From positions 580,667 through 620,666 of the forward strand of contig OY760935.1 of assembly GCA_963664295.1 (NCBI GenBank): a stretch of 40,000 bases of DNA. Direction: 5' to 3'. Below, piece by piece: positions 1-40,000 of this stretch. Under the pieces are notes generated by a model. The model did not search any database. It had not been told where the DNA came from and worked only from the letters and a program-made list of their open reading frames with translations. Positions within the stretch are counted from its first letter, which is position 1. Each line of letters begins with the position of its first letter. The stretch is from Candidatus Altimarinota bacterium. GTDB taxonomy: Bacteria; Patescibacteriota; Gracilibacteria; CAIRYL01; GCA-016699755. Both the position numbers and the translations under genes were made by a program.

Positions 1-1485
1 AACATCTTTTTTAACTGGTAAAAATGGAATATATTGCGGAGATTTTGCCAACCACTTTGTTGCATCTTTAATTGGTGCTGTCACTGTGCTTATTACTGTA
101 CCTGCTATGTCACTGGATTTTTCTGCAACCTGTACACTACTCCACATAATAGCAATCACCAAGATATACCACATTGTTTGTTGCAAAAAATTCACATTAT
201 TGAAATTTTTCACAAGCTTATCTGCATCTAATTCAGCAGGATTTGCTGTGAATATATTCAAGCTTTGACCTGCTATAATCATTGTTAAACCAACTACCAT
301 TGGCAAAGCCATTGCTGCTGGAATAAATGCTTGTTTCAAAAATGCTTTTATACCAATAATGCTATCATCGCCTGTTGGCACATTAAAATCCTGCAAAACA
401 GGTAAAAGCACAAAAATCGGCGATAAAATAATATTAAGCCATAGCAGAATTATGCGCAAAAAGAGCACAAAAACCATAACAGCAAATATGATCAAAACAA
501 TTACCAAAACAATAAAAGCAAAAATTGAATTTATTGTTAAATTTATTATTTTCCCATCTCCATCAACTGAAACTGGCAATCTTTCTATGTGTAAAAAACT
601 AAAAGCAAATAATTTGGTTATATTTTCTCCATCAAGCTTAGACAAAATATCTTTGTCTTCTTTCCAAGTAATTTTAAATTTACCGTAATTTACAGTTTCC
701 TGAGGGCAACCTTCTGCTTCATCTTCGGGTATTTGTACTTCACCATTTTCTATTACTTCAAAATCTTCAACCAAACAATAAGCCTTATCATTAGTGGCGT
801 TTATTGCTTCTGATGCTGTTTGTGGTATTGCAAAAACAATATGTGTGGCAACATTGGCAGCATCAAGAATTAATTTTGCACCAAACCAAGTAAAATTTAC
901 TGCCACTAAGGCTATTACTATTTTTGGCAGAGTGGTTTTTATTGCAAATTTATCGTGCATAGAACTGCCCGCAGAAAGCACGTTCATAAGAGCAACAACA
1001 ACTAAAATAATTATAAAAACATAATTCACTATGTCGCGAACTAACATCCACATTGTTTTAAGTACATCAGCCATCTTTGTTTGATTTGCTTCTTTTTCTG
1101 CATCATCAACTCCTATTGCGCCATAAACCCAGTCATTACTGAGCAAAGCACCAACCATGTTGGATATTCCGCTTACAAGTGGTGCTGTTGAAGAAACAAC
1201 AAAAGAAATTATTTCTCCAATGTTTACTTGTGTTTTTGTTGGCTGTGTTTCTTTTTTGTCTGAACCTCCATCATCTCCAGCTCCAGCTCCATCTCCAGCT
1301 CCATCTCCATCTCCATTTCCATCTCCATCGTCAGCATACACAACAGCACTAACTCCAATATTTAATTCTGTTCTACTTTCTATTACTGGTGCTAATGCAT
1401 TAAAAGTAAAAAATAAGAGAAACAAACCTGCTAAGCAGATTTTTCTTAAATTTACCCATTTATTTATTTTGATATTTATTTTCAT
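1..1485 (-). CDS. Polytopic membrane protein, 3'-truncated by the window edge (495 codons visible). It has a signal peptide, a Gly/Asp/Ala low-complexity linker and at least 7 hydrophobic helices. The architecture loosely recalls TrbL/VirB6 (unverified).
   Basis: It is absent from the ORF track because there is no stop in the window. My translation of the reverse strand from the ATG at 1485 stays open in frame to base 1: MKINIKINKWVNLRKICLAGLFLLFFTFNALAPV...DGDGNGDGDGAGDGAGAGDDGG...MWMLVRDIVNYVFIIILVVVALMNVL... The start lies 7 nt after the stop of the 1493..2515 gene. Confidence 0.75.
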   Translation of the reverse strand, partial: MKINIKINKWVNLRKICLAGLFLLFFTFNALAPVIESRTELNIGVSAVVYADDGDGNGDGDGAGDGAGAGDDGGSDKKETQPTKTQVNIGEIISFVVSSTAPLVSGISNMVGALLSNDWVYGAIGVDDAEKEANQTKMADVLKTMWMLVRDIVNYVFIIILVVVALMNVLSAGSSMHDKFAIKTTLPKIVIALVAVNFTWFGAKLILDAANVATHIVFAIPQTASEAINATNDKAYCLVEDFEVIENGEVQIPEDEAEGCPQETVNYGKFKITWKEDKDILSKLDGENITKLFAFSFLHIERLPVSVDGDGKIINLTINSIFAFIVLVIVLIIFAVMVFVLFLRIILLWLNIILSPIFVLLPVLQDFNVPTGDDSIIGIKAFLKQAFIPAAMALPMVVGLTMIIAGQSLNIFTANPAELDADKLVKNFNNVNFLQQTMWYILVIAIMWSSVQVAEKSSDIAGTVISTVTAPIKDATKWLAKSPQYIPFLPVKKDV

Positions 1486-1492
1486 CTTGTTT

Positions 1493-2515
1493 TTAACAAA
1501 AGCTGGTTATGATATCTGAAAAATTATGAAGAAGGTCAATAAAAACAACTGCTGTGCCCGAAGGATCAACACTCTCCGGAGCTTCACTTGCTTTTTGTGC
1601 AAGATCTGTTGCACCTAAACCAATCAAAGCACCAAGTCCACCAAAAGCACTACCTGCTGCGACTTTAATTAACATTTTTCGTCTTTTGCGTGCTTTTAGT
1701 TGATGTTTTTGTTGTGTTTGCTGTGCAGCCATATATTGCTCTGCCAATGCAAGTCTGTATTTATCCATTTCTTGGCCAACTTTTTCACCTTCTCCTTGTC
1801 CTGCTTTATATTTTTCTGCTGACTCCCCTCTTCTGTTTTGCGGAAGCGATACTCGCATATTTTGATCAGGCAAAACCAATTTGCCAGCAGTGCTTCCTGT
1901 TGGAAGTTCTTGCATAACAGGCGGAGGGCCTGCTGTTGGCTTTTTCATAAGTATCAAAACACCAGCAAGGGCAAGTTTTTTACTAAAATTAGGATCAAAA
2001 ATATCTTCCCGTGAAATAATTTCCGGAGCTTGTGTTAGCGCTATTGCTCCTTTTGCTAACATTTCCCCTGAAATATAATTTTGAAAATTATTTTCTCTTT
2101 TTTGCTCTTCTTGTAAGGCTGATCCACTTGTTATTAATTTTTGTTTTTGTAATTTTTCATAATGCATCATTGTTAATAATCCAAGTTTTTGTTTATATGG
2201 CGAATTTTTAAGAAAATTTCTATTAAAACTAAAATTATTGCTTAATTGTTGGCACATATTATTAAATTCCTCTGGATTTGCTTCTAAATAAATATTTTTT
2301 GCTACTGAAACAATTTCTCGAACTTTTTCTTTGGAAAATTTATTTTCAAATTCAAGATTTATTTCTTCTGTGTTTTGATCAAAATTATAAGCCAATTTCG
2401 TAGCGCTACTTTTAACACGCAAAGCCTCAGCAGGAGCTATGTTCTGCTCTTTAATTTCTTGATCCAAAACTACTTGGAGTTTTTCTGCGCCTTGTTGTGA
2501 GGATAATATCTTCAT
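1493..2515 (-). CDS. Hypothetical protein, 340 aa, with a Pro-rich centre and a single C-terminal TM anchor
   Basis: Long ORF. Its start overlaps the upstream stop (ATGA at 2512-2515). The C-terminal hydrophobic segment is MLIKVAAGSAFGGLGALIGLGA. No recognisable catalytic motif. Confidence 0.8.
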   Translation of the reverse strand: MKILSSQQGAEKLQVVLDQEIKEQNIAPAEALRVKSSATKLAYNFDQNTEEINLEFENKFSKEKVREIVSVAKNIYLEANPEEFNNMCQQLSNNFSFNRNFLKNSPYKQKLGLLTMMHYEKLQKQKLITSGSALQEEQKRENNFQNYISGEMLAKGAIALTQAPEIISREDIFDPNFSKKLALAGVLILMKKPTAGPPPVMQELPTGSTAGKLVLPDQNMRVSLPQNRRGESAEKYKAGQGEGEKVGQEMDKYRLALAEQYMAAQQTQQKHQLKARKRRKMLIKVAAGSAFGGLGALIGLGATDLAQKASEAPESVDPSGTAVVFIDLLHNFSDIITSFC

Positions 2516-5500
2516 AGTCTTTTAGCGTGATAAACCATTTCTTGTATTGCTCCTTGGTTTGGGAAAACTTTTTCTTTATAAGCAATAAAGCGTAAAAAAT
2601 CATATCTTTGCTTTGCTTCTATTTCTCCGCCAATATTTTCTTGAATTGTTGCTTTAAACAAAGCTTCGTCAACACTATCTTTAGTAGGAAAACTAGACAA
2701 AGAAGCATCTTGCCACTTTGTTTTATCTCTATCTTGCTTAGAACTAAAATATTTACGAGGGTTTTTTTGAACTTTTTTCCAGTCAATCATATTAACCAAC
2801 TTCATCTCATTTTCATTCCTAAAACATTCTAAAATTCTCTTACCTTTTGTTGATGTGCTAAGGTCAGAGGCAAGTCGAAAACGCATACCCTCTGGATCTC
2901 TGGCATTATCTATCCAATCACCTCCCTTATAAGATGCATACATAATACCACCACCCAATGCTATGTATTCATTATCCCAATTGCCTGAACGAAATGACAC
3001 CAATGTATTTGCCAAGGTTGTTGCTGCACCATAGAAAAAAGCAAAAAATCTAAAAATATTTCCTGGGGTCATATTAGCGTTTAAATCAGTTTCTCTGTTG
3101 TAATCTTCTCTTGATCTTCGCATAGTAAAAGCATTTACCCCTCTTGCATCTCCATATCTATCTTCAGTAAATTCTCCGTATTGCTCTTTGTTCATTGCCA
3201 AATTTCTAGCATGAATTGCTCTTGCTTCTGCACAAAGCTCCAAAACCGCAGCATTTTTTATATGCCCTTGTGTTTTTAATTTCTTTAGCTCTTTATCAGT
3301 TAATCCTTTTTTTGCTTTATCTACAAACAATTTTTTTATTTTTACTGCCTGAGTATCATCACGAGAATCATTTAAAAACTTAAATAAATCTTCCGACATA
3401 TGCGCACCATTTGTTTGAATAAAAAGCACAACCTGATCCATCATGTGTAAACAATCACCATTTTTGTTAATTATTTCCTCTTTTCTTGCTTGGATTGCTG
3501 TTTTTATTTTTTCATCTACGCCATCAAATAATTCGCCTGACTCTCTTTTTTGTTCTTTTTCTGCTTGTTCTTGTCTTCTTTTTGCTTCTGCTATGATTTC
3601 TTTATTATTTGCTATTGCTCTTGGTGAATGAATTTCTTCTTTCATTAAATCCACTATTGCTTTGTGAAAAATAAAATCCTCTTCTGCTCTGGCTTTTTCT
3701 GCTGGACTTGCTGTGTCGGATTTAATTGTTGCCCTTGCTAAAAGCATTTGTTGTTCAGACGATTTTCTTATTTCACTTGCATTTACAAATTTAGAAGATC
3801 CAGCAGTTCTATAGAAATCAAGAATAACTTTTTGTAAATAAGCAACATTATAAGGGGTTCTAGTAAGCAAATTAAGTCTCTCTTTCATTTGTTTAATTTT
3901 CGAATCAAAATCATCAATCTGCTGATTAAATTCAGCGATTGCTTGATTTTTTTGAACTATTTCTGCATCAATAGCTTTGGTTTGCTGGGTCAACTTTTGA
4001 ATTTCTTGATTTTTTTCAGCTATTTCTGCATCAAGAGGGTCAATCTGCTGAACAATTGCCTCAATTTTTTGTTTCTGTTCAAGAAATAATTGGTCATCAT
4101 CACCTTTTTCCCATTGCATTTTTACTTTTGGATTTATATCTGGATTTATAAAAGCTTTAAGCCTCTCTGCCTCTTGAGCTAATTTTTCTTTTCTTTCAAG
4201 CGTTTGTAGCAATTCTTGAGTTAAAACATTAATCCTTTCTTTTAAGGGGTCTCTTAATTTAACTTTTTCTTTAATAGCCTGCTCAATAGGCTTAAGCTCT
4301 TCTTTTAATAAATCTTTAGCTTCAGTTCCTTTTGCTATTGCTTGTTCTAAGTCTTGAATTTGTTTTCGTAAATCAACTTGTTGTTCTTTAAAATAATCTG
4401 TGAATTCCTGAGGTGTTTTTGTGCTTAAAAGCTTAATAAAGTCTAATATTTCTTGTCTTTTTTGTGCTATTTTTGGTAGTCTTTCTGCTAAAAATTTACT
4501 TTCTTGCAAAATACCAAGTTGCAATTCAGAACCAAGTGCAGAATTATTTAATATATCTCTTTCTGCTCTTTCTATTGCTCTTATTCTGCGCTTATCCATT
4601 GTTTCTTCTGCTAATATTTTTTTTAACAATCTTATTTCTTCTAATAAGCCTTTATTTTTAGGATCTTCTTCTAGTTCCTGCATTTTTTTTAGCAATCTTT
4701 TTTCTATCCTTGCCTTGCGGGCTGTGAGAATTTTGATTTCAATAGTAGAAATTGCGTCTTCAAATGATTTTTCAAAAAAATCAACTTCTCTATGCAAAGC
4801 TAAAAATCTTTTCTGATGCTCCTCTTTTAATTCTAATTTTTCTGATTGCGCAAGCTGATCCTGCAAAAACTCTCTCAGTTTCACTAATGGCTGATCTTGA
4901 ATATTTAATTCTTTAAACATATCCAATCTTTCTTTAAGTCGATCTTTTGTGCCTGTAAGCAATAAATCTTCCTTTTTTATTATTTCTGCAATCAATTTAT
5001 CATCAACTTTTTGTAATTTTTCTATTTCATCATCTCTTTCTTTTAATTTTGTCCTTAATCCTTTAGTTTCATTTTTTCCGCCACCATTTAATTTCAAGTT
5101 TATGTCTGCTATTCTTTCTTTAGTTTTATCAAGTTCTTTCCTGTCTTCTTCTGTCAACATCCTATCAATTTGATAATTTTGACGAAGAAGTTCTTTTTTC
5201 TCTGCTAGTTGTTTTGCTTCCTGCTCTAAATTAAAAACTTTTATTCTAAGTTGCGAAGCATCTGCTTTTAATTCTGCTACTTTTGCTTCACGTTCTTTTA
5301 CATTTTCAAGCCCTTGAGCAAAAAAACTTTTTAAATTTTCCACAGCCTCCCAACTAACTTGTCTTTTTTCTGCTTCTTCTCTCGCTGTTTTTTCTGTTAT
5401 CACTTCTCCTGTGTGCTGATATAAACCTTTTCTTTTGTTTAAAATTATGCCTGCCAAATCATCTATTAAGGCTTGTAAATCATTTGGTTTTATTATTATT

Positions 5501-5856
5501 TCATCTTCTTTTAATGCCTCTAAAAATTTATACAAATCTGAGCGCTCATCTTCTTTTCTTTCCCCTCCTACATCAAAAATAACAGAATTTATATCTGTAT
5601 CTGGAAAATCTTTTTTTAATCTCTCATATAATCTTGTTTCAATTTCTTTTTTTATCCTTTCCCGTGTCTTTTTTTCATCAATTTTTTCTACTACCTCTGT
5701 TTCTTTTGATCCAGGAATAGGCACAGTTTCTTTTGCATAAACTGTATATGGGCTTAAATCTTTAACTAAATCATCAAAATAATTATCTATTTGATCAGCT
5801 CGCTCTATAACGGGCTCTTTTTCTCCTGCCGGCAATTTTCCTTCTATTTCTGCCAC
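2512..5856 (-). CDS. Giant coiled-coil protein, 1114 aa, with a C-terminal hydrophobic hairpin and a small C-terminal domain
   Basis: About 900 aa of E/K/Q/L-rich heptad-like sequence, then GNIFRFFAFFYGAATTLANTLVSF ... YIALGGGIMYASY. No Walker A or other enzymatic motif seen. Confidence 0.85.
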   Translation of the reverse strand: MAEIEGKLPAGEKEPVIERADQIDNYFDDLVKDLSPYTVYAKETVPIPGSKETEVVEKIDEKKTRERIKKEIETRLYERLKKDFPDTDINSVIFDVGGERKEDERSDLYKFLEALKEDEIIIKPNDLQALIDDLAGIILNKRKGLYQHTGEVITEKTAREEAEKRQVSWEAVENLKSFFAQGLENVKEREAKVAELKADASQLRIKVFNLEQEAKQLAEKKELLRQNYQIDRMLTEEDRKELDKTKERIADINLKLNGGGKNETKGLRTKLKERDDEIEKLQKVDDKLIAEIIKKEDLLLTGTKDRLKERLDMFKELNIQDQPLVKLREFLQDQLAQSEKLELKEEHQKRFLALHREVDFFEKSFEDAISTIEIKILTARKARIEKRLLKKMQELEEDPKNKGLLEEIRLLKKILAEETMDKRRIRAIERAERDILNNSALGSELQLGILQESKFLAERLPKIAQKRQEILDFIKLLSTKTPQEFTDYFKEQQVDLRKQIQDLEQAIAKGTEAKDLLKEELKPIEQAIKEKVKLRDPLKERINVLTQELLQTLERKEKLAQEAERLKAFINPDINPKVKMQWEKGDDDQLFLEQKQKIEAIVQQIDPLDAEIAEKNQEIQKLTQQTKAIDAEIVQKNQAIAEFNQQIDDFDSKIKQMKERLNLLTRTPYNVAYLQKVILDFYRTAGSSKFVNASEIRKSSEQQMLLARATIKSDTASPAEKARAEEDFIFHKAIVDLMKEEIHSPRAIANNKEIIAEAKRRQEQAEKEQKRESGELFDGVDEKIKTAIQARKEEIINKNGDCLHMMDQVVLFIQTNGAHMSEDLFKFLNDSRDDTQAVKIKKLFVDKAKKGLTDKELKKLKTQGHIKNAAVLELCAEARAIHARNLAMNKEQYGEFTEDRYGDARGVNAFTMRRSREDYNRETDLNANMTPGNIFRFFAFFYGAATTLANTLVSFRSGNWDNEYIALGGGIMYASYKGGDWIDNARDPEGMRFRLASDLSTSTKGKRILECFRNENEMKLVNMIDWKKVQKNPRKYFSSKQDRDKTKWQDASLSSFPTKDSVDEALFKATIQENIGGEIEAKQRYDFLRFIAYKEKVFPNQGAIQEMVYHAKRL

Positions 5857-5861
5857 TTTTT

Positions 5862-6359
5862 TTAAAGCTTAAAAAGGCGAATTAAAATTTCAGAAAAAGT
5901 TTCTGTGCGATTTTTCCATTCAGAAACCTCCTGACTCAAAAGAGCTCTTACCTCTGCTGGATTTTGATCTCCCAATTGAATTGCGATCTGACGCACAACT
6001 CCACGAGTAATACGCAAATTAAGCGTTTTTACATGAGGAGGATCATAAATAATCCAAAAAAGACCAATGTCTTCATAAGGATAAAACCTTGGACCAAACT
6101 TAATTCCTGCATCTGTTATTACAATATCTACAATTTCCGGCTTGTGGTTATATGTCAAAAAAAACACTACTGCCAAAAGCACAACCACAACTGAAAAAGC
6201 GATTGAATCAGTTAAGATTCCATAAAGAATAAGGCCAACAACTAAAACACTCATCACAAAAACCCAAACAGGTCCTCTTTTGTGCTCTAAAAACTCTGGC
6301 GCTTGCCAGGCAATAAGCGGTGTTCCATAGGAAATTTGGTTTTTATTTTCAGTTGTCAT
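5862..6359 (-). CDS. Small membrane protein, 165 aa, with two adjacent TM helices followed by a soluble domain (bacterial PH-like / YdbS-like topology, unverified)
   Basis: The TM pair is VWVFVMSVLVVGLILYGIL / IAFSVVVVLLAVVFFLTY, followed by a roughly 90-aa soluble part. It is the first gene of the operon, 5 nt upstream of the 1114-aa gene. Confidence 0.8.
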   Translation of the reverse strand: MTTENKNQISYGTPLIAWQAPEFLEHKRGPVWVFVMSVLVVGLILYGILTDSIAFSVVVVLLAVVFFLTYNHKPEIVDIVITDAGIKFGPRFYPYEDIGLFWIIYDPPHVKTLNLRITRGVVRQIAIQLGDQNPAEVRALLSQEVSEWKNRTETFSEILIRLFKL

Positions 6360-6382
6360 TTTTATTTATATTTTATCCTTAT

Positions 6383-6411
6383 ATTATCTCATAAAATAAA
6401 GAAAAAATCAA
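6383..6411 (-). promoter_or_regulatory. Candidate sigma70-type promoter TTGATT-N17-GATAAT for the 6359..1 operon
   Basis: On the reverse strand, the -35 TTGATT is at 6411..6406 and the -10 GATAAT at 6388..6383. This is about 24 nt upstream of the ATG at 6359. Confidence 0.4.
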
Positions 6412-6442
6412 TTTAGCTGTCTTGGCTAAACAAAAAACTTCA

Positions 6443-6470
6443 TTGACAAAAATAGGTTATAAATTATAAT
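6443..6470 (+). promoter_or_regulatory. Perfect consensus promoter TTGACA-N16-TATAAT facing the ORF-free repeat cluster
   Basis: TTGACA lies at 6443-6448 and TATAAT at 6465-6470, a 12/12 consensus match. The same TTGACA-N16-TATAAT architecture recurs at 28337, correctly placed before an ORF. Confidence 0.55.
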
Positions 6471-6502
6471 ATTATTCTTACTTAAAAAATTTATTCCCGT
6501 AT

Positions 6503-6903
6503 GTCATTCTGATGGAATGAAATCACCTTTTTTGTCATTCTGAGCGGAAAACACAACCTTTCTGTCATTCTGAGCGTAATGAAATGGAGCGAAGAATCTC
6601 CTTGTCCATGCGCTCAAGTCCTGCCTTAGGTAATTCAACAGTAATGACAACGGGAGATCCTTCGCTTCGCCTAAAGGCTCGCTCAGGATGACAGAATAAG
6701 GGGGATGGATGACATTACATTTGTCATTGTGGATTTCTTGAAGGTGTCATTATGAGCTTTTTGGGGGTGTCGTTGCGGGCTACGACCCGCAATCTCGGGA
6801 GGCAGGAGGTGTCATTCTGAGCGTAAAACACACCCTTACTGTCATTCTGAGCGAAGTGAAATGGAGCGAAGAATCTCCTTTTCCATTTGCTCAAGTCTTG
6901 CCT
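6503..6903. repeat. Cluster of short hairpin repeats (GTCATTCTGAGCG...GAAGAATCTCC family), including one inverted-repeat composite of about 129 bp (6564-6692)
   Basis: Forward units start at 6503, 6534, 6564, 6723, 6745, 6769, 6811 and 6841. One inverted unit lies at 6652-6692. The same family occurs at 38487-38915. Confidence 0.85.
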
Positions 6904-6914
6904 ACATAAAAATA

Positions 6915-8663
6915 TTACTTCTTCTTTTTTAAAGAAATTATATTTTTCTCAATTTTCGCCTTAATTTCCTTAAGCCTAAGTGCGTTTAATTTATGTAAAA
7001 AACGAGCCAATTCACTATCTGATTTATGTTGTTTATTCATTTTTTGCGCCTCTTCTTTGCCAAACAAAGAAACATGAGCAAGCTCCTCCTCAAGATCATA
7101 AATTTCTCTATTGATCGAGTGAATATGATGAGCACTTAAATATGGCTTTAGTATTATATAATCCACTCCCCTATTAAACATTTCCAATCCCTCACGAGCA
7201 GAATTTGCAATAGCAATAACAATTGGTTTTTTGCTTAAATCCATTTGCTCTAAATGTTTTAAAAGAAAATAGTTATCATTCTTACTTGGCAAAGTGCTAA
7301 TAATAATCTCTGCGTCCTCCAAATCAAGCTTACTCAAAAGATCAGTGTCATTTGCATCACCAAAGATACAATTTATGTTTTTAGACATCAATTTTTTAAT
7401 TACTGCGTTGTTGTAGTCAACAACCACATAATCCTCCTTAAAACTCAAAATTTGCTCCAAAATCTGCTCTCCAATTTGATCACAACCAAGAATAACAATG
7501 TGATTTAAATATTGATTATCCTTATTACCATTTATTCTATCTTTTTTGCTTAATTCAAAAATAGAAAGATATTTTTTTAATTTTTCATAAAGTTCTTCGT
7601 TGTAGGTTATCATGTAAGTTGAAACTACCATGGTAATCATGCCGATCATACCGATCATTGAGGTAATTTGATCATTAATGTGTCCTATTTTGTGCCCAAA
7701 AGTAATAACAATCAAAGAAAACTCACTGATATTTGCTAAGCTAACACCAACAAAAAAAGCATTACGCTTGTCATAGCCCAATAAGCCCATTGTGGTCATG
7801 ATAATTATTGGTGTGCCAATAAGCACAAAAATAGAAATAACAACCAAAGGAACAAGAATACTGCCTATAGAGCTAAACACAAGCCCAGCACCCAAGCCAG
7901 CAAAGAAAATAGTGATAAAAAAATCACGAATTACTTTTGCTTTTGAATTAATTTCAAATGTATAAGGCAAATTTGCCAAACTCATACCTGCAATAAAAGC
8001 TCCGATTTCCATCGAAAAACCAATTTCCATCGCAATAATGGAAATAAAAAAACACCAACTTAAACTAAAAAGAACCAATAACTCATGTGAGGTTGCAATC
8101 TTTGCATAAAGATATTTGAGAATTTTTTCTGCAAAAACAATAGTGGCAACACCTAATGCAATTCCTTTAGCAAGAAGAAAAAGAAAATTAAGAACATCAA
8201 ACTGAAAAGAACCTTCTTTAAATCCAGCCAAAAAAAGCAAAGTCATAATTGCCAAAACATCCTGCACAATCAAAACACCAATGCAAATCTGACCATAAAA
8301 AGAATTAGTATCTTTTTTATCAGACATCAATTTAACTGCAATAATCGTACTAGAAAAGGTTAAAGCAATAGCAATATATGAGCTTTCTAATAGGCTAAAA
8401 TTAAACAACACCCCTAAAACAAGCCCCACTATGGCAGTTATGCTTATCTGCCCTATACTAACTAGCAAAGAAACTCCTCCTAAATCTTTTAATCTTCCCC
8501 AATTCATCTCCAATCCAACCAAAAAAAGCATAAGCATAACACCAATTCCAGAAATTGCGTGCACAAAATCCGGATCAGGAATTAAGCCAAACCCAAAAGG
8601 CCCAAGCAAAATACCAGCCAAAATATACGCTAAAATAAGCGGCTGCTTGAAGTAATAACCCAC
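6915..8663 (-). CDS. Cation:proton antiporter (CPA2, Kef-type) with a C-terminal RCK/TrkA-N domain. The true start is probably upstream of the GTG called in the track.
   Basis: The signature QPLILAYILAGILLGPFG is present, with many TM helices and a Rossmann-like segment HIVILGCDQIGEQI in the C-terminal third. The reading frame stays open upstream to 8741 and encodes a TM1-like helix. Confidence 0.85.
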   Translation of the reverse strand: MGYYFKQPLILAYILAGILLGPFGFGLIPDPDFVHAISGIGVMLMLFLVGLEMNWGRLKDLGGVSLLVSIGQISITAIVGLVLGVLFNFSLLESSYIAIALTFSSTIIAVKLMSDKKDTNSFYGQICIGVLIVQDVLAIMTLLFLAGFKEGSFQFDVLNFLFLLAKGIALGVATIVFAEKILKYLYAKIATSHELLVLFSLSWCFFISIIAMEIGFSMEIGAFIAGMSLANLPYTFEINSKAKVIRDFFITIFFAGLGAGLVFSSIGSILVPLVVISIFVLIGTPIIIMTTMGLLGYDKRNAFFVGVSLANISEFSLIVITFGHKIGHINDQITSMIGMIGMITMVVSTYMITYNEELYEKLKKYLSIFELSKKDRINGNKDNQYLNHIVILGCDQIGEQILEQILSFKEDYVVVDYNNAVIKKLMSKNINCIFGDANDTDLLSKLDLEDAEIIISTLPSKNDNYFLLKHLEQMDLSKKPIVIAIANSAREGLEMFNRGVDYIILKPYLSAHHIHSINREIYDLEEELAHVSLFGKEEAQKMNKQHKSDSELARFLHKLNALRLKEIKAKIEKNIISLKKKK

Positions 8664-8745
8664 AACAGCTACTCCGGCTGAAGCAAGAATTACTAAGCCA
8701 ATTTCAAAAATTAAGGTTTCTATTTTTATTTTAATATATCTTTAT

Positions 8746-8774
8746 ATTTTACAGTAAATAAGGGCTTTTTTCAA
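8746..8774 (-). promoter_or_regulatory. Candidate promoter TTGAAA-N17-TAAAAT for the Kef-type gene
   Basis: On the reverse strand, the -35 is at 8774..8769 and the -10 at 8751..8746. The predicted transcription start is near 8739-8740. Confidence 0.5.
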
Positions 8775-8789
8775 GGGGATTAAGCAGGC

Positions 8790-9767
8790 TTAAGAGGTAT
8801 TTTTGATAAATACTTTAAGTAATTCAATAAAACCATAAGTATTTACAAAATAATTATTTTTATTTTTTTTTAAATTTTGCAAAATATTTTTTCTTTGCTC
8901 AAATGGCTTACCACTTTTTATTGCTTCATTTGCTAATAAGTTAAAATAAATACCATCCAAAAAAGAAATATAGTGAACATCTTTATCTTGATGTGATATA
9001 AAATCTATAATCTCAGACATTTGCTTATCTTGACCACCTCCAGACTCTTTCATGTGTTTATGCTCCATAATAAGAATATGGTCATTAATTTTGATTAAAA
9101 AGTCTGTCTGTTTTTTCTGCTTATTTTTTGACCACTTAAATTTTAACTTAAAATGTTTTAATATTTTTTCAAACAAAATCTTGTCTGCTTTGTCAGGACA
9201 TATATAAATATGATTACTTTTAATAAATTCATCTATATTTTTTGATGAAAAATATGAAAATCCAAACTGATTCAAGATATTTATAATTTTTTTATTTGCA
9301 GCATTGCCATTACCTTTATGTGCTTTTGAGTCTTTGATCGCCTGCAACGAAGAAAATGAATAACCGTGAATTTTATACAACAAGTGTCTATCTTTTATAA
9401 ATTCTGGTATTACATTTTTTAAAAACTCAATTTGTATAAAATGATTTGAATTAAATGTTTTATAAGCACTATATGACATATCTTTCAATGCCCAATAACT
9501 TGTAAATTCAGTATTATTTATTCCAGATGTTTTTAAAATTTTTACAATATTCTCCAATATAATATTTTGCATTTTTTTATTTTTTGACTTAATAGCAATT
9601 TTATATGCAGCAATGTTGTCACATATTTCCACATTGGATTTCATTAAGTTGTTTAGCTTTTTTGGATTGTCAGTAATTATCGGCTTACTATCTTTTACAT
9701 AATATTCATCAATATAAGATTCTTTATTTTTTATGCTTAAGCTAAAAATTTGAATATTACTAATCAT
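8790..9767 (-). CDS. Putative type II restriction endonuclease, 325 aa, partner of the adjacent methyltransferase
   Basis: It lies immediately downstream (11-nt gap) of the N6-adenine MTase gene. A PD-(D/E)XK-like motif is present: TDFLIKINDHILIMEHK (D...E-x-K). Very low GC. Confidence 0.5.
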   Translation of the reverse strand: MISNIQIFSLSIKNKESYIDEYYVKDSKPIITDNPKKLNNLMKSNVEICDNIAAYKIAIKSKNKKMQNIILENIVKILKTSGINNTEFTSYWALKDMSYSAYKTFNSNHFIQIEFLKNVIPEFIKDRHLLYKIHGYSFSSLQAIKDSKAHKGNGNAANKKIINILNQFGFSYFSSKNIDEFIKSNHIYICPDKADKILFEKILKHFKLKFKWSKNKQKKQTDFLIKINDHILIMEHKHMKESGGGQDKQMSEIIDFISHQDKDVHYISFLDGIYFNLLANEAIKSGKPFEQRKNILQNLKKNKNNYFVNTYGFIELLKVFIKNTS

Positions 9768-9778
9768 AATTTAAGTTA

Positions 9779-10789
9779 TTAAAATAATTTTACACTTGGC
9801 ATAACTTTTTCATAAGCTTCTTCTAAGATAGCTCTTGCTGTTTGATAATCTAACCTTCTTCTTCTTTCGCCATTTTTTTTATTACCTTTAAATGGCGAAA
9901 GAAGAAGATCATTAGTTTTTAATCTAAAACTAAATAGTATTTGATTACTTTTTTTAATTATCTTTTCAATTGCTTCTTCGTCTGCTTTCATTTCAATTAA
10001 AGTTATCAATCTTGAGCTAACTTTTATTGTACTAAGATCATAATCAATCTCTTCTGGTTTCATAAACTGAATTAACTTTTTTGTGCTTGTTGTGTCTACT
10101 GCCCTCAATGCTATTTGCCCTCTAGATGAATTAAATCTTATATCAATATGTTTTTGTGGTATTTTTCTCATTTTTTCTATTTCTGCAAAATTACCAATAT
10201 ACTTATCATTTTTATAAACTTTTATTTGACTATAATCTTTATTTTTATTATCAAAACAAATTACACATACAGGATTTTCTGTGTCAAAAAACATTAAATC
10301 CTCAATTATTGTAATATTTTGTATTCTGTGTTTTGGAAACGATGAATTAATAAATGTTTCTGGGACTATCATTACTCCAAAATCATTATTCTCCATACAC
10401 CTGCTAATTGCTAATTGATATAAATCATTATAAGAACACATATTAAAATATTTACTAACTCCGTCATAAATGCCTTTTCTTTTTGCGCTATAGTTTGTTA
10501 AGTACGGCGGATTAGTGATAATTATAGAGTTTTTTATTCTGGGAATATGTTCTAAGCTATTATTAAATTTCCAACCCAAAAATTCATCTATATCTAAACC
10601 AACAACTTTTGAAAAACCTATTTTTTTAGCAATATTTAATAAATCTCCATTGCCAGCAAATGGATCAAAAGCTATTTCTGCTTTAGTAGACTTAATAAAA
10701 CCTAAAACATGATCTTTTAACCAAAAATGTTTTTTTGTAAAAAACTGACCCAAACTTTTCTTTTTTGCAATTATACTCATTAACTTCAT
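9779..10789 (-). CDS. N6-adenine DNA methyltransferase (gamma-type motif order), 336 aa
   Basis: Motifs appear in the order LGQFFT (motif X), FDPFAGNGDLL (motif I, SAM binding), IITNPPY (motif IV). Confidence 0.85.
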   Translation of the reverse strand: MKLMSIIAKKKSLGQFFTKKHFWLKDHVLGFIKSTKAEIAFDPFAGNGDLLNIAKKIGFSKVVGLDIDEFLGWKFNNSLEHIPRIKNSIIITNPPYLTNYSAKRKGIYDGVSKYFNMCSYNDLYQLAISRCMENNDFGVMIVPETFINSSFPKHRIQNITIIEDLMFFDTENPVCVICFDNKNKDYSQIKVYKNDKYIGNFAEIEKMRKIPQKHIDIRFNSSRGQIALRAVDTTSTKKLIQFMKPEEIDYDLSTIKVSSRLITLIEMKADEEAIEKIIKKSNQILFSFRLKTNDLLLSPFKGNKKNGERRRRLDYQTARAILEEAYEKVMPSVKLF

Positions 10790-10800
10790 TTTACAATAAA

Positions 10801-10826
10801 AAAACTCTTTTTAAAAAGAGTTTTTA
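10801..10826 (-). terminator. Rho-independent terminator directly after tRNA-Tyr
   Basis: A 10-bp stem AAAACTCTTT/AAAGAGTTTT with loop TTAA, followed on the minus strand by TTATTGT. It ends only 11 nt before the MTase ATG. Confidence 0.6.
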
Positions 10827-10911
10827 TGGTGGGCAGTGAGGGATTCGAACCCCCGAACTCAGAGAGAGCAGATTTACAGTCTGCCGCCGTTGACCGCTTG
10901 GCTAACTGCCC
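10827..10911 (-). tRNA. tRNA-Tyr (anticodon GTA), 85 nt, long variable arm, CCA encoded
   Basis: The reverse complement is GGGCAGTTAGCCAAGCGGTCAACGGCGGCAGACTGTAAATCTGCTCTCTCTGAGTTCGGGGGTTCGAATCCCTCACTGCCCACCA. Acceptor stem is GGGCAGT/ACTGCCC, anticodon loop CTGTAAA, T-loop TTCGAAT. Confidence 0.92.
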
Positions 10912-11128
10912 ACGATTATATAATTTATTGCTAATTTTTAAGTTTCTGGAGAACAGTTGCTAAGTCTGCACGGGTTGACCGCTTGGCTAACTGCCCACGA
11001 TTATATAATTTATTGCTAATTTTTAAGTTTCTGGAGAACAGTTGCTAAGTCTGCACGGGTTGACCGCTTGGCTAACTGCCCACGATTATATAATTTATTG
11101 CTAATTTTTAAGTTTCTGGAGAACAGTT
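10878..11128. repeat. Tandem repeat, 85-bp unit, about 2.95 copies. Each unit holds a 5' fragment of tRNA-Tyr plus its upstream leader.
   Basis: Units run 10878-10962 (inside and at the real tRNA), 10963-11047 and 11048-11128. Units 2 and 3 are identical as printed. They differ from the real tRNA at 4 clustered bases (ACGG vs CGCC). Confidence 0.95.
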
Positions 11129-11174
11129 TGCAAAATTTATACAAAATTCTAACTGCTCTTGCAAATTACAAAGC

Positions 11175-11249
11175 TGGAGCCAGCACTCGGATTCGAACCG
11201 AGGACCTGCCGCTTACAAGGCGGATGCTCTACCACTGAGCTATGCTGGC
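11175..11249 (-). tRNA. tRNA-Thr (anticodon TGT), 75 nt, CCA encoded
   Basis: The reverse complement is GCCAGCATAGCTCAGTGGTAGAGCATCCGCCTTGTAAGCGGCAGGTCCTCGGTTCGAATCCGAGTGCTGGCTCCA. Acceptor stem is GCCAGCA/TGCTGGC and the anticodon loop is CTTGTAA. There is one U-C mismatch at the top of the anticodon stem. Confidence 0.85.
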
Positions 11250-11300
11250 AATATAAAGCACAATCTTTTCTTGTAAAAGGTCGAGAAAAATTGTACTCGT

Positions 11301-11942
11301 TTAACTAATTTCTGTCAAAGCTTTCTCAATGTCTTCAGTCACTTTTTCAATAGACTGTTCACCATCAATCCTGATTATCTTGCCTTCTTCTTGATATTTT
11401 TCAATAGCTGGCAAAGTTTCTTTCATAAAATTTTCTATTCTTGCAAGAATAGCTTTTTCGTTATCATCACTGCGCTTAACAAGCTCTCCTCCACAAGCAT
11501 CACAATTTTCTTCTGTGTATTTAGCTGGGAAAACTTTTTTACAATTTTGACAAATTCTGCGATTTAATAATCTATTTTTTGACTCTTGCTCTGATATATC
11601 AATCCAAACTCCCATAAAATTGTCTCTGTCTATTTTTTGCAAAAGAGCATCAAAAGTTTCTTTTTGCTCCATGCTTCTTGGAATACCATCAAACAAAACA
11701 GCTCCCTCCCCTGCTTGATTTAACAAAAAATCTTCAATTACATCCATTACTATACTGTTTGTGACTAAATTACCACTTTCAATAATCTCTTTTACCTTAT
11801 TGCCAAGCTCTGTGCCACTTGAGGCAATAGAGCGTAAAGCACCGCCAGTTTCAAAAATAGTCAAATCGTGTTCTTTGGCTATAATTGCACCTTGGGTACC
11901 TTTTCCTGATCCTTGAATTCCAAAAAAAATCAAATCTTTCAT
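11301..11942 (-). CDS. adk: Adenylate kinase
   Basis: P-loop GIQGSGKGTQ and a zinc lid CQNC...CDAC. It follows secY. Confidence 0.95.
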   Translation of the reverse strand: MKDLIFFGIQGSGKGTQGAIIAKEHDLTIFETGGALRSIASSGTELGNKVKEIIESGNLVTNSIVMDVIEDFLLNQAGEGAVLFDGIPRSMEQKETFDALLQKIDRDNFMGVWIDISEQESKNRLLNRRICQNCKKVFPAKYTEENCDACGGELVKRSDDNEKAILARIENFMKETLPAIEKYQEEGKIIRIDGEQSIEKVTEDIEKALTEIS

Positions 11943-11947
11943 GTTTT

Positions 11948-13357
11948 TTATGTTAATTTTTCGTAATCATGCATAAGAAGCTGAGAATTAACTTGGCGAA
12001 TAAGCTCAAGCACAACACCAACTACGATAATCAAACCTGATCCGGAAATAATAAGATCAGAAGAGCTCAAATCAGTAAACATAGTAAACACAAGCGGAAC
12101 CAAGGCAATAAAGCCAAGGAAAGAGCCTCCCCAAAGATTCATACGATTAGAAACTTTACCTAAATGTTCTGCTGTTTCTTTGCCTGGACGTACACCAGGA
12201 ATAAAACCACCTCTTTTTTGCAAATTTTCTGCAACATTTTCAGGATTAAAGGTTATAGAAACATAAAAATAACTAAACAACACAATAAGAAGAAAGTATA
12301 AAAGTAGATATTCTGGTGTTGGATTGCCTGAGTTAAAATGAGCATTCCAAAAAGTAATAGCTTGTTCTGTTATTGATAATTCTGGCATTTTTGTTGCCAA
12401 TCCTGACAAAACTCCTTCGTATGAGCCAATATTTTTGCCCCAAAAATCAGTAAAAACTTCCAAATTTGCATAAGTCCCTAAGTTGGTAAACTTGCTTGGA
12501 TCCATAAAAAATCTTAAGAATACACTTGGGAATGTAATCATTGAAACAGCAAAGATAATTGGAATCATACCAGCTTGCAAAATACGGATAGGCAACACTG
12601 ATTTTTCACCTCTTGCTGTACGAGAAGTATGAGTCACTGTTATTGCTCTGTGTGCATCAGTAAAGATAACAACCAAAATCAAAAGAGCGACTGTCACAAG
12701 TGCAAAAACTGCAAAAGGGAGAACTTTTTCAGTTGCACCCAATTGAGCATTAGATAAAAGATTAACAACAACGCCTGGCATTGCGGCTACGATACCTGCA
12801 AAGATAATCATTGAAATACCATTACCTATTCCTTTTTCTGTAATTAATTCACCTAGCCACATTAAAAACACTGTACCTGCGGAAATTGTTATCATTGCAG
12901 GCAAAACCTCGGCTGGGTTTGTGTAATCAATAAAAGCTCCTTCTGCACCATGCGTAGAATTAGCAAGAAGCACTATCATTCCGTAAGACTGCATAAAGGC
13001 TAATGGAAAAGTAAGCCAACGAGTTATGCTATTAATTTTTTTTCTTCCTGCTTCACCCTCTTTACTCATTGCTTCTAATTTTGGAATAGCTACTGTCATC
13101 AGTTGCACTATAATCGAAGCATTGATATAAGGAGAAAGTCCCATCATGATAATAGAAAAATTCTCCATAGAACCACCTGTTAAAGCAGCAAAAATAGAAA
13201 GCGCTCCACCAGCACTAAAAGTTTCCTTAAGCACTGTAGGATCAATCCCTGGTACTGTTATATGTGCAGCAAGACGAAATACAAAAATAACAAATATTGT
13301 GAATAATATTTTATTTCTAAGGCTTTTTGTGTTCCAAATTCTTGATAAGTAATTCAT
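11948..13357 (-). CDS. secY: Preprotein translocase subunit SecY
   Basis: A 469-aa polytopic protein in the canonical position between rplO and adk. SecY-like segments are present, such as GISMIIFAGIVA. Confidence 0.95.
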   Translation of the reverse strand: MNYLSRIWNTKSLRNKILFTIFVIFVFRLAAHITVPGIDPTVLKETFSAGGALSIFAALTGGSMENFSIIMMGLSPYINASIIVQLMTVAIPKLEAMSKEGEAGRKKINSITRWLTFPLAFMQSYGMIVLLANSTHGAEGAFIDYTNPAEVLPAMITISAGTVFLMWLGELITEKGIGNGISMIIFAGIVAAMPGVVVNLLSNAQLGATEKVLPFAVFALVTVALLILVVIFTDAHRAITVTHTSRTARGEKSVLPIRILQAGMIPIIFAVSMITFPSVFLRFFMDPSKFTNLGTYANLEVFTDFWGKNIGSYEGVLSGLATKMPELSITEQAITFWNAHFNSGNPTPEYLLLYFLLIVLFSYFYVSITFNPENVAENLQKRGGFIPGVRPGKETAEHLGKVSNRMNLWGGSFLGFIALVPLVFTMFTDLSSSDLIISGSGLIIVVGVVLELIRQVNSQLLMHDYEKLT

Positions 13358-13370
13358 AAGGTTTAGTTAA

Positions 13371-13862
13371 TTATTTTTCTTGAGTTTCTTTTTTTGGAGC
13401 TTTTTTTTCTGCTTTTATTTCATTTTCTATTTTTCCGCCTGCTTTTTCGATTTTTTTGCGAGCAGAAGCAGAAACAGCAACTCCTTGAAAAGTGATTTTT
13501 TTTGTTAATTCACCATTACCAAGCACTTTAATCATATTTTTTTTCTTAGTAATTCTTTTTTCTCTCACTGTTTCCAATGAAACAGTTTCACCATCTTTAT
13601 AAAGTTCTTCAATTTTTGCTAAATTAAGAGGTGTAAATTCTTCTTTGTTTGGATTTTTAAACCCTTTTAATTTTGGAATTCGTCTTAAAAGTGGGGTTTG
13701 ACCACCTTCAAAGCCAAGACGAACTCCCCCTCCTGTGCGAGAATTTTGACCTTTCATGCCTCTTCCTGAGTATGTACCTTTTCCAGAAGCATTACCTCTT
13801 CCTAGTCTTTTACTTTTTTTGCGAGCACCTGCCGCTGGCTTTAAATCATGAAGTTTAACCAT
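13371..13862 (-). CDS. rplO: 50S ribosomal protein L15 (uL15)
   Basis: LKPAAGARKKSKRLGRGNASGKGTYSGRGMKGQ, with a Lys-rich C-terminal tail. Confidence 0.95.
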   Translation of the reverse strand: MVKLHDLKPAAGARKKSKRLGRGNASGKGTYSGRGMKGQNSRTGGGVRLGFEGGQTPLLRRIPKLKGFKNPNKEEFTPLNLAKIEELYKDGETVSLETVREKRITKKKNMIKVLGNGELTKKITFQGVAVSASARKKIEKAGGKIENEIKAEKKAPKKETQEK

Positions 13863-13869
13863 ATTAGTA

Positions 13870-14487
13870 TTAAAATAATTTTTCTAAGATATTGTTTGCA
13901 AATTTTTCTGCTGTAGAAGGTCCATTAGCTGTAATTATATTGCCATCAACTGTCACTTCTTCATTTGTAAAATTTGCCCCTCTTTCTTGTAATAACATAC
14001 CTGGTCCACCATCTCCGTTCCAACAAGTAGCTGAAACTCCATCTAGAACACCTGCTTCTGCAAGAATGGTTGGAGCAATGCAAATGGCTGCTAAAATTTT
14101 ACCATTCTCCACTGCTTCTCTTGCTATCCTGTGTGCATCAGCATCTTGTTGATAACTAACTGCACCAGGTCCTCCTATAAATATAATCACATCATAATCA
14201 ACTGCTTTTACTTTATTTATTGCTATTTCTGCTTTTATTTCTTTTCCAAACTTACCAATTGCTTTTCCTGCTTCTTTACTTGCTATTACCACTTTTACTC
14301 CTTTCTCTTGTAATTTTTGGTAAGGATCTGAGAATTCCTGATCTTGAAAATCTTTTTGGGCGATAATAAAAAGTGCTTTTTTCATTGGATTTTTTGAGTT
14401 TTGGTTATTGTTCGAAATTATACAAGATGCTAATAGGAGTATTAAACATAAGGCCGAAACTGTTTTAAATATCTTTAATAAATTCAT
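13870..14487 (-). CDS. DJ-1/PfpI family protein with a lipoprotein-type signal peptide, embedded in the r-protein operon
   Basis: A lipobox-like LLLASC is present at the N-terminus. The nucleophile elbow is ILAAICIAP, and DYDVIIFIGGPG is also present. The start overlaps the rpsE stop by 1 nt (TAATG). Confidence 0.85.
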   Translation of the reverse strand: MNLLKIFKTVSALCLILLLASCIISNNNQNSKNPMKKALFIIAQKDFQDQEFSDPYQKLQEKGVKVVIASKEAGKAIGKFGKEIKAEIAINKVKAVDYDVIIFIGGPGAVSYQQDADAHRIAREAVENGKILAAICIAPTILAEAGVLDGVSATCWNGDGGPGMLLQERGANFTNEEVTVDGNIITANGPSTAEKFANNILEKLF

Positions 14488-15215
14488 TACCCAGCTTTTT
14501 CTGCCGTTTTAGTTTCTTTTTTGGCGGACTTTGCAGGGGTGTTTTTATTATTAGGTTTTTTATTTTCAACCTTTTTTGGACTTGGTTTAACCTGAAGAGC
14601 TTCAAGAGCTTTTATGGTAGCTTGAGCATTTACAAGTCTATTGCTTGTGCCTATTGTTTTTGCAACAATATTTTCAATACCAGCTAAATCGCAAATTTTG
14701 CGAGTAGCACCACCAGCAATAATACCACTACCTTCTCTTCCAGGCATCAATAATAAACGAGATGATTTATGTTTTATTTTAACTTGATGTGGGATAGTTC
14801 CATTTTCAATATTTATTCTAATTAGTTGTTTTTTTGCTTTTTGGATAGCCTTTTGGATACCACCAACTACTTCGGCAGATTTACCAATGCCAACACCAAC
14901 CCTGCCTTTGCGATCACCAATAATAACAGTTGCTCGAAAACGCAATCTGCGACCACCTTTAACCACACGAGTCACACGGTCTATTTGCAAAACCTCCTCC
15001 ATAAATTCTTTTTCTTTTTCAGGAGCACCACGCCTACCTCTTTTTCTGCGTGGAGGGCGTTTTTTCTTCTCAAATGAGCCCTTTTTATTAGCTTTTTGAT
15101 CACTTTGTTGAGGACCTTTTTTAGCTTCCTCTTTCTTTTGCTCTTGTGGCTGATTTTCTTCAGCTACAACTTCTTTTGCCTCTGTTGTTTCCTCGGTTAT
15201 TTTTTCTTCTACCAT
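14487..15215 (-). CDS. rpsE: 30S ribosomal protein S5 (uS5) with long K/E-rich N- and C-terminal extensions
   Basis: The core is IDRVTRVVKGGRRLRFRATVIIGDRKGRVGVGIGKSAEV. It is flanked by about 70 aa N-terminal and about 40 aa C-terminal charged tails. Confidence 0.95.
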   Translation of the reverse strand: MVEEKITEETTEAKEVVAEENQPQEQKKEEAKKGPQQSDQKANKKGSFEKKKRPPRRKRGRRGAPEKEKEFMEEVLQIDRVTRVVKGGRRLRFRATVIIGDRKGRVGVGIGKSAEVVGGIQKAIQKAKKQLIRINIENGTIPHQVKIKHKSSRLLLMPGREGSGIIAGGATRKICDLAGIENIVAKTIGTSNRLVNAQATIKALEALQVKPSPKKVENKKPNNKNTPAKSAKKETKTAEKAG

Positions 15216-15227
15216 ATTATTTAATTA

Positions 15228-15560
15228 TTAAAATTTAAGACCACCTTCTCTTGTGCCATCAGCCAATGCTTTTACACGACCATGATAAGCAAAACCATTG
15301 CGATCAAATACACAAGAGGTGATTTTTTTATCTTGAGCTTTTTTTGCAAGCTCTTTGCCTGCCTCAAGAGCAGAGTTAATTGTTTTGTCTTTTGAGCTCA
15401 CAGAAGCTAAAGTCACACCTTTATCATCATCTATAAGCTGTGCATGAGTACAAGTCAATGAGCGATATACACTAAGTCTTGGTCTTTTTGTAGTACCGCT
15501 TACTTTAGCCCTTACACGCGCTTTTTTTCTTAGCCTTTGAGCTTGCTTTTTAGTTGGCAT
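15228..15560 (-). CDS. rplR: 50S ribosomal protein L18 (uL18)
   Basis: RLSVYRSLTCTHAQLIDD ... FDRNGFAYHGRVKALADGTREGGLKF. Confidence 0.95.
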   Translation of the reverse strand: MPTKKQAQRLRKKARVRAKVSGTTKRPRLSVYRSLTCTHAQLIDDDKGVTLASVSSKDKTINSALEAGKELAKKAQDKKITSCVFDRNGFAYHGRVKALADGTREGGLKF

Positions 15561-15577
15561 ATTTCTCTTAATTAAAA

Positions 15578-16126
15578 TTATTTAGCACCCGCTTTTTTAC
15601 CAGCTTTGCGAGTAATGTGTTCATCAATATATTTAATACCCTTACCTTTGTATGGTTCAGGCTTTCTGTATTCTCTGATCTCTGCAGCAAATTGACCTAC
15701 TTTTTGCTTATCAATACCTTTGATTATTAAGATATTTTTCTTTTCTTGATCAATTTCCACAGTCACACCTTCTGGAGCTTTCATGATAACAGGATGAGAA
15801 AAACCAAGATGTAATGTAATTTGAGCTCCTCCGCCTTCTGCTCTATATCCAACACCATTTATTTCTAATTTTTTCTCAAAACCATCTTTAACACCTGTGA
15901 TCAAGTTGGCTAAAAGGGCTCTAGTCAAACCGTGAGCTGCTCTATCTTCTTTGATATCACTATTACGAGCAATCGTAATTATTTTATCTTCAATGTTAAC
16001 TTTTACATTATCCATTACTTCCATAGAAAGCTCTCCTTTTGAGCCTTTTACTGTAATAAGCTTTTTTTCAAGCTTTACTTCAACTCCTTCTGGAATTTCA
16101 ATCGGCAATTTTCCTATTCTAGACAT
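15578..16126 (-). CDS. rplF: 50S ribosomal protein L6 (uL6)
   Basis: MSRIGKLPIEIPEGVEV ... GVGYRA ... PEPYKGKGIKY. Confidence 0.95.
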   Translation of the reverse strand: MSRIGKLPIEIPEGVEVKLEKKLITVKGSKGELSMEVMDNVKVNIEDKIITIARNSDIKEDRAAHGLTRALLANLITGVKDGFEKKLEINGVGYRAEGGGAQITLHLGFSHPVIMKAPEGVTVEIDQEKKNILIIKGIDKQKVGQFAAEIREYRKPEPYKGKGIKYIDEHITRKAGKKAGAK

Positions 16127-16144
16127 TATTTAATAAATTAAATA

Positions 16145-16528
16145 TCAATAAACTTCACAAAGAATTTCTCCGCCAATTTTGTCTGCTTTTGCATCTTCTC
16201 CTGTCATTACGCCTTTTGATGTAGAAACTATATAAATTCCTAAACCATTTAAACTGGACATAATTTCTTCTGACTTTTTAAATACTCTACGACCAGGCTT
16301 AGACACTCTAGTTAAAGTAAGTGCACTTTTGTTGCGAGGAAGAAGTATTTTAATATCTTTAAATTTTTTATCTTGAATCAATTTACTACCTTCTATAAAA
16401 CCTTTTTTCTCTAAAATCTGGACAATGTCCATTTTTATTTTTGAATAAGGAACAATTGTATATTCCTGCTGAGCCTTAAATGCATTACGTATTCTTGTTA
16501 AAAGATCTGCTATTGGGTCTGTATTCAT
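16145..16528 (-). CDS. rpsH: 30S ribosomal protein S8 (uS8)
   Basis: DPIADLLTRIRNA ... GGEILCEVY. Confidence 0.95.
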   Translation of the reverse strand: MNTDPIADLLTRIRNAFKAQQEYTIVPYSKIKMDIVQILEKKGFIEGSKLIQDKKFKDIKILLPRNKSALTLTRVSKPGRRVFKKSEEIMSSLNGLGIYIVSTSKGVMTGEDAKADKIGGEILCEVY

Positions 16529-16546
16529 ACTTAATTTAAATAATAA

Positions 16547-16771
16547 TTACCAAGAAGATTTTTTAAGTCCTGCAATTTCACCTTTACTAGCCAATTCCCT
16601 AGCACATTGTCTGCAAAGACCTAGAAGGCGGATATGACCACGAGGGCGACCGCATTTATTACAACGATTACGAACGCGAATTGCTTTTTCTGGCTTTTTA
16701 CCAGCTGCCAAAGCACGCTCTACCTGCTTAATTCTTTTTTCATTTCTGACAATTTTAGATTTCTTAGCCAT
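16547..16771 (-). CDS. rpsN: 30S ribosomal protein S14 (uS14), zinc-binding type, 74 aa
   Basis: [38 protein letters not shown] (CxxC...CxxC). Confidence 0.93.
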
Positions 16772-16773
16772 AA

Positions 16774-17313
16774 TTACTTTTTAAAAGGAAAACCAAATTT
16801 ATCCATCAAAGCGAATAATTCTTCATTATTTTTAGCTGTAGTAGTGAAAGTAATTTCAATACCATGTAATTCTTTTGATTCAACTTCGCCAATTTCCGGA
16901 AAAGCATGGTGTTCTTTGATGCCAATTGAAAAATTGCCATGACCATCAGCTTTGCGAGCAAAACCACGAAAATCACGAATACGAGGAATTGAGACAAAAA
17001 TAAGTCTGTCTAAAAAATCATACATTTTTTTACCACGAAGAGTGACAGAAGCACCAACTGGCATTCCTTCTCTTAGTTTAAAATTAGAAATTGATTTTCT
17101 AGCTTTCTTTACAACAGGTTTTTGACCAGTTATTTTTGCAAGAGCTTCTTCAAATCTTTCAGTTTTTTTCTCACCACTTCTTGTCAAAATAGAGCCAAAA
17201 CCAACATTAACAGTGATTTTTTCTAATTTTGGCACTGCCATCGGATTTTTGATGCCCAGATCTTTTTGAATAGCTGGTGCAACTTCTTGCCTATATGTTT
17301 CAACTAAACTCAT
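16774..17313 (-). CDS. rplE: 50S ribosomal protein L5 (uL5)
   Basis: Canonical position. [23 protein letters not shown] ... RDFRG. Confidence 0.95.
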
Positions 17314-17314
17314 A

Positions 17315-17641
17315 TTATGATTTTACAAAAGATTGTTCAAGGCTAGCAGAACATTTCTTACATGTTCTTGCTCTTTTTCCAGATTTAGTCACCAAAACAG
17401 TAACTCTGGTTGGTTTTTTGCAAGATGGACAAACAACTTGCACATTAGAAGCGTCAATAGGAGCTTCTATTTCCACTCTTTGTCCAGCTTGTTCACGAGT
17501 TTTCTTAATATGTTTTTTAGCAATATTAACTTTCTCTACAACAACACGACCATTTTTACGGTCAGTGCGGATTACTTTTCCTTTTTTACCTTTGTCTTTG
17601 CCGGCAATTACAATTACATTATCGTTTGTCTTTACTCTCAT
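17315..17641 (-). CDS. rplX: 50S ribosomal protein L24 (uL24) with four Cys in the C-terminal half
   Basis: MRVKTNDNVIVIAGKDKGKKGKV, then CPSC...CKKC. Confidence 0.93.
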   Translation of the reverse strand: MRVKTNDNVIVIAGKDKGKKGKVIRTDRKNGRVVVEKVNIAKKHIKKTREQAGQRVEIEAPIDASNVQVVCPSCKKPTRVTVLVTKSGKRARTCKKCSASLEQSFVKS

Positions 17642-17646
17642 TTTAT

Positions 17647-18015
17647 TTACAAAACATCAGGTGCTAAAGATATAATTTTCTGGAAACCTTTGTCTCTAAG
17701 CTCACGAGCCACAGGCCCGAAAACACGAGTACCTCTTGGTTGTCCTTCGTTATTTACAATTACTACTGCATTTTCATCAAAACGAATTGTGGTGCCATTT
17801 TTTCTGCGTACAGCTTTCTTTTGGCGAACAATAACCGCCTTTTGAACTGATTTCTTTTTTACAACACCTTTTGGGCTGGCTTTTTTAACAGCAACAACGA
17901 TAATGTCGCCGATTTGTGCATAGCGTCTTTTTGAACCGCCTAAAACCTTAATGCACTGTACGCTTTTTGCGCCTGTATTGTCAGCCACAGCCAATTTTGT
18001 CTCTGGAATAATCAT
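17647..18015 (-). CDS. rplN: 50S ribosomal protein L14 (uL14)
   Basis: [17 protein letters not shown] ... [11 protein letters not shown]. Confidence 0.96.
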
Positions 18016-18464
18016 TTTTCTTCTGAGTTAGATTCTTTATCTTCATTAGAAGCTTCTGCTTCTACTTCTTCTTTCTCCTCTTCTTTTTCTACTTTCTCCT
18101 CTGTTTCTTCTAGCTTTTTAGCTTCTTCCTCTTGTTTAGCTTTCTCCTCTTCTTGCTTTGCTTTTTCAGCTTTGCGTTCAAGAATAGCTTTTGTATCCTC
18201 CTCTATAACATCTGCACCTAGTTCATCAAAAGCTTTTTTAACAATTTTGTCTATCTTCCAGCGTTTTAGCTTAGATATTGGTTTTGTTTCAGAGATAATT
18301 ACCTCGTCACCAATTTTACATTCATTAGCTTCATCATGAGCATGGAATTTTTTACTTACTCTATATGATTTTCTGAAAATTGGATGCATTTTCTTTGTAT
18401 GAACAGTGACTATTACTGTTTTATCTTGTTTAGCCGATGTTACAAGTCCTTTTTTATAGCGCAT
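18012..18464 (-). CDS. rpsQ: 30S ribosomal protein S17 (uS17) with an acidic C-terminal tail of about 70 aa
   Basis: The core is [40 protein letters not shown] and the tail runs [40 protein letters not shown]. There is an ATGA overlap with rplN. Confidence 0.93.
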
Positions 18465-18478
18465 AATAATTTAAAAAC

Positions 18479-18691
18479 TTATTTAGCAGTTGTTACTGCT
18501 TCTTTATTTTTTTCACTTAAAATTGTTTTTAGACGAGCAATATATTTCTTTTGCTTACCTTTCTTGCTCAAATCTTTTTCTTGACTAGCTTCGGTTTTAA
18601 TAGAAACTTCCACTAAGTTATTTTCTGCTTTTGCAATCTCTTTTTCTATTTCTACTGCACTAAGCCCTCGAATTTCTTCATTATTTTTCAT
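18479..18691 (-). CDS. rpmC: 50S ribosomal protein L29 (uL29)
   Basis: A 70-aa helical protein in the canonical position between rplP and rpsQ. Confidence 0.85.
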   Translation of the reverse strand: MKNNEEIRGLSAVEIEKEIAKAENNLVEVSIKTEASQEKDLSKKGKQKKYIARLKTILSEKNKEAVTTAK

Positions 18692-18693
18692 AT

Positions 18694-19113
18694 TTATACG
18701 TGTGATTTTTCAACAAATTTAGTTTTAATAGGGAGTTTTGCACTAGCAAGGCGAAAAGCTTCTCTCGCTAATTCTTCGCTTACTCCTTCCATTTCAAAAA
18801 TAACTTTACCTGCTCGAATTGGAAAAACATAAAAATCAACACTACCTTTTCCTCCTCCCATTGGCACTTCTGCGGCCTTGCGAGTAATTGGTTTATGTGG
18901 AAAAATTCTAATCCACACTTTACCACCACGCTTAATACTACGTGTAATAGCTCTACGAGCTGCTTCAATTTGTCTTGAAGTTAATTCTCCTGGAGCTTGG
19001 GCTTTTAAGCCGTATGCTCCAAAAGCTACTTTATGACCAGAAGTTGCCTTTCCTTTCAAGGAACTTCTTTGTCTATGTATCTTCCTATACTTTTGCTTCT
19101 TTGGAATAAGCAT
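18694..19113 (-). CDS. rplP: 50S ribosomal protein L16 (uL16). The start is placed at the internal ATG at 19113.
   Basis: [16 protein letters not shown] is the canonical uL16 N-terminus. The 10 extra codons in the track ([10 protein letters not shown]) look like leader sequence. Confidence 0.93.
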
Positions 19114-19146
19114 TTCGCCAGTAAAAAACACAAAAAATGCCAAGAA

Positions 19147-19175
19147 AGTTTGCCTTGTTTAAAAAGATAAGTCAA
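19147..19175 (-). promoter_or_regulatory. Weak candidate promoter TTGACT-N17-CAAACT for the rplP operon
   Basis: The -35 TTGACT (19175..19170) is good but the -10 is poor. It lies between the dcd terminator and rplP. Confidence 0.25.
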
Positions 19176-19212
19176 GGATTTTTTTTAAAAAAAGCAAAAA
19201 AAGAATAAATAT

Positions 19213-19239
19213 ATAAAAAAATAGGCTTATTAAGCCTAT
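19213..19239 (-). terminator. Rho-independent terminator after dcd
   Basis: An 8-bp stem ATAGGCTT/AAGCCTAT with a 3-nt loop, followed on the minus strand by TTTTTTTATAT. Confidence 0.6.
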
Positions 19240-19271
19240 TAAGAACTACATTTAAGCAATATTATTAAATA

Positions 19272-19850
19272 TTATTTAAATTCTGGATCTATACAAATTT
19301 TACTTTCCTCTGGCATTTCTTGATTTTGATATTTTTGAGATTTTTTTTGGTGATAAGGAACTTCCGCAGGAGAACTCATTGTTTCAAAAGCAAGCTGACA
19401 AACACGCATGCCCGGATAAAGAGCAATTGGCATACGATTTAAATTGGAAATCTCCAAAGTGATAGTGCCTACAAAACCAGCATCAATAAAACCAGCAGTA
19501 GAATGCACAACAATACCAAGACGCCCCAAAGAACTACGCCCTTCTACTCTAGCAACCATGTCATCAGGTAAACCAACTTTTTCCTCTGTGACACCCAATA
19601 CAAATTCACCAGGCTGAACAATAAATGGCTCATCCCCTTCCACTTCAATTAACTTTGTTATGCCATTTTCTTGATCTTTACAAGGGTCAATAAGAGCATG
19701 CTTGGAATGCTGAAAAACACGAAAATATTTACCAAGACGCAAGTCCATAGAGCTGGCATGAACTTGTTCCATATAATTAGGACGAGGACTTTCTATTAGT
19801 ATCCTGCCATTTTCAATCTCTTTTTTAATATCACGGTCAGAAAGTATCAT
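19272..19850 (-). CDS. dcd: dCTP deaminase
   Basis: MILSDRDIKKEIENGRILI ... SSMDLRLG ... RSSLGRLGI. Confidence 0.9.
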   Translation of the reverse strand: MILSDRDIKKEIENGRILIESPRPNYMEQVHASSMDLRLGKYFRVFQHSKHALIDPCKDQENGITKLIEVEGDEPFIVQPGEFVLGVTEEKVGLPDDMVARVEGRSSLGRLGIVVHSTAGFIDAGFVGTITLEISNLNRMPIALYPGMRVCQLAFETMSSPAEVPYHQKKSQKYQNQEMPEESKICIDPEFK

Positions 19851-19898
19851 TTTTTATTCAAAAAACGCTTGTTAATTTTCCATGTTTTTAAAAACTAG

Positions 19899-20756
19899 TC
19901 AAACCAAAACCTCTTGTTCAACTGGTATTTTTCTTACTCTCAAGATAAAAGTAAGTCTTAAAATTATAAATAAAACAGAAGAAAGAGCACTAATAACAAC
20001 TGAAAAAAGCAAAGAAAAAGGAGCCAAAACTGCAAAAATAACAAAACCAAAAAAAGCAGAAAGAGGAAAATCTACAAATTCCTCAAACTGTTTTTCAATT
20101 TGATATTTTAAAACTGATTCTTTGCCGATGTTTTCATTTTGATCAATGCCAAATTCTGCAAAAATTTTATTTTTCGCCTCTGTGAGTATGCTTTTTTCAC
20201 AATTTTTGTTCCCCTGACATTCAGTTAAAAGTGGCTCTGTTTTAGTATCAACAAGCTCGTCAAAAGTCATATCAGTTAAACCTTTTTCTCCGCCAAATTC
20301 AATATTTGTTAATAAATCAGTTCCATCAAGTGCCAATTTTTTAATATCATCATAAGTAGTATTAAATGCTACAAAAATAGCTAAAATTAAAGCAGATAAA
20401 ATAAAAGTTTGACTCAAAGCAGATCTAACACTTTTTTGATAATCTATTTTAATACGCAAAGCAAAATCTCGCCTAACAGCAAAAAACAAAAACGCCATTG
20501 GCAAGCCAATAAACAAAGACAAAGGCACAAAAATATCAATAACAAAATCAAGAATTAACCACAACAAAGGAAAAAACAAAGAAAGCCAGGTTTTTTGCGT
20601 AAAAGAAGCCAAAAAAATCACCACACAAATATGCGCAAAAAATAAAACTAAAATTAACCAAAAACTCAAAAAATAACTTATTGCAACATAAAAACCCAAA
20701 ACAGTTAAAGTTGCTATAAATAAAAATGAATATTCTTTTTTGCTTAATGGCTCCAT
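19899..20756 (-). CDS. Hypothetical polytopic membrane protein, 285 aa
   Basis: Several N-terminal TM helices, a soluble middle part and a C-terminal TM pair. No recognisable motif. Confidence 0.7.
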   Translation of the reverse strand: MEPLSKKEYSFLFIATLTVLGFYVAISYFLSFWLILVLFFAHICVVIFLASFTQKTWLSLFFPLLWLILDFVIDIFVPLSLFIGLPMAFLFFAVRRDFALRIKIDYQKSVRSALSQTFILSALILAIFVAFNTTYDDIKKLALDGTDLLTNIEFGGEKGLTDMTFDELVDTKTEPLLTECQGNKNCEKSILTEAKNKIFAEFGIDQNENIGKESVLKYQIEKQFEEFVDFPLSAFFGFVIFAVLAPFSLLFSVVISALSSVLFIILRLTFILRVRKIPVEQEVLV

Positions 20757-20802
20757 AAATTATTTTAAACTTCAAAAAAGATTGTAAATTATGAAATTTA
20801 GA

Positions 20803-20830
20803 TTGTCTATAAAAGAGTTTTATGTAAAAT
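20803..20830 (+). promoter_or_regulatory. Candidate promoter TTGTCT-N16-TAAAAT for ndk
   Basis: The -35 is at 20803-20808 and the -10 at 20825-20830, 26 nt upstream of the ndk ATG. Confidence 0.45.
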
Positions 20831-20856
20831 AAAATATATATTTTTTATAGATAAAA

Positions 20857-21321
20857 ATGGAAAAAACATTAATTATTATCAAACCTGATGGTGTACAAAG
20901 AGGTTTAGTCGGCGAAGTGACTCGCAGATTAGAACGCAAGGGGCTTAAGCTTGTTGGCATGAAAATGATGAACCTTGAAGAAGCAATGCTTGCTGATCAT
21001 TATTCTCATTTAAAAGACAAACCTTTCTTTGGCGGTATTGTGAATTTCATGAAAAGTTCACCTGTTGTTGTGCAATGCTGGGAAGGAAAAGATGCATCTA
21101 ATGCTGTGCGTTTAATTTGTGGTATTACTAATGCCCGTGAAGCAGACGGAGGAACAATTCGTGGTGATTTTGCTATGAGTATGCAATGTAATGTTGTTCA
21201 TGCTTCTGATAGTGCTGAAAATGCTAAAAAAGAAGTTGCAAGATTTTTTAAACCAGAAGAAATATTTGAATACAAAAAAGACGAATATATTCATGTTTAC
21301 GCAGAAGACGAAAGAAAATAA
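20857..21321 (+). CDS. ndk: Nucleoside diphosphate kinase
   Basis: EKTLIIIKPDGVQRGLVGE ... NVVHASDS (active-site His). Confidence 0.95.
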   Translation: MEKTLIIIKPDGVQRGLVGEVTRRLERKGLKLVGMKMMNLEEAMLADHYSHLKDKPFFGGIVNFMKSSPVVVQCWEGKDASNAVRLICGITNAREADGGTIRGDFAMSMQCNVVHASDSAENAKKEVARFFKPEEIFEYKKDEYIHVYAEDERK

Positions 21322-21349
21322 TAAAGCTTTAAGCTAGCAAGTCGAACAT

Positions 21350-21378
21350 AAAAACCGTTTTTTAAAAGCGGTTTTTTA
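21350..21378 (+). terminator. Rho-independent terminator after ndk
   Basis: Stem AAAACCG/CGGTTTT followed by TTTTATT. Confidence 0.6.
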
Positions 21379-21407
21379 TTGACATAAAATAATCTTATGT
21401 TTAAGTT
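21379..21407 (+). promoter_or_regulatory. Candidate promoter TTGACA-N17-TAAGTT
   Basis: The -35 is at 21379-21384 and the -10 at 21402-21407, upstream of the 75-aa ORF. Confidence 0.4.
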
Positions 21408-21428
21408 ATATATAAAATTTTATTTATT

Positions 21429-21656
21429 ATGAAAAAAACGCCAAGCAAACCAGATATAATAAATCCTGAACAAAAAATAGTTGATAATCTTTCTCAAGAT
21501 GCAATAAATCAAATGAATTTAATGATGCAAGCAACAACAATTGACGCAATAACTGCCTACGCAATTGTCACAGAAGACGCAAAAGATAAACTTGACCCAG
21601 ATAGGCTTTTTGAAAATCTTATGGCAAAAATCACAAAAGCCTTACCTGAAATTTAA
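21429..21656 (+). CDS. Hypothetical small protein, 75 aa
   Basis: An ORF with its own candidate promoter. No recognisable motif. Confidence 0.5.
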   Translation: MKKTPSKPDIINPEQKIVDNLSQDAINQMNLMMQATTIDAITAYAIVTEDAKDKLDPDRLFENLMAKITKALPEI

Positions 21657-21765
21657 TTAAAAAACTAAAAATTTGTTATATTAAAGCCATTTTTACAAAA
21701 AACTTCCAAAAATAATTTGCAAAATTTTGTTTTTTATGTAAGAATTTTATGAACTTTAAAAATTT

Positions 21766-23544
21766 ATGAAAAAATTAGACAATTGGATTAAAGATACTCT
21801 TGATCCAAAAAACAAAAAAATAAATAAGAGTAAAAAAAATATAAAAAACCCTAAAAAATTCAGACCAAAAAAACCTAAAAAAATGCGTATTATTGCATTA
21901 GGTGGTTTAAATGAAGTTGGTAAAAACTGCATGGCCTTTGAATATGGTAATGACATTGTGGTTGTTGACACAGGGCTACAGTTTCCTGAAGAAGATATGC
22001 TGGGAATTGATTTTGTAATTCCTGACATGACCTACCTTGAGGACAATAAACAAAAAATTCGTGCGCTGATTGTCACCCATGGGCATTTAGATCATATTGG
22101 CGCAGTCCCCCACTTTCTAAAAAAATTTCCTGATATCCCAGTAATAGCCACAAAACTAACAATTGGTATGATTCAAAAACACAGCGAGGAATATAAAATT
22201 AAAAACACCAAACTAAGAACAGTTGATCCAGAAAAAGACACTGTTGAAATAGGTTCTTTTAAAATTTCATTTTTTAGAGTAAACCATTCTATTCCTGATG
22301 GCATGGGGGTTTTCTTTGAAACTCCAGCAGGCAATTTTATGCATACTGGTGATTTTAAGTTTGATTTTCGCCCTGCAGACGGGATTATGATGGACATTGG
22401 ACAGCTAGCCAGAATTGGCAAAAAAGGAGTTGATGTGCTTTTTGCAGACTCAACTAATGCACAAAAAAAAGGCTACTGCATGTCTGAATATGTAATTGCT
22501 AAAAACCTGGAACAAGTTATTGCTCAAGCAAAAGGCAGGTTAATTATTGCTTCTTTTTCTTCACTAATTGGCAGACTACAACAAATAGCAGATATAGCTA
22601 TTAAAGAAGACCGTAAAATTTTTATTTCTGGTCGTAGTATGCTAAAAAATATAGAATTAGCAGTAAAACTTGGTTATTTTAAAGTACCAAAAGGCGTAAT
22701 CCATAAACTATCCTCAAAAAATCTTGATTTGCCACCAAACAAAGTGCTAATTCTAACTACAGGTTCACAAGGAGAGTCTATGAGCGCCTTAACTCGCATA
22801 TCACTAGACGAACATCCACATATTAAAATACAAAAAGGAGATACAGTTGTGTTTTCATCTTCTCCTATTCCAGGCAATGAACGTTCTACAACAAATGTAG
22901 TTAATAATCTTTTTCGCCTTGGTGCTCATGTGATAACTAATGACGCAATGGATGTGCACACATCAGGTCATGCCCACAAAGAAGACTTAAAAATGATGCA
23001 GTCTATTGTGAAACCACGCTATACTGTGCCAATTCACGGTGAATTTTATATGCGCATGGCTCACAAAGAAATGCTAATCAATGAATATGGACTAGAAGAA
23101 AAACAAGTTGTTATCTTAGAAAATGGCTCAATTTTAGAAATTGAAAATGGCTATGCTCGCAAATCAAAAGAGAAAGCATCAGCAAACCTAATTATGATTG
23201 ACGGAATTGGTGTTGGAGATGTTGGCACCAGAGTTATTCGTGATCGCCAAGTAATGTCTGAAAATGGTGTTGTTATTGCCCTTTTCCGTGCTTTTGAAAA
23301 ATCAAAAAGATTAGTTGGTGACCCAGATATAATCTCCCGAGGATTTATATATATCAAAGAAAGCAAACAAGTAGCAGAAGAAGCACGCGAAAGAGCACGC
23401 AAAGCTTTTGAAGAAACAATAAAGAAAAATCCAAAAGCAGATCTAAAAACTATTAAACATGATGTTGCTCGTAGCTTGCGTACTTTTATAGCTAAACGAC
23501 TTGCTCGTGAACCAATGGTGATACCTTTGATAGTTTTTGTTTAA
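21766..23544 (+). CDS. rnj: Ribonuclease J (metallo-beta-lactamase / beta-CASP) with a Lys-rich N-terminal extension
   Basis: RIIALGGLNEVGKNCMAFEY ... VTHGHLDHIGAVP ... HTSGHA. Confidence 0.9.
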   Translation: MKKLDNWIKDTLDPKNKKINKSKKNIKNPKKFRPKKPKKMRIIALGGLNEVGKNCMAFEYGNDIVVVDTGLQFPEEDMLGIDFVIPDMTYLEDNKQKIRALIVTHGHLDHIGAVPHFLKKFPDIPVIATKLTIGMIQKHSEEYKIKNTKLRTVDPEKDTVEIGSFKISFFRVNHSIPDGMGVFFETPAGNFMHTGDFKFDFRPADGIMMDIGQLARIGKKGVDVLFADSTNAQKKGYCMSEYVIAKNLEQVIAQAKGRLIIASFSSLIGRLQQIADIAIKEDRKIFISGRSMLKNIELAVKLGYFKVPKGVIHKLSSKNLDLPPNKVLILTTGSQGESMSALTRISLDEHPHIKIQKGDTVVFSSSPIPGNERSTTNVVNNLFRLGAHVITNDAMDVHTSGHAHKEDLKMMQSIVKPRYTVPIHGEFYMRMAHKEMLINEYGLEEKQVVILENGSILEIENGYARKSKEKASANLIMIDGIGVGDVGTRVIRDRQVMSENGVVIALFRAFEKSKRLVGDPDIISRGFIYIKESKQVAEEARERARKAFEETIKKNPKADLKTIKHDVARSLRTFIAKRLAREPMVIPLIVFV

Positions 23545-24091
23545 AATTGTGAAAAAACTTATTATTACTGCCCATCCCAGCAAGGAAGGATTTACTCATC
23601 AAATCGCCCTTGCTTTTGAAAATGAAAGCAAAAAAATGGGATATGAAACAAAAATCCTTGATTTATATCAAGAAAAACAGGAGTTTTTAAGTTTTAATAC
23701 AGAAAAAGACCTTTATCAAAAGCCACAAACAGATTTAATTAACTGGGCAGATGAATTTGTTTTTGTTTTTCCTATTTGGTGGTACAGCGCACCTGCTGTT
23801 GTTAAAAATTTTTTTGATGCCAATTTTGTAGCAGGACTTGCTTATAAATATGAACACGGCATACCAAAAGGCTTATTTAAAAACAAAACTGTAAGATTTT
23901 TGACCACCAGTGGAGGCCCGCCACTTTTCTATTATCTCCGTCTTGCGCCCACTATTGGTCTTTGGAAAAGTAGATTTAGATTTTGTGGAATTAAAACAAA
24001 ATCATTTTCAGTATTTGGACCAAAGTCAAAACGCACACCTGAGATAATAGAAAAACAATTAAAAAAAGTGCGTAAAATAGCAAGAAAGTAA
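23537..24091 (+). CDS. Flavodoxin-like fold NAD(P)H dehydrogenase (quinone) family protein. A GTG start at 23549 is also possible.
   Basis: LIITAHPSKEGFTH ... FVFPIWWYSAPAVVKNFFD. Confidence 0.75.
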   Translation: MFKIVKKLIITAHPSKEGFTHQIALAFENESKKMGYETKILDLYQEKQEFLSFNTEKDLYQKPQTDLINWADEFVFVFPIWWYSAPAVVKNFFDANFVAGLAYKYEHGIPKGLFKNKTVRFLTTSGGPPLFYYLRLAPTIGLWKSRFRFCGIKTKSFSVFGPKSKRTPEIIEKQLKKVRKIARK

Positions 24092-24094
24092 AAA

Positions 24095-24757
24095 TTATAC
24101 ACTCACCACCTTCAGCTTTCCTTTAACTTTAAGATTATCTTTGTCTTTTTCTTGCCATTCAAAATCAATTTCTTGACCCAAATCATCAGCGTTCATAAGA
24201 AGATTTTCCTGCATTTTTTCCTGCGATGGAATAGCACAATAAATCGTTTTTTGCGCTTGTAGCTCAGGAAAAGCAAGCACACTCTCAAAAGAAAAAGATA
24301 ATTTTTCATTATCCAGCGTAATTAACATTGTACCTTTTTTGTTTAATTCAGCGTCTTCTTTGCCGTCTTCGCTATATAACTCTAACTTTTTAGTGCTAAT
24401 TTTATCCACAACAGCAATACATCTAGGTTTTCCTAATTGTTCAGCAACTTGCTTTTGTTCTTCCTTGCTTAAATCCGCACCTAAACCGCTCAAAAGAGAG
24501 GCTATATCGCCTCCCTGAGCTTTTAAAATACTCTCCAAATCAGCCAAAAATTCAATTTGGCTATCAACTTTATATTGATGACCTTCAATATTTGCTAATA
24601 ATTCCACATCAACAACAATGCGATGACTTGGGCTCATGTCCTCTGCAACTTGCTGGCCAGCTTGGTTCATAGCACCAAGCCCGCCAGAGTAAGCATCTTG
24701 CAAATCTTCCATTGCATCACCAAGGGCGCCAAAATCTATACCAAAAGGGTTGTTCAT
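24095..24757 (-). CDS. Hypothetical acidic protein, 220 aa
   Basis: Long ORF, 9 nt downstream of the lipoprotein gene. No recognisable motif. Confidence 0.65.
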   Translation of the reverse strand: MNNPFGIDFGALGDAMEDLQDAYSGGLGAMNQAGQQVAEDMSPSHRIVVDVELLANIEGHQYKVDSQIEFLADLESILKAQGGDIASLLSGLGADLSKEEQKQVAEQLGKPRCIAVVDKISTKKLELYSEDGKEDAELNKKGTMLITLDNEKLSFSFESVLAFPELQAQKTIYCAIPSQEKMQENLLMNADDLGQEIDFEWQEKDKDNLKVKGKLKVVSV

Positions 24758-24766
24758 AAATAAAAG

Positions 24767-25315
24767 CTATTGTTGAGCTTTTCGAACCATAATTTGAACT
24801 TGTTTATATTCTTTGTCGTGTGATACAGAAATTGTGTATTTACCTTCAAATTTGCCATTCAAAGTATTAGTCACAGACATAACAGATGCTGACCAACCTG
24901 CATCTTCTAAATCAGCTTCATATTTCTCCAAAGCATCTTCATCAACTTCATCAAAATCAACAATCCAAGAGCCCATACCACTTACATTTTCCTGAGCAGA
25001 GCCATATTTAAACTCTGGCACCTCAGAAGGCATATCACTTGGCCAAGAACCAGCTGTGCTATCATTAGAATTATATTTATCATCACTTTGATTCCACACA
25101 CTATCTTTATCATTAGAAGCATCGCAATTTTTCTTGCACATAGCTACATTTTCACTACCTCCTCCCCATTCTTCACACTGCGCATAACATTCATTTTTTC
25201 CAAATTCATCATCATTTTGACCAGAAGCTTGCTCATTTTCTTCAGCATGATGACAGCCAGCTAGAACAGCTGTAAATAAAGTCATAAAACAAAAAATTGC
25301 CAATGTTTTTTTCAT
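24767..25315 (-). CDS. Hypothetical acidic lipoprotein, 182 aa
   Basis: Signal peptide with lipobox (VLAGC). The mature part is Cys- and Asp/Glu-rich. Confidence 0.7.
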   Translation of the reverse strand: MKKTLAIFCFMTLFTAVLAGCHHAEENEQASGQNDDEFGKNECYAQCEEWGGGSENVAMCKKNCDASNDKDSVWNQSDDKYNSNDSTAGSWPSDMPSEVPEFKYGSAQENVSGMGSWIVDFDEVDEDALEKYEADLEDAGWSASVMSVTNTLNGKFEGKYTISVSHDKEYKQVQIMVRKAQQ

Positions 25316-25480
25316 TATAAATTTAAAAAATAAAAAAATATGGCTTTAATATACTCTTTTTTTGAATTTATGCAAAACTGTTTTTTTGAAATTTAAAAAA
25401 CTAAACAAACATAATTACTAAAAAAATCCACCTAATCCAATGAAAAATGCGAGCAAGCCTGAAACGCTCAGGTTTCCTAC

Positions 25481-25563
25481 TCGAACCCACGGGTTCTTAT
25501 CTCTGTTTCTCATTCGCAGGAGCAAAACCTCGTGCCTTTGGCACGAGAACTTGCTCCTGGCGG
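25481..25563 (-). repeat. Copy A of an 83-nt element: a CCGCCA terminus plus a 77-nt sequence containing a long hairpin
   Basis: As printed, it is 83/83 identical to 25806-25888. The hairpin is GGAGCAA-GTT-CTCGTGCC-AAA-GGCACGAG-GTT-TTGCTCC, and the element ends in GAACCCGTGGGTTC. Confidence 0.9.
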
Positions 25564-25693
25564 GACACTCGGGTCTCCTACCTTTTTGGGTAAAAATGAG
25601 AAGATGCAAAAAAATAGCGAACGCCAGTGAGCGAGAGGGGTGAATTGGGCGGGCGTGTACCGCCCAAGAGGGGCGACGCTAGCCCCTTATAAT

Positions 25694-25711
25694 TGGCGGA
25701 GAGAACGGGAT
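25694..25711 (-). repeat. 18-nt exact direct repeat of the tRNA-Ser 3' end (att-like)
   Basis: ATCCCGTTCTCTCCGCCA on the minus strand is identical to 25900..25883 inside tRNA-Ser. Confidence 0.9.
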
Positions 25712-25805
25712 GCTCATTTTTTCGGAGCTTTGCTCCTCAAAAATAAGGCCTTCTGCGCTCGCTCGGAATTTTGCGCAAGCACAAATTCACTCGCTCGCTT
25801 GAGTG

Positions 25806-25888
25806 TCGAACCCACGGGTTCTTATCTCTGTTTCTCATTCGCAGGAGCAAAACCTCGTGCCTTTGGCACGAGAACTTGCTCCTGGCGG
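25806..25888 (-). repeat. Copy B of the 83-nt element. Its first 6 nt are the CCGCCA 3' end of tRNA-Ser.
   Basis: Identical to 25481-25563. Confidence 0.9.
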
Positions 25889-25970
25889 AGAGAACGGGAT
25901 TCGAACCCGTGGTGACTTTCGCCACACACGCTTTCCAAGCGTGCGCATTCGACCACTCTGCCATCTCTCC
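25883..25970 (-). tRNA. tRNA-Ser (anticodon GGA), 88 nt, long variable arm, CCA encoded
   Basis: The reverse complement is GGAGAGATGGCAGAGTGGTCGAATGCGCACGCTTGGAAAGCGTGTGTGGCGAAAGTCACCACGGGTTCGAATCCCGTTCTCTCCGCCA. Acceptor stem is GGAGAGA/TCTCTCC and the anticodon loop is TTGGAAA. Confidence 0.92.
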
Positions 25971-25994
25971 TTAGTTTAATATTTTTTCTGACTT

Positions 25995-26051
25995 GCGCAC
26001 GCTTGTTTTTTGCGTGCTCTATTCATATTGCGACCACTCTGCCATCTCTCC
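25995..26051 (-). pseudogene. Degenerate 5' fragment of tRNA-Ser (first 21 nt exact, plus an anticodon-arm-like hairpin)
   Basis: GGAGAGATGGCAGAGTGGTCG (26051..26031) equals tRNA-Ser positions 1-21. It is followed by GCACGC-AAAAAACAA-GCGTGC, which echoes the anticodon stem CACGC/GCGTG. There is no T arm. Confidence 0.75.
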
Positions 26052-26125
26052 TGAAAAATCAAGATACAAAAAAGACGCTTTTAATTTATATTTTTCGCGC
26101 CTTTTAATCAAACAAAATTATTTAT

Positions 26126-26314
26126 CTATGCTTTATTTAATGTTTTTAAGCATTTTGTGCATATTTTTTTTCTTGAAAATGCTTTTTTTACAGGATCCCA
26201 AATTCTTTTTCTAATCAAATTTGGCAAAAATTTTCTTTTTGTCCTGCGAACAGAATGACTAACATTATTTCCTGTTGAGCTTTTTTTCCCGCACATTTCA
26301 CATACTTTTGCCAT
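26126..26314 (-). CDS. rpmB: 50S ribosomal protein L28 (bL28)
   Basis: MAKVCEMCGKKSSTGNNVSHSVRRTKRKFLPNL. Confidence 0.9.
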   Translation of the reverse strand: MAKVCEMCGKKSSTGNNVSHSVRRTKRKFLPNLIRKRIWDPVKKAFSRKKICTKCLKTLNKA

Positions 26315-26377
26315 TGTTTTTTTTAATATATCTTTTAAAATGCTAAGAGATTTTCTATTATTTTTCGTATTTAGTCA

Positions 26378-27019
26378 ATGAATTTTTTAGGTTTTGAGTC
26401 TTTAACAGGTTTACTTATATTTTCAGCTATATTTTTATTCTCTATTTCTTTCCATGAAGCTGCTCATGCTTATGTGGCTTATCAGCTTGGTGATCCTACT
26501 GCAAAAATAAATGGTAGAATTACTTTAAATCCACTTAAGCATCTTGACCTTCTTGGTGCTTTGGCATTTTTCATTATTGGTGTTGGCTGGGCTAAACCTG
26601 TACCTATCAATCCTAATAATTTTCAAAATCGCAGAAAAGGCATTATGCTCAGCTCTCTTGCTGGTCCTGTGTCTAATTTCTTTCTTGCTTTATGTGGTGG
26701 ATTACTATTTGCAATTGCTATAAATTTTTCCTGGCTCTTACTTGTTGCTATTGCCAATGGAATTATTTTTATTAACACCTTGTTAATGATTTTTAATTTA
26801 ATTCCTATTCCTCCTTTGGATGGAGCTGGGGTTTTGGGATATTTTATTCCTCGTAGATATCGCGAACAATGGAACAATTTTGAAGAAAATGGCTCAATGG
26901 TCTTACTTATCATCATTGGTATTCAGTTCTTTTTTAATATTCCTATTTTTTATTGGATTATCTTTGTTCCTGCTAATTATATTATGTACTTTATTAAGCT
27001 TATTTCAGGTATTTTCTAA
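26378..27019 (+). CDS. Site-2 protease family (M50) zinc metalloprotease
   Basis: HEAAHAYVA (HExxH) and NLIPIPPLDG, in a polytopic protein. Confidence 0.85.
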   Translation: MNFLGFESLTGLLIFSAIFLFSISFHEAAHAYVAYQLGDPTAKINGRITLNPLKHLDLLGALAFFIIGVGWAKPVPINPNNFQNRRKGIMLSSLAGPVSNFFLALCGGLLFAIAINFSWLLLVAIANGIIFINTLLMIFNLIPIPPLDGAGVLGYFIPRRYREQWNNFEENGSMVLLIIIGIQFFFNIPIFYWIIFVPANYIMYFIKLISGIF

Positions 27020-28267
27020 GTTTTTCACTATTCGTACTCGCTCTATTTTTTTGTCCCCCATTTTATCAACCACAATATATATTCCACCTAAGTCGATTTT
27101 TTCACCATTTTTTGGAAAACGACCTAATTTTTCTAGTACTATCAATGAAATTGCTTTTGAATCATCAGGATCAATGCTAATGCCAACATGATTTTCTATT
27201 TCATCTAAAGTTGCATTGGCTTCTGCTAGCCAAGAATTTTCAGATACTTTTTTAATATGGTCTATTGGTATGTCTGACTCATCTTCTATTTCTCCAAAAA
27301 TTTCTTCCATAAGATCTTCAAGTGTACAAAGACCTTCTGTGCCTCCATGTTCATCTACTATAATTGCTATTTGTACTTTTTCTTTTTGAAAATCTTTGAG
27401 CGCAAATGATATTTTGCGAGTATGTGGTATAAACAAGACATCTTTTAGTTCTAATGCTAATAATTTTTTACTCCCATCATAACTTTTGTGGTATTCAAGT
27501 AAGTCTCTAAGTGTAATTATGCCTATAATATTATCTAAATCATCTTGATATACTGGTATTCTGGAATGAGAATGATTTATTGCAAAATCAACTGCTTCAT
27601 CAAGTGTAAATTCTTGATTTAATGCGTCTATTTTGGTTCGTGGGGTCATTACTTCTGCTACTGTTGTATCAGAAAACTCTAGAACATTTTCTATTATATC
27701 TTTTTCTCCTTTTTTTAGCGCTCCACCTTCTTCGCCGATCTCTGCAAGAGCAAGTAATTCGCTTTCTACATCAGCCTCTGACAGTTTCTTTTTTTTCTTT
27801 TTTGAAACTAAATTGCTAAATTTTTCTAAAAACCAAACTAAAGGATAAAGAACAAGACAAAGATATTTAACAAAAGGAGAGGTAAAAAGAGAAAAAGATG
27901 ATGCATGTGTTTGGGCGTATGTTTTTGGCAAAATTTCACCAAAAACAAGAATTAATAAAGTTAAAAGACCTGTTGCAATACCAAGAGCTTGTGAGCCAAA
28001 TGATTTTGTCACATAAACAGTAGTCAAAACTGATGCTAAGATGTTTACAAAATTATTACCTATTAAAATAGTAATAATTAGCTTGTGTGGATGATTTTTT
28101 AACCACACCAAAGCAGAAGATCCTCGTTTTTTTTGATCTTTTAATGCACGCACTTTTGCCTCTGTCAAAGACAATAAAGCTACCTCCGAAGCAGAAAACA
28201 AGCCTGAGAGTAAAAAACTAATTAGAAGGAAAATTAAAATCCACAACTGCGAGTCTGGGTCGTCCAT
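27005..28267 (-). CDS. HlyC/CorC family transporter (DUF21 TM domain, CBS pair, CorC_HlyC C-terminal domain)
   Basis: N-terminal TM helices, TVAEVMTPRTKI leading into the CBS pair, and a C-terminal transporter-associated domain. Confidence 0.85.
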   Translation of the reverse strand: MDDPDSQLWILIFLLISFLLSGLFSASEVALLSLTEAKVRALKDQKKRGSSALVWLKNHPHKLIITILIGNNFVNILASVLTTVYVTKSFGSQALGIATGLLTLLILVFGEILPKTYAQTHASSFSLFTSPFVKYLCLVLYPLVWFLEKFSNLVSKKKKKKLSEADVESELLALAEIGEEGGALKKGEKDIIENVLEFSDTTVAEVMTPRTKIDALNQEFTLDEAVDFAINHSHSRIPVYQDDLDNIIGIITLRDLLEYHKSYDGSKKLLALELKDVLFIPHTRKISFALKDFQKEKVQIAIIVDEHGGTEGLCTLEDLMEEIFGEIEDESDIPIDHIKKVSENSWLAEANATLDEIENHVGISIDPDDSKAISLIVLEKLGRFPKNGEKIDLGGIYIVVDKMGDKKIERVRIVKNLENT

Positions 28268-28336
28268 ATATTTATAAATTCATGAAAAATTTTGCCTAAG
28301 TGAAAAAAATAAGTCAAGAAAAGAAAAAATTATTTT

Positions 28337-28364
28337 TTGACAATAATAAGCAATTAGTTATAAT
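28337..28364 (+). promoter_or_regulatory. Perfect consensus promoter TTGACA-N16-TATAAT
   Basis: TTGACA is at 28337-28342 and TATAAT at 28359-28364, 24 nt upstream of the ATG at 28389. Confidence 0.6.
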
Positions 28365-28388
28365 TTATAATTGCCTAATAACAATTTG

Positions 28389-28706
28389 ATGGAAAATCAA
28401 TTCAAAAAAGCTGAAAGAATTGATCCCCTCAATTTACCTAGCTGTTTAATAGACAAAATAGACAGTACTGGCTACACAAATATCTTTTTTTGCCCAAAAG
28501 GCTATAAACAAATTATTTTTGGCATAAGAGAAGGAGTAATGCTATTTTGCCCCCAAGCTTTTGCTAGTGCGAATATTTGTTTTCAAGATCATCAAATAGT
28601 GAATTGCCCCATTGGAGTTTTGGGTTATGTTTCTAGTGATCTTAAAAAAATTCTCACAGAAATTAGTGATGAAGTTTTAGATGAGCTAGAAAAATGTAAA
28701 ATTTAA
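28389..28706 (+). CDS. Hypothetical Cys-rich small protein, 105 aa from the ATG at 28389 (the track uses TTG at 28371)
   Basis: The ORF lies behind the consensus promoter. The TTG at 28371 would coincide with the predicted transcription start, so the ATG at 28389 is preferred. Confidence 0.55.
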   Translation: MENQFKKAERIDPLNLPSCLIDKIDSTGYTNIFFCPKGYKQIIFGIREGVMLFCPQAFASANICFQDHQIVNCPIGVLGYVSSDLKKILTEISDEVLDELEKCKI

Positions 28707-29332
28707 AGATTTTCTCCCCATTGTGCAGGGTTTTCTTTAAATTTCATAACCAAATCAATTTGTTCTTTGTTGATATAGCCTTTTTCTTCTGCCATTGGAA
28801 TTAATTCAGAAAAATCAGTAAGAGTCCAGTGTTTTACCTGCTTGCTGTCAAAATTTTCTTTTATAGCTGGCAATTGCCAACTCATTACAGCTAAAACCCC
28901 CAAAACCTCACATTGACCTTCGTTTTCTACTGCATCTACTGTGATCATAGAGCTTTTTGCAGTTGAAATAAGGTCTTCAATAATCAAAACCTTGCTTCCT
29001 TCTGGCATTCTTCCTTCAATTTGTTTTTTTGTACCATGTCCTTTTGGTGCATTACGAACAAAAACCATTGGTAATTTTAATCTATCTGCCAAAAAAGATG
29101 CCCATGGAATACCTGCAGTAGCAGTACCAGCCAAAAAATCAGGTTTTAAATTCTCTTCTTCCATTTTTTGGATTAGTGCTTCTATAATCCTGTCTCTTTC
29201 TTTGACAAAAGAAATTAAAACACGATTATCGCAATAAACAGGAGCTTTTATACCGCTTGTCCACGTAAAAGGTGGATCCATTTTTACCTTTACTGCCTCT
29301 AAATCTAAAAGAATTTCCGCTATTTGTTTCAT
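28703..29332 (-). CDS. pyrE: Orotate phosphoribosyltransferase
   Basis: PRPP-binding motif KVLIIEDLISTAKS, in a 209-aa type I PRTase. Confidence 0.85.
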   Translation of the reverse strand: MKQIAEILLDLEAVKVKMDPPFTWTSGIKAPVYCDNRVLISFVKERDRIIEALIQKMEEENLKPDFLAGTATAGIPWASFLADRLKLPMVFVRNAPKGHGTKKQIEGRMPEGSKVLIIEDLISTAKSSMITVDAVENEGQCEVLGVLAVMSWQLPAIKENFDSKQVKHWTLTDFSELIPMAEEKGYINKEQIDLVMKFKENPAQWGENL

Positions 29333-29338
29333 ATTGTT

Positions 29339-30133
29339 TTAAAAATAAATTTTTTGACCTTCCGGACCTCGCTTAAAAGATCCAAAATCACTTTGACTTA
29401 AAATAAAATCACCACTAACAACAGGCCCATCAGTACACATTCTTTTGCCGTTTAATACACACTGACCACAAACACCAAAACCGCACTTCATATAACGCTC
29501 AACAGAAACTTCGCAAGACACATTATTTGCTTTTGCAATTTCTGCCACTTTTTTCATCATCAATTCTGGCCCACAAGTTTGGATCATGTCTATTTTTTCT
29601 TTTTTTAGAAGATTTTCCAAGATATTAGTGACAAAACCTTTTTCTCCACAACTACCATCATCAGTGGCAATGCAAGTATTAAAACCACTTTCCTCACACT
29701 CTTTATTAAAAACAATTAAATCATCACACCTAGCACCAATAAGCGCATGTACATCACAAGCGTTTTTTTGATGTTCTTCACCAAGGAAGTGCAATGGTGC
29801 AGCGCCAAAACCACCAGCAACCAAAGCAACTTTTTTATTTTTTAACACAGAAAATCCTTTACCAAAAGGCCCTCTAATTCCCACGCTATCCCCTTCTTTC
29901 AGTTCAAAAACTTTTTCTGTAAAAGGACCAACCTTAGAAATAGCTAACCAAAGCTCTTTGCCATTATCTTTAGCTATTGAAAAAGGCTTCTCATCAACAC
30001 CAGGAAGCCATAAATTAACAAATTGCCCAGGCAAAGATCCAAAATCTTCGCATTCCAAAACAAAAGTCTTAACATCTCTGGCTGTGTCAGAGATTTTTAA
30101 AATTTTGCAGGTTTTTGGTAATAAGTAAGGCAT
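29339..30133 (-). CDS. PyrK-like FAD/NAD(P)-binding oxidoreductase with a C-terminal 2Fe-2S motif (family of the dihydroorotate dehydrogenase electron-transfer subunit)
   Basis: Ferredoxin-reductase-type fold (GQFVNLWLPG ... VALVAGGFGAAP) and the C-terminal cluster CGFGVCGQC...C. Confidence 0.75.
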   Translation of the reverse strand: MPYLLPKTCKILKISDTARDVKTFVLECEDFGSLPGQFVNLWLPGVDEKPFSIAKDNGKELWLAISKVGPFTEKVFELKEGDSVGIRGPFGKGFSVLKNKKVALVAGGFGAAPLHFLGEEHQKNACDVHALIGARCDDLIVFNKECEESGFNTCIATDDGSCGEKGFVTNILENLLKKEKIDMIQTCGPELMMKKVAEIAKANNVSCEVSVERYMKCGFGVCGQCVLNGKRMCTDGPVVSGDFILSQSDFGSFKRGPEGQKIYF

Positions 30134-31479
30134 TATTCGCCAATATTATAAATATCTAAATTATCTTCACCAACTCTCTCTACAATTTTATCAACAATAT
30201 CATCAAGAGGAAATGTTTCTTGTGCTCCTCTTTCCATATTGCGCAGAATAAAGATATTTTCACGCACTTCAACTTCACCAAGAATAATAGTCCAATCAAC
30301 ATTAAATTTATCTGCCATTCTAAGCTGTGCTTTCATGCTGGTTTTTCCCATAGCACCAAGAGCATGCACTCCCCTGTCGTTTAAATCTGCAAGAATTTTT
30401 ACTGCCTTTTTCTTTGCAAGATCACCAAGACAAGCCACATAAACATGAATTTTATCTTTGTCCGGAGGTTGCACGCCAGCTTCTTTAAGGTGTGAAATAA
30501 CTCGCTCCATACCAAAAGCAACACCAGCAGAAGGAGTTGGCTGACCGCCAAGAATTTCAGCTAAGCCATCATAACGACCTCCACCACCAATAGCATTCTG
30601 TGCTCCTTCGTTTTTATCCCAAAACTCAAAAACAGTATCAGAATAATAATCAAGACCTCTGACTAATTTTTTGTTTTCATTATATTTAATGCCAAGTTCA
30701 TCTAAGAATTCTTTTACTTTTTCGTAATAATCTTTGCTGTCTTGATCCAAAAAATCGTCAAATTTAGGAGCAACAGAGGCCAAAATCTGACAATCTTCAT
30801 TTTTACAATCCAAAATTCTTAAAGGATTTTTTTCTAATCTCCTCTTACAATCCTCGCACAAATTGCGCTCTCTGCCAAAAAAATGATTTTGCAATGCTTC
30901 TTCGTATGCCTTACGAACCTCAGGAGTGCCTATGGTGTTAATTTGCAACTCAAAACGATCTGCAATACCCAAATCTTCTAAAATCTTCACAGAAAGCAAA
31001 ATAACCTGCACATCAATAGAATAATCACGAGCACCAATTACCTCAAATCCAAATTGCCAAAATTGTCTATAGCGACCTTTTTGCGGACGATCATAACGAA
31101 AATGAGGCTCAATATAATAAAGCTTTACTGGCTGAGACCATGAGCTCATACCATTTTCAATATAAGAACGCATAATAGAAGCTGTGCTTTCTGGCTTCAT
31201 AACAAGTTTTTTGCCTGAGCGACTCTCAAGACAAAACATTTCTTTTTCTACAATATCAGTAGCATCGCCAATACCTCTTTCAAAAACTTCTCTATTTTCC
31301 AAAATAGGCGTACTTATGCGACGAAAACCAGCTTGCCTACAACGGTGGCGTACTGCCTTTTTTACAACTGTAAAATACTCATGATCAGCAGGCAAAATAT
31401 CCTTCATACCTCTAACAGCTTGAATTTTTGCTTGTTGTTGTTCATTTTGTTCATTTTCTGGTGTATTTTCTTCTGTCAT
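30133..31479 (-). CDS. hisS: Histidine--tRNA ligase
   Basis: Class II motifs are present: RGMKDILP, FRYDRPQKGRYRQFWQFG, GGGGRYDGL. Confidence 0.93.
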   Translation of the reverse strand: MTEENTPENEQNEQQQAKIQAVRGMKDILPADHEYFTVVKKAVRHRCRQAGFRRISTPILENREVFERGIGDATDIVEKEMFCLESRSGKKLVMKPESTASIMRSYIENGMSSWSQPVKLYYIEPHFRYDRPQKGRYRQFWQFGFEVIGARDYSIDVQVILLSVKILEDLGIADRFELQINTIGTPEVRKAYEEALQNHFFGRERNLCEDCKRRLEKNPLRILDCKNEDCQILASVAPKFDDFLDQDSKDYYEKVKEFLDELGIKYNENKKLVRGLDYYSDTVFEFWDKNEGAQNAIGGGGRYDGLAEILGGQPTPSAGVAFGMERVISHLKEAGVQPPDKDKIHVYVACLGDLAKKKAVKILADLNDRGVHALGAMGKTSMKAQLRMADKFNVDWTIILGEVEVRENIFILRNMERGAQETFPLDDIVDKIVERVGEDNLDIYNIGE

Positions 31480-31621
31480 TTTTGTTTAAAAACTGACGAG
31501 TATTAAAGCATATTTTTCGCAAAAAAGAAAGGTTTTGTTAAATTTCTATTGCAAAAATTAGGTTTTTTTAAGAAAATATACAGGCTGAAAACATAAGAAC
31601 AGCACTAAATTAGCTTATATA

Positions 31622-31697
31622 AAGGTGGGTAGCTCAGTTGGTAGAGCATCGGTCTCCAAAACCGAGTGTCGCGGGTTCGAATCCTGTCCCACCTGCC
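31622..31697 (+). tRNA. tRNA-Trp (anticodon CCA), 76 nt, CCA encoded
   Basis: AGGTGGGTAGCTCAGTTGGTAGAGCATCGGTCTCCAAAACCGAGTGTCGCGGGTTCGAATCCTGTCCCACCTGCCA. Acceptor stem is AGGTGGG/CCCACCT and the anticodon loop is CTCCAAA. Confidence 0.93.
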
Positions 31698-31725
31698 ATT
31701 TTTAATATAATTTTAATAGCTAAAA

Positions 31726-31754
31726 ACAAAAAAACCGCCTAATAAAGCGGTTTT
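31726..31754. terminator. Bidirectional hairpin terminator between tRNA-Trp (+) and rpsS (-)
   Basis: Stem AAACCGC/GCGGTTT, flanked by an A-run on one side and a T-run on the other. Confidence 0.6.
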
Positions 31755-31778
31755 ATAATTTCTTAATAATTATTTTTC

Positions 31779-32057
31779 TTATCCTCTGGCTTGTTGTTTT
31801 GCCATCTTACCACCATGACTTTTAAACTTACGAGTTGGAGCAAATTCACCTAATCTGTGACCAACCATGTTTTCAGTCACATAAACTGGAACATGTTGCT
31901 TGCCATTATAAACAGCAAAAGTATGACCAACAAAATCAGGATGAATTTCTGAGGCTCTTGCCCAAGTTTTAATAACTTTACCGCCTTTATCGGCCTGCTT
32001 AACCTTTTTCATAAGGTTTTCATCAACATAAGGGCCTTTTTTTAAGCTTCTTGCCAT
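31779..32057 (-). CDS. rpsS: 30S ribosomal protein S19 (uS19)
   Basis: [12 protein letters not shown] ... [28 protein letters not shown]. Confidence 0.96.
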
Positions 32058-32072
32058 ATAATTAAACTAAAA

Positions 32073-32915
32073 TTATCTTTTTTTGCGTGTTCTACGCTTA
32101 ATAATAAATTTACTTGAAGGTTTGCGTGCTTTGCGGGTTTTTTTACCAAGTGCAGGTGCTCCCCAAGGTGTTTTTGGGTGCTTAAGACCAATTGGAGAAT
32201 GACCTTCACCACCACCATGTGGATGGTCGCAAGGGTTCATAGATTTACCAAGAACTTGTGGTCTTCTGCCTAATTTTCTTTTTCTACCTGCTTTTCCTAT
32301 GCGCACCAATGAATGATCCTCATTAGAAACTTCACCTATTGTTGCAAAACAGTCTTTATGAAAATATCTTACTTCTTTTGAAGGAAGCTCAACCTGAGCC
32401 ATATCACCATCAAGAGAAACAAGACGAGCGCTTGTGCCAGCACTGCGAACAATTTGACCCCCCTTGCCTGCTAAAAGCTCAAGATTATATATTCTATATC
32501 CAACTGGTATGTTTTTTAGCATTAATCTATTTCCCATTTTAATTTTTGCTTTTGGATCACATACAACTTCATCGCCTGCTTTCATGCCTTTTGGAGCTAT
32601 GATAAGCCTTTTTTCACCATCTACATAATACAAAAGTGCAATATTTGCAGTTCTGTTTGGATCATAGTGCAAAGAGTTTACTTTTGCAGGTATACCCATT
32701 TTATCAATCCTCAAAAAATCAATTTTTCTAATGTGTCTTTTAACACCTCCGCCTCTATGGCGTACTGTAATATGGCCATGAGAATTGCGTCCACTTGTAG
32801 ATTTTTTCTTTACAAGTAAATTTTTTGGGAGTTTTTCACTAGAAATCCCCTCTCGAACGAGATAACTCATTTTTCTTTGGCCGGGTGTGACTGGTTTTAC
32901 TACTTTTACTGGCAT
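32073..32915 (-). CDS. rplB: 50S ribosomal protein L2 (uL2)
   Basis: GRNSHGHITVRHRGGG ... MNPCDHPHGGGEG. Confidence 0.96.
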   Translation of the reverse strand: MPVKVVKPVTPGQRKMSYLVREGISSEKLPKNLLVKKKSTSGRNSHGHITVRHRGGGVKRHIRKIDFLRIDKMGIPAKVNSLHYDPNRTANIALLYYVDGEKRLIIAPKGMKAGDEVVCDPKAKIKMGNRLMLKNIPVGYRIYNLELLAGKGGQIVRSAGTSARLVSLDGDMAQVELPSKEVRYFHKDCFATIGEVSNEDHSLVRIGKAGRKRKLGRRPQVLGKSMNPCDHPHGGGEGHSPIGLKHPKTPWGAPALGKKTRKARKPSSKFIIKRRTRKKR

Positions 32916-32917
32916 AA

Positions 32918-33277
32918 TTATTTCTTAGTTTCTTTATCTTTTTTAGCAGGAGCTTTTTTTTCTGCCTTTTTGGCTGATTTTGTCGAACCTGCAAATTTCA
33001 ATACTTCAAATGAAGTTCCTTTTTTAAATTGAATATAAGCTTTTGCTTTTTCGCCTCTTTTTGTTCTTTCTTTTCCTCTGCCAACTAATTTTACCTTTTT
33101 TGGTGTTCTTGCCATACGCACAGAATCAACATTAGCTCCCCAAAATTTTTTAAAAGCATTTTTAATATCAATTTTTGTAGCATCTGGATGCACAAAAAAG
33201 GCAAACTGATTATTTTCTTGTAATCTCACGCTTTTTTCTGTGGTGACTTGGCCTACAACTACTTGATGTAAATTCAT
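32918..33277 (-). CDS. rplW: 50S ribosomal protein L23 (uL23) with a Lys-rich C-terminal tail
   Basis: Canonical position between rplD and rplB. TTEKS ... FFVHPDATKIDIKNAFKKFW. There is an ATGA-type overlap with rplD. Confidence 0.9.
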   Translation of the reverse strand: MNLHQVVVGQVTTEKSVRLQENNQFAFFVHPDATKIDIKNAFKKFWGANVDSVRMARTPKKVKLVGRGKERTKRGEKAKAYIQFKKGTSFEVLKFAGSTKSAKKAEKKAPAKKDKETKK

Positions 33278-33906
33278 TTTTTATCAGTAAAAATCTCTTC
33301 TGTTTTTGCTATAGCGTCTTTTAAGAAAAGTATTTTCTCTGCTTTTAATATGTCGTGAATATTTAAAAAATTTGCCAATACAACTTCTACATTTGGCAAA
33401 TTTGACGCACTTTTTTCAATAATCATGTCTTTTCCTGAAAGCACAACCAGCACTTTTTTTTCAACTGGTAATTTTTCTACAAGTTGAGCAAATGCTTTTG
33501 TGCTCGGTTTTTCTGCTTTAAACTCTTCTAGTGCTAATATTTCTTCTGCTTTTGCTTTTAAGCTTAATGCACCGAAAAGAGCTTTTCTGCGCATTTTTTT
33601 TGGCATTTGTTTGGTGTAATTTTCTTCACCAGTAGGACCAAAAACAGCTCCACCACCTCTCCATTGCGGAGAGCGAATAGAACCTTGACGAGCACGACCT
33701 GTGCCTTTTTGTCTCCAAGGTTTTCTGCCTCCACCACGAACATCACTTCTATTTTTTGCATAAGCTGTTGCTACTCTTTGATTAGCAAGATGACGAACAA
33801 GCGCTTCATGCAAAAGACCTTCTTTTGCTTCAACCTCAAAAATATCTTTTGGCAAATCTATTGTGCCTTTTTTTGCGCCGTCTTGTGTAAATAATGGTGC
33901 TTTCAT
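33274..33906 (-). CDS. rplD: 50S ribosomal protein L4 (uL4)
   Basis: GGGRKPWRQKGTGRARQGSIRSPQWRGGG. Confidence 0.96.
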   Translation of the reverse strand: MKAPLFTQDGAKKGTIDLPKDIFEVEAKEGLLHEALVRHLANQRVATAYAKNRSDVRGGGRKPWRQKGTGRARQGSIRSPQWRGGGAVFGPTGEENYTKQMPKKMRRKALFGALSLKAKAEEILALEEFKAEKPSTKAFAQLVEKLPVEKKVLVVLSGKDMIIEKSASNLPNVEVVLANFLNIHDILKAEKILFLKDAIAKTEEIFTDKK

Positions 33907-33911
33907 TTTTA

Positions 33912-34490
33912 TTATGACTCAATTTTTAAAACTACTTTACTGTTAATTGCTCCTGGCACTGAGCCTTTGATAGCAACTACATTTTTATCTGTATCAATTT
34001 TAATTATTTTTCTTCTATGTGTGGTCACTTGTGCATTTCCCATATGACCTGGCATTTTTAAGCCTTTTTTTGTTCTACCTGGGTGAACACAAGCACCTGT
34101 TGAACCATGTCTTCCTTCTTTTGTACCATGTGTATGGCGTGCTGTGCGAAAATTATGTCTTTTTACACCACCTTGAAAACCTTTACCTTTAGAAGTTCCA
34201 ACAATAGTCACTGTTGTAATTTCTCCTAAGTCAGCAAGAGTGACCTTGTCTCCTTTTTTAAACTCTTTTTCTGGCTTTGGTAGTTGTTTTAATGTTTTAA
34301 ATTTCTTGGTCTTGGTTGGTTTTTTGCAAGGATTAGCACCAATAACTATTGCATCTGCATTATCTTTATCGGCAGTTTTAATTTGTACTACCTCATTAGG
34401 TTCACAAAGTACAAAAGTCACTGGGATCATATGCCCATTTTCCTCTGCAATTTGCCCCATGCCTAATTTTTTTCCTATTATACCGGACAT
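33912..34490 (-). CDS. rplC: 50S ribosomal protein L3 (uL3)
   Basis: GIIGKKLGMGQI ... GTSKGKGFQGGVKRHNF ... GSTGA. Confidence 0.95.
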   Translation of the reverse strand: MSGIIGKKLGMGQIAEENGHMIPVTFVLCEPNEVVQIKTADKDNADAIVIGANPCKKPTKTKKFKTLKQLPKPEKEFKKGDKVTLADLGEITTVTIVGTSKGKGFQGGVKRHNFRTARHTHGTKEGRHGSTGACVHPGRTKKGLKMPGHMGNAQVTTHRRKIIKIDTDKNVVAIKGSVPGAINSKVVLKIES

Positions 34491-34515
34491 TGTTCAAATT
34501 TTTACAAGCCAAGCC

Positions 34516-34544
34516 ATTTTCGCTGAATTTCTGTTTGAAGTCAA
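34516..34544 (-). promoter_or_regulatory. Candidate promoter TTGACT-N17-GAAAAT directly upstream of rplC
   Basis: On the reverse strand, the -35 is at 34544..34539 and the -10 at 34521..34516. Confidence 0.45.
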
Positions 34545-34574
34545 GAGAATTTTATAAATAAAACTAATATTAAT

Positions 34575-34922
34575 TTAATTCATACTAATTGCATTAAGTA
34601 TTAAGCATATTTCATCTCTAATTTTAATAAATTTTTTATAAAATTCATCAAATTGATCTCCTGAATTCCAATCTATTTTTGACACATCTAAAAGTTGCGA
34701 CATATTGCTAGCTAAGTCACCATTTGCACCTATTGTTTTTAAGTCTTCTATTGCTTTTTTTAATCTACTCTGAAATTTATTTTTATGTTCATCTATTTTT
34801 TCCTTTCTGCCCGCCTTAGCAAAACGGCTATATTGTATATCAGCAACAAAAACATTATCAGATAAACCATCAAATGTGTTTTTAACTAAATCAAAAACGC
34901 TTGGCGGACTTTCTTTAATCAT
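34575..34922 (-). CDS. Hypothetical protein, 115 aa, sitting where rpsJ would normally be
   Basis: An ORF with no S10-like sequence and no recognisable motif. Confidence 0.55.
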   Translation of the reverse strand: MIKESPPSVFDLVKNTFDGLSDNVFVADIQYSRFAKAGRKEKIDEHKNKFQSRLKKAIEDLKTIGANGDLASNMSQLLDVSKIDWNSGDQFDEFYKKFIKIRDEICLILNAISMN

Positions 34923-34965
34923 ATCAAAAAATACAGAGGATAAAATTAAGTAAAAATAATACTAT

Positions 34966-35970
34966 TTACCTACTTAATGCATATTGAGCAAGTTCAACTA
35001 ATCTATTTGCATATCCCCACTCATTATCATACCAAGCAAGAATTTTTACCATATTATTACCAATTAGCTGAGTGGCTTTTGCATCAACAATACTAGAACG
35101 GGAGTCCATTTTGTAATCTACTGAAACAAGAGGTCGCTCTTCATAGCCTAATATGCCTGCTAATTCATTTTCTGAAGCTTTTTTGAGTTCTTCGTTAATC
35201 TCCTCTTTTGAAGTTGCACGATTTAAATTAACAGTAAGATCAACAATAGAGACAGTAGGCGTAGGAACACGCACAGCACAACCATTTAATTTACCATCAA
35301 GCTCAGGAATAACCAAAGCCACTGCTTTTGCAGCGCCAGTAGTAGTAGGCACCATAGACAAATTCGCGGATCTTGCTCTGCGTAAATCTTTATGAGGAGC
35401 ATCAAGTAATCTCTGATCACCTGTATAGGAATGAATTGTTGTCATTAATCCTTTTTCTATGCCAAATTTCTCATGAAGCACTTTAGCAACAGGAGCAAGT
35501 CCATTGGTAGTACAGCTGGCATTAGAAATAATAAAATGTTTTTCAGGATCATATTGAGCTTCATTAACACCCATAACAAAAGTACCGTCTATTTCACTTT
35601 TTGCAGGAGCAGAAAGCACAACCCGCTTAGCACCAGCAACCAGATGCTGACTAGCCGTCTCACGAGTGCGAAAAACACCAGTACACTCCAGAACCAAATC
35701 TACTTCCAGCTCTTTCCAAGGCAATACAGTTGGATCTTTTTCTGTATAAATAGGAATTTCTTTACCATTAACAGTCATTGAGTTTTCTGTATATGAAACC
35801 TCTCCTTCAAATTTTCCATAAGTTGAATCAAACTCAAAAAGATGCGCCATAGTCTCTGCAGGAGCAAGGTCGTTGATAGCCACAACCTCTAAGTTCATTT
35901 TTCTTTTTAAGATAGAAGCCAAAGCCATTCTGCCAATCCTACCAAAACCATTAATTGCAACTTTTTTCAT
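34966..35970 (-). CDS. gap: Glyceraldehyde-3-phosphate dehydrogenase
   Basis: INGFGRIGR and the active site SNASCTTN. Confidence 0.95.
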   Translation of the reverse strand: MKKVAINGFGRIGRMALASILKRKMNLEVVAINDLAPAETMAHLFEFDSTYGKFEGEVSYTENSMTVNGKEIPIYTEKDPTVLPWKELEVDLVLECTGVFRTRETASQHLVAGAKRVVLSAPAKSEIDGTFVMGVNEAQYDPEKHFIISNASCTTNGLAPVAKVLHEKFGIEKGLMTTIHSYTGDQRLLDAPHKDLRRARSANLSMVPTTTGAAKAVALVIPELDGKLNGCAVRVPTPTVSIVDLTVNLNRATSKEEINEELKKASENELAGILGYEERPLVSVDYKMDSRSSIVDAKATQLIGNNMVKILAWYDNEWGYANRLVELAQYALSR

Positions 35971-35997
35971 TATTTTTAATTAAAAAATCAAACAAAA

Positions 35998-36957
35998 CTA
36001 AAAAAACAATTTAGAAACAGAACGTTTCTCAAGAACATTTTGAATTACATTTGCCACCAAAGGAGCAACAGAGACAACTTGAAGATTTAATTTTTTCTCT
36101 GCGTCTTCAGGCAAAGGAAGTGAATTTGTCACTAAAATTTTATGAAAATTGGCTTCTGCAAGCCGATCAACAGCAGGACCAGAAAAAATAGGATGAGTAG
36201 CAACAAGATAAACATTATCATTTGCACCTGCTTCTATAAGTGCATTTTTTGCACCCAGCACACTCCCCGCAGTGTCCACCATATCATCAACCAAAATTGG
36301 AGTTTTCCCTTTAACATCACCAATAACATTACTCATCATTTCCGCTTTATTATGATCAGGACGAGTTTTATGCAAAAGAGCAAGATCTGCACCAAGCGCA
36401 TCAGCAAACTTCTTAGCATATTTAGCGCCACCAGCATCAGGCGAAACAACTACAGGATTTTCTATTTTTTCCTTTTTTAATTCTTCAACAAAAATATACT
36501 TAGCATTAAGGTTGTCAACAGGCACATCAAAGAAAGCCTGAATCTGATCCGCGTGTAAATGCAAAGTAATAAGATGATCTGCGCCAGCTTCGACCAATAG
36601 TTTAGCCATTAACTTAGCAGAAATTGCCTCTCTGGCTTTGTGAATTTTATCCTGACGGGAATAACCAAAATAAGGCAAAATTACATGAACTTTTTTAGCA
36701 AAACTCCGCTTAGCAGCATCGCACATTAAAAAAGTTTCCATAAAATCCTCATTCACTGTATAGCGAGTGGTTGTGTTGATGATAAACACATGCTTTCCGC
36801 GTACAGAATCCTCTAAGTTCACAAAAATCTCACCACAGGCAAATTTTTTCAGAGTTATGTTTGCAAGTGGCACGTTCAAAAGTTTGGCTATTTCATCTGC
36901 CAGTTCTGAGTGAACTGTGCCTGCAAATAGCCGGAAGTCGGTTTGTTCTTTATTCAT
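35998..36957 (-). CDS. prs: Ribose-phosphate pyrophosphokinase
   Basis: VVSPDAGGAKYAKKFA and the PRPP loop ILVDDMVDTAGS. Confidence 0.93.
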   Translation of the reverse strand: MNKEQTDFRLFAGTVHSELADEIAKLLNVPLANITLKKFACGEIFVNLEDSVRGKHVFIINTTTRYTVNEDFMETFLMCDAAKRSFAKKVHVILPYFGYSRQDKIHKAREAISAKLMAKLLVEAGADHLITLHLHADQIQAFFDVPVDNLNAKYIFVEELKKEKIENPVVVSPDAGGAKYAKKFADALGADLALLHKTRPDHNKAEMMSNVIGDVKGKTPILVDDMVDTAGSVLGAKNALIEAGANDNVYLVATHPIFSGPAVDRLAEANFHKILVTNSLPLPEDAEKKLNLQVVSVAPLVANVIQNVLEKRSVSKLFF

Positions 36958-37041
36958 TTAAGTAAATCTTACAAAAAAATTCTTTATTTGGAAATAAAAT
37001 TTTTTAAACACAAGAAAAAAGCGAGTAAAAAAACTCACTTA

Positions 37042-37075
37042 CAAAAAAATGGCGAGGGGTGGCAAGTGCCACCCC
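37042..37075 (-). terminator. Rho-independent terminator after the repeat-protein gene
   Basis: An 8-bp GC stem GGGGTGGC/GCCACCCC with a 4-nt loop. On the minus strand it is followed by TCGCCATTTTTTT. Confidence 0.7.
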
Positions 37076-37089
37076 GTTGCCGGATTCCA

Positions 37090-38157
37090 TCAATTTGCGA
37101 TTTTGGCTGGATACACCCCACCAGCCGAAAAGTTAACCTTACCATTGAAGCCACTCAAAGCCTCGATGGCCTCATAATTGACCTTGTATGGGGTGGCCAG
37201 GGTCAGTTCAGAGCCCTGAAAGTTTGCCAATATTTGCACAAACTCTCTAGCGTAGCTTGCTGTCTCAGGAGACAGCTGAAAGCCCAATTGAACGGTCAAT
37301 TTTTTTGCATTTGACCGACTAATGGCTTCGAAGGATTCCATGTAGATACCCCGATTTTTTTCGCAGGTTTCGAGGCATACTTCCAGTTCATCGCCGGCAA
37401 AAGCCACGATTTCATTGACCGCAGGGCTCTGACGTATGTGATACGTAAAGCGAGCCGAAACGCTCAATTTTTCGCCGCCAAAAGTGGCAAGGGCCTTCCA
37501 GACTTCAGGATCAAAGCAGATATCGACATCGAGCCTTAGCTCTCTGCCTTTGAAATTGGCAATGCGGCCAACAGTATCACCACTGGGAATGTGAAGCATG
37601 ATGTCCAGCGTATCACACTGAAAGCTGGAAATTGCTTCCAGTGATTCCACTGTGGGCTGACCGAAAAACATGAGCTCAATGGCCCCCTGAAACGCAGACA
37701 ACGCCTGCAATTGCTCGAAGCTGGGACAGTAGCGCATACACCAAATGCTCAATGTGTCACCCTGAAACTTGGTGGCAAGACTAGAAAGCACGCTGGGAGT
37801 AAAACAATCCCCCTCTTCCTTGTCAGCAAAACTCAGCCTTAGCGTATCTCCGTCAAATCGAGACAAACGCATGATTTCCCAGGGAGTAAAGCCATTTTTA
37901 CTAGTGCTATACCAAAGGCCATCAGTAAACAGGGAAAAGCCCTGGTATTTTTGACTACTGCCACTACTGCCGATGCCTAAGGTGCTGACGTGCTCTGAAA
38001 CCTCCTGAATGTTCCAAAGAGGAAAGTTGGGAAGATCAAAGACTTTTTCCTGAGGCAAATCAGGGTCAACATAACCAATTCCGCCTGCCCAGCTCGCATT
38101 AGCGAGAGCAGTCAGAACGACCAATACGACAGTCAGTGTTTTACATGTTTTCTGCAT
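37090..38157 (-). CDS. Secreted repeat protein, 355 aa, with about 10 leucine-rich-repeat-like units. Compositionally foreign (GC-rich).
   Basis: The signal peptide is MQKTCKTLTVVLVVLTALANA. The F-x-G-x-x-L-x-L units recur every 23-30 aa: FDGDTLRLSF, FQGDTLSIWC, FQGAIELMFF, FQCDTLDIML, FKGRELRLDV, FGGEKLSVSA, FAGDELEVCL, FQGSELTLAT, FNGKVNFSAG. Confidence 0.8.
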   Translation of the reverse strand: MQKTCKTLTVVLVVLTALANASWAGGIGYVDPDLPQEKVFDLPNFPLWNIQEVSEHVSTLGIGSSGSSQKYQGFSLFTDGLWYSTSKNGFTPWEIMRLSRFDGDTLRLSFADKEEGDCFTPSVLSSLATKFQGDTLSIWCMRYCPSFEQLQALSAFQGAIELMFFGQPTVESLEAISSFQCDTLDIMLHIPSGDTVGRIANFKGRELRLDVDICFDPEVWKALATFGGEKLSVSARFTYHIRQSPAVNEIVAFAGDELEVCLETCEKNRGIYMESFEAISRSNAKKLTVQLGFQLSPETASYAREFVQILANFQGSELTLATPYKVNYEAIEALSGFNGKVNFSAGGVYPAKIAN

Positions 38158-38486
38158 GGATAATTCCTTTCTACGTGTTCTTGAAGTTTAAACAAGGATG
38201 AGCAGTAGCTAGAAAACACCTCCTTCCAGTTTCCTGTTGAAAGTTTATATGTTTGAATGACTTTAAAAGTCATAATTAATCGCAAAGAGATGGACCATCA
38301 GCTTCTTATGAAAATCACGCACAATATGCATGTGGTGTTTCTTTGAAACTAACAGTCCACTCTTTACAGCCAAATTGTTAAAGATCAGTTTAAGTATTAT
38401 ATACTTTTTTTTATATTTGTCAATAGTAATATATATAAAAAAATAATTCTCCTAATAACGCATATAAAAGAGAAAAAAACCGCTTT

Positions 38487-38915
38487 GTCATTCTGAGCGG
38501 AGTGAAATGGAGCGAAGAATCTCCTTGTTTATTCTTTCAAAACCTGCCTTATCTTGTCATTGCGGAATTGATCCGCAATCTCCTTTACCATACGCTCAAA
38601 AACTAATTCGGTTATTACAATAGTAATGACTACGGGAGATCCTTCGTTTCACTCGGGATGACTGTTTTATTTGTCATTCTAAACAAACTATTTTTGTCAT
38701 TCTGAGCGGAGTGAAGTAGAGCGAAGAATCTCCTTAAAACATATACTCAAACCTTGCCTTAGGTGTTCCTCTGCTGTCATTCTGAGCGAAGCGAAGAATC
38801 TCCTTGGACATGTGCCCAAAAACTAGCTTGGCTATTACAGCAGTAATGACTACGGGAGATTCCTCGACTCGCCTAAAGGCTCGCTCGGAATGACAAAAAA
38901 GAAGATCAGGATGAC
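38487..38915. repeat. Second cluster of the GTCATT...AATCTCC hairpin-repeat family, including two inverted-repeat composites (38556-38662 and 38776-38893)
   Basis: Forward units start at 38487, 38556, 38673, 38696 and 38776. Inverted units lie at 38634-38662 and 38854-38893. Confidence 0.85.
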
Positions 38916-38980
38916 AATCATTGTAAATGAAAACACTAAGCGATCCGCCTAGGCGGACAATGCGTAACTTATTTTTATTT

Positions 38981-39022
38981 AAAAATACAAAAAATCACCC
39001 CAGTACTTACTAGAGTGATTTT
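38981..39022 (-). terminator. Rho-independent terminator after rplL
   Basis: Stem AAAATCAC/GTGATTTT with an inner AGTA/TACT pairing. On the minus strand it is followed by TTTTTTGTATTTTT. Confidence 0.6.
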
Positions 39023-39042
39023 TAGCTCTTAAAATAATAAAA

Positions 39043-39453
39043 CTATTTTAGTTCAACAGTAGCACCAGCTTCTTCAAGCTTGCCTTTTATTTCTTCTGCT
39101 TCTTCTTTTTTAACACCTTCTTTAAGAGGTTTTGGAGCACCATCAACTAAATCTTTAGCTTCTTTCAAGCCAAGACCAGTGATTTCACGTACAACTTTGA
39201 TAACGTTGATTTTTTGACCACCAGCAGCAGCAAGAACAACATCAAAACTGTCTTTTTCTTCTGCAGCACCAGCATCACCAGCAGGAGCGCCAACAGCAGC
39301 TACAGCAACAGGAGCAGCAGCAGAAACGCCAAACTTGTCTTCCATTACTTTAACAAGGTTAGCAAGTTCCAATACAGATAGTTTTTCAACTGCATCAAGA
39401 ATGCTTTGTGCTTCTTTTGAAAGCTCTGGTAAGTCTTTTTTTTCTTCTGACAT
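39043..39453 (-). CDS. rplL: 50S ribosomal protein L7/L12 (bL12)
   Basis: Ala-rich hinge [22 protein letters not shown] and the C-terminal domain [23 protein letters not shown]. Confidence 0.96.
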
Positions 39454-39530
39454 GATTTTATTAAAAAATTGAAAATCTTTATATTGTTTTCATGCTTCGC
39501 AAAGCTCCACATGATAAAAAGTTAACTAAA

Positions 39531-40000
39531 TTAAGCGGTTTGTTCTTTTTGTTTAGAAATTTCTGACAAAGCACGAACAAAACCGGAAACAACTCCGTTA
39601 GTTGTGCCAACAAAACCGGAAATTGGTGAATTGATAGAGCCAAGTAATTTTGCCAAAAGCTCTTCGCGAGAAGGAACAGAGGCAAGAGCAATAATATATT
39701 CAGCATCTACTGGTTTTCCTTCAAAAACTCCTCCATGAATAACAAGTTTTTCATTGTCTTTTGTATATTTATGAGTGACTTGAATGCTTGATAACTCGTC
39801 TTCAAAACCAAAAACTGCACCAATAGGACCTTTCATAACAGAATCACCTATTTCTTCAATTCCGTTTTCTGCCAATGCTTTTTTGAATAAAGTTTTTTTA
39901 GCAAGACCGTATTCAGCACCTTTTTCGCGCAATTTTGCACGATAGTCTGTGATTTCTTCTACTGTTAATCCTTTATTTTCTGCAAAAACTATACTTTTTG
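39531..40000 (-). CDS. rplJ: 50S ribosomal protein L10 (uL10), 5'-truncated by the window edge
   Basis: It lies upstream of rplL. The frame stays open beyond the M at 39932: ...FAENKGLTVEEITDYRAKLREKGAEYGLAKKTLFKKA. Confidence 0.9.
   Translation of the reverse strand, partial: KSIVFAENKGLTVEEITDYRAKLREKGAEYGLAKKTLFKKALAENGIEEIGDSVMKGPIGAVFGFEDELSSIQVTHKYTKDNEKLVIHGGVFEGKPVDAEYIIALASVPSREELLAKLLGSINSPISGFVGTTNGVVSGFVRALSEISKQKEQTA

Follow-up and report, generated by a model that had tools for sequence, protein, structure and literature searches.

Four consecutive minus-strand genes, g1–g4, at the left edge of the window (the whole 40,000-nucleotide stretch of DNA analysed here) constitute one conserved, operon-like chromosomal unit. 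This unit is confined to ultra-small bacteria of the class Gracilibacteria, taken broadly (Peregrinibacteria/Peribacteria, Gracilibacteria and Altimarinota MAGs). Its best-conserved member, the polytopic membrane protein g4, appears from sequence comparison to be related, very remotely, to VirB6/TrbL, the channel subunit of type IV secretion systems (T4SS). We tentatively propose, and put the chances just short of even, that the cassette encodes a cytoplasmic-membrane complex organised round g4 as a divergent TrbL/VirB6 protein and linked to a T4SS.

Gene order and conservation of the cassette

The features considered were the following:
1–1485, minus strand: g4, polytopic membrane protein, first 495 of 722 codons (translation; open at the left edge)
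1493–2515, minus strand: g3, 340 aa, fast-evolving (ORF, junction, alignment A4)
2512–5856, minus strand: g2, 1114 aa, GTG start, TGA stop (ORF, alignment A3, heptad score)
5862–6359, minus strand: g1, 165 aa (ORF, TM helices, family search)
6383–6411, minus strand: promoter-like TTGATT-N17-GATAAT, 5' of g1 (9/12 match; listed since the earlier note cited it)

The coordinates and junctions of the four linked ORFs, read again in the sequence, were exactly those of the earlier note: a 5-nt gap between g1 and g2 (TAA-aaaaa-GTG), an ATGA overlap of g2 and g3 at 2512–2515 (−4 nt) and a 7-nt gap between g3 and g4 (TAA-aaacaag-ATG). The promoter behind which that note had placed the genes was no better than chance. 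Promoter-type matches of the same class numbered 16 in 7 kb, compared with 24.5 ± 5.1 in shuffles, and since they are not enriched the match carries no weight. The standard genetic code applies: 7 of the 40 ORFs stop at TGA, and long reading frames, that of SecY among them, are intact.

Synteny was counted at the 41 related loci in which g4 is preceded by 5 kb or more of sequence. A g1 homologue was present on the same strand, 1.5–3.6 kb upstream of g4, in 40 of them, with exactly two ORFs in between at 25 loci. Dispersal of the genes in relatives had been named as a possible objection to the unit; as they stay together, the objection falls away. The two middle genes evolve fast, and their positional equivalents keep the architecture of g2 and g3: a charged protein whose hydrophobic segment is internal (in the C-terminal 55%, typically ~60% along, at 20 of 23 loci) and a tail-anchored protein (hydrophobic segment within the last 70 aa at 22 of 23). 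The flanks consisted of chromosomal housekeeping genes, with rpsF-ssb-rpsR, ThrRS and RecF recurring among loci. No relatives of the cassette were found on viral contigs or plasmids, and PHROGs and PADLOC gave no match beyond coiled-coil noise, with no phage, plasmid or defence signal.

This single-copy, core chromosomal setting would suit a membrane complex peculiar to this lineage and having nothing to do with type IV secretion. It could be a divisome, cell-shape or membrane-organising scaffold, with g4 placed at a particular membrane site by g2 (coiled-coil), g3 (tail-anchored) and g1 (PH-like). Membrane-tethered coiled-coil proteins, such as EzrA and DivIVA, typically act as organisers of the divisome. 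Cell-wall and division genes do recur nearby (a true FtsK in L001, a class A PBP in L002, a 3D/PG-binding protein in L007, an M23/LysM peptidase in 10 loci), but they vary between loci, and the searches brought up no homologue among known proteins of division or cell shape. We regard such a scaffold as unlikely, though deserving of serious consideration.

The accessory proteins g1, g2 and g3

The best-conserved accessory gene is g1, whose family counts 97 members at E ≤ 3.7e-24. At its short N-terminus the protein carries a conserved W-x-APE motif; a hairpin of two adjacent strong TM helices follows at aa 31–70, and then a beta-rich C-terminal domain of ~95 aa with a helix at its end, in agreement with the two helices and soluble domain first described. 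The same order of TM hairpin, small beta-rich domain and C-terminal helix is seen in bacterial membrane proteins of the PH-domain kind (bPH families, DUF5673, DUF6232). Profile matches to them were weak, all under curated cut-offs (DUF6232 for 14 of the 97 members, DUF5673 for 13 with a best E of 1.3e-5, bPH_7 for one). The C-terminal domain may be PH-like. A comparison with VirB3/PrgI was negative and ruled out g1 as their orthologue.

The protein g2 is probably a helical, charged rod with coiled-coil stretches, about twice as long as its homologues (483–721 aa). A crude heptad score assigned ~318 residues, against 195 ± 66 in shuffles (z ~1.9), with discrete segments at roughly 180–300, 356–383 and 494–678; the ~900 aa of heptad-like sequence reported earlier was an overstatement. 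The hairpin noted at aa 931–973 is indeed kept in position, with G943 invariant and N962 nearly so in alignment A3, but its hydrophobic character is weak (maximum Kyte-Doolittle 1.35 over 17 aa, second arm just 13 aa). We therefore infer the membrane insertion of g2. Beyond the hairpin lies a C-terminal domain of ~140 aa. No family match was obtained for g2 in Pfam, NCBIfam or PHROGs. Confident homology to SMC or phage tape-measure proteins, the unrelated roles that had been envisaged for it, was looked for and not found: SMC reached 16.6 bits where the cut-off is 729, and the tape-measure comparison in PHROGs returned coiled-coil noise only. The protein g3 has a basic stretch and then a Gly-rich C-terminal TM helix, a tail anchor; the single C-terminal TM stands, and the supposed Pro-rich centre is a short GPPPV stretch only.

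No curated family covered any of g1–g4 in Pfam and NCBIfam profile searches, and enzymatic or NTPase family matches were absent for all four. A pattern scan found no Walker A motif in any window protein, in line with what the earlier note had judged by eye for g2. Among aligned relatives the Walker A pattern was isolated and non-conserved, in three proteins (L010 g3, L001 g4 and L012 g4).

The proteins g1, g2 and g3 are without signal peptides, and their bulk is predicted on the N-terminal side of the membrane, which would be the cytoplasm if the segments insert as predicted. This location argues against the original picture of a structural, envelope-spanning assembly, taken here as a surface apparatus for attachment or DNA uptake that would reach the host through the wall. 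Candidate extracytoplasmic parts of any size occur in g4 only, and at ~150 aa they are small, although its acidic linker and Cys-containing loop, if extracellular, and the episymbiotic lifestyle of the organism's group would fit such an apparatus. Searches of Pfam and NCBIfam revealed no adhesin, pilin or ComEC-like domains, and we consider an envelope-spanning assembly highly improbable.

The polytopic protein g4 and its remote TrbL_3 relatives

The full-length g4 (P0001, 722 aa) was recovered from the 1.215-Mb contig and is, as announced, a polytopic protein with an N-terminal signal or anchor sequence whose gene leaves the window. An acidic Gly/Asp linker, 7–9 membrane helices, a loop carrying the conserved Cys237 and Cys260 and a long, helical C-terminal tail (off-window) complete the protein. 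Its family comprises 5950 representative clusters. Polar or charged residues are conserved within the helices (R150, N154, N197, D208 and R344).

These residues would also suit a channel or transporter for ions or solutes, with g1–g3 as cytoplasmic regulators or anchors. The cassette contains no motor, and the g4-like domain of L011 is preceded, within one protein, by an MgtE_N-type cytoplasmic regulatory domain (E 2e-15), a fusion found once. A transporter would be unusual in having three large structural partners, of which one is a charged helix of 480–1114 aa, and no transporter family was matched in Pfam, NCBIfam, PDB sequences or Foldseek. We hold this explanation to be improbable.

The nearest known counterparts of g4 are TrbL_3-annotated proteins of Parcubacteria-type CPR bacteria. 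The g4 profile was aligned by hhalign with two bridge proteins bearing a precomputed Pfam PF19590 TrbL_3 match, P0005 (99%, E 4.9e-18) and P0006 (97.5%, E 5.8e-12). The similarity spans ~110–125 columns round a conserved W..RD.VN / LPK...VNF(S/T) motif and covers part of the g4 membrane domain only. These two proteins share with g4 the motif block W..R(D/N)..N..F...A....K..LPK....(V/I)NF(S/T)....D..N, an N-terminal signal or anchor, a polytopic core, a long hydrophilic C-terminal extension and a location on the chromosome rather than a plasmid. Unlike g4, they adjoin a 2858-aa giant protein and are without g1–g3. The bridge proteins lie outside T4SS loci and match Pfam TrbL weakly (E 0.007–0.008), whereas g4 was recognised by none of the Pfam and NCBIfam TrbL/VirB6 models; just one of 64 g4 relatives reached E 1.2e-3.

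The build of g4 (signal/anchor, at least seven helices, a large two-Cys loop, a long C-terminal tail) is VirB6-like and supports the proposed relationship. Canonical VirB6 (A. tumefaciens VirB6; R388 TrwI, PDB 8rt9/8rtd) likewise spans the inner membrane several times and has a large extracytoplasmic loop. In monoderm conjugation systems, the extended VirB6-like proteins (PrgH, TcpH, ConG) have ~700–800 aa and a C-terminal domain, as g4 does. Direct similarity to VirB6 proper was absent: hhalign gave R388 TrwI a probability of 0.2%, no solved structure matched, and Foldseek with the AF2 model (pLDDT 73.7) returned nothing significant, TrwI chains appearing at E 5.5–6.3 and TM 0.31–0.34. These comparisons, together with Pfam TrbL, give no support to an identification of g4 as VirB6 proper. 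The hunch of a TrbL/VirB6 architecture does gain real, if remote, support from the alignment with TrbL_3-annotated proteins and from a neighbouring coupling protein.

Coupling protein and ATPases

In type IV secretion, VirD4, the coupling protein, hands substrate on to VirB6. Ten loci have a gene for a VirD4-type coupling ATPase tail-to-tail with g4, 7–195 nt away, its product scoring 28–37 bits on TrwB_AAD_bind (cut-off 20.5) and also matching TraG-D_C and DUF87. Between these loci g4 is divergent, with pairwise identities mostly of only 31–49% (one pair ~75%). Because synteny in this lineage is generally conserved, the adjacency may reflect a single historical event. ATPases beside the cassette, which it had been suggested to look for, were found neither in the window nor next to most loci: VirB4 was absent from the 40-kb window and from the stored flanks (at most 8–10 kb per side) of 93 loci. 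The g4 gene, unlike that of canonical VirB6, is not beside virB4, virB3 or virB8, and its partners g1–g3 are without T4SS homologues; the lack of a T4SS counterpart for g2 and g3 counts against the T4SS reading. A scaffold for division or cell shape would agree with a cassette devoid of ATPase, with the missing VirB4 and with the failure of the structure search to recover VirB6, but it leaves both the TrbL_3 similarity and the conserved coupling-protein neighbour unexplained.

A proposed model for the complex

In the T4SS-linked model that we propose, g4 would belong, as a highly divergent protein, to the TrbL/VirB6 superfamily and act as a membrane channel or platform subunit, with R150, N154, N197, D208 and R344 perhaps lining a path or a subunit interface. 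The long g2, variable in length, would serve as a scaffold holding the membrane by its short hairpin, g3 as a tail-anchored partner and g1 as a protein that combines a two-helix hairpin and a PH-like domain. The complex would depend on a motor absent from the cassette, with ATPases encoded elsewhere in the genome or, in one sub-clade, next door. The system would serve the epibiotic lifestyle rather than conjugation.

The patescibacterial MPF-FATA-like T4SS occurs in the same phylum and, like the cassette, is chromosomal, without relaxase and dispersed (PMC12102498). Its defining components are VirB4, TrsD, PrgI and VirB2-like pilins, all of them missing from the cassette and its flanks, and the tie between the two is one that we infer. 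The same paper cites a patescibacterial T4SS as one that Ca. Southlakia epibionticum requires for epibiotic growth. In class Gracilibacteria, the T4SS genes were reported not to be clustered with virB4 and VirB6 homologues to be absent, "suggesting extreme sequence divergence" (PMC12102498). The protein g4 may be a very distant relative of the T4SS component, VirB6, that was reported undetectable in this group.

Gene Layout and Genomic Setting of the Cassette

Four genes, g1 to g4 in order of transcription, form the cassette at the left edge of the window:

5862–6359, minus strand: g1, complete ORF, 165 aa
2512–5856, minus strand: g2, complete ORF, 1114 aa, GTG start
1493–2515, minus strand: g3, complete ORF, 340 aa
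1485 to the left edge, minus strand: g4, open frame (ORF reading)

The ORF list bore out the earlier note's reading of three complete minus-strand ORFs followed by a fourth open frame, and the junctions were as described there: a 5-nt gap (TAA-aaaaa-GTG), an ATGA overlap at 2512–2515, and a 7-nt gap (TAA-aaacaag-ATG). The promoter cited ahead of g1 did not stand up, being a 9/12 consensus match of a kind that was not enriched (16 observed versus 24.5 ± 5.1 in shuffles). The full-length product of the window g4, the 722 aa protein P0001, was found by homology search on a 1.215-Mb contig; an exact-sequence look-up of the g3 and g4 products encoded here, aimed at extending the contig leftwards, returned no record.

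The window is chromosomal, its genes including a Na+/H+ exchanger, a restriction-modification (R-M) pair, four tRNAs, adk, secY, RNase J, a CNNM transporter, HisRS and PRPP synthetase. By ORF layout alone, the block beside secY looks like a ribosomal-protein block. The GC content is approximately 33%. Genetic code 25 was considered because the relatives carry the Gracilibacteria label, and was rejected because table 11 read everything cleanly and genes end in TGA; this stop codon terminates 7 of the 40 ORFs, and no long conserved ORF is interrupted. The R-M pair (Tsp45I-like restriction enzyme and Eco57I-like methylase genes, 8790–10789, beside tRNA-Tyr and tRNA-Thr) occupies the stretch of lowest GC in the window, 27.5%, and may be an acquired R-M island. 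A dispersed intergenic repeat with the core TGTCATTCTGAGCG was observed at 6360–6914 and 38486–38895, with 11 copies at two mismatches or fewer versus 0.11 expected. A 94-nt direct repeat (6533–6626 and 6810–6903, 90% identical) and one 17-nt inverted pair were also present, and a perfect TTGACA-16-TATAAT on the plus strand at 6443–6470 is directed into the first repeat block. Nothing in Rfam matched the repeat; it could represent either a REP/MITE-like element or a locus for a small RNA.

Conservation and Neighbourhood of the Cassette

A word-index search with g4 retrieved three relatives only, on contigs sharing the same gene order. Ten further loci came from a scan of species-representative genomes, in MAGs labelled Gracilibacteria, Peregrinibacteria/Peribacteria, Altimarinota or Patescibacteria, and a metagenome scan gave 80 additional loci; all were searched with HMMs built from our own alignments. 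The cassette proved to be conserved: among the 41 loci with at least 5 kb of upstream sequence, 40 had a g1 homologue upstream of g4 on the same strand. The end of g1 lay 1.5–3.6 kb (median 2.7 kb) from the start of the g4 ORF, and in 25 of those 40 loci this interval contained exactly two ORFs ≥ 150 aa. The two middle genes are fast-evolving and were often missed by HMMs, with their architecture still kept. The product of the first contains 30–38% E/K/Q/R/D residues and carries a hydrophobic segment within its C-terminal 55%, typically about 60% along (20 of 23 loci), and that of the second has a hydrophobic segment within its last 70 residues (22 of 23 loci).

Housekeeping genes recur around the cassette, with rpsF-ssb-rpsR upstream and also ThrRS, RecF, RF-1, MutS, ProB and an M23/LysM peptidase. 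No cassette relative was found in viral contigs or plasmids, and a tblastn search of plasmids gave no match to g4 or to P0006, a more distant protein described below. None of the four proteins matched a PADLOC model of anti-phage defence; the curated scans as a whole (Pfam, NCBIfam, PHROGs, PADLOC) gave nothing significant for any of them. Nor was the cassette found in the literature on TrbL_3/PF19590 or on type IV secretion systems (T4SS) in Peregrinibacteria. In the libraries and papers searchable here, the cassette, the g4 family and the additional gene g5 are undescribed.

In 35 loci this fifth gene, g5, directly follows g4 and encodes a soluble protein of 1061–1310 aa. Examples are:

L008, 4933–8118: g5
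L009, 12315–15686: g5
L010, 12265–15552: g5
L012, 9266–13198: g5
31 other loci: g5

The conserved C-terminal region of g5 includes a VDHDDF motif. The protein matched nothing in Pfam or the PDB and lacks a Walker A pattern. A degenerate ATPase was rejected as its identity, on the lack of Walker A and of any hhalign similarity to the coupling protein (VirD4-type ATPase) treated below. The gene is absent from the closest relatives of the window, whose own region beyond g4 lies off the left edge. In a single case, the Altimarinota locus L007 (12130–13503), g4 is followed by a gene for a protein with a 3D domain and three PG_binding_1 repeats, wall-hydrolase-like and reminiscent of a VirB1-type helper.

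The Membrane Protein g4

When the membrane core of g4 served as query in an exhaustive HMMER search, 5950 representative clusters scored E ≤ 1e-3, 483 of them E ≤ 1e-30. Names were available for few of ten clusters sampled from the family and the bridge proteins below, every one being "hypothetical protein". The protein is predicted to consist of a signal/anchor sequence, a Gly/Asp linker, between seven and nine membrane helices and, at its C-terminus, a helical tail about 220 aa long. Its hydropathy profile has at least seven segments, and g4 is thus polytopic by the measure of at least five transmembrane segments plus a large loop. The loop 232–285, with conserved C237 and C260, probably lies on the extracytoplasmic side. 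The nearly invariant Ala51, which precedes an acidic stretch, may be a signal-peptidase site. A TrAA12 match fell on the low-complexity Gly/Asp linker and was dismissed.

The earlier note had likened g4 to TrbL/VirB6 channel subunits. This likeness held at the level of remote homology, by hhalign to TrbL_3 proteins, but not against curated profiles or the VirB6 of plasmid R388, TrwI. The curated TrbL/VirB6 profiles (PF04610, TIGR02783/PRK13852) gave no significant match to g4, and no TrbL match appeared in Pfam (E ≤ 10) or NCBIfam (E ≤ 1); R388 TrwI, run as positive control, matched PRK13852 and TrbL_P. Only 1 of 64 scanned family members touched Pfam TrbL, at E 1.2e-3 and below the gathering score. 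The g4 profile search also recruited two more distant bridge proteins, P0005 (Parcubacteria) and P0006, both with precomputed Pfam PF19590 (TrbL_3) hits, that of P0005 being weak. With hhalign, our alignment A5 scored 99.0% against P0005 (E 4.9e-18, 124 columns) and A8 scored 97.5% against P0006 (E 5.8e-12, 106 columns). Profile–profile homology therefore connects g4, via TrbL_3, to proteins assigned as TrbL-type. The TrbL_3 match covers part of the g4 membrane domain only, and the matched block is the most conserved in the protein: W146..R150-D-x-V-N154..F157...A165...K183..L-P-K...V-N197-F-T/S...D208.

The g4 profile scored 0.2% in hhalign against R388 TrwI and was negative against the two proteins that follow VirB4 in a T4SS locus of Doudnabacteria. 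An AlphaFold (AF2) model from 4 sequences was unusable (pLDDT 43); the model used, from 64 sequences, had a mean pLDDT of 73.7, with 85–96 in the membrane core. Foldseek found no significant match for it in the PDB or BFVD. The TrwI/VirB6 chains (R388 structures 8rt9/8rtd) were reached at a non-significant E of 5.5–6.3 and TM of 0.31–0.34; the solved VirB6 is small beside g4 (268–272 residues). PDB sequence searches with the family profiles of g1, g4 and g5 gave nothing. Because of the TrbL_3 matches and the TrwI negatives together, g4 is, as judged from sequence profiles, a relative of proteins placed by Pfam in a TrbL-like family, with its identity as VirB6 proper unproven. The negative VirB6 tests, together with the housekeeping and cell-wall gene context, favour a scaffold that works independently of T4SS, for instance in division or envelope organisation, a reading to which we give a minor weight.

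Other arrangements of the membrane domain were observed. In the Parcubacteria loci L014/L015 (615–9191), the gene for a 2858-aa giant protein lies two genes upstream of that for P0005, which has a small unannotated gene on either side; here the same membrane module may be part of a different cassette. On a Peribacteria contig (L011, 1–3909), a single ORF of 1302 aa places MgtE_N (E 2e-15, aa 330–422) before a g4-like membrane domain. This one fusion hints that g4 could be a channel or transporter with the other proteins as regulators, which we consider improbable.

The Partner Proteins g1, g2 and g3

The g1 family comprises 97 clusters and reaches Doudnabacteria and other Patescibacteria. The protein showed weak, sub-threshold matches to DUF6232, DUF5673 and bPH_7, and its C-terminal half, strand-rich and then helical, follows the pattern expected of a PH-like domain. 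An identity as VirB3/PrgI was rejected: Pfam VirB3 gave E 0.26, with one of 97 members reaching E 1.5e-3, hhalign against R388 VirB3 scored 0.1%, and the loci L017, L018 and L102 carry a genuine PrgI beside VirB4 plus a separate g1 homologue. Outside class Gracilibacteria, the g1 family member stands alone without the cassette, beside recG. These relatives lie close upstream of recG in L017/L018 (8001–8510), L102 (8663–9175), L019 and L101, adjacent in four loci and with one intervening gene in L102. A VirB4-TraC-like-PrgI cluster lies a few kilobases further in three of them, on the opposite strand, which could be chance or an old T4SS association.

Relatives of g2 and g3 were detectable within the cassette only. 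For g2, about 900 aa of heptad-like sequence had been claimed; a crude score covered approximately 318 residues, versus 195 ± 66 in shuffles, and the protein is better described as a charged rod with coiled-coil stretches. A g2 protein usually measures 483–721 aa, and that of the window (1114 aa) is roughly double this, the excess being N-terminal charged helix. The reported hairpin is conserved in position, with one Gly invariant and one Asn nearly so, but its hydrophobicity is weak. The window proteins lack the Walker A pattern, in agreement with the first reading of g2, and isolated, non-conserved matches occurred in three of the aligned relatives. An SMC/Rad50-type identity for g2 was discarded, with no Walker A and an SMC_prok_A match of 16.6 bits versus a cut-off of 729, confined to a coiled-coil stretch. 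A phage tape-measure protein was likewise discarded: PHROGs gave weak coiled-coil matches (E ≥ 4e-4), none to a tape measure, the neighbours are housekeeping genes and g4 relatives are absent from viral contigs. The SMC, adhesin and tail-needle matches of g2 and g3 were coiled-coil noise far under the cut-offs. A match of the g3 profile to a 457-aa Doudnabacteria protein, which by its motifs looks like a wall hydrolase, lay in low-complexity E/Q/K and Gly/Ala sequence and was rejected.

The envelope-spanning attachment apparatus first suggested for the cassette is disfavoured, because signal peptides are missing from g1–g3 and only small parts of g4 are candidates for an extracytoplasmic position. 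We regard it as more improbable still than the channel or transporter.

Possible Links to Type IV Secretion

In ten loci, a convergent gene ends 7–195 nt from the g4 stop and encodes a product of 765–875 aa:

L023, 10394–12934, minus strand: coupling protein
L052, 9663–11957, minus strand: coupling protein
L071, 4385–7009, minus strand: coupling protein
L030, L091, L056, L034, L048, L087 and L025, minus strand: coupling protein (remaining seven loci)

This product scored 28–37 bits with TrwB_AAD_bind (gathering score 20.5), about 21.5 with TraG-D_C (versus 22), and also matched DUF87/HerA. On these domain matches it is identified as a VirD4-type coupling protein, not FtsK; FtsK was rejected as the identity of these downstream TrwB-like ORFs, and is that of the L001 neighbour. 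The protein has an N-terminal extension of about 400 aa, and these loci showed no g5 match. The g4 proteins of the ten loci are mostly 31–49% identical to one another (one pair, about 75%), and the adjacency has therefore survived considerable divergence. It may nevertheless count as a single event, since general synteny is conserved in the lineage. A phmmer search with R388 TrwK (its VirB4) and a Doudnabacteria VirB4 as queries found no VirB4 in the flanks (at most 8–10 kb per side) of 93 cassette loci or in the window.

Among known systems, the cassette comes closest to the TrbL/VirB6 superfamily as found in the Patescibacterial T4SS. According to a 2025 survey (PMC12102498), these systems are MPF-FATA-like, in most cases lack a relaxase and have probably been repurposed. 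Epibiotic growth of Ca. Southlakia epibionticum, the sole Patescibacteria system tested, required their genes, virB6 included (PMC12102498). In class Gracilibacteria the T4SS genes are dispersed, the TrsD and VirB3 homologues not being clustered with virB4, and VirB6 homologues are "absent ... suggesting extreme sequence divergence" (PMC12102498). The g4 family fits this reported gap.

A Model of the Cassette and Its Meaning

We tentatively propose, with a little less than even confidence and largely by inference, a T4SS-type reading in which g4 is the membrane platform, g1–g3 form a docking surface and the ATPases come from elsewhere. In this model, g4 would be a membrane channel or platform whose conserved intramembrane Arg/Asn/Asp residues line a path or an interface. 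The proteins g1, g2 and g3 would hang on one shared side of the membrane, probably the cytoplasmic one: g1 as a hairpin with a PH-like domain, g2 as a hairpin-anchored scaffold or spacer of variable length, and g3 as a tail-anchored protein held by a Gly-zipper-like helix. Together they would present the docking surface, with VirB4 and VirD4, encoded elsewhere, supplying energy and substrate selection. It is also conceivable, though we think it unlikely, that g1–g4, with g5 (about 1100–1300 aa) in many lineages, constitute an unrecognised, class-specific, non-T4SS membrane machine without a dedicated NTPase, for instance for host-contact membrane remodelling or as an unconventional division or segregation scaffold; the TrbL_3 likeness would then reflect an ancient shared membrane module.

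If the complex is not related to T4SS, it would be a conserved core membrane complex without a characterised homologue, in genomes of about 1 Mb where retained genes are expected to matter. Either way, neither Pfam nor NCBIfam significantly matches g4 (5950 representative clusters), g1 or g5, all of them sizeable families, and several unannotated partner families accompany g4 in the cassette. If g4 is the missing, extremely divergent VirB6, class Gracilibacteria would gain a candidate membrane core, three or four wholly new accessory subunits would be added to T4SS, and a non-conjugative, monoderm-type T4SS architecture in ultra-small bacteria would become testable. The cassette is unsurprising in kind, yet it offers a concrete, testable candidate for the component reported missing.

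Follow-up and report, generated by a model that had tools for sequence, protein, structure and literature searches.

CIMEs are att-flanked, integrase-less remnants that can be mobilized in trans. Described around ICESt1 of Streptococcus thermophilus, they span kilobases and have been shown to be mobilized by a resident ICE. Free-standing homing-endonuclease insertions bring a replacement part of their target gene with them and leave the displaced fragment behind, an example being the GIY-YIG ORF at atp6 in the mitochondria of Allomyces. In Prochlorococcus islands, partial tRNA copies separate successive integrated elements and are scattered as remnants of degraded elements (bioRxiv 10.1101/2020.12.28.424599).

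We analyzed a field of repeats at a tRNA-Ser gene in a 40,000-nt stretch of DNA, referred to as the window. Like tRNA-gene islands such as the Prochlorococcus tycheposon, the window was found to have a repeat that starts in the T-loop and takes in the rest of the tRNA 3′ end, a series of partial tRNA copies downstream, variable orphan genes by the tRNA and, in its relatives, both plain and occupied sites. Unlike these islands, it has no integrase near the bracket, the bracketed DNA is just 94 nt, the repeat runs 77 nt past the tRNA and a partial copy of the 5′ end is also present. As in CIMEs, two attachment-like direct repeats surround DNA that encodes no recombination functions, but the bracket is <100 nt and no partner element is known. 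With confidence that is about evenly balanced, we explain the locus by past insertions or duplications whose scars have since decayed. They would have occurred at the 3′ end of the one tRNA-Ser(GGA) gene, which lies downstream of rpmB, the ribosomal protein L28 gene. This would make the locus a familiar kind of recombination scar, with no new mobile element or RNA.

The intact tRNA-Ser(GGA) gene, with a genomically encoded CCA, is located on the minus strand at 25883..25970 (ARAGORN; Rfam tRNA, 61.6 bits), in agreement with the original prediction, which had placed its 3′ end at 25900..25883. The parts of the locus that are given by coordinates below are on the same strand. The upstream neighbor is rpmB (26126..26314; ORF list and L28 homologues), which served as the synteny anchor for the comparison of relatives. 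Between the two genes, a partial 5′ copy of the tRNA gene (25988..26052) was detected by repeat search and alignment. The 22 nt at 26052..26031, which sit 81 nt upstream of tRNA-Ser, exactly match the base before the tRNA and its first 21 nt, and 26030..25988 resembles a degenerate anticodon arm and variable arm, without a T-arm or a 3′ end. We rejected a split, permuted or tmRNA-like gene, as ARAGORN found none and the solo 3′ fragments described below have no nearby acceptor partner except this upstream 5′ fragment. Two orphan ORFs of 182 and 220 aa (24095..25315) lie between the repeat field and a flavodoxin-like gene; they had no match in Pfam or PHROG and may be island cargo. Just beyond the L28-adjacent tRNA, each relative has different genes, whereas those of the window are orphans. 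Among the window proteins searched, the closest homologue beyond the window's own record was 56% identical.

An exact second copy of the 18-nt tRNA-Ser 3′ end (ATCCCGTTCTCTCCGCCA) is located at 25711..25694, and no shuffle contained any match at <=3 mismatches. In addition, a 77-nt sequence occurs twice, which together with the preceding CCGCCA forms an exact repeat of 83 nt (25481-25563 and 25806-25888; 0/100 shuffles). All repeats described in the original prediction were thereby confirmed, and chance was ruled out. We found that they make up one 95-nt unit, composed of the last 18 nt of the tRNA and a 77-nt trailer, in two copies located 189 nt apart. By repeat comparison, copy 1 (25806..25900) runs from the 'AT' of the T-loop to the CCA (A1) and on through the trailer (B1). 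Copy 2 consists of a solo tRNA-Ser 3′ fragment (A2, 25694..25711; the exact 18-mer) and a trailer (B2, 25481..25557) that is 77/77 identical to 25806-25882. The T-loop sequence GGGTTCGA directly precedes the unit, the last bases of which are again GGGTTCGA, and the identity stops abruptly at both of these ends. Segment x (25712..25805; 94 nt, 49% GC), between the two repeat copies, is non-coding, with no ORF and no Rfam match. The stretch between the two 18-mers, which had been described as a 171-bp insert without an integrase or other ORF, indeed has 171 nt and no credible ORF in the ORF list.

Copy 2 is interrupted precisely at its CCA/trailer junction by segment y (25564..25693; 130 nt, 53% GC), which is predicted to fold into two GC-rich hairpins followed by an AT-rich part. 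A second CCGCCA (25558..25563), counted in the 83-nt repeat above, forms a 6-bp duplication flanking y. Deletion of 25693..25558 renders A2+B2 identical to A1+B1 (95/95). The sequence CCCGAGTGTCCCGCCA had been taken for a degenerate third copy of the tRNA end, with which it has only CCCG and CCGCCA in common; it is more simply read as the end of the 130-nt insert plus the duplicated CCGCCA. The second CCGCCA is likewise most simply this duplication and not the tRNA-like terminus that had been suggested. The abrupt ends of the identity and the 95/95 match after removal of y are typical of a duplicated attachment site and unlike diffuse homology. The overall order is A-B-x-A-B-z. The sequence z that follows copy 2 is not similar to x (z-score -0.6), and a simple tandem duplication of A-B-x was therefore rejected.

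If these repeats are recombination scars, the copied unit would be the tRNA from T-loop to CCA (18 nt) with its native 77-nt trailer, which would comprise a terminator-like hairpin and an old inverted pseudo-copy of the tRNA 3′ end. DNA with its own 95-nt copy would have entered by site-specific or homology-driven recombination, leaving a direct repeat on each side, and would then have shrunk to the 94-nt segment x. Segment y would have inserted later in the second repeat, at the CCA/trailer junction, and duplicated CCGCCA. The upstream 5′ pseudo-fragment would be a further partial duplication of the tRNA-Ser gene. We infer this order of events and a recombinase-borne element as their agent here, whereas the anatomy of the repeats, its conservation in a relative and the plain and occupied tRNA sites of other relatives were observed.

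L28 is followed by tRNA-Ser(GGA) in the relatives L043/L044 and L048. L043 has the same synteny of M50 protease, L28 and tRNA-Ser as the window, with 47% identity in the M50 protease and 96.6% identity in tRNA-Ser, and is the sole syntenic tRNA-Ser relative with readable downstream sequence; the contigs of L047 and L048 end at the locus. In this one informative genome, the tRNA-Ser site was found to be occupied. The tRNA is followed by ~210 nt, a solo 3′ fragment (TCCCGCTCTCTCCGCCA), ~180 nt and a second solo 3′ fragment (CCCGCTCTCTC). The fragment junctions are at the same tRNA position as in the window, their left flanks are alike (AAGCC|TCCCG, twice), and each fragment matches L043's own T-stem variant. 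The independent assembly L044 is identical to L043 over the 600 nt compared. Each of the two inter-fragment segments of L043 proved homologous to x (z = 4.7 and 5.1; 0/300 shuffles), and the 3′ part of y weakly resembles the L043 unit V1 (z = 3.0).

In other relatives, L28 is followed by tRNA-Gly. This site is plain in L052 and L053 and occupied in L050 and L055, where we found a 5′ pseudo-copy, a GIY-YIG gene, the full tRNA, a stretch of 75 nt (L050) or ~660 nt (L055) and a solo fragment (TTACCCGCTCCA), in this order. The ~660-nt stretch contains an ORF, and a stop codon breaks the GIY-YIG copy of L055. Beyond the solo fragment, L050 has the terminator found directly after the tRNA in L053, and L055 has a diverged repeat of the tRNA's own trailer. 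In L053, a large serine recombinase gene abuts the plain tRNA-Gly. These comparisons document the L28-adjacent tRNA of this poorly known group of ultra-small bacteria as an apparent recurrent insertion site, with partial tRNA copies on both sides.

Scars of serial integration and excision at tRNA-Ser were one of two readings offered by the original prediction, and the better supported one. Like attachment-site duplications at tRNA genes, the repeat starts in the T-loop, includes the CCA and extends into the trailer; L043 has serial solo 3′ fragments with junctions at the same position; and the equivalent tRNA of relatives has both plain and occupied sites, the occupied ones with mobile-type genes. 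All three argue for integration. As in an attL/attR pair, the 3′ part of the tRNA belongs to a direct repeat, and the intact gene contains one of the two copies. However, no recombinase gene was found in or by the bracket in the window. Pfam searches of 15 window ORFs, including ten among the 33 of at least 150 aa, identified no recombinase, serine recombinase or integrase, and three large ORFs had no Pfam match at all; no GIY-YIG gene was found in the window by tblastn or Pfam. The original prediction had proposed a search for a recombinase elsewhere; a large serine recombinase gene was found by the tRNA of the relative L053, and none among the window ORFs scanned. BLAST against phages and plasmids returned matches to the tRNA itself only, with no attP-bearing phage or plasmid. 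Two further features do not sit easily with integration scars. The 5′ pseudo-fragment is not predicted by classical 3′-end integration. Segment x is tiny and yet homologous in two distant genomes, which is odd for independently decayed elements and would be better explained by an old arrangement passed on vertically, or by a unit that really is small. A perfect 95-nt repeat so near its partner should also be unstable, which suggests that it is recent or has been kept alike by gene conversion.

Local duplication without a mobile element is a possible but less likely explanation. The tRNA and its palindromic trailer would have been copied by replication slippage, by template switching or by unequal exchange. 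The locus would then be an old tandem array with units of ~190-210 nt from the T-loop, in which gene conversion from the selected tRNA keeps the tRNA parts identical, and template switching at the hairpin would have given rise to the inverted pseudo-copy. Such duplication does happen in the window genome. At the tRNA-Tyr gene of the window, a plain tandem repeat adds two 85-nt units, head to tail, each made of the leader and an exact 23-nt 5′ end, with no 3′ fragment. The 8-mer GGGTTCGA precedes both boundaries of the 95-nt unit, and the L043 units V1 and V2, both homologous to x, have diverged from each other (z = 3.9), which fits an old array. Moreover, the fragments and the tail of the trailer track the T-stem variant of their own genome, as conversion or templated correction would give; for recombination-dependent conversion, however, 18 nt is short. 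The 5′ pseudo-fragment must be old, as L047 has a diverged counterpart upstream of its contig end, yet the window copy still matches the tRNA gene exactly over 22 nt at its start. On the other hand, A-B-x-A-B-z is no simple square, no decayed homology extends beyond the abrupt ends of the identity, and the equivalent tRNA of relatives is plain in some and occupied in others, with mobile-type genes.

It is also conceivable, but doubtful, that in this clade of the Candidate Phyla Radiation (CPR; Peregrinibacteria/Gracilibacteria-like), small cassettes insert in the T-loop region of tRNA genes, bring a replacement tRNA with its trailer and split the old gene. They would sometimes carry a GIY-YIG nuclease or cargo, and the old 5′ and 3′ halves would be nested around the new tRNA. 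As in homing-endonuclease insertions, the GIY-YIG genes of L050 and L055 are located between the 5′ pseudo-tRNA and the full tRNA, with the displaced 3′ fragment downstream, and tRNA-Ser of the window is nested likewise (5′ fragment, full gene, 3′ fragment). Unlike in these insertions, no nuclease gene was found in the window, and the putative cleavage would be directed at a tRNA gene instead of a protein-coding one. The window locus (5′ fragment, full gene, trailer, x, 3′ fragment) would be a nuclease-less and possibly trans-mobilized miniature member of such cassettes, with the conserved tail GAACC-N4-5-GGTTCGA, a T-arm mimic, as a putative recognition site. Should this nested replacement-tRNA layout be an active mechanism, mobile DNA would have a new means of settling in an essential single-copy tRNA gene while the host survives.

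We consider it unlikely that x itself is mobile, in the manner of a miniature, non-autonomous integrative element for which the tRNA-end/trailer repeat serves as attachment site. It would have to be moved by a recombinase or homing nuclease from elsewhere in the genome, with independent insertions at tRNA-Ser in different lineages, and no recombinase was found in the window ORFs scanned. Segment x in the window and its two homologues in L043 each have tRNA 3′ fragments on both sides, and these are exact matches to the tRNA at the locus. Fragments that look older have decayed (CCCGAGTGTC in the window, CCCGCTCTCTC-GCTCC in L043), which makes the exact ones appear recent. In the two closest relatives, the contigs break off within or beside the tRNA-Ser locus, as would be expected at repeats. 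With two genomes only, however, vertical inheritance explains the homology of x equally well, and x or the tail motif was found in no third locus or genome, with 0 matches in the other 52 loci compared, 0 in viral contigs and 0 for the element-specific 20-mer in metagenomes. Terminal inverted repeats are absent from the 77-mer, from x and also from y, despite the 6-bp duplication flanking the latter.

The 77-mer was also searched for in other genomes, as the original prediction had proposed, and no match extended past its inner hairpin. Sub-pattern scans of viral contigs, ~185,000 genomes and JGI metagenomes revealed no other copy, and the 40-kb window has the two local copies only. Its 20-nt, 18-nt and tail sub-patterns had no other match in JGI metagenomes or viral contigs; in the viral contigs, the 18-mer, tail and degenerate tail patterns gave 0 matches, and four scan patterns had no match at all. 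The tRNA-end 18-mer had two viral contig matches, apparently inside unrelated coding sequence, with no tRNA there. The inner 19-mer CTCGTGCCAAAGGCACGAG was found at 14 genome loci and 26 metagenome loci, none of which shares >19-24 nt with the element. This 19-nt hairpin is identical to the core hairpin of a 69-nt CPR palindromic family, which has CCCGTnnGAAGT / ACTTCnnACGGG as its terminal inverted repeats, two hairpins inside and a ~6-bp target duplication, and for which MITEs and the in-frame palindromic elements of Rickettsia (RPEs) form the wider comparison class. The 6-bp duplication flanking y is a further likeness. Unlike this family, the 77-mer lacks terminal inverted repeats and a second hairpin, the similarity stops at 19-24 nt, and no dispersed copies were found. 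The family arms CCCGTnnGAAGT / ACTTCnnACGGG are absent from the window, and the inner hairpin alone is common to both. We rejected the 19-mer as a mobile unit with a GTT duplication, as other families carrying the 19-mer show no GTT duplication.

Recombination scars, our preferred explanation, would leave the 77-mer a passive sequence, namely the tRNA-Ser gene's own native trailer, copied together with the tRNA 3′ end. This view of the trailer belongs to the scar explanation and carries the same even confidence; as part of a duplicated attachment region, the 77-mer would be no element or RNA of its own. Right after the CCA, the trailer has a hairpin (25844..25882), GGAGCAA-GTT-CTCGTGCC-AAA-GGCACGAG-GTT-TTGCTCC, which folds as originally described (83-mer, -40.9 kcal/mol, z = -6.65). 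The terminator consensus scan flagged TCTCGTGCCAAAGGCACGAGG followed by TTTTGCTCCT at both trailer copies, copy 1 being directly after the tRNA. As its inner 9-bp stem is followed by TTTT, the hairpin is terminator-like by the sequence consensus for intrinsic terminators. Like the intrinsic (Rho-independent) terminators of tRNA operons, it is a GC-rich stem-loop directly after the CCA with a short T run, and other tRNAs of the window and of relatives likewise have a hairpin in this place. Unlike in typical intrinsic terminators, the T run (TTTT) is short and is predicted to lie inside the outer stem.

The tail of the trailer (25806..25843) is a degenerate inverted copy of the tRNA T-arm and acceptor 3′ strand and ends in the hairpin GAACC-CGTG-GGTTC. 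Over 25 nt, the last ~30 nt of the 77-mer are 76% complementary to the tRNA 3′ end (z = 5.4; 0/300 shuffles). The tail motif (GAGATAAGAACCC..GGTTCGACA; further form, GATAAGAACCCNNNGGTTCGA) is kept in L043, as is the inter-repeat sequence, and the GC hairpin is replaced there by an unrelated AT hairpin. A functional RNA, in which the tail pairs with the T-arm and acceptor 3′ strand in the precursor to control 3′ processing or termination and the solo fragments act as decoys or further processing sites, could draw on several features: the tRNA 3′ third and trailer fold into a single long imperfect hairpin (window, -62.6 kcal/mol, z = -8.5; L043, z = -5.7); one compensatory change distinguishes the two genomes (CCACGGG/CCCGUGG vs CCGCGGG/CCCGC(A)GG); the tail motif is kept though the neighboring proteins are only ~47% identical; and among the tRNAs compared, only tRNA-Ser has the inverted copy (window, z = 5.4; L043, z = 2.6; ten other tRNAs, z <=1.3). 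It is nevertheless very improbable, because the tail also follows solo fragments that have no T-arm partner (B2 in the window, V2 in L043), where pairing cannot be its role, the single covarying pair from two genomes is also explained by templated correction of a quasi-palindrome, no Rfam family matches and the sequence of the central hairpin is not conserved in L043.

Of the folding and covariation proposed for the 77-mer, the fold therefore stood, but the GC hairpin gave way to another in L043, and the one compensatory pair belongs to the tRNA-tail hairpin of two genomes. At both gathering and permissive thresholds, Rfam returned tRNAs only, with everything else far below gathering. With no Rfam family, no further copies in the collections scanned and no conserved hairpin in L043, the suggestion of a miniature element or structured RNA using a CCA end was not sustained for the 77-mer. 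What appeared to be a new RNA or element with a CCA end would be a tRNA trailer carried in a duplicated attachment region, a caution for the reading of tRNA flanks. We also rejected a small ORF in the trailer and x (a 44-aa ORF called in L043, with a VRHS / ERRR resemblance), because the peptide search was empty, the frame is lost across a 1-nt indel and conservation is at the nucleotide level. Unrelated hairpins were found at the same position after the CCA in L043, L050, L053 and L055, and a hairpin immediately after the CCA is a positional feature of all these tRNAs.

The tRNA-Ser(GGA) gene (ARAGORN; Rfam tRNA, 61.6 bits) is encoded on the minus strand at 25970..25883, and all coordinates at this locus are given as minus-strand readings. 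Its last 18 nt, ATCCCGTTCTCTCCGCCA, extending from the 'AT' of the T-loop to the CCA, form a 95-nt unit (25900..25806) together with the 77 nt that follow (the 77-mer). The 18-mer recurs exactly at 25711..25694, and an 83-nt exact repeat was found at 25888..25806 and 25563..25481, with the second 77-mer at 25557..25481. Both repeats agree with the original prediction, and repeats as large as these were absent from shuffled sequence. The second 18-mer and the second 77-mer are separated by 136 nt, comprising a 130-nt segment (y) and then a second CCGCCA; once this gap was removed, the second copy matched the first over 95/95 nt. The sequence previously proposed as a degenerate third tRNA end is present, but given this match it would most simply be the terminus of y plus a 6-bp CCGCCA duplication of the insertion point. 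A 94-nt segment (x) separates the two 95-nt copies. The 8-mer GGGTTCGA comes before each of the two edges of the 95-nt unit: it lies in the T-loop at one edge and closes the 77-mer at the other. The GC content of x, y, and the 77-mer was 49–53%, compared with 34% for the window and 24% after the second 77-mer.

Duplication of a tRNA end with its trailer, as seen at tRNA-Ser, is a known kind of feature. Insertion at the 3' end of tRNA-Ser, leaving footprints in the window that have since decayed, is the explanation with the best support. Incoming DNA with its own 18-mer and 77-mer would have recombined with the resident copy to give two 95-nt repeats flanking the insert, the insert would have been reduced to x, and y would have been inserted later, into the distal repeat. 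In Prochlorococcus islands, partial tRNA copies are described as separating successive elements or marking degraded ones (10.1101/2020.12.28.424599). The earlier proposal of serial integration and excision scars is partly supported, as insertion footprints; Pfam scans of 15 ORFs revealed no recombinase gene in the window, which counts against a simple form of this model.

We compared the locus with its relatives. The nearest homologue of the M50 protease encoded in the window is 56% identical. In L043, a metagenome-assembled genome labelled Gracilibacteria, the M50 protease is 47% identical to that of the window and the gene order M50, L28 (ribosomal protein), tRNA-Ser(GGA) is kept. On the 3' side of its tRNA-Ser, L043 has an AT-only hairpin where the window has a GC hairpin, then the tail ATGAGAACCCGCAGGGTTCGACATTCGAG, about 150 nt, a solo fragment TCCCGCTCTCTCCGCCA, a second tail GAGATAAGAACCCAAAGGTTCGACATC, about 140 nt, and a third, truncated tRNA fragment. 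L044, an independent assembly, was identical to L043 across the 600 nt compared. The fragments in L043 have their junctions at the tRNA position used in the window, with similar left flanks (AAGCC/TCCCG, twice, in L043; GAGC/ATCCCG in the window). Both of the L043 segments between fragments show homology to x (z = 4.7 and 5.1). The T-stem variant found in each fragment, and in the first tail, is that of the tRNA in the respective genome (A-T in the window, G-C in L043). L047 and L048, the two closest relatives, add no information, since their contigs end at the tRNA-Ser locus (position 1 of each), the former just past a diverged 5' pseudo-fragment and the latter inside the tRNA, in the anticodon arm, consistent with assembly breaks at repeats. 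Beyond the tRNA-Ser fragments, the end of the L043 contig carries two copies of a ~50-nt repeat, ATCTCTCAGCGAGGATTGTGACCGGAGACGAAnCAATCGAACGGAGTGAGAG, ~150 nt apart (about 190-140 and 50-1, minus strand).

In other relatives, whose L28 proteins are 71–79% identical, a tRNA-Gly comes after L28. In two of these, L052 and L053, the tRNA-Gly is plain, with a terminator after it. In L050 (4289-4776; same in L051), the order is a 5' pseudo-copy with the first 28 nt exact and a small hairpin replacing the anticodon arm, an 85-aa GIY-YIG gene, the full tRNA-Gly(GCC), 75 nt, a solo fragment TTACCCGCTCCA, and the terminator that lies directly 3' of the tRNA in L053. The tRNA-Gly(GCC) layout in L055 (2388-3470) is the same, but the pseudo-copy extends through the T-loop, a stop codon breaks the GIY-YIG gene, the tRNA and the solo fragment are about 660 nt apart with a 137-aa ORF in between, and the tRNA's own trailer is repeated after that fragment. 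The solo 3' fragment is 12 nt in both, and in both pseudo-copies a shared 15-nt hairpin, oriented oppositely in the two (TCCCGTATTGCGGGA vs TCCCGCAATACGGGA), replaces the anticodon loop region. The tRNA-Gly in L050 and L055 sits within a split older copy of itself, and the duplicated stretch is again the tRNA 3' end plus trailer. In L053, a 521-aa large serine recombinase gene (4410-5975; Resolvase, Recombinase, and zinc-ribbon domains) ends within the 3' end of the otherwise plain tRNA-Gly and is followed by several ORFs without a family match; this region is probably an integrated element. The plain and occupied tRNA-Gly sites, together with this recombinase, indicate that, in this clade, the tRNA beside L28 has repeatedly served as an insertion point.

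A serious rival to insertion is purely local duplication with gene conversion. Three further observations speak against a simple insertion model. Despite its small size, segment x is conserved between two distant genomes. Integration at a 3' end does not predict a 5' pseudo-fragment, and an exact 22-nt copy of the tRNA-Ser start lies at 26052..26031 (minus strand), 81 nt upstream of the tRNA; after it come degenerate versions of the anticodon and variable arms, but no T-arm. Finally, tRNA-Tyr in the same genome (10827-10911, minus strand) shows plain tandem duplication: its 5' side consists of three head-to-tail 85-nt units (10864-11128, minus strand), each made up of a leader that is AT-rich and contains a TATAAT box, an exact copy of the first 23 nt of the tRNA, and a diverged anticodon-arm-like piece. 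The full tRNA continues only from the last unit; the other two have the same sequence. Downstream of the gene, there is no 3' fragment of tRNA-Tyr. The nested layout of 5' fragment, full gene, and 3' fragment, seen at three loci in the clade, is the single aspect that merits further study.

Within the insertion reading, the repeats could be parsed differently: the 3' part of y plus CCCGAGTGTCCCGCCA may correspond to the end of the first L043 unit (z = 3.0), weakly suggesting that the second 18-mer lies in a newer insert.

The alternative that the 77-mer is an independent miniature element or a structured RNA using a CCA end was not supported. The 77-mer is best read as the tRNA trailer, copied along with the tRNA 3' end within the duplicated attachment region, and Rfam matched only the tRNA at this locus. 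The hairpin and terminal near-palindrome are present as first described. On folding, a stable hairpin takes up the first 39 nt, immediately 3' of the CCA; its inner stem is followed by TTTT, and a consensus scan flagged both copies as terminator-like. The final ~30 nt repeat the tRNA-Ser T-arm and acceptor 3' strand in inverted, degenerate form (z = 5.4, 0/300 shuffles), so that the tRNA 3' third, hairpin, and tail fold as one imperfect palindrome of ~100 nt. The conserved tail and its one compensatory T-stem change could have a functional basis; templated correction of a quasi-palindrome explains them equally well. The tail is also kept beside tRNA fragments without its pairing partner. An element-specific 20-mer had no matches in JGI metagenomes, an 18-nt pattern from the 77-mer and the tail patterns had none in viral contigs, and the tRNA itself was the only match in phage and plasmid records.

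Elsewhere in the window, tRNA-Thr and tRNA-Trp showed nothing comparable to these partial copies. Directly downstream of tRNA-Tyr, a 24% GC stretch (8790-10789) encodes a restriction-modification pair (Tsp45I-like nuclease, Eco57I-like methylase) that looks like cargo inserted beside a tRNA; beyond this pair, no piece of the tRNA-Tyr 3' end was found. Several copies of an unrelated dispersed repeat family, made up of TGTCATTCTGAGCG..GAAATGGAGCGAAGAATCTCCTT and a second module, lie at two places (6533-6714, 6810-6903; 38456-38549, 38577-38650, 38681-38735, 38797-38916) and are 72–93% alike.

The inner 19-nt hairpin of the 77-mer was found at 14 genome and 26 metagenome loci, where the likeness ends within 19–24 nt. 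One of its settings is a ~69-nt (up to 82 nt) palindromic element in CPR genomes and metagenomes, whose terminal inverted repeats are CCCGTnnGAAGT / ACTTCnnACGGG; of its two internal hairpins, one usually matches the 19-mer exactly. Copies were located in L004 (1759-1835), L005 (4583-4654, 6271-6343), L007 (5001-5069; same as L021 and L033), L010 (3060-3128), L029 (5312-5380), L032 (2224-2292), L036 (823-891, 13632-13700), and L039 (842-923). Exact 6-nt direct repeats (GTTGAC, ATTGAT, ATACAT) flank three of the copies, those of the others being shorter or imperfect; some copies appear, from their flanking sequence, to lie inside ORFs, and variants preserve the hairpin through compensatory changes. 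A second GC-rich structured repeat in a few related metagenomes, ..GGGGCACTGAGCATAGTAAGGGGGGC[hairpin]AATCGAGACGCCGAAGGCGTCGAGGGG.., has the same hairpin (L017, L020, L030, L035, L042; more distantly L027, L031, L040). Rfam gave no match for the former in four loci scanned or for the latter in five. The same 19-nt hairpin also occurs in REP-like arrays in Idiomarina genomes (L001, L014, L018, L019, L025).
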